Below are positions 1-64,000 of a stretch of 64,000 nucleotides of DNA, piece after piece. The notes under the pieces were generated by a model. The model did no database searches. It was not told where the DNA came from and was given only the letters and a program-made list of their open reading frames with translations. How positions within the stretch are numbered: the stretch's first letter is position 1; the number at the start of each line of letters is the position of its first letter. The position numbers were made by a program, and so were the translations under genes. Source of the stretch: Candidatus Entotheonellaceae bacterium (GTDB taxonomy: Bacteria > Tectomicrobia > Entotheonellia > Entotheonellales > Entotheonellaceae); contig OZ250173.1 of the NCBI GenBank assembly GCA_965238075.1, positions 1,344,001 to 1,408,000 of the forward strand, in the 5' to 3' direction.

Positions 1-419
1 GTACTGGAGTTCCAGATCATGCCGCGCAGAACGCCCAGAAAGGCTTCGGAATAGTTGTAACTTTCGACGGTGCCGGCCGGCCGGCCGTACACGCCGGTCA
101 AGTTGGGGCCGAAGGGCGGCGCAATCGCCATGCGCTCACCAGCCAGACCGGCGACCTTGACACCGGCGGGCGTATCCGTCACGGCGTCGGGATGCAGGTC
201 CATGGCCAGCCGCACGGCATGATGCAGCGGCAACGGGGCCGGTGCGTGCTCAGCAGCCTTAGCCCTCTCGACTTGCACGCCCACGAGGCCGTGACAGACG
301 CCGCAATGCCTGTCATACAGCCCCTCCGCCTCTACCAATTCGGCGGCCAGGTCCTCGGCGAGCGCCGCCGGGGCCACGGCCAGTAGTGTGATAAGGACAA
401 ATCCCAAGATGCGGGACAT
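1..419 (-). CDS. Exported class I c-type cytochrome (cytochrome c2-like), 3' end outside the window
   Basis: Not in ORF track; translated by hand from ATG at 419 (RBS GGGAGG upstream): MSRILGFVLITLLAVAPAALA signal peptide, CGVCH heme motif, later GPNLTGVYGRPAGTVESYNYSEA..MIW typical of cyt c2. Confidence 0.85.
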   Translation of the reverse strand, partial: MSRILGFVLITLLAVAPAALAEDLAAELVEAEGLYDRHCGVCHGLVGVQVERAKAAEHAPAPLPLHHAVRLAMDLHPDAVTDTPAGVKVAGLAGERMAIAPPFGPNLTGVYGRPAGTVESYNYSEAFLGVLRGMIWNSS

Positions 420-636
420 ACGTTAACCTCCCTTGCCTGAACCTCAATTCGCTGTGCACATCGGGCTCTGAAATCGCCGGAAGTGTAGCACCGCGGAAAG
501 GCCGTGCAAAGCCAAAAGTAACGGCTTGCGTTGAGACGGCGCCGCGTTGAGACGACGGGCGTTTATGATATAACAGGGCGACGGGTCGGCTTGGCGGCGG
601 CCGGGTCGCATACCGTACACGAAGGAGGGGTTGGGC

Positions 637-1923
637 ATGGCCAAGTCGGCCGCGGCCGGCATGATTGCGTCGCTTATCACCGCGCTGTGCATCGCCAGCG
701 CCGGTGCGCAGGAACGGCGGCTGACACTGACCGAGGCAATCAACTTGGCGATGGCCCACAATCCTGCTCTGGCGGTGGAGCGCCACGGCATGGACATTGC
801 CGGCGGCGAGGTCACCAAGGCGCAAATCTACCCGCACAATCCCGAACTCGAAGTCTCCCCCGCCCTTGGGGGCGATTACCATCCGTCGGCTCCCGGACTG
901 AAATTCGCCTACGACGCCCAGGTCGGGGTGTCGCAGGTGGTGGAACTCAAGAATCAGGGAGCTATTCGCCTGCGGCGGGCGAAGGCGCTGGCCGATCAGG
1001 CATCGTGGCAGGTGCGCGACGCCGAGCGCGGCGTGCGGGTACAAGTGCTGCGCGCCTTCAGCGCCGTGTTGTTGTCGCAGCGGCGCGTGCGGCTGGCGGG
1101 CGAGACCGTTGACCTGAGTCGCGAGTTGCTGCGGGTGGCCAGAGAGTTATATGAGGCCGGCCACGTGCCGCGCCTCGACGCCCTGCGCGCCGAGGTGGAA
1201 GAACGCCTGGCGGTTAACGAACAGACCGCCGCGCAGCGCGCGTTGACGGGCCTGAAGCGCGACCTCCTTCTGCTCATGGGGCAGCCGTCCGACCTGCCGT
1301 TCGAGGCCGTCGGCCCCCTGGCCTACGGCCCCCTGGCCATCGTCGAGCGCGCCCTGGCCGAGAACGCCCTGAGCGTGCGCCCAGACGTCAAGGCCGTCGA
1401 AGCCGGTTTGCAGGCCACCGAGGCCGAGGCCGCCCTGGTGCAGGCGGAGCAGACGTTCCCCGCCGTCAATCTGTCGGTCCACTACGAGTTTAGCCGCGAA
1501 GCCGAGGCGCGCCAGCACCGCGCCGTCCTTGGCCTGGCGGTGCCGCTGCCGGTGTTCAATCGCCGCGAAGGCGACCTCGAGATTGCCATGGCGCGGCGCT
1601 CCCGGCAGGCGGCGCGCCTCGAGCTGGTCAAGGCCACCATCAGCGCCCAGGTCGACCAGGCGCTGGAACGGTTTCGCGCCTCGCGCCGCATCGTGGAGCA
1701 GTTCACCCGGCACATCCTGCCGCAGCAGCAGGACAATTTCGAGATGCTGCGCGAGGGCTACCAGCTCGGCCAGTTCACCCTCACGGAGGTGCTGGTGATG
1801 CAGCGCGAATTCATCCAGGGCCGCTCGCGCTACCTCGACGCCATCGCGGAATTCAACGCCGCGCTCGTCGATCTGGAAGCCGCCGGCGGCGCCGCCGTCA
1901 TCGACATCAACCGCAAGCCCTGA
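637..1923 (+). CDS. czcC: TolC/CzcC-family outer membrane efflux protein
   Basis: Signal peptide, LTLTEAINLAMAHNP, VPLPVFNRREG, YQLGQFTLTEVL motifs; first gene of RND triad; start 637 (or TTG 631). Confidence 0.85.
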   Translation: MAKSAAAGMIASLITALCIASAGAQERRLTLTEAINLAMAHNPALAVERHGMDIAGGEVTKAQIYPHNPELEVSPALGGDYHPSAPGLKFAYDAQVGVSQVVELKNQGAIRLRRAKALADQASWQVRDAERGVRVQVLRAFSAVLLSQRRVRLAGETVDLSRELLRVARELYEAGHVPRLDALRAEVEERLAVNEQTAAQRALTGLKRDLLLLMGQPSDLPFEAVGPLAYGPLAIVERALAENALSVRPDVKAVEAGLQATEAEAALVQAEQTFPAVNLSVHYEFSREAEARQHRAVLGLAVPLPVFNRREGDLEIAMARRSRQAARLELVKATISAQVDQALERFRASRRIVEQFTRHILPQQQDNFEMLREGYQLGQFTLTEVLVMQREFIQGRSRYLDAIAEFNAALVDLEAAGGAAVIDINRKP

Positions 1924-1946
1924 CGCGAACACGGCGGGGGAAACCC

Positions 1947-3206
1947 ATGGCCAAAAACGTTGCGATTATCGTCCTGGCAGGCCTTCTGCTGGTGGTTGCC
2001 GGGTTGTGGGTTGCCAGCAATCCGCAATGGTTCGCTGACCTGCAGGACGCCGACGAGTCGCCCCGCCTCGCGCCGGACCGGCATAACGACGATGACGACG
2101 AACACGAGGAAGACGCCGCGGAAGGCATTGCACTCACCCCCGAGGAGGTGGAGCGTCTCGGCCTGCAGACTGCTGGCGTCGAGCCGCACGTGATCGAAGA
2201 AACGGTCACCGTCAACGGCGTTATCCGGCCTATTCCCGACCTGTTGGCATCTGTCAGCAGCCGTGTGGCCGGCAAGGTCACTCGCGTTGTCGGCAACGTC
2301 GGCGATACGGTGCAGGAGGGCCAGACCCTGGCCGAGTTGCGCAGCACGGCCCTGGAGGCGTTGCAGGCCGAGTTGCAGACCGAGGTGCTGCAAGCCCACA
2401 ACCGTCTGCAGCTCGCCACTGCCGACCTGGCGCGCCTCACGTATCTCGTCGAGCGCGGCATCGGCGCCAAGCGCGTGCTGCTGCAAAAGGAGGCGGAGGT
2501 CAGCAGCATCAACGTGGAAATCGCCGGGCTCGAAAACCGCCTGCGCATCATCGGTCTGGAGCCGGCATCTGACGGCGCCTTGCCGGACGGTGACCAATCC
2601 GCCTCGCTCCTCACTCTGCGGGCGCCGCGCGCCGGCGTCATCATGCACCGCGACGTCACCCTCGGCGAGACCATCGACCCCGCCAAGGTGCTCTTCCGCA
2701 TCGCCGACATGCGGCGCGTTTACGCCGAGGGGGAGGCCTTTGAAATCGACGCCACCGCGCTTCGCAAGGGGCAGCCCGTGCGCGTGCAGATACCGGCCTA
2801 TCCTGGGCGTACCTTCGACGGCGAGATCGCCGGCATCAACTACGAGGTCGAGTCGGAGGACAAGACCGTTCCCTTCCGTGTCGAGATCGCCAACGATCCG
2901 CCGCACCCGCTGAAGTCCAACATGACCGCCATCCTCACGGTCACCGTCGGCAGCCGCGGCCACACCCTGGCGGTGCCGCACGCGGCGGTGATCAGCGACG
3001 GCGCCGAATCCGCCGTCTTCGTGCAGGAGAACGGCGCCTTCCACAAACGTACGGTGCTGCTCGGCATCCGCGACGACCGCTATGCCGAGGTGAAGAGCGG
3101 CCTGGAGGCTGGTGAGCAGGTGGTGACGACGGGCAAGCGGCAGCTTTACACCATCCTGCGGCTGGGCGGCGACACCGACGACCTCGAAGAGATGGGCGGC
3201 GATTAA
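1947..3206 (+). CDS. czcB: RND periplasmic adaptor (membrane fusion protein), CzcB-like
   Basis: N-terminal TM, acidic/His patch DRHNDDDDEHEED, VSSRVAGKV..VGDTVQEGQ and LRAPRAG lipoyl half-motifs, GLEAGEQVV. Confidence 0.88.
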   Translation: MAKNVAIIVLAGLLLVVAGLWVASNPQWFADLQDADESPRLAPDRHNDDDDEHEEDAAEGIALTPEEVERLGLQTAGVEPHVIEETVTVNGVIRPIPDLLASVSSRVAGKVTRVVGNVGDTVQEGQTLAELRSTALEALQAELQTEVLQAHNRLQLATADLARLTYLVERGIGAKRVLLQKEAEVSSINVEIAGLENRLRIIGLEPASDGALPDGDQSASLLTLRAPRAGVIMHRDVTLGETIDPAKVLFRIADMRRVYAEGEAFEIDATALRKGQPVRVQIPAYPGRTFDGEIAGINYEVESEDKTVPFRVEIANDPPHPLKSNMTAILTVTVGSRGHTLAVPHAAVISDGAESAVFVQENGAFHKRTVLLGIRDDRYAEVKSGLEAGEQVVTTGKRQLYTILRLGGDTDDLEEMGGD

Positions 3207-3209
3207 CGG

Positions 3210-3313
3210 CAGTGGTCAGTGGCTAGTTGCCAGTGAAAGACCCGGGTTTGCTGGTCACTGGCCACGGACCACTGGTTTTTGCTGGCCACTGGCCGCTAGT
3301 CACTAACAACTGG
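3210..3313. repeat. Degenerate 7-bp tandem repeats (CAGTGGY / CTGGYCA) in inverted blocks
   Basis: cagtggt-cagtggc-tagttgc-cagtg, then ctggtca-ctggcca-cggacca-ctgg and ctggcca-ctggccg-ctagtca-ctaacaa-ctgg. Confidence 0.75.
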
Positions 3314-3320
3314 GTTTTCC

Positions 3321-6300
3321 ATGTTCAGCAAACTCATTCAGTGGTCCTTGGAGAATCGACTGGTGGTCGTCGTCGGCGTCATCGCCACCGCCGTCGCTGG
3401 CGTCATGGCGGCGCGCGACATCCACCTCGACGTGTTCCCGGACTTCGCGCCGCCGCAGGTGGTCATCCTGACGGAGGCGCCGGGGTTCTCGCCGGAAGAG
3501 GTGGAAACGCTGCTCGCCCTGCCCATCGAGGCCGCCCTGAACGGCACGCCCGACGTCGTCAGCGTGCGCTCGTCGGCCATCGTCGGCCTGTCCACCATCG
3601 TGGCGGTGTTCGAGTGGGGCACCGATCTCACCGTTGCGCGCCAGAAGGTTGCCGAGCGGCTGCGACAAGCCGAGCAGCAGTTGCCGGCGGGCGTCGAGGC
3701 GCCCGTCATGCTGCCGGTGGCGTCGGTCATGGGCCGCCTGCTGGAATACGGCCTCACCTACGAAGGCGACGACGACGCGGTATCCGAACTCGACCTGCGG
3801 ACCATCTGCGAATGGGACATCCGCAACCGCCTGCTGGCCGTTTCGGGTGTCGCCTCGGTGGTCTGCGTCGGCGGCGGCATCAAGCAGTACCAGGTGGTCG
3901 TCTCGCCCCGCCGGCTCAAGGCTTACAACCTCACCCTGCAAGAGGTCATCGAAGCCGTGGAGGCGGCCAACCTGAACCTGCCGGGCGGGGTGCTGCAAAC
4001 CTCCGACCAGGAATACATCGTCACCGGGCGTGGGCGCATCACCTCGCTGGAAGACCTGCGAAGCTCCGTCATCACGGTGCGGGGCGGCAACCCGATCACC
4101 ATTGCCCAGGTGGCCGAGGTGCGACTGGGCGCGGCGCCGAAACGCGGCGACGCCAGCCTGAACGGCGGCAAGCCGCTGGTGCTCGGCGCTGTCACCAAAG
4201 CCTTCGGCGCCGACACGCTGACCACCACCTACGAGGTCGAGGCGGCGCTCGACGAGATCGAGCAGACCCTGCCCGAGGGCGTCAAGCTGCACAAGGCGCT
4301 ATTCCGCCAGGCGACGTTCATCGAGGCCACCATCGAGAACCTGAGAGCGGCGCTGCTGCAGGGCGCCGGCATCGTCACCGTCGTCCTGTTCGTCTTTTTC
4401 CTCAGCTTCCGGCCCGCATTCATCAGCTTCCTGGCCATGCCGTTCTCCCTGCTGCTGGCGCTGATCGCGCTCAGGGCCCTGGACGTGGGGATCAATGCCA
4501 TGACCCTCGGCGGCATGTCGGTGGCTCTCGGCGGCGTGGTCGACGACGCCATCATCGACGTGGAGAACATCCTCCGGCGACTGCGCGAAAACCGTCAGCG
4601 CGGCACCCCCGAGCCGACCCTGCGGGTGATCTACCGAGCCTCGATGGAGATTCGCGCCTCCATCGTCTACGCGACCCTCATCACCATGGTCGTCTTTCTG
4701 CCGGTGTTCTTCCTGTCCGGCCCCGAAGGGCGCATTTTCACGCCGCTGGGGCTATCCTACTGCATCGCCCTCTTCGCCTCGCTGCTGGTCGCCTTCACGC
4801 AGACGCCGGTGCTGTGCTCGCTGTTTCTGACCGGCGGGCGGCTGCTGGACAAGGAAAGCGCCACCAGTGTCGGGCTGAAGAACGTCTACCGGCGGGTTCT
4901 GCAACCGGCGCTGCGGCACCCGTGGTGGGTGGTCGTGTGCGCCACGGCCATGCTGTGCGGCGCCGCGGCGCTGATCCCCTCGCTGGGGCGGGAATTCCTG
5001 CCGCACTTCCACGAGGGCAATTTCATCGTCGCCATGACGGCCCTGCCCGGCACTTCGCTGGAGGAATCCATGCGCCTCGGACGGCAGGTGCAGGAGCGGC
5101 TGCTGACCTATCCCGAGGTGGTGTCGGTGGTGCAGCGGGTCGGCATGGGCGAGGTTGGCGAGGAGGTGTCGCCGGTCAATTTCAGCGAGTTCGACATCAC
5201 CTTGCACTTTGCAGAGCGCGACCCCGAGGAGTTGGTGCAGGCCATCCGCGCCGATCTGGGCAAGCTGCCCGGTGTCGCCATCAGCGTCGGGCAGTTCATC
5301 GCACACCGCATGGACGAGGCGCTATCCGGCGTCACCGCCCAGATCGCCGTGAAGATTTTCGGCCCTGACCTCGGTGTCCTGTGGGAAAAGGGCCAGGAGG
5401 TGAGGGCCATCATGCGGCGCATCGAAGGCGTGACGGACCTCGAACTGGAGCCGCTCGTCAACGTGCCCATGGTAGCCGTCAAGGTGAACCGCACGAAAGC
5501 GGCCAGCTATGGTTTGCGGGCCGAGGACGTGTTGCGCGTCGTCGAGGTGTTCGGCAACGGCTACGTCGTTTCCCAGGTCATCGAGGGCCAGAAATCGTTT
5601 GATCTGGTGGTGCGGTTTGCGTCCACCGCGCCGCCCAGCCTGGAGACGCTGCGGGACGTGCTGCTGGACACGCCCAGCGGCGCCCGCGTGCCGCTGCGGC
5701 AGGTCGCCGACGTGTTCATCGAGGCGCGCCCGTATATTATCAATCGCGAGGACGTCATGCGCCGCATCGTGGCGCGCTGCAACGTCGAGGGCAGGGACCT
5801 CGGCAGCGTGGTTGACGACATGCGGGCGCGCATCACCGCCGGGGTGGACCTGCCGCCGGGGTACTTCGTGCAGTACGGCGGCCAGTTCGAGAGCCAGCAG
5901 AGAAGCCAGCAGATCATCACCTCGCTGGGTCTCGCCGCGGTGCTCCTCATCTTTCTGCTTCTCTATCAGGCCCTGGGATCGGGGAAGGCAGCGCTGCTGG
6001 TGATGGTCAACCTGCCGCTGGCGTTGATCGGCGGCGTCCTGGCGGTCTACTGGACCGACGGCGTGCTGAGCATTTCCTCCCTGATCGGCTTCGTGGCGGT
6101 GTTCGGCATTGCCACGCGCAACGGCATTATCCTGATTACGCACTGCCAGTATCTCATGCGCGAGGAGGGCCGGGCGGTGCACGAGGCGGTTCTGCAGGGC
6201 GCCCTGGACCGTCTGAGCCCGGTGCTGATGACCGCCTCGTCCACGGCGCTCGGGCTGTTCCCGCTGGTGATCGGCAGCCCCATCGGCAAGGAGCTGGAGC

Positions 6301-6440
6301 GCCCCCTGGCTTGGGTGATTCTGGGCGGCCTGGCCAGCTCGACGTTCCTGAACCTGATTGTGGTGCCAACGCTGGTACGGCGCTTCGGCCTGGGCGGCGG
6401 GCCGGTGCGGCAGGCGGAGATGAACCTTGAAAAGGTCTGA
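3321..6440 (+). CDS. czcA: CusA/CzcA heavy-metal efflux RND permease
   Basis: 1039 aa; LDVFPDFAPPQV, SPEEVE, INAMTLGG, VVDDAIIDVEN, RLSPVLMTA motifs. Confidence 0.92.
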   Translation: MFSKLIQWSLENRLVVVVGVIATAVAGVMAARDIHLDVFPDFAPPQVVILTEAPGFSPEEVETLLALPIEAALNGTPDVVSVRSSAIVGLSTIVAVFEWGTDLTVARQKVAERLRQAEQQLPAGVEAPVMLPVASVMGRLLEYGLTYEGDDDAVSELDLRTICEWDIRNRLLAVSGVASVVCVGGGIKQYQVVVSPRRLKAYNLTLQEVIEAVEAANLNLPGGVLQTSDQEYIVTGRGRITSLEDLRSSVITVRGGNPITIAQVAEVRLGAAPKRGDASLNGGKPLVLGAVTKAFGADTLTTTYEVEAALDEIEQTLPEGVKLHKALFRQATFIEATIENLRAALLQGAGIVTVVLFVFFLSFRPAFISFLAMPFSLLLALIALRALDVGINAMTLGGMSVALGGVVDDAIIDVENILRRLRENRQRGTPEPTLRVIYRASMEIRASIVYATLITMVVFLPVFFLSGPEGRIFTPLGLSYCIALFASLLVAFTQTPVLCSLFLTGGRLLDKESATSVGLKNVYRRVLQPALRHPWWVVVCATAMLCGAAALIPSLGREFLPHFHEGNFIVAMTALPGTSLEESMRLGRQVQERLLTYPEVVSVVQRVGMGEVGEEVSPVNFSEFDITLHFAERDPEELVQAIRADLGKLPGVAISVGQFIAHRMDEALSGVTAQIAVKIFGPDLGVLWEKGQEVRAIMRRIEGVTDLELEPLVNVPMVAVKVNRTKAASYGLRAEDVLRVVEVFGNGYVVSQVIEGQKSFDLVVRFASTAPPSLETLRDVLLDTPSGARVPLRQVADVFIEARPYIINREDVMRRIVARCNVEGRDLGSVVDDMRARITAGVDLPPGYFVQYGGQFESQQRSQQIITSLGLAAVLLIFLLLYQALGSGKAALLVMVNLPLALIGGVLAVYWTDGVLSISSLIGFVAVFGIATRNGIILITHCQYLMREEGRAVHEAVLQGALDRLSPVLMTASSTALGLFPLVIGSPIGKELERPLAWVILGGLASSTFLNLIVVPTLVRRFGLGGGPVRQAEMNLEKV

Positions 6441-6479
6441 ATAAGTCTGCAAATTCCGGGGGCCGTGTATTCATACCTC

Positions 6480-6780
6480 CTCACCCCGGCGAAAGCCGGA
6501 GGGTGGATGGCCCCCCGTTCAAGCCGGGGGCAGGCTCTGCAGGCTACCTGTAGGGTAATGAAAACGGGTCCCTCAGCGCCCTCCGCCCCCCTGACAAGGG
6601 GGGTTGGGGGGTTACATGTTCCCCCGGGCGGGCCTCGTGCCTGCCCTGTGAGTTCCCGCCTATGCGGGACAATGGGCATCCACAAGGGGTGCCCCTACCC
6701 CGTCCTGTGGGCTCCCGCCTGTGAGGCTATGACGGTCGGGGGCATGAGCACCGGACGGTCTATTTTCACGGTAATGCCAC
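6480..6780. repeat. Composite cluster of REP-like palindromes
   Basis: ccggcgaaagccgg, cccccctgacaagggggg, cccgcctatgcggg and a GTAG-type REP (revcomp GTAGGGGCACCCCTTGTGGATGCCC at 6674-6698). Confidence 0.7.
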
Positions 6781-6808
6781 AAGGCATCTTTTCACTCTGG
6801 GAGGAGCT

Positions 6809-7762
6809 ATGGAAACAGTCGGATTTATCGGTCTGGGCAACATGGGCATGGGCATGGCGGCGAATATCCAGAAGGCTGATTACCCATTGGTGGTGTACGA
6901 CGTTCGGCAGGCCGCCACGCAGCCGTTCGTGACCGCCGGGGCGCGTCAGGCCGGCTCGGCCGCCGAGGTGGCGCGCATGAGCGATGTTGTTCTTACGTCG
7001 CTGCCCGGCCCCAAGGAGGTCGAAGCGGTGGCGCTCGGCGCCGACGGCGTGCTGGCGGGCATCCGCGAGGGCGGCATTTACGTGGACCTGTCCACCAGCC
7101 GGCCGACGCTCATCCGCCAAATCGAGCCGCAGTTTCGCGCCAAAGGGGCGCACGTGCTGGACGCGCCGGTAAGCGGCGGCAAGAGCGGCGCGGCGTCGCG
7201 CAACCTGGCGGTGATGGTCGGCGGCGAGCGAGAGATATTCGAGCGCATCAAACCGCTGCTGGACGCCTTTGGCGACAAGGTGTTCTACGCCGGAAGCATC
7301 GGCGCCGGCAGCGTTTGCAAGCTGGTGCACAACATGATCGGCCACGGCGTGCGGCAGGCCATCGCCGAGGGCCTGACCCTGGGGGTGAAGGCCGGCGTCG
7401 AGGCCGAGGCGCTGTGGCAGTGCGTGCGGCGCGGCGCCCTGGGCCGCATGAGCAGCCTGCACGAGGGCATGCCGCGCACGGTGTTCCGCGGCACCTTCGA
7501 GCCGCCCAGCTTTTTGCTGTCTTTGGCTCGCAAGGACATCTCGCTGGCCACCGAGCTGGGCCGCGAGTTCGACGTGCCGATGCCGGTGGCCAACCTCGCC
7601 GAGCAACTGTGCATCGAGGGCCTCAACCGCGGCTGGGCGGACCTGGACAGCAGCATCACCTTCCTGCTGCAGGAGGAGGCCGCCGGGGTGGAAGTGCGCG
7701 CCCCGCAGGTCGATGTGGAACGCGCTGCGCGGTTCATCTCGACGCACCCGGACGCCGAGTGA
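6809..7762 (+). CDS. NAD(P)-dependent beta-hydroxyacid dehydrogenase (3-hydroxyisobutyrate DH / tartronate semialdehyde reductase family)
   Basis: GFIGLGNMG, DAPVSGG, GAGSVCKLVHN, KD motifs; RBS GGAGGAG. Confidence 0.9.
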   Translation: METVGFIGLGNMGMGMAANIQKADYPLVVYDVRQAATQPFVTAGARQAGSAAEVARMSDVVLTSLPGPKEVEAVALGADGVLAGIREGGIYVDLSTSRPTLIRQIEPQFRAKGAHVLDAPVSGGKSGAASRNLAVMVGGEREIFERIKPLLDAFGDKVFYAGSIGAGSVCKLVHNMIGHGVRQAIAEGLTLGVKAGVEAEALWQCVRRGALGRMSSLHEGMPRTVFRGTFEPPSFLLSLARKDISLATELGREFDVPMPVANLAEQLCIEGLNRGWADLDSSITFLLQEEAAGVEVRAPQVDVERAARFISTHPDAE

Positions 7763-8655
7763 CCGCGATACGTGACGTCGTCGATACCTTCGGGCGCACC
7801 GTGCGGCTGTCGGACGACCCGCAGCGCCTCGTTTCCCTCGTGCCCAGCATCACGGAGACCCTGTTCGACTTTGGCCGCGGCGAGCAGGTCGTGGCGCTGA
7901 CCGATTACTGCACGGAGCCGGCCGCCGGAGTGGCCGGCAAGACGACTATCGGCGGCACCAAGAACCCGGACGTGGCGGCCATCATCGACCTGCAGCCGGA
8001 CTTGGTGCTGGCGGTGGCCGAGGAGAACCGCCGCGGCGACGTCGACCAACTGGCGGCGGCCGGCGTGCCGGTGTACGTCTTCGAGCCGCGCAGCGTGCGG
8101 GACGGCGTCGACCTTCTGTGGCGTGTCGCCGAGCTGCTCGGCTGCCGCACAGAGGTCGCCGGGCGCATCGAAGCCATCGAACACGACCTCGCCGACACCG
8201 AAGCCGTGGCCGCTGCACGGCCGCGCGTGCGGGTGTTCTGTCCGATCTGGAAGGACCCGTACATGACCATCAACCACGACACCTACATCCACGCCATGCT
8301 CACGGCGTGCGGCGGCGACAACGTCTTTGCCGACCGCCAGCGGCGCTTCCCGCTCGCCGCCGACCTCAGCCGCCGGCCCGCAGCCGACGGCGAGCGCCAC
8401 GAGGCGCGCGACCGCCGCTATCCGCGCCTCACGCTGGACGAAATGGCCGCCCACCGCCCCGACGTCATTCTGCTGCCGGATGAACCCTACCCGTTCAGCG
8501 CCGTCGACCTACCCGATTTCGCCCCGTTCGCCGACGTGCCGGCGGTGCGCGACGGACGCGTTCACCTCATCGACGGCAAGATTGTCAGCTGGTACGGCCC
8601 GCGCATCGGGCGCAGCCTGCACACCTTGCGCCGCTTGTTGCACCCTGGGGTATAA
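7759..8655 (+). CDS. Helical-backbone metal/cobalamin-binding protein (BtuF-like), no signal peptide
   Basis: GTG at 7759 overlaps upstream stop; PQRLVSLVPSITETLF, GGTKNPD, PDLVLAVAEEN, SWYGPR. Confidence 0.8.
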   Translation: MTAIRDVVDTFGRTVRLSDDPQRLVSLVPSITETLFDFGRGEQVVALTDYCTEPAAGVAGKTTIGGTKNPDVAAIIDLQPDLVLAVAEENRRGDVDQLAAAGVPVYVFEPRSVRDGVDLLWRVAELLGCRTEVAGRIEAIEHDLADTEAVAAARPRVRVFCPIWKDPYMTINHDTYIHAMLTACGGDNVFADRQRRFPLAADLSRRPAADGERHEARDRRYPRLTLDEMAAHRPDVILLPDEPYPFSAVDLPDFAPFADVPAVRDGRVHLIDGKIVSWYGPRIGRSLHTLRRLLHPGV

Positions 8656-8708
8656 TCCCGCCCTGAGGCGTTTGATAAGTAACCTGAACTTGCGGTGGCG
8701 CCTGATTT

Positions 8709-8835
8709 CCCCCTCACCCCAACCCTCTCCCACGAGGGGAGAGGGAGCAAAAAATTCCCGCCCCTCGTGAAGGGGATGACTGAGGAAGCAGCGGTCCCCT
8801 CCCCCCTTTGCGGGGGAGGGCTAGGGAGAGGGGGT
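8709..8835. repeat. REP-like palindromic unit family (CCCTCACCCCAACCCTCTCCC..GGGAGAGGG)
   Basis: Same units recur inside the elements at ~41580-41692 and ~50730-50840. Confidence 0.8.
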
Positions 8836-8875
8836 GAAGGCACGACCGAACCTGCAGATCGGAAAGGGAATCACG

Positions 8876-9580
8876 ATGTACGCTCGAAGCTACGCGCAGC
8901 CGGTGATACGCGCGGACGCCGGTCTGCGCGCCACGTTCATCCGGCGCACCTACAATCACCTGGCGGGCGCCGTGCTGGCCTTTATTGTGGTGGAAGCGCT
9001 GCTGCTGCAATGGTCCGGGGCGGAGGCGCTCGTCGGCGCCATGCTCGGCGGCTTTTCGTGGCTGATCGTCCTGGCAGCGTTCATGGGGGTGTCCTGGCTG
9101 GCCGAGAAATGGGCACGATCCGACGCCTCGCCGCAGATGCAATACATGGGGCTGGGGCTCTACGTGGTGGCGGAGGCGGTGATCTTCCTGCCCTTGCTCT
9201 ATATTGCGGCCTACTTCAGCTCGCCGGACGTCATCCCGACGGCCGGCATCATCACCGCGCTGCTGTTCGGCGGCCTGACCCCGGTGGCCTTCACCACCGG
9301 GCACGATTTCGCCTTTCTCGGCGGCCTGCTGAAAGTCGGCGGCTTCGTCGCCCTCGGGGTCATCGTGGCGAGCATCTTGTTCGGCTTCAGCCTGGGGCTG
9401 TTTTTCGTCGGCCTGATGATACTGTTCGCGGGCGGCGCAATTCTCTACAACACCTCGAACGTCATGCACCACTACCACACGGATCAACACGTGGCGGCAT
9501 CGCTGGCGCTGTTCGCCTCGGTGGCGTTGCTGTTCTGGTACGTGTTGCAGGCGGTCATGGCCTTCACATCCGATGAATAG
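8876..9580 (+). CDS. Bax inhibitor-1/YccA family membrane protein
   Basis: RATFIRRTYNHLAGA, ~7 hydrophobic segments, ILYNTS, AASLALFASVALLFWYVL. Confidence 0.85.
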   Translation: MYARSYAQPVIRADAGLRATFIRRTYNHLAGAVLAFIVVEALLLQWSGAEALVGAMLGGFSWLIVLAAFMGVSWLAEKWARSDASPQMQYMGLGLYVVAEAVIFLPLLYIAAYFSSPDVIPTAGIITALLFGGLTPVAFTTGHDFAFLGGLLKVGGFVALGVIVASILFGFSLGLFFVGLMILFAGGAILYNTSNVMHHYHTDQHVAASLALFASVALLFWYVLQAVMAFTSDE

Positions 9581-9607
9581 GATAATCCGACGGCAAGAGG
9601 AGAAATT

Positions 9608-10354
9608 ATGCGACTAGCAGGGAAAGTAGCATTGATCAGCGGGGCCGCTGGCGGCATGGGGGCTGAAGAGGCGCGGCTGTTTGCCCGCGAGGGCGCCAAG
9701 GTGGTCATCACGGACGTACTGGAAGCGGAAGGCGGCCAGGTCGAGGCGGAGATTCGCGGCGCCGGCGGCGAGGCGGTGTTCGTGCCCATGGACGTGACCC
9801 GCGAGGCCGACTGGGAGCAGGCGGTGGGCACCGCCGTGCAGCGCTTCGGCAAGCTGGACGTGCTGGTCAACAACGCCGGTCTGAGCAGCACCTCGGTGGA
9901 CGACCCGCTGGAGACGGCGGGCTGGCACCGCATCATGCAGGTGAACACCACCGGCGTGTTCCTGGGCACGCGGTTCGCCATTCCGGCGATGCAGGCCGCG
10001 GGCGGCGGCTCGATCGTCAACATCTCCTCGATCATGGGCTTCGTGGGCGGCGAGTCCGGCCACCCGGCCTACCACGCCTCCAAGGGCGCCGTGCGCATCT
10101 TCACCAAGGCCATCGCCGTGCAGTACGGACCTCAGAACATCCGCGCCAATTCCGTCCACCCCGGCTTCATGCCGCCCATGCGCTCGGCCCGCCAGACCGC
10201 CGAAGACCGGCAGGTCCGCATCGCGGCCACGCCCCTGCGCCGCCTCGGCAAGCTCATCGAGGTGGCCAACGGGGTGCTGTTCCTGGCCTCGGACGAGGCG
10301 TCTTTTATTACGGGCACCGAGTTGGTCATCGACGGCGGCTACATCGCCAGGTAG
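9608..10354 (+). CDS. Short-chain dehydrogenase/reductase
   Basis: SGAAGGMG, NNAG, YHASK, NSVHPG. Confidence 0.92.
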   Translation: MRLAGKVALISGAAGGMGAEEARLFAREGAKVVITDVLEAEGGQVEAEIRGAGGEAVFVPMDVTREADWEQAVGTAVQRFGKLDVLVNNAGLSSTSVDDPLETAGWHRIMQVNTTGVFLGTRFAIPAMQAAGGGSIVNISSIMGFVGGESGHPAYHASKGAVRIFTKAIAVQYGPQNIRANSVHPGFMPPMRSARQTAEDRQVRIAATPLRRLGKLIEVANGVLFLASDEASFITGTELVIDGGYIAR

Positions 10355-10366
10355 TGCCTAGCTGTC

Positions 10367-12175
10367 TCAGGGGCTCCGCAGCGGGTCCCTGAGGCTGCGC
10401 ACGAAGCGGATGAGCTGCCAGCGCTCGGCGTCCGACAGCGTGTGCTCGAAGCCGGGCATCGCCGTTCCCGCCATGCCATACGTCAGCCACCAGAAAATAT
10501 CGCCGTCGGTGTGATCGTCGACGTGGTCCGCCGTCAGGTCGGCGGGGGGCACGGCGAGGGCCGCGGCTGCCGTGCCGTCGCCGCGGCCTGCCGGGCCGTG
10601 GCAGGGAGCGCAGTGCGTGTTGAACAAAGCCGCCCCGCGTTCCACCGTGGCGGGACCTGGCGGCAGCGGGTTTACCACGTAGGACGTGGGATAGGCATCG
10701 ACGAGCACGACGCGCAGACAGAGCGCCGCGCCGCAGGCGAACAGCGCCAGGCCAACGGGAGCCGACCACAGCGGCAGACGGCGGCGCTGGCTGGCCCACA
10801 GCATGAAGACGGCCAGGGCGGTCAGCAGCACGCCAAGCACGCACGAGAAGATGTTCAGCGGGGAAATCATCACGGCAGCCGGCTCGAAGCGGCGCAGGCG
10901 CCCGAGATCGAGCGCCCCGGTGTCGGCGGTAAAGTCCACGGTGGTGCGCAGGGCGGAGGACTCAGGGGGCTGAACGGTCACCTGTACCTGCCAGTCCCCG
11001 GCCATGGATATGAGTCCTGAGGCGGTGTAGCGTCCGGGGCCGACGGGATCGGCGGTCACGTCCGACAGGCCCATGTCGTGATCGACCATGCGCATGTACA
11101 ACGAGACGGTGCTGCCGGACGGCATGGGTTGGCCGTTTCGCGCCGACAGGGTGACGTCAAACGTCACCCGGCCGATGTCGTTCGTCGGCGCCATGGCGAG
11201 GTGCACGTCCAGAGTCCCCATGCGTCGCTGCCACTCTTGGCGCCCGACGTGTCCGGGCCGCTCGGCGGGCGTGTAGGTGGTGAGCACACCGGCCAACACC
11301 ATGCCGCACAGAATGAGGCCGGCCTCGATCTGCACCAGGATCTGCAAGCGCCGCAGCACCTGCGCGGCTCCGTCGGGCACAAAGCGCCGCGCCTGCCGGG
11401 TCAGCGCCGGACCGATGGCCAGGAGGTGTGCGCTGGCGATGCCCAGGGCAAGCACGAAGGCGATCAGTTTGCCCAGCAGGGCGCGCCCGTAGGGGGTGAT
11501 GGTGAGCGCTTCGGGTCCGTAAACGTGCAGGAAGGTGGCGACGGCGCCCGTGGTGGCCAAGGCCAGCGTGGCGCCGAGCGCCAAAGCCGAAAAGCGCCGC
11601 ACCAGGCGGCCAATGGGGCGTGTGTGGCGGGTGAGGTCGCCGCGCAGCAGACGCCAAGGCAGGGCGGCAAAGCACAGCAAGCCGCCCCCCCAGGTCACGG
11701 CTGCCAGGACGTGCACGATGTCGCTGCAGAAGGGGATGACATCCGGACGGGCGGCGGCGTGACTGGTAAGGCTGACCGCGGCCACGAGCGTCAGCCCGAC
11801 GACGCCCGTGCCCACCCCCCCGGTTTTGGAGGTCCGGTGTTGCGTCAGCACGAACAGGACGGCGAACACCGGCGCCAGAACCGCCTTGATCAGGCTCATC
11901 TGTCCATAGCGCGATGCTGTCAGGAACAGCCACACGTCCGCCGGCACGGATACATCGACCACTTCGCCCGCCGCCCGTACCGCTTCCGCAAGCCCGGACA
12001 GCGCGAACAGGATGGCGCCGGCGATGACCCCGAATCGGATGCGCTTCGCCGCTCGCGCGGAGGCGGCATCGTCAGCGTCGCCGTATACCGGCCGCCACAC
12101 CGCCAGCCAGAACACCACGCCGCCGCCCAACGCCATGAACGCGGTAAAATGAACGGCTTTCAGAACGGCATACAT
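10367..12175 (-). CDS. CopD-family copper membrane protein fused to YtkA/FixH-like domain and C-terminal cytochrome c
   Basis: SLTSHAAA, DIVHVLAAVTWGGGL, RRFS, TPYGRALLGK (CopD); MVDHDMG..GRY..SMAGDWQV (YtkA); CAPCHG..GDG, PADLT, TDGDIFW, GTAMPGF (cyt c). Confidence 0.85.
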   Translation of the reverse strand: MYAVLKAVHFTAFMALGGGVVFWLAVWRPVYGDADDAASARAAKRIRFGVIAGAILFALSGLAEAVRAAGEVVDVSVPADVWLFLTASRYGQMSLIKAVLAPVFAVLFVLTQHRTSKTGGVGTGVVGLTLVAAVSLTSHAAARPDVIPFCSDIVHVLAAVTWGGGLLCFAALPWRLLRGDLTRHTRPIGRLVRRFSALALGATLALATTGAVATFLHVYGPEALTITPYGRALLGKLIAFVLALGIASAHLLAIGPALTRQARRFVPDGAAQVLRRLQILVQIEAGLILCGMVLAGVLTTYTPAERPGHVGRQEWQRRMGTLDVHLAMAPTNDIGRVTFDVTLSARNGQPMPSGSTVSLYMRMVDHDMGLSDVTADPVGPGRYTASGLISMAGDWQVQVTVQPPESSALRTTVDFTADTGALDLGRLRRFEPAAVMISPLNIFSCVLGVLLTALAVFMLWASQRRRLPLWSAPVGLALFACGAALCLRVVLVDAYPTSYVVNPLPPGPATVERGAALFNTHCAPCHGPAGRGDGTAAAALAVPPADLTADHVDDHTDGDIFWWLTYGMAGTAMPGFEHTLSDAERWQLIRFVRSLRDPLRSP

Positions 12176-12443
12176 GACTGGATTGCACCGGGGACTGCGG
12201 GGATTGGTTTCACGACGGATTCGACCAACCGCCGACGCTACCGGCTCCCCCCAGTCCTGTCAAGCGTGGGCCGTAGGTGCAATAATATATCCTGCGCGCC
12301 GCGGACAAATTGACCTTCCCAAGCCCCTCCCAGAGAGAAGGGCTTTACGCACGGCAACCAGGTACAATCAGGGAATCGAGACCCAGATCACCGCGCAGGG
12401 CCTCTAGCCATACGAGCGAGGGTAGCGAGAGGAAGGCAGACCC

Positions 12444-13733
12444 ATGGCGAAAATTGAGGGGATCAGGTTCAAGAACTACCGGGTACTGCGGGATGTGACG
12501 CTTGGGAAACTATGGAACACGCAGCATGCCCAGCCATTAACGCCATTGACGGCAGTAATTGGAAAAAATGGAGTTGGCAAGAGTTCTCTGTTCGATGCCT
12601 TTGGCTTCCTTGCGGATTGCCTAAAACTTGGCGCGGAAGAGGCGTGCGATACGCGAGGACGCGGAGGCTTCGATCGCATCCGCTCTCAAGGCAGCGACAA
12701 CCCGATTGAATTCGAGGTCTATTACAGGGAAGAGAGCAAGGCCCGGCCCATTACGTACGAGCTCGCTATCGATCAGGACGCTTCGGGGCGTCCCTACGTT
12801 TCACGCGAACGTCTTCGCCAGCGCCGTACAAGACAAAGCCGCGGCCGGCCCTTCTCGTTTCTGATGATGGAAGATGCCAGGGGCGTGGTATGGCGAGGCG
12901 AAGCACCGGGACAGCAGATTGACGAGGGCGACTTCAGGACGCTGCTTGACTTGATCCTGAAATCGGAAGACTCGGAAGACGAAGAAAGTGCCGAACGGGA
13001 AGTTATTGAGCTTCAGGATAAGCGCAAGCTCGGCATCGCGACACTTGGAGCCTTGAAGCAGCATCCCAGAATATCGTCTTTTCGCCAGTTTATCGAAGGA
13101 TGGTACCTGAGCTACTTTACCCCGGACGCTGCCCGCAGTCTGCCGTTGGCTGGCCCTCAACGGCACCTGAATGTCCACGGGGATAACCTTGGCAACGTCG
13201 TTCAGTTCATGGAGCGCGAATATCCGGACAGATTCGGACGCATCCTGAATGAGATTGCAGAGAAGGTCCCCGGCATCGCCCGCATTGATACGGAACGGAC
13301 TGCGGATGGTCGATTGCTTCTCCGATTCAACGACAGGGGTTTCGATGACCCCTTCTACGCGCAGCAGATGTCCGATGGTACGTTGAAGGTCTTTGCCTAC
13401 CTGCTCATGCTGGAGGACCCGCAGCCGCCGCCATTCATTTGTATCGAGGAACCGGAGAACGGCCTTTATCACAAATTGCTGGAGGTTTTGGCCAACGAGT
13501 TCCGCCGCCACGCCGCCACGCACAGAAGGAACGCGCCGCAGGTTTTCGTCACGACGCACCAGCCCTATTTCGTCAACGCACTCGAACCCGAAGAGACATG
13601 GGTTCTGGAGAAGGAGGCGGACGGTTTCTCCACCATTCGCAGAGCCAGCGACGACGAAACCGTCAAAGCCATGTGGGGCGAGGGGTTGCCGCTCGGCGGT
13701 CTCTGGTACAGTGATTATCTGGACCGGGGGTAG
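12444..13733 (+). CDS. ABC-type/AAA_21 ATPase
   Basis: Walker A GKNGVGKS, signature MSDGT, Walker B ICIEEPENG, H-loop TTH. Confidence 0.88.
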   Translation: MAKIEGIRFKNYRVLRDVTLGKLWNTQHAQPLTPLTAVIGKNGVGKSSLFDAFGFLADCLKLGAEEACDTRGRGGFDRIRSQGSDNPIEFEVYYREESKARPITYELAIDQDASGRPYVSRERLRQRRTRQSRGRPFSFLMMEDARGVVWRGEAPGQQIDEGDFRTLLDLILKSEDSEDEESAEREVIELQDKRKLGIATLGALKQHPRISSFRQFIEGWYLSYFTPDAARSLPLAGPQRHLNVHGDNLGNVVQFMEREYPDRFGRILNEIAEKVPGIARIDTERTADGRLLLRFNDRGFDDPFYAQQMSDGTLKVFAYLLMLEDPQPPPFICIEEPENGLYHKLLEVLANEFRRHAATHRRNAPQVFVTTHQPYFVNALEPEETWVLEKEADGFSTIRRASDDETVKAMWGEGLPLGGLWYSDYLDRG

Positions 13734-13735
13734 GG

Positions 13736-14389
13736 GTGCATTTTGAAGTGTTGATCGAAGACCAATCCGGAAGAACGGCGCTCGAAGTCATTTTGGAGAA
13801 GATTCTCGGCGCCAACGCTGTGGAACATTCCTGGCGGATTCACCCTTACAGGGGTGCTGGCCACATACCAAAGAACTTGCGTGGTGTCACCGACCCACGT
13901 AGACGGATACTCCTGGATCGATTACCGAGTCTGTTACGCGGATACGGGAAGAGCCTTCGAGATCCCTCCGCGGTTGTCGTGATCGCGGACTTGGACAACA
14001 GGGATTGCATGGCGTTCAAGCAGGAATTACTCAACCTCTTGAAGACGTGCGACCCGTGTCCGAGAGCGCTGTTCCGAATCGCCAACGAGGAGAGTGAGGC
14101 GTGGCTACTGGGAGACCGGGATGCGGTGAAGACAGCCTATCCCAGGGCAAAGAATGCGGTTCTGGATAATTATGTACAGGACAATATATGCGGCACCTGG
14201 GAAATTCTCGCGGACGCCATCCATCCGGGCGGAGCCTCAAGGCTCAAGAGACTGGGCTACCGTGAGGCAGGGGAGGCGAAACGTCAATGGGCTGAGGAAA
14301 TCGCTCCCCGCATGAACGTGGACAGAAACCAATCCGTGAGCTTTCGAGTGTTTCGAGATGGGTTGAGGGCTCTTGCGCGTATCAAGTGA
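13736..14389 (+). CDS. DUF4276-like TOPRIM-fold protein, partner of the ATPase
   Basis: VLIEDQS, IADLD (DxD), EESEAWLLGD, C-terminal NQSVSF; 2 nt after ATPase stop. Confidence 0.75.
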   Translation: MHFEVLIEDQSGRTALEVILEKILGANAVEHSWRIHPYRGAGHIPKNLRGVTDPRRRILLDRLPSLLRGYGKSLRDPSAVVVIADLDNRDCMAFKQELLNLLKTCDPCPRALFRIANEESEAWLLGDRDAVKTAYPRAKNAVLDNYVQDNICGTWEILADAIHPGGASRLKRLGYREAGEAKRQWAEEIAPRMNVDRNQSVSFRVFRDGLRALARIK

Positions 14390-14457
14390 ACGGCGCCGAG
14401 GTGAAGCCGACGCCACGATGGACAGTAGTCTCGCAAAGAAGGACCCGCCGAAACCCT

Positions 14458-15042
14458 ATGACCCGCTTCCTGAAGTACCTGTTTCCCGCATTCAGTATCG
14501 CGCTCAGCCTCGCCCTTGCCGGCTGCGGCACGGCCTCCGATTCGAATGATGACGCCAGCCCCACCGGCAGCCTGGAAATCCACCTCACGGATCACCGTGA
14601 GGCCATCGGCGATTTCGCCCGCCTCGAGGTGGAAATCGACACGGTGCGGCTGCACCCCAAGCGTCTCCTGTCGCTGCGCAAGTCCGACTGGCTCGACCTA
14701 CAGCCTGACGTGGCCAGCGTCGACCTGACGCAAGTCACCGAAAAGCGCACTGTCGCCATCTGGCGCGGCGAGTTGCCGACCGGGCGCTTCGAAGCCCTCC
14801 ACCTCAAGCTCAAGCGCGCCGACGGCGAGCTTAAAGAGTCAGCCGGAGCCACTCCGGTGACCGACGAGGCGCGGCCCATTCGCCTGCCGTTCGACATCCG
14901 CACGAACGACGTTACCCGCATCGTCGTCGATCTCGTCGTCCTCGACATGAGCGACCACCCGAAGCGCGGCTACGAGGTGCACGTGCGCGGCTACGAGCTT
15001 TACTACAACGACGCCCTGGCCGATAAGGTGCCACCGGGCTAA
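14458..15042 (+). CDS. DUF4382-like lipoprotein
   Basis: Lipobox LAGC after MTRFLKYLF..; GSLEIHLTD, VDLTQ, GELPTGRFEALHL. Confidence 0.7.
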   Translation: MTRFLKYLFPAFSIALSLALAGCGTASDSNDDASPTGSLEIHLTDHREAIGDFARLEVEIDTVRLHPKRLLSLRKSDWLDLQPDVASVDLTQVTEKRTVAIWRGELPTGRFEALHLKLKRADGELKESAGATPVTDEARPIRLPFDIRTNDVTRIVVDLVVLDMSDHPKRGYEVHVRGYELYYNDALADKVPPG

Positions 15043-15070
15043 ACCGTCAACCGCTGCCGTGGAGACCGGG

Positions 15071-15694
15071 ATGCAGCGTCTTTGGGCCCCCTTGCTTGTG
15101 ATCGTCGTCGGCGCGGTGAGCGTTTTCCTGTGGGCGGGTCTGGTCCGCTTTGCCCGGCAGGCGCCCGCGCTGGAGCCGCTTGGCACGCTGCCGGCCTTTG
15201 ACCTGATCGAGCGCCGTCAAGCACCGTTGCGCCTCGACGACCTGCGCGGCAAGGTGTGGGTGGCGAACTTCATGTACACGTCGTGCGTCGAGGTGTGCCC
15301 GCTGCAGAGCGCCGAGATGGCGCGTTTGCAGACGGCGTTTGCCGACCACGCGGACCTCCGCCTGGTGTCGATCAGCGTCGATCCCGAGCGCGACACCCCC
15401 GCGGTGCTGACGGCCTACGCCGAGAACTTTCGGGCTGACCCCGAGCGCTGGTTCTTCGCCACCGGCGAACCGGACGCCGTCGCCCGCCTGGCGCAGGAGG
15501 GCTTCCGGCTGAGCGCCGCGTCGTACGTGTCCGGGGAAGACGGCGAGGACTACGCGTTTATTCACAGCAACCGCTTCGTTCTGGTCGACCGCCAGGGCCG
15601 CATTCGCGGCTATTATCGAAGCACGGACCCCGACGACCTGGCACGGCTGCGGCGTGACCTGACGGTGCTGCTGCAGCAGGTCGCCGCGTCATGA
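15071..15694 (+). CDS. SCO1/SenC family copper chaperone
   Basis: N-terminal TM, FMYTSCVEVCP (CxxxC), SISVDPERDTP, IHSNRFVLVD. Confidence 0.92.
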   Translation: MQRLWAPLLVIVVGAVSVFLWAGLVRFARQAPALEPLGTLPAFDLIERRQAPLRLDDLRGKVWVANFMYTSCVEVCPLQSAEMARLQTAFADHADLRLVSISVDPERDTPAVLTAYAENFRADPERWFFATGEPDAVARLAQEGFRLSAASYVSGEDGEDYAFIHSNRFVLVDRQGRIRGYYRSTDPDDLARLRRDLTVLLQQVAAS

Positions 15695-15727
15695 GCCGCC
15701 GCTTTCAGGCGGCGATGAGGAGATGCG

Positions 15728-16237
15728 ATGCAAGCTGAGGAGTTGCGTGTCATGCAGGCGCCATTCAAACAACGCTACCGCGAGGCGCCCGAGTCGGCGC
15801 TGATTACGCTGTCGGCGCGCGGCAGCCTGGACGACGGCCTGACGTGCTCGGTGGAAACGGGCAAGGCCCTGGTGCAGGCCGGCTTGCATCCCGCCACCGG
15901 CGGCGACGGTTTATCGGCGTGCTCCGGCGACATGCTGTTGCAGGCGTTGGTCGCCTGTGCCGGCGTCACCCTGCGGGCGGTGGCTACGGCGCTTGGTGTG
16001 ACGCTGCACGGTGGTACGCTGGTGGCTGAAGGAGAGTTGGACTTTCGCGGCACCTTGGGCGTGAGCAAGGAAGCGCCGGTGGGATTTTCCAATATCCGGC
16101 TGAACCTCGACCTCGACACGGATGCCACGCCGGAGCAGCTACGCGGCCTGCTGTCGCTGACCGAGCGGTACTGCGTGGTGTATCAGACGCTGCGCAGCCA
16201 GCCGGACGTGGCCGTCAATCTCGTCAATCCTGCCTGA
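15728..16237 (+). CDS. OsmC family protein
   Basis: AGLHPATGG, CSGDMLLQALVACAG, LDFRGTLG, TERYCVVYQTL. Confidence 0.88.
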   Translation: MQAEELRVMQAPFKQRYREAPESALITLSARGSLDDGLTCSVETGKALVQAGLHPATGGDGLSACSGDMLLQALVACAGVTLRAVATALGVTLHGGTLVAEGELDFRGTLGVSKEAPVGFSNIRLNLDLDTDATPEQLRGLLSLTERYCVVYQTLRSQPDVAVNLVNPA

Positions 16238-16242
16238 AACGC

Positions 16243-16279
16243 AAGCAGGGGAGCGGCCTGAACGCCGTTCCCCTGCTTT
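16243..16279. terminator. Probable bidirectional intrinsic terminator
   Basis: aagcaggggagcggc-N6-gccgttcccctgctt hairpin between convergent genes. Confidence 0.7.
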
Positions 16280-16339
16280 ATATCCTGCTGAATGTCGGAT
16301 CACACTGCTTCAATCCGACCTACATCCATCCAAAATGCC

Positions 16340-17233
16340 CTACGCCACGGTCACCTTTGACAGGCCGAGTTCGGCGATGCGGTTGAGCACGGTCTCGCGC
16401 TCCGCGTCGGTGAGCGGCAGGCCGGGCGGCCGCGGGTCGCCGCAGTCGATGCCGAGACGCTCGCTGAGCACGGCCTTGATGGTGCTGTGCAGGCCGTACG
16501 TGCGCACGATGTTGGTGACGTCGGTGGCGTGGTCCTGTGCCGCCTCGGCACGTTTCCAGTCGCCGTCCTGGTACGCCTGCCAGACTTCGACCCACAATTC
16601 GGGCGCCATGTTGGGCGGGCCGTCCACGCAGCCGCAGGCGCCGACGGTGAGGCCGGGCAGCATGAGGGCGCTGTTGCCGACGAAGCAGGCGAGGCCCATC
16701 TTGGCGAATTCGCGCACGTTGGTGAAGGTGAGGGCGGAATGCTTCAGGCCAGTGAGTTGCGGCACACCGTCCTGAATCCTCTTCATCAGGTCGGGCATGA
16801 TTTCGGTGCCGGTGGCTTGCGGCAGGTTGTAGACGAACAGCGGCAGGTCGGCGGCCGCGCCCACGACGCGGTAGTGTTCGACGATGGCTTCATCGCTGGG
16901 TTTGTAGAAAAAGGGCGGCACGCAGCAGATGGCTTCGACGCCGGCGCGGGCGGCGTGCTCGGCGAGGCGTGCGGCGCGGCCAGTGGTGCTGGCGCCCACG
17001 TGCATGATGTTGGCGATGCGGCCCTGGGACTGGTCGGCGGCGATAGTGGCGATGCGCATATTCTCGTCGTCGTCCAGCAGCACGCTCTCACCCGTGCCGC
17101 CCGCCACCCAGAAGCCGTGCACGCCAGCCTGGATGTTGAATTCCATCACTTCCCGAAAGGCCGCTTCGTTTAGCGCCCCTTCCGGGGTCATAGGGGTGAT
17201 AATGGCAGGGAACACCCCGCGAAACTTCGTCAT
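16340..17233 (-). CDS. DHDPS/N-acetylneuraminate lyase family class I aldolase
   Basis: GVFPAIITPM, GGTGES, PPFFY, YNLP, GLKHS; ATG at 17233 after GGGAGA. Confidence 0.88.
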   Translation of the reverse strand: MTKFRGVFPAIITPMTPEGALNEAAFREVMEFNIQAGVHGFWVAGGTGESVLLDDDENMRIATIAADQSQGRIANIMHVGASTTGRAARLAEHAARAGVEAICCVPPFFYKPSDEAIVEHYRVVGAAADLPLFVYNLPQATGTEIMPDLMKRIQDGVPQLTGLKHSALTFTNVREFAKMGLACFVGNSALMLPGLTVGACGCVDGPPNMAPELWVEVWQAYQDGDWKRAEAAQDHATDVTNIVRTYGLHSTIKAVLSERLGIDCGDPRPPGLPLTDAERETVLNRIAELGLSKVTVA

Positions 17234-17357
17234 GAGTACGTCTCCCTCGCCCGGCTGTTCGGGCGCTATGTCGTGGTGTGAAGCCATCAAAATACGGTTG
17301 TCGTGGCTTTGCAAACCTTAGCATACCGGGGTGCGGCTATCCACAGCGGCGCGGCGG

Positions 17358-17801
17358 TCAGCCGTACACGACCACCCGTTCGGACAGCGCGTCGAGCGAC
17401 GAGAAGTCACGGCCATGCGTGACCACGCCGATACTTGAGGTTTCCAGCGCGGTGGCAACCTGCACGGCGTCCGGCAGGCGCAGCCTGGAGCGCGCACGAA
17501 TCCGAGCGGCGCGATGCGCAATGGCAGCGGTTAGCTCCACCAAGCGCCAAGTGGGTGGGGTCGTCAGGACGTCACGATAACGCTCCGCCAAGCGTTCATT
17601 GCCGGTGCGAAGCGGGCCGGTAAGCACCTCGGCCAGCGTGAGCGCCGAGATTACCAATTCGCGGCCGCCGGCCTCGGCGCGCTCGAAGAACGGCGCGAAA
17701 CGCGGTGCGAATACGGCGTCATCCTCCAGCAGATAGATGATCGGCGCACTGTCCACCACGACCCGACCACGCGGCAGTTCGCTGATATCCGTCAACGCCA
17801 T
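17358..17801 (-). CDS. vapC: PIN-domain toxin (VapC-like)
   Basis: VVDSAPIIY, LAEVL, LPDAVQVATA; the usual last Asp (T.D) is replaced by THG. Confidence 0.8.
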   Translation of the reverse strand: MALTDISELPRGRVVVDSAPIIYLLEDDAVFAPRFAPFFERAEAGGRELVISALTLAEVLTGPLRTGNERLAERYRDVLTTPPTWRLVELTAAIAHRAARIRARSRLRLPDAVQVATALETSSIGVVTHGRDFSSLDALSERVVVYG

Positions 17802-18040
17802 TCGTCGCGGAGTCCTTCGACAAAGCGCCGAGCGTCACCGAAACAGCCCCCGGCAGAGCCGCGCAGATCCGACAGCTTTGGCGCTTCCCGAATGGCGTGC
17901 GACACGGGCACAACGGCAGCGTACGGCATGCCGCGCTTGGTAACGATGGTCACAGTGCCTTCTTGATGCGCCGACCTCAAGATCGACGGCAGCTTGGCCC
18001 GAGCCTCTTCAACCCCGGCAACCTGCACTTTGTCCGTCAT
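17792..18040 (-). CDS. Phd/YefM-type antitoxin
   Basis: GVEEARAKLPSIL..VTKRGMPYAAVVP; overlaps toxin start. Confidence 0.8.
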   Translation of the reverse strand: MTDKVQVAGVEEARAKLPSILRSAHQEGTVTIVTKRGMPYAAVVPVSHAIREAPKLSDLRGSAGGCFGDARRFVEGLRDEWR

Positions 18041-18120
18041 AAATGGCCTCCTCAAACTGTACGGTCCGTACATAATAAGCTGACCGAAAAGCGAGTGCAA
18101 TCAGAACGCATGGCAATTCC

Positions 18121-18796
18121 TCAGCTTGCCCCGGGCGACCGCCGCCTGACGGCGTCGTACCGCTTCCAATCCGGGACGTGCGCCGTCATCAGCGATTTGA
18201 ACAGCCTGCCGTGGTTGGCCACCCGCAGGTGCAGCAGTTCGTGCGCGATAACGAAGTCCTGAAAGCCGGGCATGAAGCGGCGCGAGGCGTTCCAGGTGAC
18301 CCCGTACCAGTAATCGAGGAGATGGGTGACGTTGAACAACTGGGCCGCGGCGATCAGCTCGGGCGTCTGTTGCTCGTAGCGCCGCAGTTGGGTGATGCCC
18401 CGCTCGATGGCGTCGCGGTCCGTCGGCTTTTTGTGCTCGACGATGGCGACCGGCACGCCGTTGGCGACGAACATGACGTCTGCCCGGTTGCGCTGGCGCG
18501 CCGGGGGCTTGGCCGTCCACTCCCAGGTGACGTGTAAGGCGTTGGCGCTCGGTGTGTCGAAGTCGATGAGCCGGACGGCGTGGCGGCGTTGTTCGGCTTC
18601 GTCATACCCCTGCCGCTCAATCGTGGAGCGGACGGCGTCATCAGCCATCGAGGGGTTGAAGCGGCGGAGTGCCGCCTCCAGTTCGCCGCGAAACAGCATG
18701 CCGTTCGTGCCGCCGCGCCGGGCCAGCGCCTCTTGCGGCGTGGCGCACCATCGGAAACTGGGCGGTGCCCGCTTCGGTGATGCCGGGTTCAGTCAT
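18121..18796 (-). pseudogene. hsdR: HsdR N-terminal remnant fused to C-terminus of an M48/YgjP-like metallopeptidase
   Basis: Frameshifted start [47 protein letters not shown] (HsdR_N); then [19 protein letters not shown] (HExxH). Confidence 0.75.
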
Positions 18797-18871
18797 GACG
18801 GCGCTCCGCTTGACCTGTTTTCGGATTAGTCATAGTGTTAGCTAACACTATTCTCAACTAAGGAGTCGGCA

Positions 18872-19105
18872 ATGGTAACGGTGAACATCCATGAGGCAAA
18901 GACCAACTTGTCGCGCCTGCTGGCGAAAGTCGAGGCCGGGGAAGATGTCGTCATCGCCCGCAACGGCACGCCGGTAGCACGGCTTGTGCCTGTACAAAGG
19001 CCGGGCAAACGGCAATTCGGCTCCATGAAAGGCCGGATCAAACTCGACGACAGCTTCTTTGATCCGCTGCCGGAAGAGGAATTGGCTGCTTGGGAGGGCA
19101 ATTGA
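18872..19105 (+). CDS. Phd/YefM antitoxin
   Basis: VNIHEAKTNLSRLL..GEDVVIARNGTPVARLVP. Confidence 0.92.
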   Translation: MVTVNIHEAKTNLSRLLAKVEAGEDVVIARNGTPVARLVPVQRPGKRQFGSMKGRIKLDDSFFDPLPEEELAAWEGN

Positions 19106-19108
19106 GCG

Positions 19109-19495
19109 TTGCGGCTGCTGCTCGACACCCAGGCGTTTTTTTGGTGGTTCTCCGGGAACAATCGCCTGTCGCTACCTGCGCGGCAGGCGATTGCGGATGA
19201 CGGCAACGACGTACTGGTTAGCGCGGCGTCGGCGTGGGAAATTGCCACCAAATACCGGCTCGGCAAACTCCCGAGCGCGGAGGAACTGGCCCTCGACATT
19301 CCCGCGGCCATCGCTGCACAGAACTTTGAGGAACTGCCAATCACCGTAGAGCATGCCGTGCGTGCCGGGTCCCTACCGGGTCCGCACCGCGACCCCTTCG
19401 ACCGCATGCTCATCGCCCAGGCGCTGACGCACAACCTCTTTTTCGTATCGAACGAATCGCTCTTCGACTGGTACGGCGTTCGCCGTCTCTGGTAA
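19109..19495 (+). CDS. vapC: VapC PIN toxin
   Basis: LLLDTQAFFW, SAASAWEI, HRDPFDRMLIAQA. Confidence 0.92.
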   Translation: MRLLLDTQAFFWWFSGNNRLSLPARQAIADDGNDVLVSAASAWEIATKYRLGKLPSAEELALDIPAAIAAQNFEELPITVEHAVRAGSLPGPHRDPFDRMLIAQALTHNLFFVSNESLFDWYGVRRLW

Positions 19496-19538
19496 CCCCT
19501 GCTTCCTTCGGGCTTTGCCGGAGGGCAACAGGACCCAA

Positions 19539-19820
19539 TCAATCGCCCTCGGACAGGACACCAAGGACGCGATAGTCGATGCTCACTCGCGCCGAGTACA
19601 CCGGATGCCGCTGACTCACCCACTTGAAGTCCAAGCTTGGGTGACCGGGGTTCGACGCGAAGAAACGATACGACTCGCGCGCCTGCCGCTTTACGTGTTC
19701 GGGGAGGCGTCGATAGGCATCCCCGAAGCTTTTCTGGGCATACGAACGCACGCCTACAGTTCTTCACGGATTGAGAGGTCGAGTTAGCCCTGCTCGGTGC
19801 GCCACCAGAGCCTCATCGGC
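19539..19820 (-). pseudogene. Remnant RelE/ParE-like toxin with C-terminal fragment of its antitoxin
   Basis: Toxin F..AYRRLP..NPGHPSLDFK..YSARVSIDYRVLG truncated; upstream LADEALVAHRAGLTRPLNP(fs)EEL* cut off by a MITE. Confidence 0.7.
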
Positions 19821-19977
19821 TAGATAATTTTTGGTTCTGATTGAATCGCTCAATGCTCCAAGGCGATCATTCCGGGCTTGACCCGGAATCCAACGGCCCC
19901 CGAAAACCTCTGGACTCCGGCTTTCGCCGGAGTGACATGGATTTAATATAAAGCCATTATGATCCAAAAATTTTCTA
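19821..19977. mobile_element. MITE with TA-ended terminal inverted repeats, carrying two REP hairpins
   Basis: Left TAGATAATTTTTGGTTC vs right revcomp TAGAAAATTTTTGGATC; CTAG at both ends; internal ttccgggcttgacccggaa and ctccggctttcgccggag. Confidence 0.7.
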
Positions 19978-20201
19978 GATCGAATACACGGTTACGCACA
20001 GTCTTGCCGTCGCGGTAACAGTGAAAGTACTCAAGGTCCAGGCCCGTATTCGAGGAGATCGTGTTTATAGTCTTCCATTGGCATGGCTGCCAGAAACGGG
20101 CGCTCCATGCTGACACTGGTCAAGACGAAATAGCGAGTCCCGTTCGCGCTGAAGTCGAAGTTTCCAGACTCGTCAAGGAAGATATAGACGCAGCGGTTCA
20201 T
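19978..20201 (-). pseudogene. DUF3800-family N-terminal remnant
   Basis: Hand translation MNRCVYIFLDESGNFDFSANGTRYFVL..EYG(fs)LDLEYFHC..VFDL, cut at the MITE. Confidence 0.65.
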
Positions 20202-20552
20202 TCAATCATGACCGGATTCAGGCGGCACGAGCCGCTCAAGATCGGCGATCAGTGCCGGCAGGTCTTCCTGCACGGTTTGCCAGACGACGTCGAGATTGAT
20301 GCTGAAATACGCATGAACAAGTCGGTTTCGCATTGCAACAATCTGAATCCAAGGAATGTCTGCCAACTCCAGGCGAGTCGGTTCGGTTATCTGGGCCGCG
20401 GCTTGACCGACAATCTCGATGTCTTTAACCAACGACAGGACCAACTGGCGGTCGGTCTCCAAGTCGCCGCGGACTCGATGACGCGCAAACGACACGGCTT
20501 CACGCGCCGCGTCGAGCATGTGACGTAAACGGATTTCGTCATCCTTGAGCAT
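20202..20552 (-). CDS. HepT-like HEPN ribonuclease toxin (DUF86)
   Basis: [21 protein letters not shown] (R-x4-H-x-Y). Confidence 0.9.
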
Positions 20553-20844
20553 ACTGCACTTCCGCCGTGTCCAAGACTTCTTGCCGGAAATAGCGGCTCA
20601 GGTCCTCAGGCGTTCGCAGATCGACCTTGCGTCCTGAAAATAACCTGGACAACTCCAACTCCATGCCGGCAATGCCTAACAGCCCCGGAATTCGATCCGC
20701 TTCGAACTCGACGAGGACATCGATGTCGCTCTCAGGCCCGAAGTCCTCCCGCAATGCCGAGCCAAAAACGGCAAGCCGCTTGATACCGTGCTCTTGGCAG
20801 AAAGCGGCAAGGGCGTCCCTAGATACCGATACTCGCGGGTTCAT
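20539..20844 (-). CDS. MntA-like minimal nucleotidyltransferase antitoxin
   Basis: [25 protein letters not shown]; overlaps HEPN gene. Confidence 0.9.
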
Positions 20845-20899
20845 TGTCGCGCTCCTCCACTTTAGAGTTTGCCTCTTGCTACTCGGTTCATTTCGTAAC

Positions 20900-21075
20900 G
20901 CCGCCCACAATCCCGTCCTGCGTCACTCCGAACAGTACCTGCCCGTCGCGCTGGCTCAGGAAGGCGAATATCGTCCTTGCCGCCTCGCGGCGAAGTCCCG
21001 GTCGTCTCTTTGAACACCAGCGTTTTCGGACTCGCCGGACGCAACCAGCATTGCGAGTTGATCGATAGCTATCAC
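20900..21075 (-). pseudogene. Schlafen/AlbA_2 domain remnant
   Basis: With two frameshifts reads [54 protein letters not shown]. Confidence 0.6.
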
Positions 21076-21240
21076 GCGCGTCTCTGAACTACCTGTCGCG
21101 ATCCGCAAGCAGTGCTCGTACTACGGGGACTGGTAAATGGTTTGTATTGATGGCGTCATTGTTCCTTTGAGAACGGTGTAAACTTTCAAGTGCTCCCCGC
21201 AATATGGCGGCTACCAACTCGTTGCGAATCTCCATCACTG

Positions 21241-22030
21241 TTACGAGGGAGAAACTCTGATAGCTGATCTCTTGATAGTGACATTTTCGTAACCTTTGGT
21301 CATTTTCGTTAGATGTTCCGTGGAGCGGAATAAACGGTCCTGGTCATCGGCTGGCCCGATCATAATCTCGGTAATCGGAAGAGGCTCACAACGTATAGGC
21401 ACATAAGGCTTTAGAAACCGACTCCCGCTACTGTATTTGATACTATCGAATGACTCCTGTTGAACTATCTTCACGATCCTCCATTCCTTCCCCTGGCTAA
21501 AAACAACACTCTTTAGGAACACAACACTCAACAGAAAATACCCGTCGGCGCTAAAATTGTCGTCTTTTCTAAACTCAGGTCTCTGCCGGTGACTGTTCAA
21601 ATATTCCAGGTATTTCCGCTGGCTCTTTGCTTCATAGATTACAGGTCCCAACGCAACATCACCTTCTGCTGTCAGTTTGGTTATCTCATGGTTGAAGGTG
21701 ATGCGACAGCCATTCCGACCTGAGTACATCTCCCATTGAGAAAGCATGTCCTCGGATTCCGATAGGCAGAATATGTATGGCTGGATATTGTAGTACAGCC
21801 AGGAAAGGAAATCGGTTCCTTCGCATACGCGATTTCCCGATTCTCCAAACATGTTCCGCATGATTCCAAGGCCATGGCTCAGTTCTGTCGGACCATTGGA
21901 GAAGGCAGCGTGGGTGACAGGGTATTACTGCTTAGAATCTTCTTTGCGTCACAACTGGTGTAGTGGTGTAACCTATTCACCGGACGCTGGGGCTTGGGAG
22001 CTAGGAGTTGACCAAATGAGCTTGTTGTTT
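21241..22030 (-). pseudogene. DUF2971-family protein, frameshifted near N-terminus; low GC
   Basis: LHHYTS..ILSSNTL(fs)VTHAAFSN..E upstream of ORF with CLSE..DMLSQWEMYS, V.Y, K..F...EWR, ITEIMIGP. Confidence 0.65.
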
Positions 22031-22035
22031 CGGAA

Positions 22036-22969
22036 TCATTCATTGGGCCTTCTTTCTGTTGACGAAGGAAGCTCCCCCACCCGAATCTCCCCTGTCATCA
22101 GCTTGTGCAGCAGCACCTTGAACAGGTCGTCAAGCACCGCTCGCTTTCTCCGATGCAGGTTTATCTTGCAGTCGATGGCGTCGAGGATAGCGACGGTCTC
22201 TCGCTGCTCATCGAGTGGGGGATGCGGAATAGACAGCCCTGCAAGGCGGGCACGCGACATGTTGGGAATTGTCGTGCGGTTACCCGCGCCTTCATAGGCA
22301 TTACGGTACTTGAACCCTTCTTCCAGCCATGCCATCACGAACCGTGCGTCGGTGTGGGAGGTGTCATCGGGGCGCAAGCGATTGGAGATGATTCTGAAAC
22401 AGGCATCCCCCATCTCGCCGTCCCGCATCGCAGCCCGCCCGATCTCACCACCCGTGCATACGAGAAGGTCGCCCCGGCGCAACAGCCTGTGGGGTGGTAT
22501 CTCGCCTTCAAGACGCATTCGGCTGACAATCTGTAGTTCGGATACGTCCCCAGTACACATTGGATGTGCGGAGAAACGGCACGCCTTGGTCGTTGTTGGC
22601 AAGATTGCCTTTCAGCGAGAGCCCCTGTTCGATCTCGAAAACATGACCGATGGGCGTCAACTCCCAACTCTCCGGCACCGGCCCGATCTCCGTCTCCTTC
22701 TACGGCTCGTCGCGCAGGCCGCACGTGAACAGCATTTGCATCGCGGCGCGTTTCAGTTCTTGCGCAAGCGCAACGCTCTGGGCATGCGTCTTGATGGCTT
22801 CCTGTACTCTTGCGAGCACGGCGACGATGACCCGTTGCTCGTCGAGCGTTGGCTGTGGAATTTCAAGCCCTGCCAACCGGCCGCGCGACAAGTTCGGGAT
22901 CGTCGTCTTGTTGCCCGCGCCGATCTCAAACAGTTCTCCGAGCGGACGCCATGTCCACGCCTCGTTCAT
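22036..22969 (-). pseudogene. hsdS: Type I R-M specificity subunit, internally deleted and frameshifted
   Basis: Two conserved repeats (P.LDEQR.IV..L, LK...L..L.TG), ETEIGPVPESW linker, stop and frameshifts. Confidence 0.8.
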
Positions 22970-23020
22970 TGCAGGTGCTCCAGCATTTTCACCAGCGCGG
23001 CATCGACTTCACGCGTTTCC

Positions 23021-24690
<1,670 letters not shown>

Positions 24691-24691
24691 A

Positions 24692-25343
24692 TTGCTATGT
24701 ATGCGGCACCTCTATTATTTCCACGACACCAGCAGCGTGTCGCCGATGAAAAAGACGTGCGACGTGCACGACAATCGTTTCCTGCGGCGGGACGGTTCGA
24801 ATCTGGCTGCGTTCCTGTACCTTTTGCGCCACAAACACCGTGCCGGTTACAATCTGATTCGACGCACCATCCAACTGGTTGCGCCGTTTTTCGACGACTT
24901 TGACCTGGCGCCGTTGGCGCTGAACGAAGACAAAATTCGCCTGCAATGGCGGCACCGGGATTCGGACGCCGATTTCGACGCCGCGGCGCTCTCGGACGGC
25001 ACTCTACGCTTCATCGCCCTGACCACCCTCTTGCAGCAGCCACAGGCGTTGCGGCCATCCGTCATTCTTCTGGACGAGCCTGAACTCAGCCTGCACCCGT
25101 ATAGCCATCACCATGCTGGCCTCTCTGGTCAAAAAGGCTTCCCTTGAGACGCAAGTGGTTATGGCCACGCAGTCGCCCTTCCTGCTCGACCATTTTGAGC
25201 CGGAAGACGTGATCGTGGCCGACCGGGTGAACGGAGAAGTGACCTTTACGCGCCTTGATTCTGGGAGCCTGGAAGTGTGGCTGGAGGATTACAGTCTCGG
25301 GCAGCTGTGGGAGAAGAACGAGATTGGCGGCCGCCCGGCTTGA
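24692..25343 (+). pseudogene. C-terminal fragment of an ABC/AAA_21 ATPase (frameshifted)
   Basis: DGSNLAAFL, LSDGTLRF, ILLDEPE.LHP, then ATQSP..YSLGQLWEKN in another frame; no Walker A. Confidence 0.8.
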
Positions 25344-25364
25344 CGCCCTACGGATTTACAGCGC

Positions 25365-25853
25365 ATGACACGATTGCTGGTCCACGTCGAAGGCGAAACT
25401 GAAGAGACTTTCGTCAAGAGAATACTGGCGCCGCATTCTTGCCATGTCGGCTATTCCACGGTCAGCGCCCGCTTGATGGGGAATTCCCGTCAGCGGGCTC
25501 GACGCGGTGGGATTCGTGCCTGGCCGGCGGTGCGGCGGGGTATCGTGAATCATTTGAATGCCGATGCCGGGTGCGTCGTCAGTACTATGGTGGATTACTA
25601 CGGCCTGCCGCAAACGGGACCTGGCGCTTGGCTCGAGCGTGCCGATGCCGCCCGATTGCCGTTTCCGTGCAGGCCAGTCAGCATCGAAAATGCCCTCCAT
25701 AACCATGTCGTCAGCCACATGGGCGGCGGATTCAATGCAAGCCGATTCGTGCCGTTCGTGATGATGCACGAGTTCGAAGCACTGTTGCTCAGCGACTGCC
25801 AGCGCTTCGCGGAGGGGATCGGTAACGGTCCCCTTGCGCAACCCTCTTCATAA
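25365..25853 (+). pseudogene. DUF4276 family protein, C-terminally truncated
   Basis: VHVEGETEETF, STMVDYYGLP, MHEFEALL; ends abruptly. Confidence 0.75.
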
Positions 25854-28389
25854 CCACTCACCGTTAGGCGGTAGAGAATAAGACTTTATATTTTAAGGAC
25901 TTACGTAAATCAGGTCGCTCACACAAAGCCGAAGTGCGGTTGAGGCCGATTTCCCTTTTTCCGATCAAGCAAAATCGAGGCGGAAGCGTTGTCAAGCACA
26001 TTTCCGCCCCCTCGTTTAAGAACGCCCACTCTCCAACGTCGGGACCAGGATATCCGGGTCGTCGTTCACCCTGGTGCTGACGGCGTGCCTCTCGTACAGG
26101 CCGGCACGGAGTTCAAGCACTGCTCGGAGTCAGCTTCTCAGAAGGGGATCGACAGTCGCGCCACAACCGCCAGATCGACCGGACCCGTCTGGGTCTCCCG
26201 CCTTATGGTCTCCAATTCCAACAGCAATGGCAGCGCCCGCTGCGAGCGAGTCGGCAGGCTCCAAGCGGTGCCCAGGGCCAACTCCCGACCCTGCCCGCCC
26301 CAGCGCAACCGGCTGTACGGCGTCAGCAGACCCGGTAAGCCCAGCGCCTTCAGGCCGCCGTAGGCCACCTCGCTCTCCATACGGTACTGGGAACCCATCG
26401 CCCCCAGCCCCGCCGGGCGCATGACGCTATCCGCGTTGTCCCACAGCGTCGTCTGGCCACCGCCGTCCCGACCCCACGAGGACGTCACCGACGCCCTGAA
26501 GCCGCGCTGCTTCTCACCCGGGTCCCAGCTCGCCTGCACACCCAAGCCCCAGTCCCGGTAGTCGCTGGCATGCACCAACAGCACCCGACCGTGCAACGCT
26601 ACGTCCAGACCCCTGTGCGCATCCTGGTAACCCAGACGGATACCAGTTTCCAAGCCGCGGCCGCGTTCCGCATCGCCCCCGTCGAAACGCCAGCCAGCCT
26701 CCACCTGCACCCTCAGCGACCGCCCCACTGACAATGCCTCGTCGTGCACCCAGTCCAGCAGCAGCCGGCTCCGGTGTGCCTCGCCGCTTAGCTTGGCGAT
26801 GTCCTCCAAGGCGCCGGTCTCCAGGTACGCCGTGAAGCCATCCCCTCGCAAGCCCCATTCGTGGTTGCCCCGCCTGCTTAGCACCGCCCTCACGCCCCCT
26901 GCCAACATCCGAAAGTCGGCATTGAAGTGGTGAGCCCGGCCCGGCTCCTCGACAGCCACTTGACCCCCACCGAAACCGCCAATGCTCCACATGCTCAACC
27001 GGCCGTTCAACTGCCAGTACAAATACGGGTGAAACGTGGTCATGTGACTCTCCAACACCCCGTCGATCCCATCATCCGTGTACTCCAGGTCCCCCCAACT
27101 GCGCATGAACGACAGCCCGGCCAGCATCTGATCGTTGGCATACAGGTCCAGACCGACGTGAGCCGCTTCGAGACCGCCTCGATAAGCCATCCCGAGCCGC
27201 CTCAAGTCCCCGTTGAAGCGCTGCACATCCCCCTGGCCCCACAACACCGCTACCCGGCTCGTCTCTGCCTCACTCGCTCCCGACGACAGCTCGAAGGAGA
27301 CCCCTGACAGGCTGAACGCCTGACCCCGCATCCCTGAAAAGTCCCCCGAGCCCGGTCCCAGCGGCGCGGCTCCGGAAGCATCCAGGTCCTGCACGTAGAC
27401 GCTCCCACTCGGCGCCATACCGGAGCCGGGAGAGGCGACCCGGTGCGTTGGGTCAAAGCTGGCGAGGTTCCCCAACGACCCCAGCGACAAACTCCGTAGC
27501 CACGATCCTGGCGTGCCGGTTTCCCGATTCTCCGCGTTCCAACCCGATCCCATCGCTGCGCTGGTCCTGGCTGCGCCCCAGGCGCTGTGCACCACCGAGC
27601 CTTCCACGCCTCTGTCGCCGGCGCCGGCGCGGCCGATCCGCTCCGATTCTCGCGGGCTCAGAGCCGCGGCGCTATGGTCGCTCCCCGGCTGCGGGGTCGG
27701 CAGCGCGCCAACCGATGGCCCCAGGCGACTCCACTGACGATGCCGCTCAAACCGACCCTCTATCGCCGTCTGCGCGCTCACGGCCGTCGAGCGCGCGATC
27801 ACCGCCAGCGCCACCTCCAGCGTTTGCGAGAACCGCTCCGCCATCCGTGGCTGCTCGAAATGCACCTCGGTCGAGGCGGGCTCGCCTGCGCTCACCGCCT
27901 GCGGCAACGCGCCCAAGCTCAGCACAATCCCCTCCCCGGGATCGTCCACGTCGTCCATCAGTACCTCTACGGAAATCGTCCCCTCACTCTCGCCTTCCTC
28001 AAGCACCACCTTCGCCGGCACTCCACTGTAGTCCTCGTCAGTGGCCCCTCCTTTAGGCACCACCACCAGCGGTACTTCCACCCGCCGGTCCGCCGTCGGC
28101 GCCACCTTCACCTCGATGTCGGCCTGCTGGCCTTCCCCAATCTGGTACGCCGCCTGCCCAAAGCTCACCTCGAGCTCCACCAGCCCCTTGTCCTCCAGCG
28201 TCACTGTCGCCACGCCCGGCTCCCCTGCCAGTACTATCTCCGGCAGTTCCCCAAATCCCAGCTCCACCGTCTCGTCGTCCCCGTCCCCGTCATGGTTGGC
28301 CTCTATCGTGAACGTCTGTTCCGTTTCCTCGGCTGGGAAGGTCAGCCTGCCGGTGCCCTCCTGGGCATCCCACTCCTCCAAACCATCTA

Positions 28390-29597
28390 ATGTAGATCCC
28401 TATTGAGACCAAGAATTTTGGCTATGGACAGGCCCTGTGTGATAGAACCATCTATAAGCGTATCTCTCTCCCCACCGAAAACGGAGGAAACGATGGTTCG
28501 ACCCGATTTGAACACCTGGGGTCACAGCTTGGCTGATTTGCGACGCCTCGCGGTCAACGCCCAGCATCCACGCAGTCGCGAGCGTCTCCTGGCCCTCTAC
28601 ATGATCGCCTCTCAGCAAACCAATGCGACTACCTGGGCAGCCCACATCGGACATACCAAGGAGACCGTCCTGAGTTGGGTGCATCGTTACAATTTGGCCG
28701 GCCTCGCGGGCGTCATCTATCGTCACACCGGAGGCCGCCACCCCCTTTTGGCCAAGAGCAACTCGATCAACTCGTCCGCACGGTCGTCGAGACCGACCCG
28801 CTCGACCATGGCCTGCCAGGCCATGCCTGGACCTTGAAAAAGTTGCGACGTTGGCTTGAACAGGTCATCGGCTACGCATGCAGCCGCACGACCTTGCACC
28901 GAGTCCTGCGGGCTCAAAGACTGAGTTGGAAGAAATGCCAAAAAGTGCTCAAGAAGGCCGACCCGCAACGTCGTGCCGCCTTTGTCCAACAATTCCAGGA
29001 ATTGTTGGCGCGGCTTTGTCGCCGGGATATCCGCTTGCTCTATATCGATGAAGCCCATCTGCACCGCGATATGGACCTGGGCTACACCTGGGCGCCCGAG
29101 GGCAAACCCGCTTGGCGTCTGAGCGGCTGTGCCTCTTTGGCTGAACGCATCAACTGGTATGGCGCCTACGATTTCTCCTGCGGCCAGTGTTTCATCTGGA
29201 ACGAGGGCTCCTGTAACCAAGCCCATACGATCGAATTCTTACACCACGTTGCCGCTTGGATGGGTGATGAGCCTGGTGAGGTCGTACTCATCTGGGACGG
29301 CGCCCCGTGGCACAAGGCCAAGCGTGTGCAAGCGGCGGCTTCGGAATTGGGCTTCACGTTGGTCGCTCTGCCAAGCTATAGCCCAGACCTGAATCCGATT
29401 GAAGGTCTCTGGAAGTGGATGCGCGAAGAGGTGACGCGCAATTTCTGTCATGCCTCCATGCGCCATCTCTTTGATGCCTGCAAAGCCTTCATCGATCGTA
29501 TCAATGCCGATCCGCAACGGTTGGTCTCGCGGTTGTGGCCAAGATTCGAACTCGACCTGGAGTTCGAGAAATTCTTGGTATCAAAGTGAACGCACTT
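28390..29597 (+). mobile_element. IS630-family insertion sequence
   Basis: TA duplicated at 28388-9 and 29598-9; imperfect TIRs sharing TTGA(G/T)ACCAAGAATTT; transposase inside. Confidence 0.92.
28493..29589 (+). CDS. IS630 transposase in two overlapping ORFs (-1 frameshift)
   Basis: OrfA HTH from ATG 28493; OrfB with IDEAH, WDGAPWH, LPSYSPDLNPIEGLW; C5T4 run at ~28741. Confidence 0.85.
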
Positions 29598-32500
29598 TAG
29601 GGTATAGTCGGCGGCTTCCGTCGTCTCCGGCCGCGTCACCCGGATCGGGATCGCCAACTCCTCGTCCCAGCCCTGGCTCAGCTTCACCGTCACCGTCACC
29701 GCCTCTCCACCTTCGGTTGCTGTGTAGTTCTCCTCCTGGTAGCTCACCACCAGCTTCGTCTCCACTTCGAAGGCCTCCGCCGCCCGGTTGCCGTTGCCGG
29801 CCCCGTCCTCGGCCACATCCTCGGGGACCTCCACCACGACCGGCTGCCCCAGCTCCGCCGGCTTGATCGTGGCTCGATACTCACTCGATGACGCCTCGGT
29901 GAAGTCCGCCACCATCCCGTTGCTGACCTGGATATCTTCCGGCTCAAAACCCTCCACCGGCTCCGTCGGTCCTTCGATCGTTACCTCCGGCCGCTCCAGA
30001 TCCGCCTCGGCCCGGCGGACCTCGATGGCGTAGGCCTTGGTGGTCACCCCGTCCGCGGCCGTCACTACGACTGCGATGGTGGTCGTGTCACCCTCGATCA
30101 GGGCGATGTCGCCGCTCGCACTCCCACTGGCAACCGGCGTGCCGTTGACCGTCACCGTCGCGCCGGCGTGCTCCGTGGCCGGCGTCACCGTCACGCTGTC
30201 CACGGCGTTCCCAACGTCGACTCTATAGTCCGTGGTGCCCACGGCGAACACCGGCGTCAGCGTCCCCGATGAGATGGTCAGTCCTGACAGGTTCGCGTTG
30301 TCGCTGAGCGGTCGGGTCACGTCGATGGTGGTGGTCTGGATGGTCGTCCCGTCCGCGGCCGTCACCGCCACCGTGATGCGGGTCACGTTATTCTCGGTCA
30401 GGGCAATGTCGCCGCTGGCAGTTCCACTGTCCACCGGCGTGCCGTTCACCGTCACCGTTGCTTGGGCGTCTGCCGTCGTCGGCGTCACCCTCACACTGTC
30501 GGTAAGGGCCTCCACGCGGACGGCGTAGCTCGTGGTCGTCGCGGCGAAATCCGGCATCAGCGTCCCCGACGAGAGGGTCAGGTTCGACAGGTTCGCGTTG
30601 GTGCCGCTGCCAAGGATCTCCACGGCCACCTCTACGTTGCTCGTGTCGAACCCGTCCGTGACGGCGTAGCTAAACGTGTCGGTGCCGGTGACGTTGGCGT
30701 TGGGCGTATAGGTGACGGTGGTGTTGTTGGGGTTGATCGCGACGGTCCCGTTGCTCGGGGCCGTTGGGAACCCCACCTCGACCACGCGGAGGGCAGTCCC
30801 CGGGTCCACGTCCGAGTCGTTTTCCAACACGCCAATGACGACGGGAATGTTCTGGCTGGTCTCGGCGGTGTCAGTCACCGCCACCGGCGGGTCGTTCACG
30901 GCATTCACGTTTATGGTGATGGTGTATGCCTTGTCGCTGTCGTCCGTGCCGTCACTGACCTTGAAGGCGAACGTGGCGAAAGCGGCGCCGTTGGCGTTGG
31001 CCGGCGGGGTGTACGCGAGACTGCCGAGCTCGGCCTTCGTCACCTGCCGGGGTGGGCTGACGCTGGCGATGGCCGTGCCGCCAACCGACAGCGTCCCCTG
31101 GTTCGACCCGGGCAGTGAGGTGATCTTCACGTGCCCCAGCGTGGCGCCGGCGTCGACGTCCGAGAAGGCGAAGTCCGCCTCCTTAAAGATGTACGCCGTG
31201 TCCTCCTCCGTGGACACCGTCTTATCGGAACCCGTGATGGGGTCGTTCACGGCATTCACGTTAATGGTGATGGTGTATGCCATGTCGCTATCGGCCACGC
31301 CGTCATTGACCTTGAAGGCGAACGTCGCGAAAGCGGCGCCGTTGGCGTTGGCCGGCGGGGTGTACGTGAGATTGCCGGCATTGAGCCCGGTCTTTGTCAC
31401 CTGCCTGGGCGTGGTGACACGAGTGATGGCCGTGCCGCCAACCGACAGCGTCCCCTGCCCGGGCAGTGAGGTGATCTTCACGTGCCCCAGCGTGGCGCCG
31501 GTTTTGACGCTCGCGAAGCCGAAGTCGTCCTCCTTAAAGATGTAAGCCGTGTCCTCGTCGATGGACACCGTCTTTGCGGAAGCCGTGGGGGCGTCGTTGA
31601 CCGGCGTGGCGGTCGTGGTGGCTGCCAAGCCGCGACCGGAAGCGTTCTCGGCACGCACCGCAAACGTGTACAGGGTGCCGTTGAGCAGTCCGGTCACGGT
31701 GGTGGTGGTAGTGCTCGCACCGCTGTCGCTGATGTCGGCGAAGGTCGTGCCATTGTCGATGCTGACCTGGTACTTGGTGATCGTGGGGTTGTTCGGATCG
31801 TCCCAGGACAGCGTGGCCTGGCTGTTGCTCGGCGTGGCCGAGAGGTTCGTCGGGGCGTCCGGCGAGGCCACCACCGGCGTGGCATCCACGGTGGCTGGCC
31901 AACTGCTGTCCGCGGAGCCCTGTGCGGAGTCCTGTGTCGCCAGCACCGTGAAGGTGTAAGCGGTGCCATTGGCCAACGAGTCAATGGCAGCGATTGTCTT
32001 CGACCCCGAACCGGCCGACACGCTCACCGAGCTGCCGCCCGAGACGTCTACCCGATAATCGGTGATCCCGGGGTTCCTGTCCCACTCCAGGTAGATTCGG
32101 CCGTCGTCCGGCGTCGCCACCAGATTAGCCGGCGCGGGCCACAGTGGCGTGGCAGTCGCGGTGGATGCCGCGCCGTAACCCCACCAGTTCACCGCGCGCA
32201 CCGCCAGCGTGTACCCGGTGCCGTTGGTCAGACCGGTCACGGTAGTGGTGGTCGTGCTCTTGCTGCTGTCGCTGATGTCGGTGAAGGTCGTGCCATTGTC
32301 GATGCTGACCTGGTACTTGTAGATCGAGTCGTCGCCCGGATCGCTCCAGGACAGAGTGGTCTGGCGGTCGTCACCCTCGGTGGCCGTGAGGTTGTCCGGG
32401 GCCGGCATGGATATTGGTCTGGCCGTCACGGTGGGTGATTCCTTGCCGTGCAGCGCCCGCACGCTGAAGGTGTACAGGATGCCGTTGGTCAGTGGATAAA

Positions 32501-33867
32501 CGATGTCGGTCGTCGTCGAACCCGATCCGCGAGGAAGGAATATGCCTTTACTCCGGTCGCTGCCTACGGCAGTGATCCAATAATCGCCGATGGCGGCGTG
32601 GCCGTTGTTCCACTCCACAGTGACCCGACCCTGGCCCGCCGTCGCCACCAAACCGGTCGGCGCGGGCCACAGTGGAGTGGCCGTCACGGTGGATGCCGCG
32701 CCGTCATCGGTATTATTCACCGCCCGCACCGCAAACGTGTACTCGGTGCCGTTGGTCAGACCGGTCACGGTGTAGCTGGTCGTGGTGTCATCGCTGCCGC
32801 TGATGACGCTGAAGGAGCCACCGTCGGTGCTGTACTCGTACTCGTCGATTGTGCTGTCGCCCGGATCGTCCCAGGTAAGACCGATCCGTCTGTCACCCAC
32901 CTCGGCCTCGAGCTTCGTCGGGGCGGCCGGCACCGGTGCAGGCGTGGCGGTCACGGTGGATGCCGCGCCGTTACCGCCAGCGTTCACCGCCCGCACCCCA
33001 AACGTGTACTCGGTGCCGTTGGTCAGGCCGGTCACGGTGTAGCTGGTCGTGGTGTCACCGCTGTTGGGGATGTCGGTCCAGCTGCCGTAGGTCCCCGTGT
33101 CTGTTTTCCGGCGATACTGGTACTTCGTGATGGTGTTGTTGGCCGGATTGGTCCAGGACAGAGTGACCTGGCCGTCATCCGGCGTGGCCGAGAGGTTCAT
33201 TGGGGCGGCCGGGGCGCGAATTTGCCCATTGACCCTGATTTGTAACACAGTGAAATTAGTCGAACCCCACCCGGTTGAGCCCGGAGTGCGCGTGTGGCGT
33301 TCATTCCCGATGCTCCACCCGATGGCCGAACCGGAATCTTGGAGGGCAGATGTCGTATTGTCCCATTGGGGGTAACTAGCACTGCCGTTAGGCGCGAAAA
33401 CCATTTGCACGAAGTATTGGGTGTTTGCATTCAGACTGGCACCGGCAGGGGCGGTGAACGTTCGGAGTCCCGCCGCCACGTTGGCCGGGTTGTTCAAGGT
33501 ATATAGCGTATTGCCCCCCGGATCGCCCGATCCGTTGTCACCCCTCACCGTTACCGTCAGGGTTCCGCTACCCGGAGCCACGCCTACGCCCAACTCGATA
33601 CTTGTCAAGGAGTAGCCCAGTGTATTCTGGCCCGTGGTGAACCCCTGAGCATGATCACTGGGAGTTACGGGTGTCTGACCGGCGTTAGATTGGCCCGTGT
33701 TGCTCACGAGCACGGTCTGGGCGTGCACTAGCGCCGGAAAGCCAAGCATCAGCGTCGCGGCGGCGAGGAATACGCCGATGATTGTCAGCCGCGGGTCTTT
33801 GCTCCGCATCACGCCCTGAATATCCGAGCGGTCCAATGCGCGACGACCCCTAGGATGAGCGGTCCGG

Positions 33868-34161
33868 TCAGGATTTTTCTTCGCAGATTGGCGCGTCAAC
33901 AAAGTTGGGGGCCCTCCTTGTTCTGTTTTCAGCCATTGTACTGGGTCTCGTATCTGCCTTCTTGTCCGAAGCGCTAGTCCCCGATTCGTCTCCGCCGGCC
34001 TTCACCCACTCGTCCACTTCCGAGAGCCTGAAGCGCAGCAACCGTCCCACCCGGCGAGCGGGAAAGCCTTTCGCGGCGACCCAGCGGTAAATGGACACCT
34101 TAGTCACCTGCAGATGCGCGGCGACCTCGGCGATACCGACCCAGGCTTCTTCAGTGGCCAT
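33868..34161 (-). CDS. Excisionase-like HTH (HTH_17) DNA-binding protein
   Basis: IAEVAAHLQVTKVSIYRW...FPARRVGRLLRFRLSEVDEW. Confidence 0.85.
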   Translation of the reverse strand: MATEEAWVGIAEVAAHLQVTKVSIYRWVAAKGFPARRVGRLLRFRLSEVDEWVKAGGDESGTSASDKKADTRPSTMAENRTRRAPNFVDAPICEEKS

Positions 34162-34212
34162 CTTCGCCGGACTCCCATAACGAAAAATAATGAAGTATTA
34201 CGAGAATATATG

Positions 34213-35502
34213 GGTGCCTCGAAAAATAACTCGCTGGCGGACAGAAGTGGCGTGAATGGCGCTGTCGCGTCACTGGCGACAGAGAATGAACGGTGGTTTG
34301 CGCGGTGATGTCGCGTCCCGACAGGGGCCATGGCCCTTTCAAAGAGGGCATCCGGCACCCACCCCGCTGCACCCTTTACCCTGAATCCACCATCGACAAC
34401 CGTTGCAATTGAACCAGGCGCCGCATGTTGTAGGCGAGGTTCTTAAGACCTAATCCGCGCCCGCGCCCGTACAAGCCCGATGCTGCGAACCAACGTCCCA
34501 CCCATGTCGTTGCGCTGCGCGCCGAAGACGTGTTCCACCCGTGCCCGAAACCGTGAACGACTCTTGTTGCCCGCCTTCTCCCAATCCCGCAACGGGTGGT
34601 TGCGATAGCCCTTGCGATGTATCCGACTTGTCAAACCCTTGGCCTTCACCTTCGCTTCAATGGCTTTCGACCGGTAGGCGCTGTCCGCCCAGACACCGCC
34701 TGCCGTGTTGTTCGGCGTCAGCAGGTCATCAACCGCTTGGCTGTCGTGGACCGCCGCGTCCGTCACCCGGTAACGCCGTATCAGCTTGTGCCGACGGTCG
34801 ATGTTGACATGATTCTTGTAGCCATAGTGGCTCTTGCCATGCTTCTTTGTCCAGCGCGCATCCGTATCCTTTTGCCGACGCTTGGCCGGCTTGTCGGCCC
34901 AGGCATCGGGTGTCTCACCCCGCTTGATCTGCTCATTGTCGTCACGACGATTGCGCTGGATGGGGACCGCCACAATCGAAGCATCAATGATCTGGCCACC
35001 CATTGCCTGGTAGCCCTGGCTTTTCAGGTAAGCGTCGAAATCCTCGAACAAGGCATCGATGAGGCCAGCCTGTGACAACTGCTCGCGGTAGAGCCACACC
35101 GTCTTGGCGTCCGGTACCTTGTCTTCGAGTGCCAGTCCCAGGAAGCGCACGAAGGAGAGGCGGTCGCGCATCTGATACTCGACCTGGTCATCCGACAGAT
35201 TGCACAGGGCGCACAGAATGATCGCTTTGAACATGACGATGGCGTCCCAGGGTTTGCACCCCGCATTAGACTTACGCTTGTCGGGTGGCTTGCGCCAGAC
35301 TTTCTCCAGGCGGTTCCTGAACGCTTCCCAAGCAACCAGCGCATTGATCCTTACTAATGGATCGGTTTTGGCATCCAAAGCGGCGTCGCGATTCTCGATA
35401 TCGAAAAAGCCCATCTGACCCATGCTCAACTCCCCCGGCTCTTTGGCAAATGTGTCTCAGTGATTCTAAACCAAGTGGGAGATGAGTATTATTAGAGATG
35501 CC
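34213..35502 (-). mobile_element. IS5-family element
   Basis: Transposase plus imperfect ends GGCATCTCTAATAAT / GGTGCCTCGAAAAAT (10/15 match); TSD not resolved. Confidence 0.7.
34376..35429 (-). pseudogene. IS5 transposase with a 1-nt insertion near the C-terminus
   Basis: LSDDQVE, VPDAKT, IIDASIV, YGYKNH, HDS, ADSAY, RARVEHVF; continuation GLKNLAYNMRRL lies in another frame after ~34450. Confidence 0.85.
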
Positions 35503-35553
35503 CTGCCGTAATTGCACTATCGCATACATAGCAAAGATTGGCTTATCGGCCGC

Positions 35554-36945
35554 TTACTCGTGGTCCCCGGCGAAGACCGCCTTGTTGATGGTCGCGTGAA
35601 CGCCCCAATTGCCGTCCACGACCTGGGTGATGCCAAAGTCCACCGCCACGGACATGAGCGAGATGGCTTCATCTTCGCTGAGACCTCGGGTGGTCATCAG
35701 AAAGTGGCGCATCTTGCGGAAGGCATCGCGCATTGCCTTGTCCACCGACGATTGGCTGTAGATTTCCTGTTGGGCTTTGTCACCGAGCTCAACCAGGTAG
35801 TCGGCCTAGCTGAAACCGTGCACCACCCAGGCATCCGGGGTTTCGAGGAGGGGGTAATAAAGCGCCTCCAGGTCGGCGCCCGGCAGATTTTCCTGCTTGT
35901 GAACGGCGATCTGAATGATGCCGGTGAGAGACATTTCGATGGCCGTGCCGGCGAGTTCGGAATCACCCTGCGCGGCGTGTGAATCACCCAGCGACAACAG
36001 GCCACCGTCAACAGCGACCGGATAATACATCGTGGCATTTTTGCCGATGCGCCAGTCGTCAATGTTGCCGCCGAAAGAACTCGGCGGGATGGAGTCGACG
36101 ATGTCGGCTTCGTCCGGTGCGAGACCGATGACACCGAAATGGGGCCGAATGGGCACGCGAACGCCTTTCAAGACGCCATGCTGCTCGGTGACGAGACTGT
36201 GATCGACCGGCACCCCGGGGTAGTCGATGATTTCGTGCAGCACGCCGAACGGGTCGACCTGGGGCACCCAGCGAAAGCTGTAGACCGCCTTCGCCCAGTT
36301 CTTGTTGCCAGCCGTGTCTACCTCGTAAATCGTAATCACTTCACGCGGCTTGGGCTCCTCGATGAGGTCCTGATAGTGGTAGCCCCACCACGCCGCCGCA
36401 TTGCTGCCGAAGGACTTGCCGCCATACTTCGGATTTCCGGACGGACGCGGTTGCACATCGAGGATACGAACCTCAACGATGTTGCCGAGAGCCGCACCGC
36501 ACACATAAATGGGCCCGGTGAGAATGTGGACACCGAACCCTTCACCGCCGCCACGGCCATAGACCGATGCGTCCAGCGGTCCGGCCCCCCGGCGCTTGAC
36601 GTTCTTCTCGTCGGCGGTCCAATGATAGACGCTCTCCGCACCCGGGTCGCCTTTGACCATGCGATCCAAGTCGTCCCCGGCATGATGGGTCAGCGTCTCC
36701 ACGGTGACGATATCTCCCGAATGAATGACCAACCGCGGGGCTAACGATTTGCTGAAGTATCCCCAGTGCACCGTCTTGTCGTTGGCGGGTAGGTAGTGGT
36801 GCCTGGCTGCTGTCGGCGCCTCAGCGCATTGCGGCGGCTCGGCCGCGACGACGACCTGTAACGGCAGCAGCGCCAAGGCGCCGGCAAAACACGCCGCAGC
36901 AAAGCGCCGCGGCCAGCATTTAGACTTCTGTTCCGTCATAGACAT
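35554..36945 (-). pseudogene. Secreted acetamidase/formamidase family protein with in-frame TAG
   Basis: TVHWGYF, GVHILTGP, GGNIDDW, GDSHAAQGDSE.GTAIE; HGFS*ADYL at 35806-8 continues in frame to ITQVVDGNWGVHA. Confidence 0.85.
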
Positions 36946-37000
36946 CGCATCCTCTTGTTTAGGGAAAGTCTTGGGCGTTTCAGATAGTCCTTAACATCGG

Positions 37001-37015
37001 GCAAAAGTCGTGCCA
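37001..37015 (-). promoter_or_regulatory. Sigma54 (-24/-12) promoter
   Basis: Revcomp TGGCACGACTTTTGC matches consensus TGGCACG-N4-TTGC, ~55 nt upstream of the amidase start. Confidence 0.8.
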
Positions 37016-37316
37016 TACGTATCAACAGGACCCGGATACGATCGAGAATCATCTCCGTATCTTTACAAAATAAAGAGTTACACGTCCTCGCCGGGGAGGG
37101 GAAGGGGCGCTCAAAACGGTAAGACAAAGCCAGAATGATCTGACGACATTGTCGGCTATGCACGAATCTGGAAGTGCGAATCGTAGCCCAAACCGTCTTT
37201 TTTGTCGGATTGATACTGAATTCTGTCAGTACGGAACCCGCCTGGACTCATACCGGGCGATGGAGTAGCATCGGTGGCCTTGCATCCGCCCCTATTCCAT
37301 TGGCCCGGAGGTCCCG

Positions 37317-39668
37317 ATGTCCCGCCGACTGACGCCATCCGATTTACGAAATGCCCTGCCCGACGTGACCTCAACGCTGAAGCTATCCGGCCTGGAAAAG
37401 CCGGTCGACATCTGCCGCGACCGCTGGGGCGTGCCGCACCTGCAGGCGGCTACCGAGCAAGACGCCTTCTTCGCTCAGGGGTTCGTGACGGCCCAGGACC
37501 GCTTGTGGCATATGGATTACGACCGACATCGGGCACTGGGGCGCTGGTCGGAGTTCGCCGGGCCGGACGCCTTGCCGGAGGACCGGCTGATGCGGCGGTT
37601 TCGCGTCGAGCGGGCCGCGCGCATGGATATCGAGGTGACGAGCGGCGCGGCGCGGGACATGCTGGCGGCATACAGCGATGGGGTAAACGCCTTTCTCGCC
37701 AGCACCCGCACGCTGCCGGTCGAATACACCTTGTTGCAGGCCGCCCCGGAACCGTGGGAGCCGTGGCACTGTCTGGCCGTCTACAAGGTCCGTAACATGC
37801 TGATGGGAACATTCGAGATGAAGCTGTGGCGGTTGCGGCTGGCCCTCGGGCTCGGCGTGGAGCGGGCTGCGGCGCTGTTCCAGGGGTATCCGCAGGGCAG
37901 TCTGGTGACGGTGCCGCCGGGCGAGGCGTACGACGGGCCGCCATTGTCGTGCCTCGACGAGCTGGCCGCCGCCGCAGCCGCCTGCAACTGGCTGGGCGAG
38001 GTGGACGCCGGCAGCAACGCCTGGGTGATTTCCGGCGACCGCACGGCCTCCGGGTTGCCGCTGGTGGCGGGAGATTCGCACCGCGCCCTCGACACGCCCA
38101 ACGTCTATTACCAAGTGCACATGGCCTGCCCGTCGTTCCGCGTCAGCGGCTACGCCCTGCCTGGTGTCCCCGGCGCCCCGCACTTCAGCCACAACGCGTA
38201 CGTCGCCTGGGGTATGACGCACGGCTACGCGGACTATCAGGACCTGTTCATCGAACGCTTTCGCAGCCGCGACGGCGTGTTGGAATACGCTTGGCAAGAC
38301 GATTGGCAACCCGCCGAGACCGTCGACGAGGCGCTGCACGCGCGCGACGGCGCGTCGGAAACCTTGCAGGTGGTGGCGACTCGCCACGGCCCCGTCATTA
38401 CCGGCGATCCGCATGCCGGACACGGCCTCGCCTTCAGCCATCCCGGCACCAACAGCGGCACCCCGTGGGCCAACACGCTGTACGACTTGCTGCGGGCGCA
38501 CTCGGCGGACGAGGCCGAGGAGGCGCTGCGGCCCTGGACGGAGCCGGTGAACAACTTCGTCTACGCCGACGTGCACGGCGAGTTCGGCTACCGCTACCGC
38601 GGACGCATCCCCATCCGCCCCATGGCCAACGCCTGGACCGCCGTCCCCGGCTGGGACGGCCGGCACGAATGGCAGGGCGATATCCCGTTCGAGGACATGC
38701 CGCAGACCCGCAATCCATCCGCCGGCTACGTCGTCACCTGCAATCAGGGCGCGGCGCCTGCCGATTATCCGTACTACATCAACACCTACTTCGGCGCCGA
38801 CACGCGCGCCCGGCGGATCACGGCCCGCCTGCAAGAGCTGGCGCCCGGTGCGGCTGCGGTGGCGGACATGGCCGCGGTGCATGCCGATCGCCTGTCGCGC
38901 CCGGCGCAGATATGCCTGAAGATACTCGCGCAAACGCCGCTGCCGGCCGACCCCCGGGTTGCCGAAGCGCGCGACCGGCTACTGGCCTGGGATTGCCGTA
39001 TGGATCGCAACTCGGTGGCCGCGACGATCTACGCCGCCCTGCGCGCCTGCTGGCTGGAGGAGATTCTGAAAACCGCCCTCGGGCCGTTCGCCGACGAGGC
39101 CATCGGCACTGCCGGCACCGGCCGCGGCGGCCCGACGCACGCTCTGCAACTCTATACTCGCGCCGTCCACGCCATGGCGGCGAACGACCCCGCGCCCCTG
39201 CCGCCCGGCCAGACCTGGCCGCAATGCCTGGAGGCCGCCCTGCACCGCGCCGTCGACGACCTGCGCCAGCGCCTCGGCGACGACGTGCAGACTTGGCAGT
39301 GGGGCACGTTGCACCGCACCCGGCCCCAACACCCGCTGTCGCGTGTCTTCCCCGATTGCGCCGACCTGCTCAATCCGCCGCAGATTCCCGCCGGCGGCGA
39401 CGGCGATACGCCGCAACAGGGCGGCAGTTGGACCACAGAGCGCTTCGTCCTGACATCGCTGTCCGTGAACCGCTACATCCACGACCCCGCCGACTGGCGC
39501 CGTTCCCGCTGGGTCGTGCCGCTGGGCGCTTCGGGCCACCCGGGCAGCCCCCATTACGCCGACCAGGCCACCCTGTGGGCCGAGGTTGAGACCGTCCCGC
39601 AGCTGTGGGAGTGGGACGACATCACGGCCGCGGCCGAAACCCGTCAGCGCCTGCTCCCGGCGCCCTGA
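37317..39668 (+). CDS. Penicillin acylase family Ntn-hydrolase
   Basis: RDRWGVPH, AQGFVTAQDRLW, GSNAWVISG (Ser nucleophile), TRHGP, NFVYAD, GASGHPGSPHYADQ. Confidence 0.92.
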   Translation: MSRRLTPSDLRNALPDVTSTLKLSGLEKPVDICRDRWGVPHLQAATEQDAFFAQGFVTAQDRLWHMDYDRHRALGRWSEFAGPDALPEDRLMRRFRVERAARMDIEVTSGAARDMLAAYSDGVNAFLASTRTLPVEYTLLQAAPEPWEPWHCLAVYKVRNMLMGTFEMKLWRLRLALGLGVERAAALFQGYPQGSLVTVPPGEAYDGPPLSCLDELAAAAAACNWLGEVDAGSNAWVISGDRTASGLPLVAGDSHRALDTPNVYYQVHMACPSFRVSGYALPGVPGAPHFSHNAYVAWGMTHGYADYQDLFIERFRSRDGVLEYAWQDDWQPAETVDEALHARDGASETLQVVATRHGPVITGDPHAGHGLAFSHPGTNSGTPWANTLYDLLRAHSADEAEEALRPWTEPVNNFVYADVHGEFGYRYRGRIPIRPMANAWTAVPGWDGRHEWQGDIPFEDMPQTRNPSAGYVVTCNQGAAPADYPYYINTYFGADTRARRITARLQELAPGAAAVADMAAVHADRLSRPAQICLKILAQTPLPADPRVAEARDRLLAWDCRMDRNSVAATIYAALRACWLEEILKTALGPFADEAIGTAGTGRGGPTHALQLYTRAVHAMAANDPAPLPPGQTWPQCLEAALHRAVDDLRQRLGDDVQTWQWGTLHRTRPQHPLSRVFPDCADLLNPPQIPAGGDGDTPQQGGSWTTERFVLTSLSVNRYIHDPADWRRSRWVVPLGASGHPGSPHYADQATLWAEVETVPQLWEWDDITAAAETRQRLLPAP

Positions 39669-39682
39669 ATCCGGAGACCCGC

Positions 39683-39991
39683 ATGCCGTACCAACTGTTG
39701 CCTATGGATAATTCCGCTGCCCCGCCCCTCGATATTTCCGACCGCCTGCGCTCCCAACTGGTGTACTTCATGACGCCGCCGGACGAGCCGCAGGTGCCGC
39801 CACTGGGACCGAATGATTATTGGATCGACGCCGTTGAGGCCGCCGAGTGGTTCGCGGATGGCGTATTCGAGTTGGTTTCGCCACTGGACGGGGAGCGCCC
39901 GACGAGCATCGAGCTGTCCGAAGAGCAGGAGGTGTTGTTCGAGTGGCTCACCGGGCACGCGATTCAGCACGTGCGGGTGGCGGAGGGGTAG
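39683..39991 (+). CDS. Hypothetical acidic protein (102 aa)
   Basis: RBS GGAGA, follows acylase, plausible codon usage. Confidence 0.6.
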   Translation: MPYQLLPMDNSAAPPLDISDRLRSQLVYFMTPPDEPQVPPLGPNDYWIDAVEAAEWFADGVFELVSPLDGERPTSIELSEEQEVLFEWLTGHAIQHVRVAEG

Positions 39992-40502
39992 CAGTTTCTT
40001 CCAACACGCGGATATCCGGCAGGTGGCGGTATTGTCCGTTAAAATCCATGCCGTAGCCGACGATGAACAGGTTGGGGATGGTGAAGCCGCGGTAGTCGAT
40101 GTCAACAGGGACCTCACGGCGGGCCGGTTTGTCCAGGAGGCTACAGATGCGCAGGGAGGCGGGGCGCCGTTGCCGCAGGTAGTCGCACAGGTAGGTAACG
40201 GAATGGCCGCTGTCGACGATGTCCTCGACGAGCACCACGTCTCGGCCGGTGATGTCGGCGCGCAGTTCGTGAAAGACCTCCATCCGGCCGCTGCTGATCG
40301 TGCCGCTGCCGTAGCTGGACAGCCCTACGAAGCCGATTTCCACCGGCAGATCGAGCGCCCGCGCAAGATCGGCCAGGAACACGAAGGCGCCTTGCAGCAC
40401 GCCGATCAGCACGGTCGGTCCGGCGGCGTAATCGCGGCGAATCTCACCGGCCAGCCGCGCCACCGCCTGGTCAATACGCTGGCGCGAGATCAGCACGTCC
40501 AT
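39948..40502 (-). CDS. hpt: Hypoxanthine phosphoribosyltransferase
   Basis: GVLQGAFVFLADL, SSYG, VVLVEDIVDSG, LLDK, FIVGYGMD, YRHLP. Confidence 0.93.
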   Translation of the reverse strand: MDVLISRQRIDQAVARLAGEIRRDYAAGPTVLIGVLQGAFVFLADLARALDLPVEIGFVGLSSYGSGTISSGRMEVFHELRADITGRDVVLVEDIVDSGHSVTYLCDYLRQRRPASLRICSLLDKPARREVPVDIDYRGFTIPNLFIVGYGMDFNGQYRHLPDIRVLEETATPPPPARAESRAR

Positions 40503-40515
40503 CGGCTGACAGACC

Positions 40516-40986
40516 TCATTGCGCTGCGATACGCATGACGACGTCCCACTCCTGCTGCGTCACCGGCTGCACCGACAGGCGGCTGCCCTTGCGGATCACC
40601 ATCATCGCTTCCAGACCGGGGATGTCCTTCAGCGCCGCTAAGGTGATGGGCGTCTTGAAGGTGCGCACGTAGCCGACGTCGACCATCAGCCAGGTCGGCT
40701 GCGCCGAGTCGCTCTTCGCGTCGTAATAACGGCTGTTAGGGTCGAAGGCGGTGTCGTCGGAATAAGCCTCGCGCACCACTTCGGCAACGCCGTAGATGCC
40801 CATGGGCTTGGCGTTGCTGTGGTAGAAGAGCACGCCGTCGCCGAGCCGCATGTCGTCGCGCATGAAATTGCGCGCCTGGTAGTTGCGCACCCCTTCCCAG
40901 GACGTCGAGCCGTCGCGCTGCAGGTCGCCGATCGAGTAGACGCTCGGCTCCGATTTCATCAGCCAGTAGCGTTTTGGTTCGGCCAT
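40516..40986 (-). CDS. EVE domain protein
   Basis: YWLMKSEP, WEGVRNYQARNFM, FYHSN, YYD.KS, RLSVQPV. Confidence 0.93.
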   Translation of the reverse strand: MAEPKRYWLMKSEPSVYSIGDLQRDGSTSWEGVRNYQARNFMRDDMRLGDGVLFYHSNAKPMGIYGVAEVVREAYSDDTAFDPNSRYYDAKSDSAQPTWLMVDVGYVRTFKTPITLAALKDIPGLEAMMVIRKGSRLSVQPVTQQEWDVVMRIAAQ

Positions 40987-41032
40987 GAAGCCCCCTCCCC
41001 AATCTCTCCCTCGCACAGGAGGGGCATTTGGG

Positions 41033-41503
41033 CTATACGGCTGGAGCGCTGCTGTCCCGCACGCCCTGCACGGCGTCGGCGATGTCGGCCACGTCGAGCA
41101 CCATTTCCATCAGCGTCACCTGCTCCTCATACACCTCGGGCGACACCTGGCATTTGATCGCCTCCTCGGTGACGTGGTAGACCGGCAGCCCCAACGACGT
41201 GCCGGCCAAGGCGCCGGCCCACGAGGGATCGCCCTCGGTCACCGTCAGGGCGTACAGGCGGCTGCTCTCGGCGGTCGGCGTGCCCAGCACCACCACCATG
41301 TCCTCGCGCGGGTATTGCTCGGCCACCCGCTTGATCTCCTCCTGACCTTCCAGGTCAAGGGCGCCGGCGGCCGTTCAAACGAAACAATGGGTCACCTCCA
41401 GCACCACCTCGGCGCCGGCGCTCGTTGTGCATTGCGCGATGGCGCCGCCCTGGATGCCGTCGCGCTCGCCCAAGGCGATAACCTTCTTACCTTGCAGTTG
41501 CAT
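41033..41503 (-). CDS. grdA: Glycine/sarcosine/betaine reductase component A, selenoprotein (Sec43, 156 aa)
   Basis: ATG 41503 with RBS AAAGGAG; GKKVIALGERDGI..THCFV-TGA(41375-7)-TAAGALDLE in frame with GDPSWAGALAG..LGLPVYH. Confidence 0.93.
41341..41359 (-). promoter_or_regulatory. Candidate SECIS hairpin of grdA
   Basis: CUUGACCU-GGA-AGGUCAGG, 8-bp stem starting 15 nt after UGA. Confidence 0.7.
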
Positions 41504-41537
41504 GATGAATCTCCTTTCGGGGTTGTCCGTTGGCGCC

Positions 41538-41744
41538 TAGAGCGCTTTCGGAGCAAGACGGTTTGCAGGCCGGGACTTTCCCCTCACCCCAACCCTCTCT
41601 CGCCGGGGGAGAGGGAGCAAAAACCCCCTCTCAGGGTAAAGTCAGCCTCTTGATCCCCTCCCCCCTCCGTGGCGGAGGGCCAGGGAGGGGGCGTATGAGC
41701 CGACCGGTATTTCCACCGGTGCAATCAGATACGTAAATGCTCTA
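41538..41744. mobile_element. MITE (TAGAGC..GCTCTA ends) carrying REP hairpins
   Basis: Ends TAGAGCGCTTTCGG / revcomp TAGAGCATTTACG; inverted sister copy at 50699-50884. Confidence 0.75.
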
Positions 41745-43190
41745 ATCGTTGCGCTCCAAAAGCAATGACACGCCGTCGGCCATCTGCGTCATACGGCCGA
41801 GGAACAAGCTGCCCTTGGCGAGCAGCAGCACGCGCTGCAGGTCGCCGCCGCGCAGGCCGTCCACGGCGTGGCCGAGAAAGGGCACCGCCGAGGCGATATG
41901 CCCCTGCGTGGGTGAAAAGCCGGGCATGCCGTGCGCGGCGACGAAATCCGGCACCTGCGCGCGGGTGATTTGCTTGCCCATCGCCGCCAGGCCCGCGATG
42001 ACGCGGTAGTTGAGGAGCGGCACGTTGCCGCTGCCCGCCGGCTCGGTGACCTCCGGGTTGTGCAACTCGGTGGCGTACTTGTCGATGTCGCCGAAGCTCA
42101 GCCCCAGGCGCTGCAGAGGCTCGCTGACGAGTTGCTCGAAGATGGCCTTCTGCGACGGCCCGGCGGCCACGGTGTGGCGGCCCAGGGAGTCCAGTCGGAG
42201 TCTCGGTGAAGCGCCGTCGTCGCCGCTGACCAGAATGGCTACCGCAGCCAGCACGTCCTCCAGAATGGGCTGGTCGTGCTGCACGTGGCCGCGGTACTTC
42301 ATGCCCAGTTTGGAAAGCGCGCACCCCCCAACCACGACAACGTGCGAAAACACCCGGGCGCTGACCAGCCCGCCGGCGATGGCCAGGGCGTGCAGCGGGC
42401 CGCAGCAGAAGCCCTTGATATCGACGCCGGTTGCTGCCTGGCAGCCGCTCATTTCCGCCACCGCCTTGGCCAGGTTGCCGCCGCCGCGCTGGTAGCGGTC
42501 GCCCACCGCCTCCTCGCCGCTATTGAGTACGTAGGGGATGTCCATCGGGTCGATGGGCAACTGCGCCAGCAGGGTGCGCATGGCCAGGACGGCGGTCGTC
42601 TTGCAGGCCAGATTTTCGAGCAGCACGTCGGCGGCGAGCGTGGCATCCACCTCATGCGCGGCATGGAAACAGCCGATGCGGGAACCGTCGCGCAGGAAGA
42701 GCGGCAGGGCGGGCATGTCGCCTGTCAACCGGGCATCAAGATCGGCCTGCGAAACGCCCTTGCCCAATTGCTCGAGGTCGGCCGGCGTGCACAGCGGATG
42801 GACGTCCAGCGCGGGGCGGATGGACTCGATGAAGCCCGTATCCAAACTTACGAGATTGAAAACGTCGGCGATTTTCAGCCAGCCGTAAAACTCCTCCTCC
42901 GGCATGATCTCGCCGTGCGGCCCCCAGCGCTCGCCGCAACCGGCGTGCCGGAACCATGGCGTCGGCAGGCTGGCGAGAGCGTCCGGGTGGATGGCGCCGA
43001 GAAAGGCCTGGTTGGGTGGGTAGGCCGCGGCGTCGGCGTAGCCGCGCAGGTGGGCTTGCAGGGTATCGGCCACCGCCGGGTCGCGGTCGATGTCGCGGCT
43101 GGGCTTGGAGCCGTAGCGTACCAGCCCGGGGGTGTGGGCCAGGAAGAATCGCACCCCCCGGATGACGGGCTGCGCTGTCATCTGCTGCAT
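41742..43190 (-). CDS. grdC: Glycine/sarcosine/betaine reductase component C, beta subunit
   Basis: YPPNQAFLG, GEIMPEEEF, LLENLACK, SGEEAVGDRYQRGGGNLAKAVAE, FCCGP, ELHNPE, GFSPTQGHI, KGSLFLGRMT. Confidence 0.9.
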   Translation of the reverse strand: MQQMTAQPVIRGVRFFLAHTPGLVRYGSKPSRDIDRDPAVADTLQAHLRGYADAAAYPPNQAFLGAIHPDALASLPTPWFRHAGCGERWGPHGEIMPEEEFYGWLKIADVFNLVSLDTGFIESIRPALDVHPLCTPADLEQLGKGVSQADLDARLTGDMPALPLFLRDGSRIGCFHAAHEVDATLAADVLLENLACKTTAVLAMRTLLAQLPIDPMDIPYVLNSGEEAVGDRYQRGGGNLAKAVAEMSGCQAATGVDIKGFCCGPLHALAIAGGLVSARVFSHVVVVGGCALSKLGMKYRGHVQHDQPILEDVLAAVAILVSGDDGASPRLRLDSLGRHTVAAGPSQKAIFEQLVSEPLQRLGLSFGDIDKYATELHNPEVTEPAGSGNVPLLNYRVIAGLAAMGKQITRAQVPDFVAAHGMPGFSPTQGHIASAVPFLGHAVDGLRGGDLQRVLLLAKGSLFLGRMTQMADGVSLLLERND

Positions 43191-43212
43191 GCGTGTTCCT
43201 CGGGCGGCGGGG

Positions 43213-44502
43213 TCAGTACTCGATACAACTCATGCTGGTAAAGCCGTAGTGGTCGTCGTGGCGCGGTGGCGGCGGCAGTTGCCCGGCGGCCGGCACGCGC
43301 TGGTCGCGCAGCGGGCCGATGTCCTTGTACTGCAGGCCGATGACCCGTTCCACCGGCGGCAGGTCAGGCACCTCCAGCGTGCGCGTCTTGAAGAAGCTGG
43401 TGCTGACGATGGCGTTGGCCTCGGGCAGCGGCTCCAGCATGGTCGGGGCGGCCTCGGTGGCGTCGTCCTCGCTGGTCAGGAAGACGGTCTTGATGCCCAG
43501 TTGCTCGCAAGCCTGAATGGTGCGGACGACCTCGATGAACTCGTTGCCGCCGGCGTCCCAGGTCACCATCGCGCCCTGCGCGCCCAGGAGCTTTGCCAGC
43601 TTCGCCGTCTGGTTGGCCATGAGTTGCTTTTCGTGCTGCGTGGTCCACTCGGTACGCAGCGTGATGACACCCAGGAAATTCCAGTCGACGCCGTGGCGGC
43701 GGTACAGGTCGAGCAGCACGGGGTTGTTGGCCACCGTCCACGACATGGCAAACGCCGTGCGGTACGGGCCGGTGAGGGCGCCGTCGAGGATTTCGTTGGG
43801 GTGCAGGAACCATGGCGGCGTCAGTTGGGTGAGGCCGTAGGTGGTGGTGCAGAACGCCGTCGGCGAGCCGGACATGGCCTGCGGCGAGTGCACGCACCAG
43901 ATGTAGATCACGTTAGGGAGGTCAGGGTCGACTACGCGCAGTTCGAACACTTCCTGCTGCGGCGGGGTGAGGTGGCGCGTCGCCGCCGCGACCTGATCGT
44001 TGACCACCAGAGCCGCCTTGTGCACGGCGTCGTTCTGGGCTTCGTTGCCGAGGCCGGGGTCGGGTTCGACGACCGCGCACAGGTGGATGAGTTGGCTCAG
44101 CGGGATGAGTTCCGACCACGGACCGGACATGTCGAGGTAGACTTCCACGAAGTCGCCGCCGGCGTCGTGCCAGTTGACGCTCGACACCTCGGTGATGCCC
44201 ATGCCGGAGAGGCGGTGCGTGCGGCCTTCGCCTACCGTGGTGATGGCGCGGCCAGCGGTGCCGGGGTAGATGACGCCGGGACCTTCCACCTTGATGCGCG
44301 GCTCGATGACATCGCGCACCGGCCAGATGCGGGCGGAGTCGCCGGGACAGGCGATGTCCAGATCGACGCTGGCGATGCGGGGGTCGGCGTGCACGGCTTC
44401 GATGACGGCGTCCTTATCGACCTGCAAATGGCCGTCGGCGTAGCGGGTTTCGGAGCCGAAGGTGATGCGCTCAACGGGGAAGGTGCCCATCTCAAGACGC
44501 AT
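43213..44502 (-). CDS. grdE: Reductase component B GrdE/GrdI-like subunit
   Basis: MRLEMG.F, PGDSARI.PVRDVIEPR.K, VGEGRTH.L, DMSGP, HPNEILDGA, NNPV..DLY..HG, GIKTV. Confidence 0.85.
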   Translation of the reverse strand: MRLEMGTFPVERITFGSETRYADGHLQVDKDAVIEAVHADPRIASVDLDIACPGDSARIWPVRDVIEPRIKVEGPGVIYPGTAGRAITTVGEGRTHRLSGMGITEVSSVNWHDAGGDFVEVYLDMSGPWSELIPLSQLIHLCAVVEPDPGLGNEAQNDAVHKAALVVNDQVAAATRHLTPPQQEVFELRVVDPDLPNVIYIWCVHSPQAMSGSPTAFCTTTYGLTQLTPPWFLHPNEILDGALTGPYRTAFAMSWTVANNPVLLDLYRRHGVDWNFLGVITLRTEWTTQHEKQLMANQTAKLAKLLGAQGAMVTWDAGGNEFIEVVRTIQACEQLGIKTVFLTSEDDATEAAPTMLEPLPEANAIVSTSFFKTRTLEVPDLPPVERVIGLQYKDIGPLRDQRVPAAGQLPPPPRHDDHYGFTSMSCIEY

Positions 44503-45841
44503 GCGCCACCTCCTGCTCCGGGGTCATTTCCAACGGGTCGAACAGCGTCGGGCCGGGCACCGGCGTGCAGATGGCGTCGAGGGCGGTGCGCACGATGCGC
44601 ATGCCGTAGGCGTAATCCTTCTCGGGGCCGAGGTTCGGGTCGCCGCACACGTGCTCGATGCGCGAGCCGCGGATGACGCGGACGGCGCCGGTGGTGAGGG
44701 CGAGGTCATAGATGGCGGAGATCATGCCGACGGGGATACCGGCGCGCTCGATTTCCTTGGCGATCGTTGCACCGCAACGATTGCAGGTGCCTCACGTGGC
44801 CACCAGGAGACAGCCGTCAACCCCGCTGTTGACGAGGTCCTGGGCGATGCTGCGGCCCAAGTCGCACGACATGGCGACCGGCGTGGCGACGCCCGGCAGC
44901 GCGTAGATGGAACTGAAGACGCCGCCGATTTGGCCGTCGGCTTCCAGGTCGCGCAGGAAGTTGAGGGGCAGGATGTAGTTGGGATTGGAATTGACGATAT
45001 GGTTGAAATAGCCGGCGTGGTACGCCTCCCAATCGGCGTCGGAGAGGCTTTGCAGCTCGGCGACCGAGTGGCGGTAATACCGGCTGGCGTTGGCGGCGAC
45101 CTGCTTGTCCGGGTTGCCCTTGCGCACCAGGCCGCCGGTGGTGACCATGGCGATGGTGGCTCGCGACAGATCAGTGACGGGCACGGCGGGCTCGACTTTT
45201 TCCGGCGCGTGGATGGGTACCTCGGTAACAAACGGCTGATCCTTGAGCTTGGCCAGCAGCATATCGAGGGCGCGCTGGTAGCCGGGGCGTTGACGGTCAT
45301 GCACGCGCCGCACGCCGCGCGGCATGTAGCCGTCGATCTCCGCCGGTCCGAGCGCCTCCCCGCGGCCCAGCTTGCCTGCCAGCCGCACCATGGCGGCCAG
45401 CGCCTGCGGCATGTCGGCGGACGTTTCGCCGGTCGGCACCATGACGACGTCCGGCCAGCCGCTCAGCGCCCCCGGATTGTCCGGGTGCATGCCGCTGATA
45501 GCCTTGATGCCCAGCGCCTGTGCCGTCTTGCAAACCTCGGCGCACGCCAGCCCGTAGCGCCCGGAGCCAAACGCCGGCCCCGCTACCAGGATGTCCGGCT
45601 TCAGCGCCTCCAGATGCCCCTTGATGGCGGCCACGGCCTCCGCTTCCCGCTCGTTGAAGTAGTTGTCGCCGCAGACCAGCGTGCCCACCACGCTGCCCGC
45701 GCCGCCCAGCGCCTGTTGCAGCGCCCGGCCCGCGCCTACGGGCTCGTTTTCGAGCGACACCCCAACGTTCGCCGCGTCCTCGCCGCCAATACCGCCAAAG
45801 AACTGATTCACGTAATGCACCACGCGCAACGGGCTGTCCAT
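44492..45841 (-). CDS. grdB: Reductase component B selenoprotein (Sec350, 449 aa)
   Basis: VVHYVNQFFGGIGGED, CGDNYF, AGPAF, VTTGGLV.KGN; LVAT-TGA(44792-4)-GTCNRC (UxxCxxC) in frame with KEIERAGIP..HVCGDP. Confidence 0.93.
44763..44781 (-). promoter_or_regulatory. Candidate SECIS hairpin of grdB
   Basis: AUCGUUGC-GGU-GCAACGAU, perfect 8-bp stem starting 10 nt after UGA. Confidence 0.75.
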
Positions 45842-45896
45842 GCGTTCACCCTCCTCGACTGTTCAACCCCATGTCTCCGACGCCCAAGGCGGCAGC

Positions 45897-45925
45897 ATTC
45901 TGGATGAACGGCCTGTGCAGGTCAA
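45897..45925 (-). promoter_or_regulatory. Putative sigma70 promoter of the grd operon
   Basis: TTGACC-N17-CAGAAT upstream of RBS GAGGAGG. Confidence 0.5.
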
Positions 45926-45998
45926 GGCGGTGATCTCTCTTCGCAGCTGCGGCTGAATAAGGTGCAGAGCCAAGAAAAGCGATTCACCGTTCTGGAAT

Positions 45999-46589
45999 TC
46001 AAGGCCGATTCGTAGATGCCTCGGCCACGCCAGCCAGCAGATTTCCCAGCAGACGCAGGCCATGGTTGTTTTCCATGGTCAGAATTGACTCAGGATGGAA
46101 CTGCACGCCCTCAATGGGCAGGGCGCGGTGGCGGATGCCCATCACCACGTCGCCCCAGGTGGCGGTCACTTCGAAAACGTCGGGAATCGCGTCGCCGACC
46201 AGCGAGTGGTAGCGACCCACCGGCAGGGGTGACGGCAGGTCCTCGTAGATGCCTTGGCCGTAATGGTCAATCTCGCTCTGCTTGCCGTGGTAGGGGCGCG
46301 GCAGCACCCGTAGCGTGCCGCCGAAATACTCGATCATCGCCTGATGGCCCAGGCACACGCCGAACAGCGGCACGTGCTGGTGGAATTGATCAATGTAGGC
46401 CAGCAGGTTGCCGGCGTTGGCAGGCGTCGACGGGCCTGGCGAGAAGACCAGCAAATCCGGCTCCGACGCCGCCACGATGTCCACCGGGATGTCGTTGCGG
46501 TACACCCGCACGGTGCATTCGAGGCGGCGAAAGTAATCGACCAGATTGAAGGTGAACGAATCGAAATTGTCGATCATGGTGATGTTCAT
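45999..46589 (-). CDS. trpG: Anthranilate synthase component II (glutamine amidotransferase)
   Basis: IDNFDSFTFNL, SPGP, GVCLGHQ, RYHSL, GVQFHPES. Confidence 0.9.
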   Translation of the reverse strand: MNITMIDNFDSFTFNLVDYFRRLECTVRVYRNDIPVDIVAASEPDLLVFSPGPSTPANAGNLLAYIDQFHQHVPLFGVCLGHQAMIEYFGGTLRVLPRPYHGKQSEIDHYGQGIYEDLPSPLPVGRYHSLVGDAIPDVFEVTATWGDVVMGIRHRALPIEGVQFHPESILTMENNHGLRLLGNLLAGVAEASTNRP

Positions 46590-46604
46590 GGAAATTCCCC
46601 CCGT

Positions 46605-48227
46605 TTACTCGACGCCATCCAGCGCTTCAAGTAAAGCCCTTGCCTTGGCCTCGGTTTCCGCGTATTCGGCGGCCGGCTCCGAATCGAACAACAGCGTCGA
46701 GCCGACTCGCACGCGCACGTCGTAAGCGGGCGCCGCGCCGCTCTGCCGCCGCACCAGGTGCGCCGTGCGGATGATGATGCCGGTGTCGAGCTGGCCCGAG
46801 AACGTCAGGTAGCCAACGTTGCCCCCGTAGTAGCCGCGGCGGCTTTGCTCGTGGTTCTCGATGTACGCCATGGCTGCCGCCTTGGGCGTTCCTGTCAGGG
46901 TGCCGGCGTTGAGGCAGGCGATGAAGGCGTCGAAGGCAGACAGCCCGGCGGACAACTCGCCTTCCACCTGCGCCACCGTGTGCATCACGCGCGAGTATTT
47001 TTCGACGAAACGATAATCCGAGACGCTAACACCCGGCTCGCACACTCGACTGACGTCGTTGCGCGCCAGATCGATGAGCATGTCGAGTTCCGACTTTTCC
47101 TTCTCCGAGTTCAGCAGCTGCATCATGTTGTGATAGTCGGTGAGGCTGTCGGTGCCGCGCGGCATGGTGCCGGAAATGGGCCGCTGCTGCACCACGCCGC
47201 CTTCCACACGCACGAACATCTCAGGTGAGGCGCCGACCAGCGCCTCGTTGCCGTAATCGACGTAGAACTGGTATGGAGACGGATTGATGGCGCGGAACCG
47301 CCGGTATAGCTCCAGGGGGCTACGGGTATATTCACCCATGAAGCTGTGCGACAAGACGACCTCGAAGAATTCGCCCTGGCGCATCTGCTCGCGCGCCTCG
47401 TCGACCGCCGCCATGAAGGCGTCGCGCCCGGTGTCCGATTCCAGCTTGTGGGGGATGCGATGGCGCTCGGCGGCGGGTGTCGGGGCCGCTGGTTTCAGGC
47501 TGGACAGCCGCTCGCGCACCAGATCGACGGCGGAGGCGGAACTGTCCAGGAAATCGTAAATGATCAGCGTTGCTCGTTCCTTCAGGTGGTCGTAAAACAG
47601 CAGCATGTCCGGCATGAACAGCCGGAAATCCTGGCTGGGGCCGGGTTGCAGACGATCGGGCAACGGCTCGAACAGGCGTACAAAATCGTAGGCGAAAGCG
47701 CCGTACAACCCCAGGAAGCGGTCGTCGCAGCGAAAGTGCCGCAGCAGCGTGCGCACAATCTGCGAGATGTTGTTAAGGAGCAGCCGTTCGTCCTCGGCCA
47801 CCGGACGGCGTTCGCAGGGCACGGTGCCGGTCAGCGCTCGGTCGCCGCGCTGCAGGTCCTGGCAACAGGCGAAGTCAACGTCGGCGAGCGGCTGCCGCAG
47901 CATGGCCCGACCGCGTTCATTCAGGGCGCGGATGGCGAAGGCATCTTCCTTGCCCTCGACCAGCACCGGCGGGTCGATCACCGCCAGGGAGTAGCGGCCG
48001 TAGACGCGCGACACGTCGACCGACTCGTACAACACGCCCGGTGTGTTGGCGTTGAGGTGTTGGTAAAGCTCCAGGGGAGGCAAGTCGTCCCGGCTGAAAT
48101 CGAACGTCAGCGTCAGGCGTCGGAGGTTGCCGCGGCCGTCGCCGTAGGGCAGAACCTCCTCGCTGACCGGTTGCCGCAAGAGATACTCGTGCACGTCGCT
48201 GGCCGTCATGAAGGGTGTGCTTGTCAT
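46605..48227 (-). CDS. trpE: Anthranilate synthase component I
   Basis: LYES, GEFFEVVLS, INPSPY, GASPE, RPISGT, KEKSELDMLIDLARND, YSRVMH, GTLTGTPK; Trp-rich leader upstream. Confidence 0.9.
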   Translation of the reverse strand: MTSTPFMTASDVHEYLLRQPVSEEVLPYGDGRGNLRRLTLTFDFSRDDLPPLELYQHLNANTPGVLYESVDVSRVYGRYSLAVIDPPVLVEGKEDAFAIRALNERGRAMLRQPLADVDFACCQDLQRGDRALTGTVPCERRPVAEDERLLLNNISQIVRTLLRHFRCDDRFLGLYGAFAYDFVRLFEPLPDRLQPGPSQDFRLFMPDMLLFYDHLKERATLIIYDFLDSSASAVDLVRERLSSLKPAAPTPAAERHRIPHKLESDTGRDAFMAAVDEAREQMRQGEFFEVVLSHSFMGEYTRSPLELYRRFRAINPSPYQFYVDYGNEALVGASPEMFVRVEGGVVQQRPISGTMPRGTDSLTDYHNMMQLLNSEKEKSELDMLIDLARNDVSRVCEPGVSVSDYRFVEKYSRVMHTVAQVEGELSAGLSAFDAFIACLNAGTLTGTPKAAAMAYIENHEQSRRGYYGGNVGYLTFSGQLDTGIIIRTAHLVRRQSGAAPAYDVRVRVGSTLLFDSEPAAEYAETEAKARALLEALDGVE

Positions 48228-48404
48228 GGTTTCGTCCCCACAGTTACTGTCGTTGCAAATGCTCACTGCCTGCCCCGTGCGGCCTGCACGTCGGGCTGCG
48301 CCGCCACAGGGAACGCGCTTCTGCCGCAAGTGGGCTATGCTTCGATTAAATGATGCCGTACCGGAAAAGGAGCGGAAGAACCGAAACGTCGGGATGGGGC
48401 AGAC

Positions 48405-48524
48405 TTACCAGCGCCACCAGCGGAGGGGACGCCATCGCAAGGCACACAGCGGGTAGGAAGGGGTATGGCCGGATTCGAGAGAGACATCGGGGCCTGTGGC
48501 CGGATAGGGCGCTCGCAGGCTCAT
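48405..48524 (-). CDS. trpL: Trp leader peptide (39 aa)
   Basis: RBS AAGGAGA, MSLRAPYPATGPDVSLESGHTPSYPLCALRWRPLRWWRW*, 4 Trp in the last 9 codons, upstream of trpE. Confidence 0.8.
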   Translation of the reverse strand: MSLRAPYPATGPDVSLESGHTPSYPLCALRWRPLRWWRW

Positions 48525-48573
48525 GGACGTTCTCCTTACGCGGAACCGTAAACGCATTAAACGATTGCGGGCG

Positions 48574-48602
48574 ACTATACAGAGGGCCATGGCGCCTGTC
48601 AA
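48574..48602 (-). promoter_or_regulatory. Sigma70 promoter of trpLEG
   Basis: TTGACA-N17-TATAGT, 50 nt before the leader ATG. Confidence 0.75.
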
Positions 48603-48711
48603 TCCCGCTGTACCGGAGCCTGTTTTGACTTTCCGCTTGCCCGGCATGTAAGCTGCGTGGCACATTGAGCATTACCGATTCCTGATCTCTGACTGGGGGA
48701 GGATCCGGCCC

Positions 48712-49602
48712 ATGCCACTGGCAGCCATGAACGACGGCACCCGCTTGTACTACGAATCCACCGGCAGCGGCTTCCCGCTGCTGTTCAGCCACGAGTATGC
48801 CGGCGATTACCGTAGCTGGGAGCCGCAAGTACGCTATTTCGCGCGGCGTTACCGGGTGATCGCGTACAACGCCCGCGGCTATCCCCCGTCGGACGTGCCG
48901 GAGGACGTCGGTTCATACTCGCAGGCGCGCGCCATGCACGACATCGCGCAGCTCCTGGAAGCGCTGCAGGTGCCGCAGGCGCATGTGGTCGGCCTGTCGA
49001 TGGGCGGCTACGCTACCCTGCATTTCGGTCTCAACTATCCGCAGATGGCGCGGTCACTGGTTGTGGCGGGATGCGGCTACGGCTCGGTGGCGGGCGACCG
49101 GCAGAAATTCCAGCAGGACTCGGCGCAGGTGGCGCAGCGCATTGAGCACGACGGCATGCAGGCCACGGCTGCCGTGTATGCCAAGGGTCCGACGCGGGTG
49201 CAGTTTGAGGACAAGGACCCACGCGGCTGGCAGGAATTCGCCGATCAGCTCGCCGAGCATTCGGCCACCGGCGCGTCCCTGACGATGCGCGGCGTGCAGG
49301 GTCAACGCCCCTCGGTGTACGAGTTGGAAGACCGGATGCGGCAGTTGCAGGTGCCCACCCTGATCGTTACCGGCGATGAGGACGAACCGTGCCTGGAGCC
49401 GGGGCTGTTCATGAAGCGCGTCATTCCAGCCGCCGGCCTCGTCGTTGTGCCCAAGACCGGCCACACGATCAACCTGGAGGAGCCGGAGTCGTTCAACCGT
49501 ATCGTCAGTGACTTTCTGACCGCTGTGGAATCCGGCCGGTGGCAGGCCCGTAATCCGGCCTCCCTGAGCACCTCGGCCATTCTGCCCGACGAGCAACGGT
49601 GA
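48712..49602 (+). CDS. Alpha/beta hydrolase
   Basis: HEYAGD, YNARGYPPS, GLSMGG, GDED, GHTINLEEP. Confidence 0.9.
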   Translation: MPLAAMNDGTRLYYESTGSGFPLLFSHEYAGDYRSWEPQVRYFARRYRVIAYNARGYPPSDVPEDVGSYSQARAMHDIAQLLEALQVPQAHVVGLSMGGYATLHFGLNYPQMARSLVVAGCGYGSVAGDRQKFQQDSAQVAQRIEHDGMQATAAVYAKGPTRVQFEDKDPRGWQEFADQLAEHSATGASLTMRGVQGQRPSVYELEDRMRQLQVPTLIVTGDEDEPCLEPGLFMKRVIPAAGLVVVPKTGHTINLEEPESFNRIVSDFLTAVESGRWQARNPASLSTSAILPDEQR

Positions 49603-49612
49603 GGACTGAGAT

Positions 49613-50701
49613 ATGTCCCGCCCCAAGGCCCAAGACCTGATCGGCGTCGTTGAAAATCCGCCGGAGCACAGCAGCGCCGCGCAACCGGACGCCGTTGCCC
49701 TGCTTTTCGACGCCCAAGAACCGCCGCCCTTTCCCGAGATGAACATCTTTCCTCTGGAATGGCGAGTCGAAACGCCCCTGCTGCAACAGATTTACGACCA
49801 GGCCCGCACCCCCGGCTGGTCACCCCACACCCTGCCCTGGGACACCCTCAAGGCCGATGATTTCTCCCTCGACGAGCGCTACGCTATGGCCTACTGGTTC
49901 ACCCTGCTGTCGGTGTTCGACGGCTCCGGCCCGGCGGTGTTCTCGCGCGCCTTCATCCACACTTGGGAAACGCACCAGGAAGACCCGGTGCGCAAATGCT
50001 TTTTCTCCATCGTGCGCGATGAGGTGAACCACGAAGAAGTCTGCCAGCGCGCCATCCAGATCCTGACGCCCAACGGGCCGCTCGGTTACGAGCCCGAAAC
50101 GCCCCTCGGCCGCCTCGCCCGCAACAACGTCAAGTGGTATTACCACAACGGTTGCCGCTACTGGAGCGGCTTCAAGAGCGGGATCACGAGATTTCAGCTG
50201 CCGATTCTGTTTGCGTCGTTCCTGATGGGGGAGGTGGCGGCGGCGACGCTGTTCCACGGCATGTACCAGCGCACCACGATGCCGGCGCTCAAAGAGGCGT
50301 TCAAGATGATCGGCAAGGACGAGGCGCGCCATATGGCGATCTGCCTGGCCGTGCTGCGCAGCGTGCTGCCGCGCCTGTCCGACGAGCAGCGTGCCGTCAT
50401 CACCCGGCAGATTCGTGCCGGGTTCGTCTTTCTGTCGGGGATTCTGTACGTGCCGCCCACGGACTTCTGGGAGCTTGGCCCCACCTTCCGCCCCGCACAC
50501 CGCATGCTGGAAGAGGCGGCCCGCGCCGCCGGACTCGGCATCCTGACGGAGGACGAGCGGGCCGAGAACTGGCGCGCTGCGGTGCTGCAGCTGAAGGGCA
50601 TTCTGGAGCCGCACGGGGTGGAATTTCCGGCCCTGCCGGAGATCGGCGTCGATGGCAAGACCGTGGCGATTGACCCGCAGGACATCATCCCGGTGTTTTA
50701 G
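49613..50701 (+). CDS. Ferritin-like di-iron carboxylate protein
   Basis: Paired DEVNH and DEARH (DExxH) motifs plus upstream acidic ligands (VFDG, MGEV). Confidence 0.75.
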   Translation: MSRPKAQDLIGVVENPPEHSSAAQPDAVALLFDAQEPPPFPEMNIFPLEWRVETPLLQQIYDQARTPGWSPHTLPWDTLKADDFSLDERYAMAYWFTLLSVFDGSGPAVFSRAFIHTWETHQEDPVRKCFFSIVRDEVNHEEVCQRAIQILTPNGPLGYEPETPLGRLARNNVKWYYHNGCRYWSGFKSGITRFQLPILFASFLMGEVAAATLFHGMYQRTTMPALKEAFKMIGKDEARHMAICLAVLRSVLPRLSDEQRAVITRQIRAGFVFLSGILYVPPTDFWELGPTFRPAHRMLEEAARAAGLGILTEDERAENWRAAVLQLKGILEPHGVEFPALPEIGVDGKTVAIDPQDIIPVF

Positions 50702-50884
50702 AGCATTTCCGTAATCGCCAACTCATACACCCCACTCCCTAGCCCTCCCCCTCAAGGGTGGAGGGAGCCAGCGAACTAAAGCCTTCCCCACGAAGGGGTC
50801 TGCTCCCTCTCCCCTGGCGGGAGAGGGTTGGGGTGAGGGGGAAGACCTTCGGATCGCAAACCATTTTGATCCGAAAGTGCTCTA
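50699..50884. mobile_element. MITE (TAGAGC..GCTCTA ends) carrying REP hairpins
   Basis: TAGAGCATTTCCG / revcomp TAGAGCACTTTCGG; sister of 41538-41744. Confidence 0.75.
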
Positions 50885-50906
50885 ACCCCGCCCGGAGGCG
50901 CGTTCC

Positions 50907-51623
50907 ATGAAGCTCTTGGTCTTTCAGCATATTGTGTGCGAACACCCCGGCTCGTTGCGGCAGTTCCTCAAGCGTGACGGCATTAAATGGGATGCGGTGG
51001 AACTGGACGCGAACGAACCGATTCCGGACCTGTCAGGCTACGACGCGATGTGGGTCATGGGCGGGCCGATGGACGTCTGGGATGTCGATGAGCACCCCTG
51101 GCTGATACCCGAAAAGGCGGCAATCCGAACCTGGGTGCGCGACCTGCAAAAGCCGTTTCTGGGGCTTTGTCTGGGGCACCAGCTTCTGGCCGATGCTCTG
51201 GGCGGCACCTGTGGGCCCCAGGTCCCGGCAGAAATCGGCCTCATGGATGTTGAGTTGACCGAGGCAGGTCTGACCGAACCGCTGTTTTCCGGCTTGGCCA
51301 CCAGGCAGAAGTGCCTGCAATGGCATTCGGTGCGGGTAGCTCAGCCGCCTGAAGGTGCGGTTGTGCTGGCGTGGTCGCCGGCGTGTCCTGTCCAGGCGAT
51401 GCGCGTCGGGCCGAACGCCTGGTCGATGCAGTATCACGTGGAGGTAGAGCCCGATACCGTGGCCAATTGGTCTGCTGTTCCCGCTTATCGCGACGCATTG
51501 GTCAGCGTCATGGGCGAGGGCGGGATGGGAACCCTGTCGCACGGTGCTGCGGACAACATGGCGGGTTTTCTGGCGAGTGCGGCAACGCTCTACGACAACT
51601 TCATGCGCCTTGCCAGAGCATGA
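50907..51623 (+). CDS. Class I glutamine amidotransferase-like protein
   Basis: QH..EHPG, MGGPM, GLCLGHQ, QWH, QYHVE. Confidence 0.88.
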   Translation: MKLLVFQHIVCEHPGSLRQFLKRDGIKWDAVELDANEPIPDLSGYDAMWVMGGPMDVWDVDEHPWLIPEKAAIRTWVRDLQKPFLGLCLGHQLLADALGGTCGPQVPAEIGLMDVELTEAGLTEPLFSGLATRQKCLQWHSVRVAQPPEGAVVLAWSPACPVQAMRVGPNAWSMQYHVEVEPDTVANWSAVPAYRDALVSVMGEGGMGTLSHGAADNMAGFLASAATLYDNFMRLARA

Positions 51624-51703
51624 GTAGCCTTGCTCCAAGCCTTGAATGGATTACACGCGGATAAACCACGCCTGATGGAATAACGAAAAGAAAGAATCGC
51701 AAC

Positions 51704-52087
51704 ATGATCGCCGTCATATTCGAAGTACAGGTCGCCCCGGCACGCAAGCAGGACTACCTCGACATTGCAGCAGCGTTGCGGCCCATTCTGGAGCAGGTCG
51801 ACGGCTTTCTGTCCATCGAACGCTTTCAAAGCCTGACCAACCCGGAAAAACTCTTGTCGCTTTCATTCTTCCGGGACGAGGAGGCCGTTCGGAACTGGCG
51901 CAATTTGAGCCAGCACCGGAGCGCTCAAAGCAAGGGGCGGGACGGTATTTTTGCCGACTATCGCTTGCGTGTGGCCGGCGTTATCCGCGATTACGGCATG
52001 TTCGAGCGCGACGAAGCGCCTGGGGACAGTCAGGCCACGCACTCGAGTAAAGAACACCTTGACCCGTCCGACCTATCCGCTCCCTGA
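51704..52087 (+). CDS. ABM (antibiotic biosynthesis monooxygenase) family protein
   Basis: MIAVIFEV, DGFLSIERF, WRN..H..AQ..GR, YRLRVA.V.RDY. Confidence 0.88.
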   Translation: MIAVIFEVQVAPARKQDYLDIAAALRPILEQVDGFLSIERFQSLTNPEKLLSLSFFRDEEAVRNWRNLSQHRSAQSKGRDGIFADYRLRVAGVIRDYGMFERDEAPGDSQATHSSKEHLDPSDLSAP

Positions 52088-52172
52088 GAAATTTCAGCAC
52101 GGTTTGCGTATCAGAAACCTGAAGTGGCACGCCCATGGAAGCCCGTTTCATCAGCCTATCAGCCGGGCGAGA

Positions 52173-52619
52173 CTACAAGGCCTTCAGGCGCTCCAGATTG
52201 GCCGCCCTCAACTCGGCCTCGGTGTGACCGAAGTCATAGGCAGGCGACAGGATCACTTCAGCCGCCGAAACCTCGATGACCACGAACGCAGACATAGACG
52301 GCACGTAATCCCCCCACGCGTCGTTGAAGGCGTCCCGCAGACGTTGTGGTGCCTCTGACTTATCAATGATGGAGCCTTTTCCCGTCACCCGGATTGCCTT
52401 GCGAGAGAGGACGTCGGTGAAGCATATCTCCACCGACGGGTTGGCGCGCAGGTTGGCCAGCGTTCCGGGGGACCGCAGATTGCCGAACGCCAACGTTTCG
52501 TCATCGACGATGACAAAGGTGGCCTTGGGCGACACCGAGGGCGTTCCGTCCGCATTGATGGTCGCCACCGATCCGGCCGAGAAGGTCCGGATCAGCGATT
52601 TCATTTCCTCAGTCAGCAT
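52173..52619 (-). CDS. Pyridoxamine 5'-phosphate oxidase-like FMN-binding protein
   Basis: VATINADGTPSVSPK, RSPGT.ANL.ANP, SPAYD. Confidence 0.85.
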   Translation of the reverse strand: MLTEEMKSLIRTFSAGSVATINADGTPSVSPKATFVIVDDETLAFGNLRSPGTLANLRANPSVEICFTDVLSRKAIRVTGKGSIIDKSEAPQRLRDAFNDAWGDYVPSMSAFVVIEVSAAEVILSPAYDFGHTEAELRAANLERLKAL

Positions 52620-52628
52620 TTTTCGACA

Positions 52629-54179
52629 TCAATTGTTGATCCATTCCTTCATGAACCGCTCGTAGCACTCGCGCTCACCGGGCATCTTCACCCAGCCGGC
52701 GAGGTGGCGGGCGGTAGCGAGGAGCAGGCGTTCCCGCGTGTGCGTCGAGTTGTTGCAATACTCTTCGAAGGTGGAGTGGGTGATCTTCTGATTATGCGGG
52801 TCGTCCTGGAACTTGCAGGCGGTGATGGCCACCGTCGCCATGTAGGATTTGCGGCAGGCGCCGGATCTCAGGTAGGCGTTGGCGATGGCGGTCGTGCGCG
52901 GCACGTCGAGCGCCAGAATCGCCTCGTCCAACTCGGTCAGCAGCTCGCTGACGGCGCGGCCCGAGAAGTCGAAGGGGGCGATTTCCTGCTCTATCACCGG
53001 TGTGGAAAGCGCGTTGCAGCGCGCCGAATCGTTGACGAAATTCGCCATCAGGTACAGCGCCCGCGGCTGGTACGGATTGTCGCTGGTGCGCAACCAGTAA
53101 TTAACCACGTTGCAGTAATCGAAGGCGTGCTGCGCGTTGGTGAATTGCCGCGCTACCGTGGTCCGCAGGATCAATTCGGCAGCACCGAGCTGGATGGTAT
53201 CCCCAAGGCTCTTCAGCGACTTGCCGGTGCGCAGGTGGTCGGTGATCAGGTTCCAGATAGTCTGGCCGTCGGCTTCCATGAGCAGCCGCACCATCTCCTC
53301 GCTCTCCTCCGGGGTGAGCGGTTCGCTGTTCGTTTGCTTGAGGCTCTTGCCGCCGTTCTCGAAGGCGTCGATGACGGTCACGCAGGCGGCGTCGTAGATC
53401 GAGTAATAAAGCGGCCCGATGGCCATGTCCGGCACGCCGATGTAGTACACGCCGTGCGCGCGCTCCCAGCCGATGAACTTGGCCAGATCCGTCGTCGCGC
53501 GGGCGCGCAACGCCTTGTGGCCGGTGTTGCGTGCCTTGCGGCCGATGATCGTGTCTTGCAGGTCGATAATGCCGAGAAAGAGTTGCTGATCCCGCAGCAG
53601 GGGCCGGGTCTGCTCGTCCGCCGCCAGGCCGAGATACAGGCCATAGGAGCGCTTCACGTCGCCGCTCATGGTGGCGATCATGTGCTCGTGCAGCCGCTCC
53701 TCCACCGATCCGCTGGTGACGATTGGCTCCTGATGCTCGTTCCACACCACCGGATCCTTGGCCGCGGGCGGCACCTCCAGCCCCTTCATCATGGCGTAGC
53801 GACCGGGGTACTGCCCGAGCAACTGGTTCCAGATATCGAGACCCGACGGGATGTACCAGACACTCTGCAGCAGCGGCAGCAGGCGATACGCCTCCGGCAC
53901 GTAGGACATGAGGCTCACCGAGGTGCGCAGGCCGAGAATCGTATGATCGTTGTTGATCAGCGTGATCTGGCCGTCGCGCACGTTGATATGGCTGGGCACT
54001 TGCACAAAGGGCGCCTCCGCCGCCGTTACTACGCTGAGCGCCTCGCCCACCGAGTGCCCGTGCCGGGCCACCATCTTGAAGAACAGATCGGTGGTGCGGG
54101 GTTGATCGCGCTCAAGAATGGCGTCGGTAAGTGCCTCAAAGCTGGGGTCCTGGCAAATCTCGTCTCGGGTCACTAGCAT
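52629..54179 (-). CDS. Conserved-looking hypothetical all-helical protein with internal repeats
   Basis: 516 aa, RBS GGAGGG; LTDAILERDQPRTT vs LDEAILALDVPRTT repeat. Confidence 0.75.
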   Translation of the reverse strand: MLVTRDEICQDPSFEALTDAILERDQPRTTDLFFKMVARHGHSVGEALSVVTAAEAPFVQVPSHINVRDGQITLINNDHTILGLRTSVSLMSYVPEAYRLLPLLQSVWYIPSGLDIWNQLLGQYPGRYAMMKGLEVPPAAKDPVVWNEHQEPIVTSGSVEERLHEHMIATMSGDVKRSYGLYLGLAADEQTRPLLRDQQLFLGIIDLQDTIIGRKARNTGHKALRARATTDLAKFIGWERAHGVYYIGVPDMAIGPLYYSIYDAACVTVIDAFENGGKSLKQTNSEPLTPEESEEMVRLLMEADGQTIWNLITDHLRTGKSLKSLGDTIQLGAAELILRTTVARQFTNAQHAFDYCNVVNYWLRTSDNPYQPRALYLMANFVNDSARCNALSTPVIEQEIAPFDFSGRAVSELLTELDEAILALDVPRTTAIANAYLRSGACRKSYMATVAITACKFQDDPHNQKITHSTFEEYCNNSTHTRERLLLATARHLAGWVKMPGERECYERFMKEWINN

Positions 54180-54257
54180 CTTTTCCCTCCAATTGACGGA
54201 TTAGGCGGTGCCCGCAAGCGCTGCAGGCCGAATCAACGCAGCGTAATCCGACGTTCC

Positions 54258-55334
54258 CTAACTGAGCCGGTCCGGCAATCCGAGCTCGCCGGTGATGCCG
54301 CGGAACCAGTCAATGACTTCCGGGTGATAGGGAATGCCCTTCTGCAGGCGCTCGGCTTCCTCCTCGTGCTCCAGCAAGCCGGCGTAGACCACGCGGTCGT
54401 GGCCCGGCGCCGTCGGCGAATCCATCAGGCCGCGCAGATACTCGTCCATGTCCTGCTTGAAGACGGCTACGTCGCCGAACGCGCTGATTTTATAAGCCAG
54501 AAAGTGGTGGGACGGCTCCTGACGACGGAACGGTCCGGCACCGCTGTTGCCGAGAACGCCGCAGAGGATTTCGAGCATCATGGCGAGCGAATAGCCCTTG
54601 TGGGCGCCGATCTCTCGGGTGCCGCCGAGGGGCAGGACCATCCACTCTTGCGGGATGGGGCCTTCGTCCATGATTGGCGTGCCGTCCTTTTCGCTGATCC
54701 AGCCGGGCAGAATTGAGACACCGAGGCGCTGCGCGAGCTGGATTTTGTTGCCGGCCACGGAGCTCATCGAGGCATCAAAAATGAATGGTGCCTCGCGGCC
54801 GGCCGGTGCCGCCACGCCCAGGGGGTTTAGGCCGACCATCGGTTTGGCGCCGTGCACCGGCACCAGCGCGAGGCCGCCGGTGGTCATGGCGAGGCCGATC
54901 ATGTCGTGCTCCAGAGCCAGGCCGGCGTGATACGCCGCGGCGCCGAAGTGGGCGCCGTTGGTCACGGTAATGGCGCCGATGCCGTAGCGCTCAGCCCGCT
55001 CGATGGCCATGTTCATGGCCTGCGGCCCAATCGCCAGGCCGTGCCCGCGGTCCGAATCCATCGTCGCCACGGCGGCGGCCTCGTGCAAGATCTTCGGCTC
55101 GGGCGTCGGGTTGATGACGCCTTCCCGGAACCACCTGACGTACAGCCGCATCATGTTGGACACGCCGTGCGAATCAATACCGCGCAGGTCGGCGTACATG
55201 AGGACGTCAGCCGCCTGCCGCGCGTCGGCCTCCGGCATGCCCATCTCCTGAAAGATGGCTTCCACCGTCGCCCGCATCTCTTCCTGCGGGACGCGCACGG
55301 CGATGTCTTCCGGGACTTGAAATCGTTCTAGCAT
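54258..55334 (-). CDS. Ldh_2 family (malate/L-lactate/ureidoglycolate-type) oxidoreductase
   Basis: ADLRGIDSHG, HFGAA.Y, GLNP, LGG..GAHKGYSL. Confidence 0.9.
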   Translation of the reverse strand: MLERFQVPEDIAVRVPQEEMRATVEAIFQEMGMPEADARQAADVLMYADLRGIDSHGVSNMMRLYVRWFREGVINPTPEPKILHEAAAVATMDSDRGHGLAIGPQAMNMAIERAERYGIGAITVTNGAHFGAAAYHAGLALEHDMIGLAMTTGGLALVPVHGAKPMVGLNPLGVAAPAGREAPFIFDASMSSVAGNKIQLAQRLGVSILPGWISEKDGTPIMDEGPIPQEWMVLPLGGTREIGAHKGYSLAMMLEILCGVLGNSGAGPFRRQEPSHHFLAYKISAFGDVAVFKQDMDEYLRGLMDSPTAPGHDRVVYAGLLEHEEEAERLQKGIPYHPEVIDWFRGITGELGLPDRLS

Positions 55335-55433
55335 CGTGGAGCCTCGTGGGGTGCAGGTTGTGAAACGTCAAGCAGGTGGGCCAGCCTTGGGCAGCGGCGG
55401 CCTAGAATAGAGGAAACGCCCCCACGGGTCAAT

Positions 55434-56324
55434 TCAGCGTACCAGCTCGGCCAACGCTTGCCGTTGCGCTTCGGGCAGGCCAGCGAGGTAGGCCATGAAG
55501 CGCTTCTCGACCCACGTCGCCCGCACGCCGCCCACGTAATCGCTGACCAGCGCCTTGGGGTGACCGCCGAAATACCCCGTCGTGATGACGCCGACGTATG
55601 AGCCGTCCCGCGCAAACACGCCACCGCCGCTCATGCGCCCGGCCGCCGACGCCTGCACGATGAACTGTTTGTCCGCGTCGTAGTGCGCGTCGTGTTGCCG
55701 AGCCTCCGCCGCAGAAAGAACCCGACCTACCGAATACATCAGCGACAGATTGCCGATCGCCGGCGCGCCCATCAGCAGGACTTCCTGGCCCGGTTGGATG
55801 CTCGCCACACCGGGCAAGCCCGCCTCGATAACATGCCTTATCCGGCCGCGGGCCGTCGGTTCGCCGTTCTCGGCCAGCGCAACGGCAAAATCCTTGTCGC
55901 GCGGCACCTCCTGTTCATACTCCTGCAATGTGATGGGCGGCGCAAACAGCACGCGTATCGGCTGCTGTACCGGCTTCGCCGATCTCAGGACCTCATAAGG
56001 CAACGCGTGCGCCGCGGTCACCAGCACGGCAGTGCCCCGCCGGGTGCGGTACAAAACGACGCCGGAGCCCTGCCCCACGTCCACCAGGCGCTGGTGGATG
56101 CCGCGTACCCAGTCATGGTCGGGATGCTCGGGTGCCGCCAGCACGTCGGCAACGGACCGCAGCCCTTTGCGGTCGAATCTGGCGCCGAGGTCCTCCAGAA
56201 CGGTGGGATCGATCCGGAACGCTGGCTCATCGGCGGGCGTTGGCACCTGTGCCAGAAACACGACGGCCAAGCTTAGGGTGAGGAATGGGATGAGACGCAC
56301 AACGCGTACCTTCGCCGCCGTCAC
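55434..56324 (-). CDS. Exported trypsin-like serine protease
   Basis: Hydrophobic N-terminus, [23 protein letters not shown]. Confidence 0.7.
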
Positions 56325-59254
56325 GTCAATAGCGCCAGCAAGTCTTCGCGCGTAACCGCGGCGGCGCCAGCGGCGTCGGCCAGCGCAACGTCAGCCAGCG
56401 CCCGCTTGTGCTGCTGCAGCGCCAGGATGCGCTCCTCCACCGTATCCCGCGCCACCAGGCGGTGCACCAGCACCGGGCGGGTCTGACCGATACGATGGGC
56501 GCGGTCGGCGGCCTGGTCTTCGACCGCCGGGTTCCACCAGGGATCGAGCAGGAAGATGTGATCGGCGGCGGTGAGATTGAGCCCGGTGCCGCCGGCGCGC
56601 AAGGAGATGAGCATGACCGGTGGGCCGCCATCGTCCTGGAAGCGCCGCACCACCTCGTCGCGCCGGCGTGTCTGGCCGTCCAGGCGGGTGAAGTCGATAT
56701 CGGCGGCGCGCAAGTGCGGCTCAACGCGATCCAGCAGAGCAGTCCATTGCGAAAACACCAGCGCCTTGTGGCCGTCGGCGACCGCCTCGCCGAGCACCTC
56801 CAGAAGCAATTCCACCTTGGCCGAGGTGCCCGCGTTTTGGCCCGGCACCAAGTCGCTGTGGCAGCTGGCCTGGCGCAGCCGCAGCAACGCCTCGAACGCC
56901 GCCATGACGTTGCCCCCGGCCTCCAGACGGGCCACCACGTCGTTCAGGGTGGCGGCACGCACCGTGTCATAAACGATGCGCTCGGCGTCGCTGAGCTCGC
57001 AATGCAGCACCCGCTCGGTGCGCGGCGGCAATTCCGGCGCCACTTCCCGCTTGCGGCGCCGCAGGATGAACGGTCGGATGCGCTCCCGCAGCCGCTCGGC
57101 CGCCTGCGGTTCGCCGCCGGCGATGGGCTGGGCGTAGCGGTCCTGAAAATCCTGCCGCCCGCCGAGCAGGCCGCGATTCAGAAAATGGAACTGGCTCCAC
57201 AACTCGTCGAGGCGGTTCTCGACCGGCGTGCCGCTCAGCGTCAGGCGGAACGCGGCGCGCAGCTCAAAGGCCGCCTGCGCCACCTGGCTGTCGGGATTCT
57301 TGATGTTCTGGGCCTCGTCGAGCACCACCGCGTCCCAGCTTTGCTGTGCCAGGCGGTCGCTGTCCAGGCGCAGAATGGCGTACGTGGTCAGGGTGACGTC
57401 GGCCTCGGCGTCCAGGCGGCGCTGCGGGCCGTGGTAGAGCGATTGGCGCAGACCTGGACGGAAGCGGCGAATTTCGTCGCCCCAGTGCGACAGCACGCTG
57501 GTCGGCGCCACCACCAGGGTGCGGCCGCGTACGGCGCACAGAGCCTGCAGGGTTTTGCCGAGCCCCATGTCGTCCGCCAGCATGCCGCCGAGCCCGGCTT
57601 GCCGGATGAAGACGAGCCAGTTGGCGCCGCTGCGTTGGTAGGCGCGCAACGTGGCCTGCATGTCATCAGGCAGAGGCGCTTCGGGGATGCCGGCGAAATC
57701 GTCCACGAGGGTGCGCAGCGAGCCGAATTCCGGCGGCGGCGGTTGCTCCAGTAACTCGCACAGGCGCGCCAGGTCGGGCAGGGCGAATTGGGGCAGCGCG
57801 CCGCTGGCGTCACGCGCCGCCAGCAGGTCGGCCACCCGGTGACCGAACTGCTCCAGCCATTCGCGCGGCAGGGGCGCCCAGCCGCCGCCGGACAGCGGCA
57901 CCAGCGACTCGCCGCTCTGCCAAGCGCGCAGCACCGCGGCGGCGTCCACGCGCCGCGCGGGGCCGCCGGACTCGGGTGGGCCGGATTGGAACCACATCTC
58001 GAAGTTCTGGAAATCGAGCCGCCCCTGCGGCACCAACTGCGGCATCAGCTCAAAGGCGGTGTGCCCGCTGCCGCGTATTTCGCCGCGCCAACCCTTGAGG
58101 CGCCTGGCGGCCCGCACCGCCGCCTCGCCGGTGTACTGCGCCTTGCGCCCGGGCACGAGTTGCAGCGCCTGTCGGAGCTGGCGCGTCAGCCGTTCTTCCG
58201 CCCGCTCATCACGTTTCGGCAGCGGCCCTTGCAGATGCACCAGGCGGTCGGCATCAACGCGGGCCAGGGGCGGCTGGCCGTATACCAGCGTCGGCAACAC
58301 GGTCAGGGCATCGCCGTCGCGGTGTACGTCCAGCACGATGCGCGGCGGCTCCTGCACCACCTGCGGCAGGCGCCGCGCGCGCACCTGCACCGGCAGACGT
58401 TTTTCCAGGGATGGCAGAATGTCGCTGAGCAGTTCGGTGAGTTGATCGCGGGTGAAATGGCGCCCTGCAGGGAGGTCGGCGCGTTCGCGGGCAGTGAGGC
58501 CGGGGTTGGCGACAGGCCGCAGCGTGTCGCCGCATAGCACCACGCCGTTGCCAAACGCCTCGGTGATAGCCGGGTCGCGCTCCACAAACAGCCGGAAGCC
58601 GTCGCCCTGCTCCTCCAGACAGGCTTGCAGGCCGATGAGCTTGGCGAGGGTTTTGATGGGGTTGCCGCCCAGTCGTACGTCCGGGCAAGACGCCAGCGCT
58701 TTCAGCAGCTTTCCCATCACCTCGCGCGGCAGGCGTCCACGCCGGTGTATGCCCAGCGACGATTCGACCGCCAGATCGGCCGGCGTGGCCGCCACCGCGA
58801 TGGATACCTGGCCCTGGAAACGCAGGCCGCCGGGCCTGGTGAGGCTCAGCGACAACGGCGATTCCAGGAGTTGCTCGCGGCCGTCGTAAACGACGTAGCG
58901 CTCGAAGCTCAGAGCGCCCTGCGAGCGCGTGAACGCATAGCGCAACCGGCCGCTGGCCTGCTGCGCCGCGGGGAGGGGCTTGCCCTCCTGCCGGGCGCGC
59001 CGAAAGGCAATCACCGCCGCGGCAACGTGCGCGCACACCGGCTCGTGGTGGCCGCAATCGCACAACCAGTCCTCGTCATCGGGCCACAACGTGACGGTGG
59101 GTTGCACGACCTTATCCTGCGCCACCACCTTGAGGACGATTTCCTCGCCGTCCGTCCGCTCGCTGAGCACGGCGTTGGCGCGGGTGAATTCCACGCCACG
59201 CGACCAGACGTGCGGCGCACAAGCCTGACGCACAACGTCGAACAGCGCTTGCAT
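56321..59254 (-). CDS. SWIM zinc-finger SNF2-family helicase
   Basis: [49 protein letters not shown]. Confidence 0.93.
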
Positions 59255-59282
59255 CCGGTGCGGACTCCTTACGCCGCTGCGC

Positions 59283-59600
59283 TCAGGGCTGCGGCGCGAA
59301 ATCGGGCGACAGCATCAACCAGGTTTTCTGCGACACGATGAGCGGCTGTACCCGCGGCACGTAGTTCTGCTTCCACTCGTCCGAGCCGGTGACCTTGGCC
59401 TTCGCTTCCGCCATGTGGGCGTGGTCGCGGTAGGCCCAGATATGCACCACCTGGTTGAGTTCGCCGATGTCGCTGTAGTACCAGCCGGCCAGCTTGATGC
59501 CGTGACTGAGGCGCAGCGGCAGCGCCACGTCCTTGACGGCGGCCATATAGTCGGGAACGGCGCCGGGCTTCAGCGTGTACATGCGAAAGTCGTAGATCAT
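59283..59600 (-). CDS. NIPSNAP family protein
   Basis: [25 protein letters not shown]. Confidence 0.9.
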
Positions 59601-59666
59601 TGTTGGGTCCCTTTTTAGGAAGAGTATCAAAAACTTCTCAGGATGCGTATCAAACCCGTATGGCGC

Positions 59667-60314
59667 CTACTCTAGTTCGAACACGCGACGAAACCAAGCC
59701 ACAAAGCGCTCGGCCACCGGACTGTCCGGTCGGAAATATTGCGCTCGGATGGCGGTGCCGTATGGCAAGCCGGGCTCGCTTTGCCACGCAAGCCAGGCAT
59801 GCAGCACGGCCTTCTTCTCGTCTACATTTCGGTAATTCGCTCCGTGACGACTTTTCGCTTGGGTTGTCGATTCCCGGGCGTGCGGGAGTAGCGGGTTCGC
59901 TTCCTTGACGAGGGTCCTGAGGAAGTCTTCCAGAGTGCCTTCCTGCTGGTTGTCCGGCATGAGCCAGACACCCACCCGAGTGCGATAGGTCTGGGATTCA
60001 CCCACGAATCCCTCGGGTGGGATGTCTTACGGTAGATCCACGCCCGCCTCTCGCAGCCGTGACGACATTGCCATCTATCGGTTCTGAAGCGACGAATCGG
60101 CGTCCAGCACGAAGCCGATTGCTCGGCCAGTGCTAGCGCTTACGCTGAGGCTCACGTTTCGAAGCAGTTTGTCTTTGTCGCCTGATTTTGTGATGCAAGG
60201 GAGATAATTTGGGAGGGGCCTTTCGTCATAACCAATGCCATGCCTGATAAGAAGATGCAGGATCGCATGCAGGTCGTCGTCACCTTCGACCCAAAGCCGG
60301 GGCCGTTCCGCCAT
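59667..60314 (-). pseudogene. DUF3226-like TOPRIM-fold protein with two in-frame stops
   Basis: VEGDDD, LDAD, GVWLMPDNQQEGTLEDFL, WLAWQ.EPG; TAG 60075-7 and TAA 60027-9 in a continuous frame. Confidence 0.8.
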
Positions 60315-61420
60315 TACCGGACCTCGATATTTTGTTCAACGGCCGCCTGTATGTCCGTCGCGTCGAAACGGACGGCCTTGTCCAAAGCTCTCTCAATCTT
60401 TTGAGTAGAGACATCCTGGGCGAGGTCCGGGTGAGATTCGACCAGGGACGCAAGACCCCGGAGACAGTCGTAGCTGTGCGTGGTAGCGAACACCTGAACC
60501 GAGTTTCGTCGGGCCGTATCAATAACCAGCCGCCACATTTCTTCCATGACCGTCCAGTGCAGGCCCGTGTCGATCTCGTCAACCAGCACGACACCTTTTT
60601 CTGTCTGTATGAGAGACAGTGAGAGGGCGAGAAGCCGTCGCATTCCATCCCCATAACTGCCCAGAGGCACCCGTCGACCGCCCCCTCGGAATCCCAACAG
60701 AGCGCCAGCCCGACCGGAACGTGCCCGCGACGCGTCACTCGTCAAAAAGTGGATGGACTCAAGATTGTTCTCGAGGATCCTCATGGCAGCGATGACTTCG
60801 GATTCGCGCCCCTCCGTCAGCACCTTGTCCCACATCTCTCGCATGGGTTCGAGATCGAGCGATTCCGGTGTGACGAACTGAACGGGGGGTGGCGGCGTTC
60901 CAGTCTCGGACCACGGTCTCCGATATCGAAGATGTCTCGTCGACAGGGAGCCACTTTCGGTGACGGGAAGGGCGGGCATCTTGAGCGTATTCCCCTCCAG
61001 CTGGAGGACAAGAGGGAAGGACTGGTCTATCTCGTCGTCATCGAAGAGCGCGGACTGGTTCTCGAAATCGGCTAGATGGACCTGAACGGAGACCTGTCCG
61101 TAGTTGTCACTGGAGAGGCGAAAGCCTGTTCCTGGCTCAAGACGATGACTGAAGAAGCAATGTGAAATGTCCGGGCCTCCTTGTTGGTATCTCTCGCTGG
61201 CGTAATTGATCTCACCCCGACGATTTGCCGAACGTATGAGAACGAAAGGGTCCCCCTTCGATACCAGGAAATGTATGGCTTCCAGGATTGACGTTTTGCC
61301 GGAATTGTTCTTGCCGACCAAGAGATTGACACGAGTTAAATCGGCCAACTCGTAATCATTGAATCCGCGGAACTTGTGCAGGTGAAGAGTGCCAAGCATC
61401 TTGTCGTTCCTTACGTTCAT
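60314..61420 (-). CDS. ABC-type/AAA_15-21 ATPase
   Basis: GKNNSGKT, YGDG, LVDEIDTGLH, TTHS; start may be 61399. Confidence 0.88.
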   Translation of the reverse strand: MNVRNDKMLGTLHLHKFRGFNDYELADLTRVNLLVGKNNSGKTSILEAIHFLVSKGDPFVLIRSANRRGEINYASERYQQGGPDISHCFFSHRLEPGTGFRLSSDNYGQVSVQVHLADFENQSALFDDDEIDQSFPLVLQLEGNTLKMPALPVTESGSLSTRHLRYRRPWSETGTPPPPVQFVTPESLDLEPMREMWDKVLTEGRESEVIAAMRILENNLESIHFLTSDASRARSGRAGALLGFRGGGRRVPLGSYGDGMRRLLALSLSLIQTEKGVVLVDEIDTGLHWTVMEEMWRLVIDTARRNSVQVFATTHSYDCLRGLASLVESHPDLAQDVSTQKIERALDKAVRFDATDIQAAVEQNIEVR

Positions 61421-61747
61421 ACCAACCAGGCATCCTAACGATCACTGGTCCTGGGGCGCGACTCTAGGAACTCTGCAAGCGTTGGATTTTCAGATTGGTA
61501 GGGTCGAAGTGGGTCAAGCCGTTCCGAAAAACGCGCGGCAGCATGGAGGTACGGAACGGGCGGCAGAACTGTAGCGTCATCGTAATAAATTACCAGACAG
61601 GGCGCAACGGAACCGCCCGTACGCGCCGACATGCGGGCGTTTAGCCCTCGCGGGGTTGGTTTCAAAGCCAGTTGCGCGCGCGTATAATGCCCCGCCGAAC
61701 GCGTGACAATACCGCGTAACCAGCCAATATCCCGAAGGAATCTCGCA

Positions 61748-63055
61748 TTGAAAATCACCGTCATCGGCCTCGGCCACGTCGGCGCCGTCGTCGCTTCCGG
61801 GCTGGCTGCCGCCGGTCACGCCGTCCTGGGCATCGACATCGACCGCAGGCGCCTTGCAACGCTGCAGGCCGGCAAGGTTCATCTCTACGAGCCGGGGCTG
61901 GAGGCCCGTGTCGCCGAGGGGGTGCGCAAGGGCCAGTTGCGCTTTTTGCACCGCGACGAAGTGGACGAGCCGCTGGGCGCCGCCGTCGTCATTGCCACCG
62001 GAACGCCGCCGACGGACAGCGGCGCCGCCGATCTCAGCCAGGTCAAATCGGCCGTGGGCTGGGTCAAAGCCAGGGAGCCCCGGGAGCTGGCCGTGGTGAT
62101 GAAGAGCACCGTGCCGCCCGGCGCCGGCCAACGCCTGTTGCAAAACGACTTGTGGGGAACGGGTATCCGCTACGCCTCGAATCCCGAGTTTCTGCGCGAA
62201 GGGCGGGCGGTGGCCGACTGGGATGCCCCTGATCGCATCGTCATCGGCGCCGAGCCGGGCGATGACCGCGCCATCGCCGTCGTCAAGGGCATGCACGCCG
62301 GCATCGACGCGCCGCACATGGTCACCGACATCACCAGCGCCGAAATGGTCAAGTACGCCAGCAACGCCTTCCTCGCCACGCGCATCTCCTTCATCAACGA
62401 AATTGCCCTACTGTGCGACCGTGTCGGCGCTTCCATCGACGCCGTCAGCGAGGGGCTGGCGATGGACGCGCGCGCCGGCGCCCGTATTCACGCCGGGGTG
62501 GGTTACGGCGGCTCGTGCTTCCCCAAGGACGTGCGCGCCCTGGATTACCTGGCACTGACCAGCGGCGTGAGCGTCGACTTGCTGCGCTCGGTCATCAACA
62601 TCAACAACCGCCAGCGCCTGCTGCCGCTGTACGCCCTGCGCCAGCGCTTCAATGGCGCCCTGAACGGCGTGCGCGTTGGTGTTTTAGGGCTGGCGTTCAA
62701 GCCGCAAACGGACGACGTACGCGATGCCCCGTCGCTGTCGCTGATCCGGGAACTGCTGGACGAGGGCGTGCAGGTTCTGGCGTTCGACCCGCAGGCCAAC
62801 GACACTGCCAGCCGTCAGTTGCCCGCCGCCGTACGCATGGCCGCTAGTCCCACGGAGGCCGCCGAGGGGGCGCAAGCGGTGGTTCTGCTCACCGAATGGC
62901 CGCAAATCGTCCAGGCTGAGTGGCCGCGCATCGCCGCGGCCATGCGCTCGCCCCGCTTCCTCTTCGACGGCCGAAACGCGCTGGACGCCGACGCCATGCG
63001 GGCGTTGGGCTTCGAGTACGCGGGCGTCGGGCGCAAGGGTCTGCCTATCCAATAA
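61748..63055 (+). CDS. ugd: UDP-glucose 6-dehydrogenase family
   Basis: GLGHVG, KSTVPPG, NPEFLREG, KYASN, GYGGSCFPKD, FKPQTDDVR, DGRN; TTG start. Confidence 0.92.
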   Translation: MKITVIGLGHVGAVVASGLAAAGHAVLGIDIDRRRLATLQAGKVHLYEPGLEARVAEGVRKGQLRFLHRDEVDEPLGAAVVIATGTPPTDSGAADLSQVKSAVGWVKAREPRELAVVMKSTVPPGAGQRLLQNDLWGTGIRYASNPEFLREGRAVADWDAPDRIVIGAEPGDDRAIAVVKGMHAGIDAPHMVTDITSAEMVKYASNAFLATRISFINEIALLCDRVGASIDAVSEGLAMDARAGARIHAGVGYGGSCFPKDVRALDYLALTSGVSVDLLRSVININNRQRLLPLYALRQRFNGALNGVRVGVLGLAFKPQTDDVRDAPSLSLIRELLDEGVQVLAFDPQANDTASRQLPAAVRMAASPTEAAEGAQAVVLLTEWPQIVQAEWPRIAAAMRSPRFLFDGRNALDADAMRALGFEYAGVGRKGLPIQ

Positions 63056-63079
63056 TGCGCTGGGAAGGACTGGAACCAC

Positions 63080-63877
63080 ATGAAGATCGCCTATTTTGAC
63101 TGCTTTTCGGGAATCAGCGGCGATATGACGCTGGGGGCGCTGGTGGATGCCGGCGTGGACCTGGCGGTGATCCGCGAGGAGTTGGCCAAGCTGCCGGTGA
63201 CGGGATACCGGTTGGAGGCGCGCGTGGTCAAGCGCGGCGGCCTGCGGGGCACCAAGGTGGACGTAATCGTGGATGAGGCGGTGCAGCCGGCGCGACGCTA
63301 TACCGACATCGCGGCGATGATTTCCGAAAGCGAGCTGGAGCCCGAGATACGGAAGCTGGCGCTGGCGATCTTTCGCCGCCTGGGGGAGGTGGAGGCGCAC
63401 CTGCACGACGAGCCGCTGGACGCGATTCACTTTCACGAGGTGGGCGCGGTGGATTCAATTGTCGACGTGGTGGGCGCGGCCATCGGCGCACACGCCCTGG
63501 GCCTTGAGGGCGCGGTCGCCTCGCCGGTCAACGTCGGCCATGGTGCGGTGCACACCTCGCACGGTTTGCTGCCGGTGCCCGCCCCGGCCACCCTGGCCTT
63601 GCTCAAGGGGTATTCGGCCTATGCCGGCGATACCCGGCTGGAATTGACCACCCCCACCGGCGCGGCGATTCTCACCACCCTCGCCGACCGTTTCGGACCG
63701 CTGCCGCGCATGACCATCGACCGCATCGGCTACGGCGCCGGCAACCGCGACTTTCCCACAGGCCCCAACCTGCTGCGCCTCGTCGTCGGCGAGGTGCAGG
63801 CCGACGCCGTGCCGGACCACGTTCACCACCATCACCACGACCACGGGCATCACCGCCACGAGCACCATCACGCGTGA
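63080..63877 (+). CDS. larC: LarC-family nickel insertion protein, N-terminal part only, His-rich tail
   Basis: YFDCFSGISGDM.LGAL, HFHEVGAVDSIVD, HG.LPVPAPAT, ELTTPTGAA, GYGAG; ends DHVHHHHHDHGHHRHEHHHA. Confidence 0.85.
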   Translation: MKIAYFDCFSGISGDMTLGALVDAGVDLAVIREELAKLPVTGYRLEARVVKRGGLRGTKVDVIVDEAVQPARRYTDIAAMISESELEPEIRKLALAIFRRLGEVEAHLHDEPLDAIHFHEVGAVDSIVDVVGAAIGAHALGLEGAVASPVNVGHGAVHTSHGLLPVPAPATLALLKGYSAYAGDTRLELTTPTGAAILTTLADRFGPLPRMTIDRIGYGAGNRDFPTGPNLLRLVVGEVQADAVPDHVHHHHHDHGHHRHEHHHA

Positions 63878-64000
63878 TGGAAGTGAACCCGGACGGCTCA
63901 GGGCCATTCACGCGCGTGACCCTCAGACCGCGCGCCACGACCACGCCGGAGCGACCGTAGCCTGCTCCCAGCCCGCCCGGCCCGAGAACTACCGGCAGGC

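Follow-up and report, generated by a model that had tools for sequence, protein, structure and literature searches.

The window, the whole 64,000-nucleotide stretch analysed here from a relative of Ca. Entotheonella (Tectimicrobiota), carries a genuine four-gene, two-selenoprotein relative of glycine reductase, with the genes in the order grdB(U350)–grdE–grdC–grdA(U43), all on the minus strand (Table 1). GrdD, the component of the clostridial enzyme that normally forms acetyl phosphate, is missing from the genome and the lineage, and the GrdD-less system is very probably functional. The sequence-only reading of this DNA had proposed both the double-selenoprotein operon and a variant selenium-dependent system in a respiring, non-clostridial host, and both proposals are borne out. 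Its view that Grd complexes occur mainly in Firmicutes holds for the characterised enzymes, but Chloroflexi and further phyla also have Grd genes according to passages of PMC9751293.

Selenoprotein genes, operon and host

Translation table 11 reads the in-frame UGAs of grdB and grdA as stops, the sole point in favour of their being pseudogenes disrupted by nonsense codons. Against this, identity to the Acetoanaerobium reference continues past the UGA in both GrdB (141/345 residues before, 37/85 after) and GrdA (18/38 before, 52/106 after), all 75 GrdA and all 69 near-full-length GrdB homologues taken from the loci have their UGA at the corresponding motif, and a SECIS recognised by Rfam lies immediately 3′ of the grdB UGA, so that the read-through is not due to chance. 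Moreover, the genome, a single 3.35 Mb contig rated 93% complete, contains selA, selB, selD and tRNA-Sec, whose absence the sequence-only reading had taken as the mark of pseudogenes; that explanation has a negligible probability. Downstream of the grdA UGA, a SECIS-like hairpin is predicted for which the Rfam search of the window gave no match, and the same hairpin is predicted in 9/9 folded relatives. A genome-wide scan for UGA read-through was too noisy to count selenoproteins.

Table 1. Features of the grd operon (positions within the window).
Feature	Position	Strand	Details
Candidate sigma-70-type promoter	45925-45897	-	TTGACC-17-CAGAAT; kept in 6/6 upstream regions
grdB, selenoprotein B	45841-44492	-	449 aa, Sec350, UxxCxxC kept; TIGR01918 421.7 bits, over cut-off
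In-frame UGA of grdB (U350)	44794-44792	-	Context ATU-GTCNRC
SECIS of grdB	44791-44754	-	Rfam SECIS_4, RF01990, 42.9 bits (gathering 38)
grdE-type partner subunit	44502-43213	-	429 aa; PF09338 over cut-off
Short grdC	43190-41742	-	482 aa; NF040746 604.9 bits, cut-off 450
grdC–grdA spacer	41504-41741	.	Widened by dispersed palindromic repeat; outside the Grd system
grdA, selenoprotein A	41503-41033	-	156 aa, CxxU (CFVU), Sec43; NF040748 206.6 bits, cut-off 130
In-frame UGA of grdA (U43)	41377-41375	-	Context CFVU-TAAG
Predicted SECIS-like hairpin after grdA UGA	41338-41361	-	No Rfam match

GrdB also matches PF07355 over cut-off, and the grdE start overlaps the grdB end. The repeat in the grdC–grdA spacer gave 65 blastn pieces across the genome and is missing from other strains, the gap being ~40 bp in L007, L008 and L010; the join at 41533-41742 is present in two sequencing runs. 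The promoter put forward in the sequence-only reading is, taken alone, at chance level (one found versus 0.7 expected), but conservation in the six aligned upstream regions starts at its −35 box. A terminator scan of the window gave chance-level hits only. Thirteen runs recorded as RNA contain the window stretch or part of it, and contigs of four RNA runs from four studies cover the operon; as these cover the flanks too and could derive from DNA, they are not evidence of expression.

The cytochrome c and SCO genes that had suggested a respiring host do exist (10367-12175, 15059-15694) but lie 25–30 kb from the operon, and we call the host oxygen-respiring on the stronger evidence of a heme-copper oxidase subunit I encoded elsewhere in the genome. 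The genome has three B/E pairs but one GrdC and one GrdA, the latter being that of the window.

Absence of GrdD and the short GrdC

Clostridial glycine reductase comprises GrdA, GrdB/GrdE, GrdC/GrdD and TrxA/TrxB. Compared with the clostridial-type references (Acetoanaerobium noterae, L097; Thermovirgaceae, L042), the window system shares a selenoprotein A with CxxU and a selenoprotein B with UxxCxxC, and GrdB and GrdC are 42% and 42–43% identical respectively. Unlike the clostridial enzyme, it lacks GrdD, the GrdC tail helix, the GrdE pyruvoyl site and the glycine motif, has the order B-E-C-A, and resides in an oxygen-respiring host without trxB or ackA. Thus, its selenoprotein A, selenoprotein B with partner, GrdC, and Sec machinery with SECIS place it in the Grd superfamily, and the lack of GrdD, TrxB and ackA in the host sets it apart from the acetyl-phosphate-forming, clostridial type.

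The sequence-only reading had reported grdD and trx as missing from the cluster, which for grdD understated the case. No GrdD was found in the genome with the family model, tblastn, phmmer or exhaustive domain profiles that included the cysteine-bearing C-terminal domain, and a search for that domain as a stand-alone protein found none. Among 17 genomes of the phylum, 15 have GrdC and none GrdD. Of the 50 genomes to which the GrdC loci belong, only the Synergistota control had a GrdD over cut-off; the remaining 49, which carry the short GrdC type and are MAGs of unreported completeness, had none. It was likewise missing from all 80 metagenome loci. The same search detected GrdD in 43/44 Synergistota genomes, which make up almost the entire GrdD-paired control set. 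A PlsX-like match near grdC in L040 turned out to be an ordinary PlsX. With grdD missing throughout genome and lineage, the product would presumably be altered and not just the gene layout. We found no account of a GrdD-less class in the literature, although genomes of this kind may be listed in supplements (e.g. Fig. S6 and Table S5 of PMC9751293). That an ordinary glycine or sarcosine reductase is present whose grdD was overlooked by assembly or searches is already largely refuted and highly improbable: the 93% completeness, the UxxCxxC in GrdB and the above-cut-off GrdC and GrdA would fit it, but the single contig, the 0/17 count beside a working control, and the GrdB and GrdE features described below argue against it.

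The short GrdC forms one side of a branch with support 100. Beyond the last conserved motif its tail has 7–23 residues in 78 GrdD-less rows versus 35–43 in 33 GrdD-paired rows, and the C-terminal helix of GrdD-paired GrdC is missing. Since the helix and GrdD are both lost on this one branch, the losses count as one event and not 78. Five GrdC–GrdD fusions lack both the GrdC C-terminal helix and the GrdD N-terminal helix; they need four changes on a quick tree, of which strongly supported branches force only one. Three short GrdC representatives, P0134, P0136 (Dehalobacterium) and P0140, fall on or beside the GrdD-paired side. Complex prediction for the L042 GrdC tail (residues 466–513) with its GrdD scored 0.03, a value that counts neither way on docking of the tail.

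No solved GrdC structure was found by sequence search. The whole GrdC chain is predicted to adopt the FabH/thiolase fold (pLDDT 93; Z ~21–23, rmsd 3–5 Å over 260–290 residues against FabH/thiolase structures), and its invariant Cys262 aligns with the FabH nucleophile. In the model GrdC therefore resembles FabH, OleA and thiolase in fold and nucleophilic cysteine position, but differs in having ~150 additional residues and only 11–20% identity, with profile alignment unreliable beyond the cysteine region. A shared fold by itself shows no function, so that a CoA acyltransferase role remains a prediction from the model. The invariant Cys, Glu and His residues of the core are common to short and clostridial GrdC, and the short clade has conserved basic residues of its own (K29, K106, R232, K298). 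Among the GrdD-less loci, GrdE is of the glycine type in seven and GrdB passes the published glycine motif in two, which argues that the short GrdC handles the ordinary intermediate.

Specificity of the B/E pair

GrdB and GrdE probably cleave something other than glycine. At the pyruvoyl site GrdE reads GPYRTAF versus GNCVSAC in the references, both pyruvoyl cysteines being missing; since it cannot form the pyruvoyl group, the substrate probably needs no Schiff base. GrdB fails the glycine motif of PMC9751293, which L042, L097 and L099 pass, and scores under cut-off with the glycine model TIGR01917 (373.9 versus 602.2 bits), the GrdH model NF040795 (359 versus 775), and, for the partner, the FarE model NF053623 (120.8 versus 675). 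The best-scoring specific models are those for sarcosine reductase GrdF/GrdG, at about half their cut-offs or less (B, 402 versus 800 bits; E, 209 versus 780), but GrdB fails the published GrdF motif, which had no positive control among the compared sequences. In trees that contained no sarcosine reductase reference, GrdB and GrdE both fall outside the glycine reductase branch, the placement that the sequence-only reading had expected of a variant system.

As in betaine reductase GrdH/GrdI, which requires no Schiff base according to passages of PMC10838667, the partner subunit has no CxxxC pyruvoyl site. Identity to the betaine reference, Enterococcus gilvus L098 (as annotated), is nevertheless just 36% (B) and 35% (E), quick trees place the pair apart from this single long-branch reference, and the window's genome lacks the grdD, trxB and BCCT transporter present in L098. 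The window pair also resembles the fluoroacetate reductase FarB/FarE of Cloacibacillus porcorum, described in part of PMC10838667 as having no pyruvoyl site and a non-amine leaving group and proposed to feed a common A/C module. There FarB is reported without CxxC and C. porcorum with grdC and grdD, whereas the window GrdB keeps CxxC, its genome lacks grdD, and its neighbours differ from the radical SAM and antiporter genes beside FarB/FarE.

No conserved neighbour naming the substrate emerged from ORF clustering of 80 loci, gene lists of 21 loci, or Pfam searches with 25 picked neighbours. Thioredoxin genes occur in 27/80 loci, and any other non-Grd family in at most nine. A downstream EVE-domain gene is shared by 9/80 loci, every one of them Tectimicrobiota-like, and seems a case of simple synteny. 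In the deltaproteobacterial loci L064 and L073, whose B/E pairs belong to the same branch, the grd genes follow a tripartite carboxylate transporter, a hint that the substrate is taken up from outside. Osmolyte scavenging, proposed in the sequence-only reading, gained no support from any test, a BCCT transporter or a neighbouring gene, and stays plausible given the missing pyruvoyl site. A betaine-like leaving group (trimethylammonium or sulfonium) is, tentatively, the likeliest; a halide or thioether is possible but doubtful, another sort of group is unlikely, and glycine or sarcosine as substrate is quite improbable.

Proposed fate of the acetyl group

In the known chemistry of selenoprotein B, Sec attacks C2 of X-CH2-COO−, giving a carboxymethyl-selenoether. 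The GrdB Sec would attack a substituted acetate in this way, with departure of X, and the carboxymethyl group would pass to the Sec of GrdA, one GrdA and GrdC presumably serving all three B/E pairs. GrdC could then cleave the selenoether and keep the acetyl group on Cys262, a role to which fold and cysteine point. Without GrdD, the acetyl group might move from GrdC to CoA, the reverse of acetyl-CoA loading in FabH/thiolase, and would yield acetyl-CoA for respiration or assimilation instead of acetyl phosphate for ATP. The only thioredoxin of the genome would reduce oxidised GrdA and would itself draw on ferredoxin:thioredoxin reductase (FTR), which we propose as the electron source because TrxB is missing: of the trxAB pair named in the sequence-only reading, the genome has TrxA, besides FTR, and no TrxB over cut-off. 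The lack of any enzyme in the genome that would consume acetyl phosphate, and the lower share of GrdD-less than of GrdD-bearing genomes with ackA (counts below), speak for this chain, although some GrdD-less genomes do have ackA. We give the whole chain, including acetyl-CoA release by GrdC, an even chance. Against acetyl-CoA as product, an acetyl-CoA synthetase (AcsA) over cut-off is in the genome, so that free acetate would be equally usable.

Accordingly, the same system might hydrolyse the acetyl-GrdC thioester to free acetate, reactivated by that synthetase, its purpose being release of the leaving group (amine, nitrogen or sulfur) or detoxification, and not the saving of thioester energy. 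The genome lacks ackA, pta, pduL and acylphosphatase (ackA and pta are each in 0/14 family genomes), and an oxygen-respiring cell could bear the loss; but hydrolysis would discard a thioester which an enzyme with a CoA-using fold might retain, the same short GrdC persists in anaerobes that live on little energy (e.g. Syntrophorhabdus, Smithellaceae), and the clade-specific basic residues would presumably go unexplained. We regard it as rather unlikely. More improbable still is that an unrelated protein replaces GrdD, that holo-ACP or a small-molecule thiol is the acceptor, or that the short GrdC makes acetyl phosphate itself: our searches address GrdD homologues only, ackA occurs in 15/49 GrdD-less (versus 30/30 GrdD-bearing) genomes and weak PlsX-like matches in 26/49, yet no non-Grd family besides thioredoxin recurs in more than nine of the 80 loci, and the host has neither a PlsX-like match nor an acetyl-phosphate consumer. 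Very unlikely, too, is a role mainly in repair or disposal of carboxymethylated metabolites (S-/N-carboxymethyl adducts, haloacetates) and not in a feeding pathway. It would suit the operon's lack of a conserved transporter or catabolic gene, its housekeeping-like retention across the phylum and the fluoroacetate-cleaving B/E pair without pyruvoyl site described in part of PMC10838667, but the low FarE score and the transporter beside L064 and L073 count against it.

The conversion by protein C of the carboxymethyl-selenoether to an acetyl thioester is described as unresolved in passages of PMC10298544, and a natural GrdC working without GrdD makes this step testable on one soluble protein. 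We tentatively propose a second widespread Grd class, ferredoxin-driven and ATP-free, whose protein C, a single subunit with the FabH fold, would convert the selenoether directly to acetyl-CoA behind interchangeable B/E modules. If so, the selenoether-to-thioester step would be done by GrdC and not GrdD, betaine-like, halo- or thio-acetates would enter central metabolism in Tectimicrobiota, SAR202, Binatia, Nitrospinota and syntrophic deltaproteobacteria, and the B/E modules would act on still unknown marine substrates. If acetyl-CoA is the product, automatic annotation as "glycine/betaine reductase, acetyl phosphate" would misdescribe these genes in many abundant bacteria (marine, sponge, soil and syntrophic), and the wealth of divergent B/E modules would indicate that organisms respiring oxygen perform reductive cleavages yet to be discovered.

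A grd operon with two recoded UGA codons

We found that the grd system is real and looks functional. All four proteins pass the general family cut-offs (the GrdB sequence used was 11 residues shorter than its true C-terminal end, leaving the conclusions unaffected), and the minus-strand coordinates agree with the order grdB-grdE-grdC-grdA of the sequence-only reading. Its claim that both in-frame UGAs are read through was borne out: similarity to the clostridial reference spans each without a break, UGA sits at the corresponding motif in all 75 GrdA and all 69 GrdB homologues of extractable length, and an Rfam search placed a SECIS directly 3' of the grdB UGA. A hairpin, which has no Rfam match, is also predicted 3' of the grdA UGA, as it is in 9/9 folded relatives. 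Moreover, the Sec machinery (tRNA-Sec, selA, selB and selD) is encoded in the host genome, as is a heme-copper oxidase subunit I, in line with an apparently respiring host. The promoter candidate proposed earlier is at chance level by itself, yet is conserved in 6/6 upstream regions.

Features of the grd operon, its genome and related loci (bare numbers, window positions; C1, host contig)
Feature	Location	Strand	Remarks
grdB	45841-44492	minus	first of four genes; in-frame UGA at residue 350, ATU-GTCNRC
grdE	44502-43213	minus	second of four genes
grdC	43190-41742	minus	third of four genes
grdA	41503-41033	minus	last gene; in-frame UGA at residue 43, CFVU-TAAG
EVE-domain gene	40516-40986		directly 3' of grdA
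Dispersed palindromic repeat	41504-41741; near 50800-50843		dozens of copies genome-wide
Large repeat proteins	26138-33902		fibronectin-III/cadherin and Calx-beta
B/E pair L004	C1:598869-601660		in-frame UGA; order E-B; no CxxC after Sec
B/E pair L006	C1:2595935-2598567		in-frame UGA; order B-E; CxxC kept
Further probable selenoprotein genes	C1:189693; C1:2948346; C1:83177-84135		from a noisy read-through scan
GrdC-GrdD fusions	L100 (G101:C10), P0127, P0129, P0132, P0137		natural fusion proteins, 837-861 residues

The EVE-domain gene, possibly co-transcribed with grdA, holds its position in nine of the 80 loci, each of them Tectimicrobiota-like, and the palindromic repeat copy between grdC and grdA is not in other strains. 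The operon is split in some relatives, with grdC present and no grdA within the flank fetched at L011, L014, L024 and L041. Against one grdA and one grdC, the host genome has three pairs of grdB- and grdE-type (B/E) genes, two of them orphans; L006 lies next to monooxygenase (luciferase-like) and hydrolase genes, and ~2.7 kb from the main operon at L015 and L017 there is a similar monooxygenase-hydrolase pair. The genome seems rich in selenoproteins, additional probable ones being UGSC-like, PrdB-like, thioredoxin-like and peroxiredoxin-like. Its large repeat proteins are of a kind typical of sponge symbionts. The closest GrdC relatives (90-95%) carry the label uncultured Ca. Entotheonella or Tectimicrobiota, and the next (47-78%) come from Nitrospinota, SAR202 and other Dehalococcoidia, Binatia and deltaproteobacteria. 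Sequencing runs with a sponge-metagenome label contain about half of the words sampled. A riboflavin preprint (10.64898/2026.02.13.705874) has one more B/E-like pair.

GrdC without GrdD

GrdD, the small subunit that pairs with GrdC in clostridial glycine reductase, is absent from the host genome (single contig, 3.35 Mb, 62% G+C, completeness rating 93%). The sequence-only reading had noted its absence from the cluster and allowed for a copy elsewhere; none was found with the GrdD model at E 0.01 (weak matches in 8/14 control genomes), with a genuine GrdD as tblastn and phmmer query, or with exhaustive profiles of GrdD's three parts. Across the phylum, GrdC is over cut-off in 15/17 genomes and GrdD in 0/17. 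Beyond it, 50 of the 80 GrdC-locus genomes were searched, those of non-Tectimicrobiota loci on longer contigs, with completeness unreported; GrdD exceeded the cut-off only in a Synergistota control, and 26 others gave only weak model matches (≤30 bits). The control set was 44 further GrdC-bearing Synergistota genomes, 43 of which have GrdD, the single miss having a partial GrdC. Eighty metagenome loci retrieved with a deep-branching short GrdC yielded no grdD, and all 77 complete GrdC among them are short (14 of these 77 have <400 bases downstream).

GrdC itself is altered: 7-23 residues follow its last conserved motif in 78 GrdD-less rows (two more were unmeasurable), compared with 35-43 in 33 GrdD-paired rows (including one duplicate and one with grdD on a separate contig). 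The extra tail resembles an amphipathic helix, with faint likeness to GrdD helix 1 (best E 0.002), and in the five GrdC-GrdD fusions, joined by a short linker, both the tail helix and the first GrdD helix are missing. From these sequences, we infer that the two helices keep the subunits together. All GrdD-less GrdC lie to one side of a single branch (support 100) and so represent one evolutionary event; possible exceptions to the tail rule are three short representatives, including a Dehalobacterium protein, that group with or next to the GrdD-paired sequences. In the literature searched, there was no account of GrdD-less systems as a class and no link between Entotheonella and glycine reductase; PMC9768040 has a cluster containing grdC and grdD.

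No solved GrdC structure was found. The predicted structure of short GrdC (pLDDT 93, pTM 0.94) matches FabH, OleA, PqsC and thiolases over the whole chain (Z 21-23), and Cys262, invariant across 111 rows, aligns with the FabH nucleophile. In the divergent GrdC homologues P0150 and P0153 the catalytic cysteine is apparently replaced. The GrdC profile gave no clear FabH match in the host genome, and there was no PlsX-like match there and none noteworthy across 17 phylum genomes; lipid synthesis may start by a different route.

Substrate and electron supply

Both pyruvoyl cysteines are missing from GrdE, GrdB fits neither the glycine nor the sarcosine motif of PMC9751293, and both proteins fall far below the cut-offs of all substrate-specific models. 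In quick trees, whose taxa included no sarcosine, proline or Far sequence, they share a branch of good support with sequences from Nitrospinota and SAR202 and with two from deltaproteobacteria; the glycine references and the single betaine reference lie outside it, as suits the variant system proposed from sequence alone. Betaine GrdI and fluoroacetate FarE are likewise described in PMC10838667 as without a pyruvoyl site, a likeness suggesting that cleavage of the substrate requires no Schiff base; for a sponge symbiont, betaine-like compounds would be a first guess. The host genome encodes no BCCT transporter, and informative neighbours were limited to the tripartite carboxylate transporters at two other loci (L064, L073). 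An orthologue (at least 66% identity) occurs in 14 of 17 phylum genomes.

The trxAB pair sought after the sequence-only reading was half recovered: one canonical thioredoxin gene lies distant from the operon, and no TrxB exceeds the cut-off in the host or five other genomes of the genus. Since a thioredoxin gene occurs in 27 of 80 loci, the control included, the usual thioredoxin link is supported for the class. A ferredoxin:thioredoxin reductase catalytic subunit gene is present, and ferredoxin would be the electron donor.

Fate of the acetyl group

Kohlstock and co-workers reportedly located the phosphorolytic cysteine on GrdD in 2001. In the textbook enzyme, according to PMC10298544, protein C comes to carry the acetyl group as a thioester, from which it is released as acetyl phosphate. 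Neither ackA, pta, PduL nor acylphosphatase was found in the host genome, and neither ackA nor pta occurs in any of the family's 14 genomes; ackA occurs in 30/30 GrdD-bearing and 15/49 GrdD-less genomes, kin not being independent. Glycine-type GrdE with pyruvoyl cysteines is encoded at seven GrdD-less loci (a GrdD search of six of these genomes found none), and GrdB has the published glycine motif at two GrdD-less loci. Thus, short GrdC very likely acts on the usual carboxymethyl-GrdA intermediate, the exit alone differing.

Acetyl-cysteine on a FabH-fold GrdC, without a second subunit, would pass its acetyl group to CoA, so that acetyl-CoA would most simply be the product. Such release is feasible, as acetyl phosphate is the more energy-rich compound and acetyl-CoA the less. 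The main rival is hydrolysis to free acetate; the host genome has an acetyl-CoA synthetase gene. Glycine-type grdB/grdE accompany short grdC without grdD at L060, L063, L076, L078, L079, L082, L054 and L056, in Syntrophorhabdus, Smithellaceae, Syntrophobacteraceae and Dehalococcoidales. Because their substrate is probably known, such glycine-type loci are the best natural test cases.

What the first reader, a model, noticed from the sequence alone, without database searches (positions are those of the whole stretch)
43213..44502. GrdE-like subunit lacks the pyruvoyl-forming cysteine, pointing to a non-Schiff-base substrate
Seen: after HPNEILDGA the sequence reads LTGPYRTAFAMSW, with no Cys. 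Known: glycine/sarcosine reductase proproteins (GrdE/GrdG) self-cleave at a Cys just after this motif to make a pyruvoyl group that binds the substrate amine, whereas betaine reductase GrdI is not processed this way. Inference: the substrate has a pre-activated leaving group (glycine betaine, another quaternary amine, or a sulfonium analogue such as dimethylsulfonioacetate). From memory the loop does not resemble GrdI either, so it may be a new specificity class.
Basis: partly seen in the sequence, partly recalled or inferred. Interest (0 to 1): 0.75.

Follow-up and report, generated by a model that had tools for sequence, protein, structure and literature searches.

The report
Cysteine-less GrdE-like selenoenzyme subunit, new clade
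This gene encodes the partner subunit of a selenium-dependent glycine-reductase-type enzyme that cannot make the usual pyruvoyl cofactor and belongs to an unstudied branch of the family, distinct from the glycine, sarcosine, betaine and fluoroacetate enzymes, whose substrate is still unknown.

Summary
The minus-strand gene 43213-44502 encodes a 429-aa PF09338 protein. Where GrdE and GrdG carry Asn-Cys (Cys242, the pyruvoyl precursor), it reads Tyr247-Arg248. This is stable: 117 of 119 close homologues have no Cys in the 22 residues after DGA.

It is not GrdI. It is 30-34% identical to GrdI and 32-35% to GrdE. It sits in a separate 22-row clade (support 100), while GrdE, GrdG and GrdI together form one clade.

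Its selenoprotein partner reaches none of NCBI's GrdB, GrdF or GrdH cut-offs and has its own motifs.

The operon grdB(Sec)-grdE-like-grdC-grdA(Sec) is conserved across this small phylum (probably Tectomicrobia) and in 80 metagenome loci. GrdD was found in none of them.

The genome has Sec machinery, three haem-copper oxidases, no acetate kinase, and two further Cys-less B/E pairs.

A Cys-less state is common, not rare: 107 of the 111 family rows I aligned lack Asn-Cys.

The reading "substrate with a ready leaving group" fits the five characterised enzymes but is untested. Gene context gives no substrate clue.

This scan has flagged similar Cys-less, GrdD-less Grd operons on other DNA before.

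Verdict: new variant of a known kind, moderate interest.

The parts
44492..45841 (-). grdB-like selenoprotein B gene (449 aa plus stop). In-frame TGA = Sec350 at 44792-44794, in the motif VATUGTCNRCGAT. Its end overlaps the grdE-like start by 11 nt.
   Evidence: read with TGA=U; PF07355, 386 bits; generic TIGR01918 421.5 bits; GrdF 402 against cut-off 800, GrdB 374 against 602, GrdH 359 against 775; clade-specific motifs YHAGYFN and LPGVATPVA; 70 of 70 related B genes have TGA at this codon.
44760..44784 (-). Candidate SECIS hairpin, starting 11 nt after the grdB UGA (stem of about 10 pairs, GGU loop).
   Evidence: The hairpin is present, but the 65-nt stretch folds no better than shuffles (z = 0.5). 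Weak evidence.
43213..44502 (-). grdE-like gene (429 aa), the finding: a Cys-less, probably unprocessed E-type subunit of protein B.
   Evidence: AlphaFold2 model with mean pLDDT 92.2.
43738..43803 (-). Codons 234-255: HPNEILDGA followed by the loop LTGPYRTAFAMSW. Tyr247/Arg248 occupy the place of the Asn-Cys242 processing site of GrdE.
43225..43227 (-). Cys426 in the C-terminal tail ...YGFTSMSCIEY. This Cys is typical of the clade; GrdE/GrdG have Ala and GrdI has Met at that place.
   Evidence: Cys in 16 of the 21 other clade rows; 43 of 45 tails in related loci. Its role is inferred, not shown.
41742..43190 (-). grdC (protein C, beta subunit), 482 aa.
   Evidence: NF040746, 604.9 bits, cut-off 450; DUF5940 plus ACP_syn_III.
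41537..41741 (-). 205-nt dispersed intergenic repeat inserted between grdC and grdA.
   Evidence: contigs of X17 and X18 join 41536 to 41742, skipping it; 57 blastn hits in the genome, about 5 full-length copies at 66-77% identity.
41033..41503 (-). grdA (selenoprotein A), 156 aa. Sec at 41375-41377 in CFVUTAAG, followed by a strong hairpin (41320-41373).
   Evidence: PF04723, 197 bits, 1 TGA inside; hairpin -31.3 kcal/mol, z = -3.27; 2 of 200 shuffles fold as well.
40516..41016 (-). EVE-domain gene directly downstream of grdA. Often kept there in relatives. Not known to be part of the enzyme.
   Evidence: PF01878; 3 of 7 relatives' loci; 4 metagenome loci with EVE behind grdA on the operon strand: L165, L167, L168, L170.

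Best explanation
The gene encodes the E-type subunit of the substrate-specific 'protein B' of a selenocysteine-dependent Grd-type reductase. It belongs to an uncharacterised specificity class.

The subunit has Tyr/Arg where GrdE, GrdG and PrdA have the Cys that is cut and converted into a pyruvoyl group. It therefore most likely stays a single, unprocessed chain without a carbonyl cofactor, like GrdI of betaine reductase and FarE of fluoroacetate reductase.

Inferred mechanism: with its GrdB-like partner it binds a compound of the type X-CH2-COO-. Sec350 attacks the alpha-carbon directly and displaces X, so X should be a good leaving group that needs no Schiff-base activation. The carboxymethyl group passes to Sec of GrdA and then to GrdC. 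Electrons come from a thiol system such as thioredoxin.

No GrdD and no acetate kinase were found. The acetyl or acetate product is therefore probably not released as acetyl phosphate for ATP synthesis, and the enzyme more likely serves assimilation or removal of a compound in an aerobe.

Shown here: gene anatomy, missing Cys, clade placement, operon conservation, Sec machinery. Inferred: lack of processing, the chemistry, and the fate of the product. The substrate is unknown.
For: Family and site:
- PF09338 match.
- Tyr247/Arg248 at the Cys242 site of the reference GrdE and GrdG. Conserved in 117 of 119 close homologues.
- No conserved Cys, Ser or Thr in the loop across the 22-row clade.

Separate clade:
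- Support 100 for the 22-row clade, away from the GrdE+GrdG+GrdI clade (support 99).
- All specific NCBIfam models are far below their cut-offs.
- The partner B has its own motifs, [YF]H[AS]GYF[NT] and LPGV[AS]TPVA, at the places where GrdB, GrdF and GrdH differ from each other (motif places from PMC9751293, methods passage).

Real and in use:
- GC3 0.89.
- Full-length orthologues at 77% identity or more in 10 of the 16 other genomes of the phylum.
- grdB directly upstream in 45 of 45 metagenome loci with enough DNA; grdC downstream in 31 of 45.
- TGA kept in 70 of 70 partner genes.
- tRNA-Sec, selA and selB present.
- Contigs from RNA libraries of 2 studies cover the operon.

System-level differences:
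- GrdD in 0 of 17 phylum genomes, against 4 of 4 Clostridia controls, and in 0 of 80 metagenome loci, with a working positive control.
- No acetate kinase.
- Three COX1 genes.

Precedent: GrdI and FarE are described as Cys-less and not proproteins (PMC10838667, passages read).
Against: - No biochemical data exist for any member of this clade.
- The link between a missing Cys and a non-amine or onium substrate rests on only five characterised enzymes.
- The role of the GrdE pyruvoyl is itself debated (PMC9908766, citing Andreesen 2004).
- Gene context offers no substrate clue: flanks vary and hold no transporter.
- The candidate SECIS after the grdB UGA is not more stable than shuffles.
- RNA-library contigs do not prove transcription.
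- The genome is 93% complete, so GrdD or acetate kinase could have been missed in this one genome. GrdD is, however, missing in all 17 genomes of the phylum.
- I could not obtain a FarE reference sequence. That comparison rests on a model score (120.8 bits against a cut-off of 675) and on the paper's statement.
Confidence: 0.6

Rival explanations
1. It is a functional betaine reductase: a distant analogue of GrdI/GrdH that cleaves glycine betaine, or a near relative such as dimethylglycine, to trimethylamine plus an acetyl unit.
For: - Like GrdI, it has an aromatic residue in place of the Cys: Phe in GrdI, Tyr here.
- The partner shares His-Ala-Gly with GrdH (IHAGFD against YHAGYF), where GrdB and GrdF have His-Gly-Gly.
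- The stretch occurs in runs labelled sponge metagenome. Betaines are common osmolytes in such hosts (my own knowledge).
- grdH-like genes assigned to Proteobacteria were reported from marine metagenomes (PMC5537630, passages read).
Against: - Only 30-34% identical to GrdI, and in another clade.
- The partner scores 359 bits against the GrdH cut-off of 775.
- The Asp kept in GrdB, GrdF and GrdH (GGYD / AGFD) is Phe here.
- No betaine transporter lies nearby.
- The genome has three different Cys-less pairs, so at most one of them is likely to be the betaine enzyme.
Confidence: 0.2
2. It acts on an ordinary amine (glycine-like or sarcosine-like). The activating carbonyl is supplied elsewhere, for example in the B subunit, so the loss of the GrdE pyruvoyl does not change the chemistry.
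For: PMC9908766 (passages read) reports that both GrdE and GrdB reacted with a carbonyl reagent in earlier work. It also reports that Andreesen assigned glycine binding to the GrdB carbonyl.
Against: - All reference GrdE and GrdG keep the Cys (7 of 7), which argues that amine substrates need it.
- The Ser of the S-T-U-G motif, proposed in PMC10838667 as a possible carbonyl precursor in GrdB, is Ala in 58 of 70 partner genes of this clade.
- The glycine-specific and sarcosine-specific GrdB and GrdF motifs are not met.
Confidence: 0.12
3. The protein is still processed, at another residue: for example Thr249 or Ser254 in the loop, or one of the Cys conserved among orthologues, such as Cys218.
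For: Thr249, Ser254 and Cys218 are conserved among the 119 close homologues. Other pyruvoyl enzymes use Ser (my own knowledge).
Against: - Across the 22-row clade the loop is variable or deleted: position 249 is a gap in 9 of 22 rows.
- Position 218 is Gly in 16 of 21 rows.
- Ser/Thr254 corresponds to the Thr of the T-T-Y motif, which is also present in GrdE without being cleaved there.
- No Asn precedes any of these residues.
Confidence: 0.05
4. The operon is a decaying or silent remnant without function.
For: GrdD and acetate kinase are missing. The organism respires oxygen.
Against: - Open frames with high GC3.
- 77-96% identity among orthologues across the phylum.
- TGA kept in 70 of 70 partner genes.
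- Strong SECIS hairpin in grdA.
- Complete Sec machinery.
- Present in RNA-library contigs of two studies.
Confidence: 0.03

Closest known systems
   Same: E-type subunit without the processing Cys, with an aromatic residue in its place. Sec-containing partner with U-x-x-C. The partner has His-Ala-Gly in the second motif. Presumably direct displacement of a leaving group without a Schiff base.
   Different: 30-34% identity and a different clade. The loop is GPYRTAFAMSW rather than SGSFMP[CS]SSKWSTY. The partner is far below the GrdH cut-off and lacks the conserved Asp. The tail has Cys instead of Met. No GrdD in the genome or phylum. The host is aerobic.
GrdE/GrdB glycine reductase and GrdG/GrdF sarcosine reductase (references from Terrisporobacter mayombei, T. 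muris, S. saalensis, B. mesophilus)
   Same: Same two protein families (PF09338 and PF07355). Same neighbours GrdA and GrdC. Sec in B and in A.
   Different: No Asn-Cys242 site, so no pyruvoyl. 32-35% identity. The GrdB and GrdF motifs (AHGGxD..TxGNxTxV and IHGGYDR..TTGTGT) are not met. Gene order is B-E rather than E-B. No GrdD.
FarE/FarB fluoroacetate reductase (Cloacibacillus porcorum; PMC10838667)
   Same: Cys-less E-type subunit that is not a proprotein, acting on a non-amine X-CH2-COO- substrate. A precedent for new specificities in this family.
   Different: The NF053623 score is 120.8 bits against a cut-off of 675. The partner here keeps C-x-x-C, whereas FarB is reported to lack it; the paralogue at C1:600 kb of this genome does lack it. 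No FarE sequence was in hand for a direct alignment.
PrdA/PrdB D-proline reductase
   Same: Distant homologues. The selenoprotein partner belongs to the same superfamily.
   Different: Only residues 3-74 match TIGR04480 (33.7 bits against a cut-off of 700). PrdA is processed at Cys421.

Membership tests
PF09338 Gly_reductase (GrdE/GrdG/GrdI superfamily) | Match to the Pfam model over its gathering score | tested here: met
   262.5 bits against a cut-off of 22.2, residues 1-391.
GrdE (glycine reductase proprotein) | Asn-Cys processing site (Cys242) that gives the pyruvoyl group | tested here: not met
   Tyr247/Arg248 at that place. 6 of 6 reference GrdE have Asn-Cys.
GrdE (glycine reductase proprotein) | Partner is GrdB by NCBI's equivalog model TIGR01917 (cut-off 602.2) | tested here: not met
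   373.8 bits. Reference partners score 726-744.
GrdG (sarcosine reductase) | NF040793 over 780 bits; partner GrdF (NF040794) over 800 | tested here: not met
   208.9 bits. Partner 401.8 bits.
GrdI (betaine reductase) | No processing Cys (unprocessed subunit) | tested here: met
   No Cys at the site. Whether the protein is actually unprocessed was not tested.
GrdI (betaine reductase) | Partner is GrdH by NF040795 (cut-off 775) | tested here: not met
   359.3 bits. Reference GrdH score 785-853.
GrdI (betaine reductase) | Groups with GrdI in a tree | tested here: not met
   The 7 GrdI references group with support 100, inside a GrdE+GrdG+GrdI clade (99). The window protein lies in another clade (100). 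FastTree, SH-like support only.
FarE (fluoroacetate reductase) | NF053623 over 675 bits | tested here: not met
   120.8 bits.
PrdA (D-proline reductase) | TIGR04480 over 700 bits | tested here: not met
   33.7 bits, residues 3-74 only.
Grd-type selenoprotein reductase system | Selenoprotein B with Sec in U-x-x-C | tested here: met
   VATUGTCNRCG, TGA at 44792-44794. TGA in 70 of 70 relatives.
Grd-type selenoprotein reductase system | Selenoprotein A (GrdA) with C-x-x-U, and GrdC | tested here: met
   GrdA: CFVU, PF04723 197 bits. GrdC: NF040746 604.9 bits against a cut-off of 450.
Grd-type selenoprotein reductase system | GrdD (protein C alpha subunit, forms acetyl phosphate) | tested here: not met
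   NF040747 found in 0 of 17 phylum genomes, 4 of 4 Clostridia controls and 0 of 80 metagenome loci.
Grd-type selenoprotein reductase system | Reductase activity on X-CH2-COOH with a thiol electron donor | not testable with these tools
   Needs an enzyme assay.

The most novel reading that the evidence does not exclude
This clade is a new substrate class of selenium-dependent carboxymethyl-X reductases, used by aerobic sponge-associated and soil bacteria. It would act on a leaving group other than a methylated amine. Candidates are a sulfonium, arsonium or halide analogue: dimethylsulfonioacetate, arsenobetaine or a haloacetate. This fits the loss, in the B partner, of the Asp that all three amine or ammonium enzymes keep. 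The clade-specific C-terminal Cys426 of the E-type subunit would take part in catalysis. The product would be released without GrdD and without acetyl phosphate.
Probability: 0.15. Interest if true: 0.8.

Novelty: new variant of a known kind. Interest (0 to 1): 0.5.

Why it matters
Grd-type reductases are textbook enzymes of strictly anaerobic amino-acid fermenters. Only four substrates of the glycine-reductase (Grd) type are known: glycine, sarcosine, betaine and fluoroacetate.

Here an intact, conserved and probably expressed version sits in an oxygen-respiring lineage. It comes in three paralogous substrate modules that share one GrdA and one GrdC. It has no pyruvoyl site and no GrdD.

Most of the family members nearest to it are equally uncharacterised. 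Finding the substrates would widen the known chemistry of selenoenzymes. It could also reveal new routes for the turnover of osmolytes or onium compounds (a source of trimethylamine or dimethylsulfide) in sponges and soils.

The report gives a concrete, testable target: one B/E pair, with Tyr247/Arg248, Cys426 and Sec350 as the residues to probe.

Tried and rejected
- Sequence search of the PDB found nothing at E up to 1. Foldseek of the pLDDT-92 model against the PDB found nothing at E up to 0.001. There is no structural template for the loop or the tail.
- Gene context as a substrate clue failed. The chorismate-binding/GATase pair directly upstream is not kept in relatives. Flanks in 7 relatives' loci hold no transporter and no shared enzyme.
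- The first tree run (treekit default) did not finish in 288 s, so I used FastTree. Supports are SH-like only.
- Literature: no paper holds both 'glycine reductase' and 'Entotheonella'. None of the 20 papers listed, of 84 matching, for Tectomicrobia plus Grd terms contains the word Tectomicrobia. The selenoproteome papers mention GrdB only as a rare marine family.
- An earlier-findings look-up by place returned nothing.
- A short probe for the intergenic repeat found only its own copy in the window. Genome-wide blastn did find copies.
- I could not obtain a FarE or FarB reference sequence, because no genome of that lineage was among my handles.
- I did not run complex prediction. A pass for a homologue of a known subunit pair would not have changed my odds.
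- I did not pursue RNA-library depth as a measure of expression, because contigs cannot rank genes.
Full report
**1. What is there**

The minus strand of the window carries four closely spaced genes.

- A GrdB-type gene, 44492-45841. Its in-frame TGA at 44792-44794 gives Sec350 in VATUGTCNRCGAT.
- The GrdE-like gene of the finding, 43213-44502. It encodes 429 aa and overlaps the end of grdB by 11 nt.
- grdC, 41742-43190. NF040746 scores 604.9 bits, over its cut-off of 450.
- After a 238-nt spacer, grdA, 41033-41503. Its Sec lies in CFVUTAAG and is followed by a strong hairpin (z = -3.27).

The window lies in a 3.35-Mb, single-contig genome of 62% G+C, 93% complete. The genome has tRNA-Sec, and selA and selB side by side. 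It has three haem-copper oxidase subunit I genes and no acetate kinase.

Homologues at 83% identity carry the names Candidatus Entotheonellaceae and Candidatus Tectomicrobia. The phylum holds only 17 species genomes. I infer the lineage from these names; I did not verify it.

**2. The observation**

To place the processing site without relying on memory, I built references from genomes.

- I took PF09338 genes in Terrisporobacter mayombei, T. muris, Sedimentibacter saalensis and Brassicibacter mesophilus.
- I classified each by its neighbour with NCBI's curated models. Five partners are GrdB (726-744 bits, cut-off 602). One is GrdF (836, cut-off 800). Two are GrdH (847 and 850, cut-off 775).
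- A sixth GrdE reference, from Brassicibacter, was taken by its likeness to the others. Its neighbour is cut off in the fetched locus and was not scanned.
- I added 13 more GrdI genes, taken from directly upstream of GrdH genes that pass the cut-off. GrdH passed in 62 of 301 genomes of that order.

The alignment shows:

| Protein | Sequence after DGA |
|---|---|
| GrdE | DGAxxSGN-C-VS[AS]CDKNTTY |
| GrdG | SGN-C-VAPCDKVTTY |
| GrdI | SGS-F-MP[CS]SSKWSTY |
| Window protein | DGALT-GP-Y-RTAFAMSW |

In the 428-aa GrdE the Cys is residue 242. This agrees with the pyruvoyl peptide aa242-266 of C. difficile GrdE (PMC9908766, passages read).

So Tyr247, or Arg248 without the gap, replaces the Cys. 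The trait is fixed. 117 of 119 close homologues have no Cys in the 22 residues after DGA. The 2 exceptions carry a non-conserved Cys two residues after DGA.

**3. Where it belongs**

The all-against-all representative search found 1087 clusters at E up to 0.001. Of the 150 listed I kept the 108 of 395-470 aa, dropping 42 fragments or fusions, and added the genome's own three paralogues.

Only 4 of these 111 rows have Asn-Cys. Among the relatives nearest to this protein, the Cys-less state is therefore the rule. This sample is biased towards the query.

In a FastTree tree with the references (SH-like supports, midpoint root):

- GrdE, GrdG and GrdI together form one clade (support 99).
- The window protein lies in a different 22-row clade (support 100), together with one of its paralogues.

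Identities of the window protein are 32-35% to GrdE, 33% to GrdG, 30-34% to GrdI, and 40% and 39% to its two paralogues.

The specific NCBIfam models are all far below their cut-offs: GrdG 209 against 780, FarE 121 against 675, PrdA 34 against 700.

Within the 22-row clade the loop is variable and often deleted. No Cys, Ser or Thr is conserved in it. The conserved Ser/Thr-Trp corresponds to the Thr-Tyr that uncleaved and cleaved family members all share.

**4. The partner and the system**

The GrdB-like partner reaches only the generic family model: 421.5 bits, against GrdF 402, GrdB 374 and GrdH 359.

PMC9751293 (methods passage) locates the places where GrdB and GrdF differ; at the same places GrdH differs too in my alignment. 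There this clade has its own residues:

| Protein | Second motif | Third motif |
|---|---|---|
| GrdB | AHGGYDP | TVGNGTAV |
| GrdF | IHGGYDR | TTGTGTSV |
| GrdH | IHAGFDP | TVGTGTTQ |
| This clade | [YF]H[AS]GYF[NT] | LPGV[AS]TPVA |

These clade motifs are conserved in 55 and 67 of 70 related genes respectively. The Asp shared by the three amine or ammonium enzymes is Phe here.

All 70 related B genes keep TGA.

The E-type subunit also has a clade-typical Cys four residues from its C-terminus (SCIEY). GrdE/GrdG have Ala and GrdI has Met at that place. I can only flag this.

Distribution and gene order:

- Full-length orthologues at 77-96% identity occur in 10 of the 16 other genomes of the phylum, with partial copies in two more.
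- The order grdB-grdE-grdC is kept in 6 of 7 fetched loci; grdA follows in 3.
- In 80 metagenome loci, grdB lies directly upstream in 45 of 45 with enough DNA. grdC lies directly downstream in 31 of 45. grdA is present in 21 of 36.

GrdD was found nowhere:

- 0 of 17 phylum genomes, against 4 of 4 Clostridia controls.
- 0 of 80 metagenome loci. The same query finds [12 protein letters not shown] in T. mayombei.

The genome has one PlsX-type gene elsewhere.

It also holds two more Cys-less B/E pairs, but only one grdA and one grdC. This looks like three substrate modules feeding one shared A/C core.

**5. Expression and habitat hints**

The operon's sequence is held by 20 public runs of 9 studies, 8 of them RNA libraries. 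Some are labelled sponge metagenome.

I laid contigs of four RNA-library runs from two studies on the operon. They cover it at about 98-99% identity. One 2345-nt piece spans grdE and grdB across the UGA codon.

This is presence in RNA libraries, not proof of transcription.

**6. Mechanism and rivals**

Among characterised enzymes, those acting on N-H amines carry the Cys: glycine, sarcosine and D-proline. Those acting on betaine or fluoroacetate do not (PMC10838667).

That is inference from five cases. PMC9908766 also recalls a model in which the substrate-binding carbonyl sits in GrdB.

No context clue names the substrate.

I rate the readings as follows:

| Reading | Confidence |
|---|---|
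| General: unprocessed subunit of a new specificity class | 0.6 |
| Betaine as the actual substrate | about 0.2 |
| An amine substrate with a carbonyl elsewhere | about 0.12 |
| Alternative processing site | 0.05 |
| Dead remnant | 0.03 |

The missing GrdD and acetate kinase suggest the product is not acetyl phosphate used for ATP.

**7. Novelty**

Cys-less E-type subunits are known (GrdI, FarE). This scan has already reported Cys-less, GrdD-less Grd operons in other genomes: soil Actinomycetota, Rokubacteria and sponge-associated bacteria. I did not check those notes.

What is specific here:
- a defined clade with its own B-subunit motifs;
- conservation throughout a small phylum;
- three paralogous modules in one aerobe;
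- the C-terminal Cys.

I found no paper on this clade. I class it as a new variant of a known kind, of moderate interest.

Noticed in passing
G000:C1:598695-601690 (L009:8695-11690) and G000:C1:2595932-2598570 (L010:9932-12570): Two further GrdE-like/GrdB-like (Sec) pairs lie in the same genome, both Cys-less at the processing site. The B protein of the first pair reads PATUGTGTRSGAT, so it lacks the C-x-x-C, as is reported for FarB. The genome has only one grdA and one grdC.
   Followed up: partly
window 41537-41741; also window 50722-50884: A 205-nt dispersed intergenic repeat sits between grdC and grdA. It gives 57 blastn hits in the genome, with about 5 full-length copies at 66-77% identity. 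Contigs of two RNA-library runs join across it, so a related strain lacks this copy. Summed contig depth peaks over it.
   Followed up: partly
window 45999-48329 and 48712-52619: Upstream of the operon lies a chorismate-binding/glutamine amidotransferase pair (anthranilate or aminodeoxychorismate synthase type). On the other strand lie an alpha/beta hydrolase, a weak AurF-like N-oxygenase match (30.2 bits against a cut-off of 29.6), a second GATase, an ABM monooxygenase and a PNPOx-like protein. This may be an aminobenzoate-derived small-molecule cluster. The synthase pair is not kept next to grd in relatives.
   Followed up: no
window 40516-41016: An EVE-domain gene sits directly behind grdA. 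It is kept there in 3 of 7 relatives' loci and in several metagenome loci. The reason is unknown.
   Followed up: partly
window 34443-35429: A DDE transposase gene (DDE_Tnp_1 with DUF772).
   Followed up: no
L233 (Terrisporobacter mayombei, G001:C1:3636300-3640100) and G004:C355: In both Terrisporobacter genomes the GrdD match lies in one open frame of 862-863 aa that also matches GrdC. This is an apparent GrdC-GrdD fusion, or a read-through in my ORF call.
   Followed up: no
whole genome G000: No acetate kinase (PF00871) was found, three COX1 genes are present, and the single PlsX-type gene lies far from the grd loci. This is an oxygen-respiring organism with a complete selenocysteine system.
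   Followed up: partly
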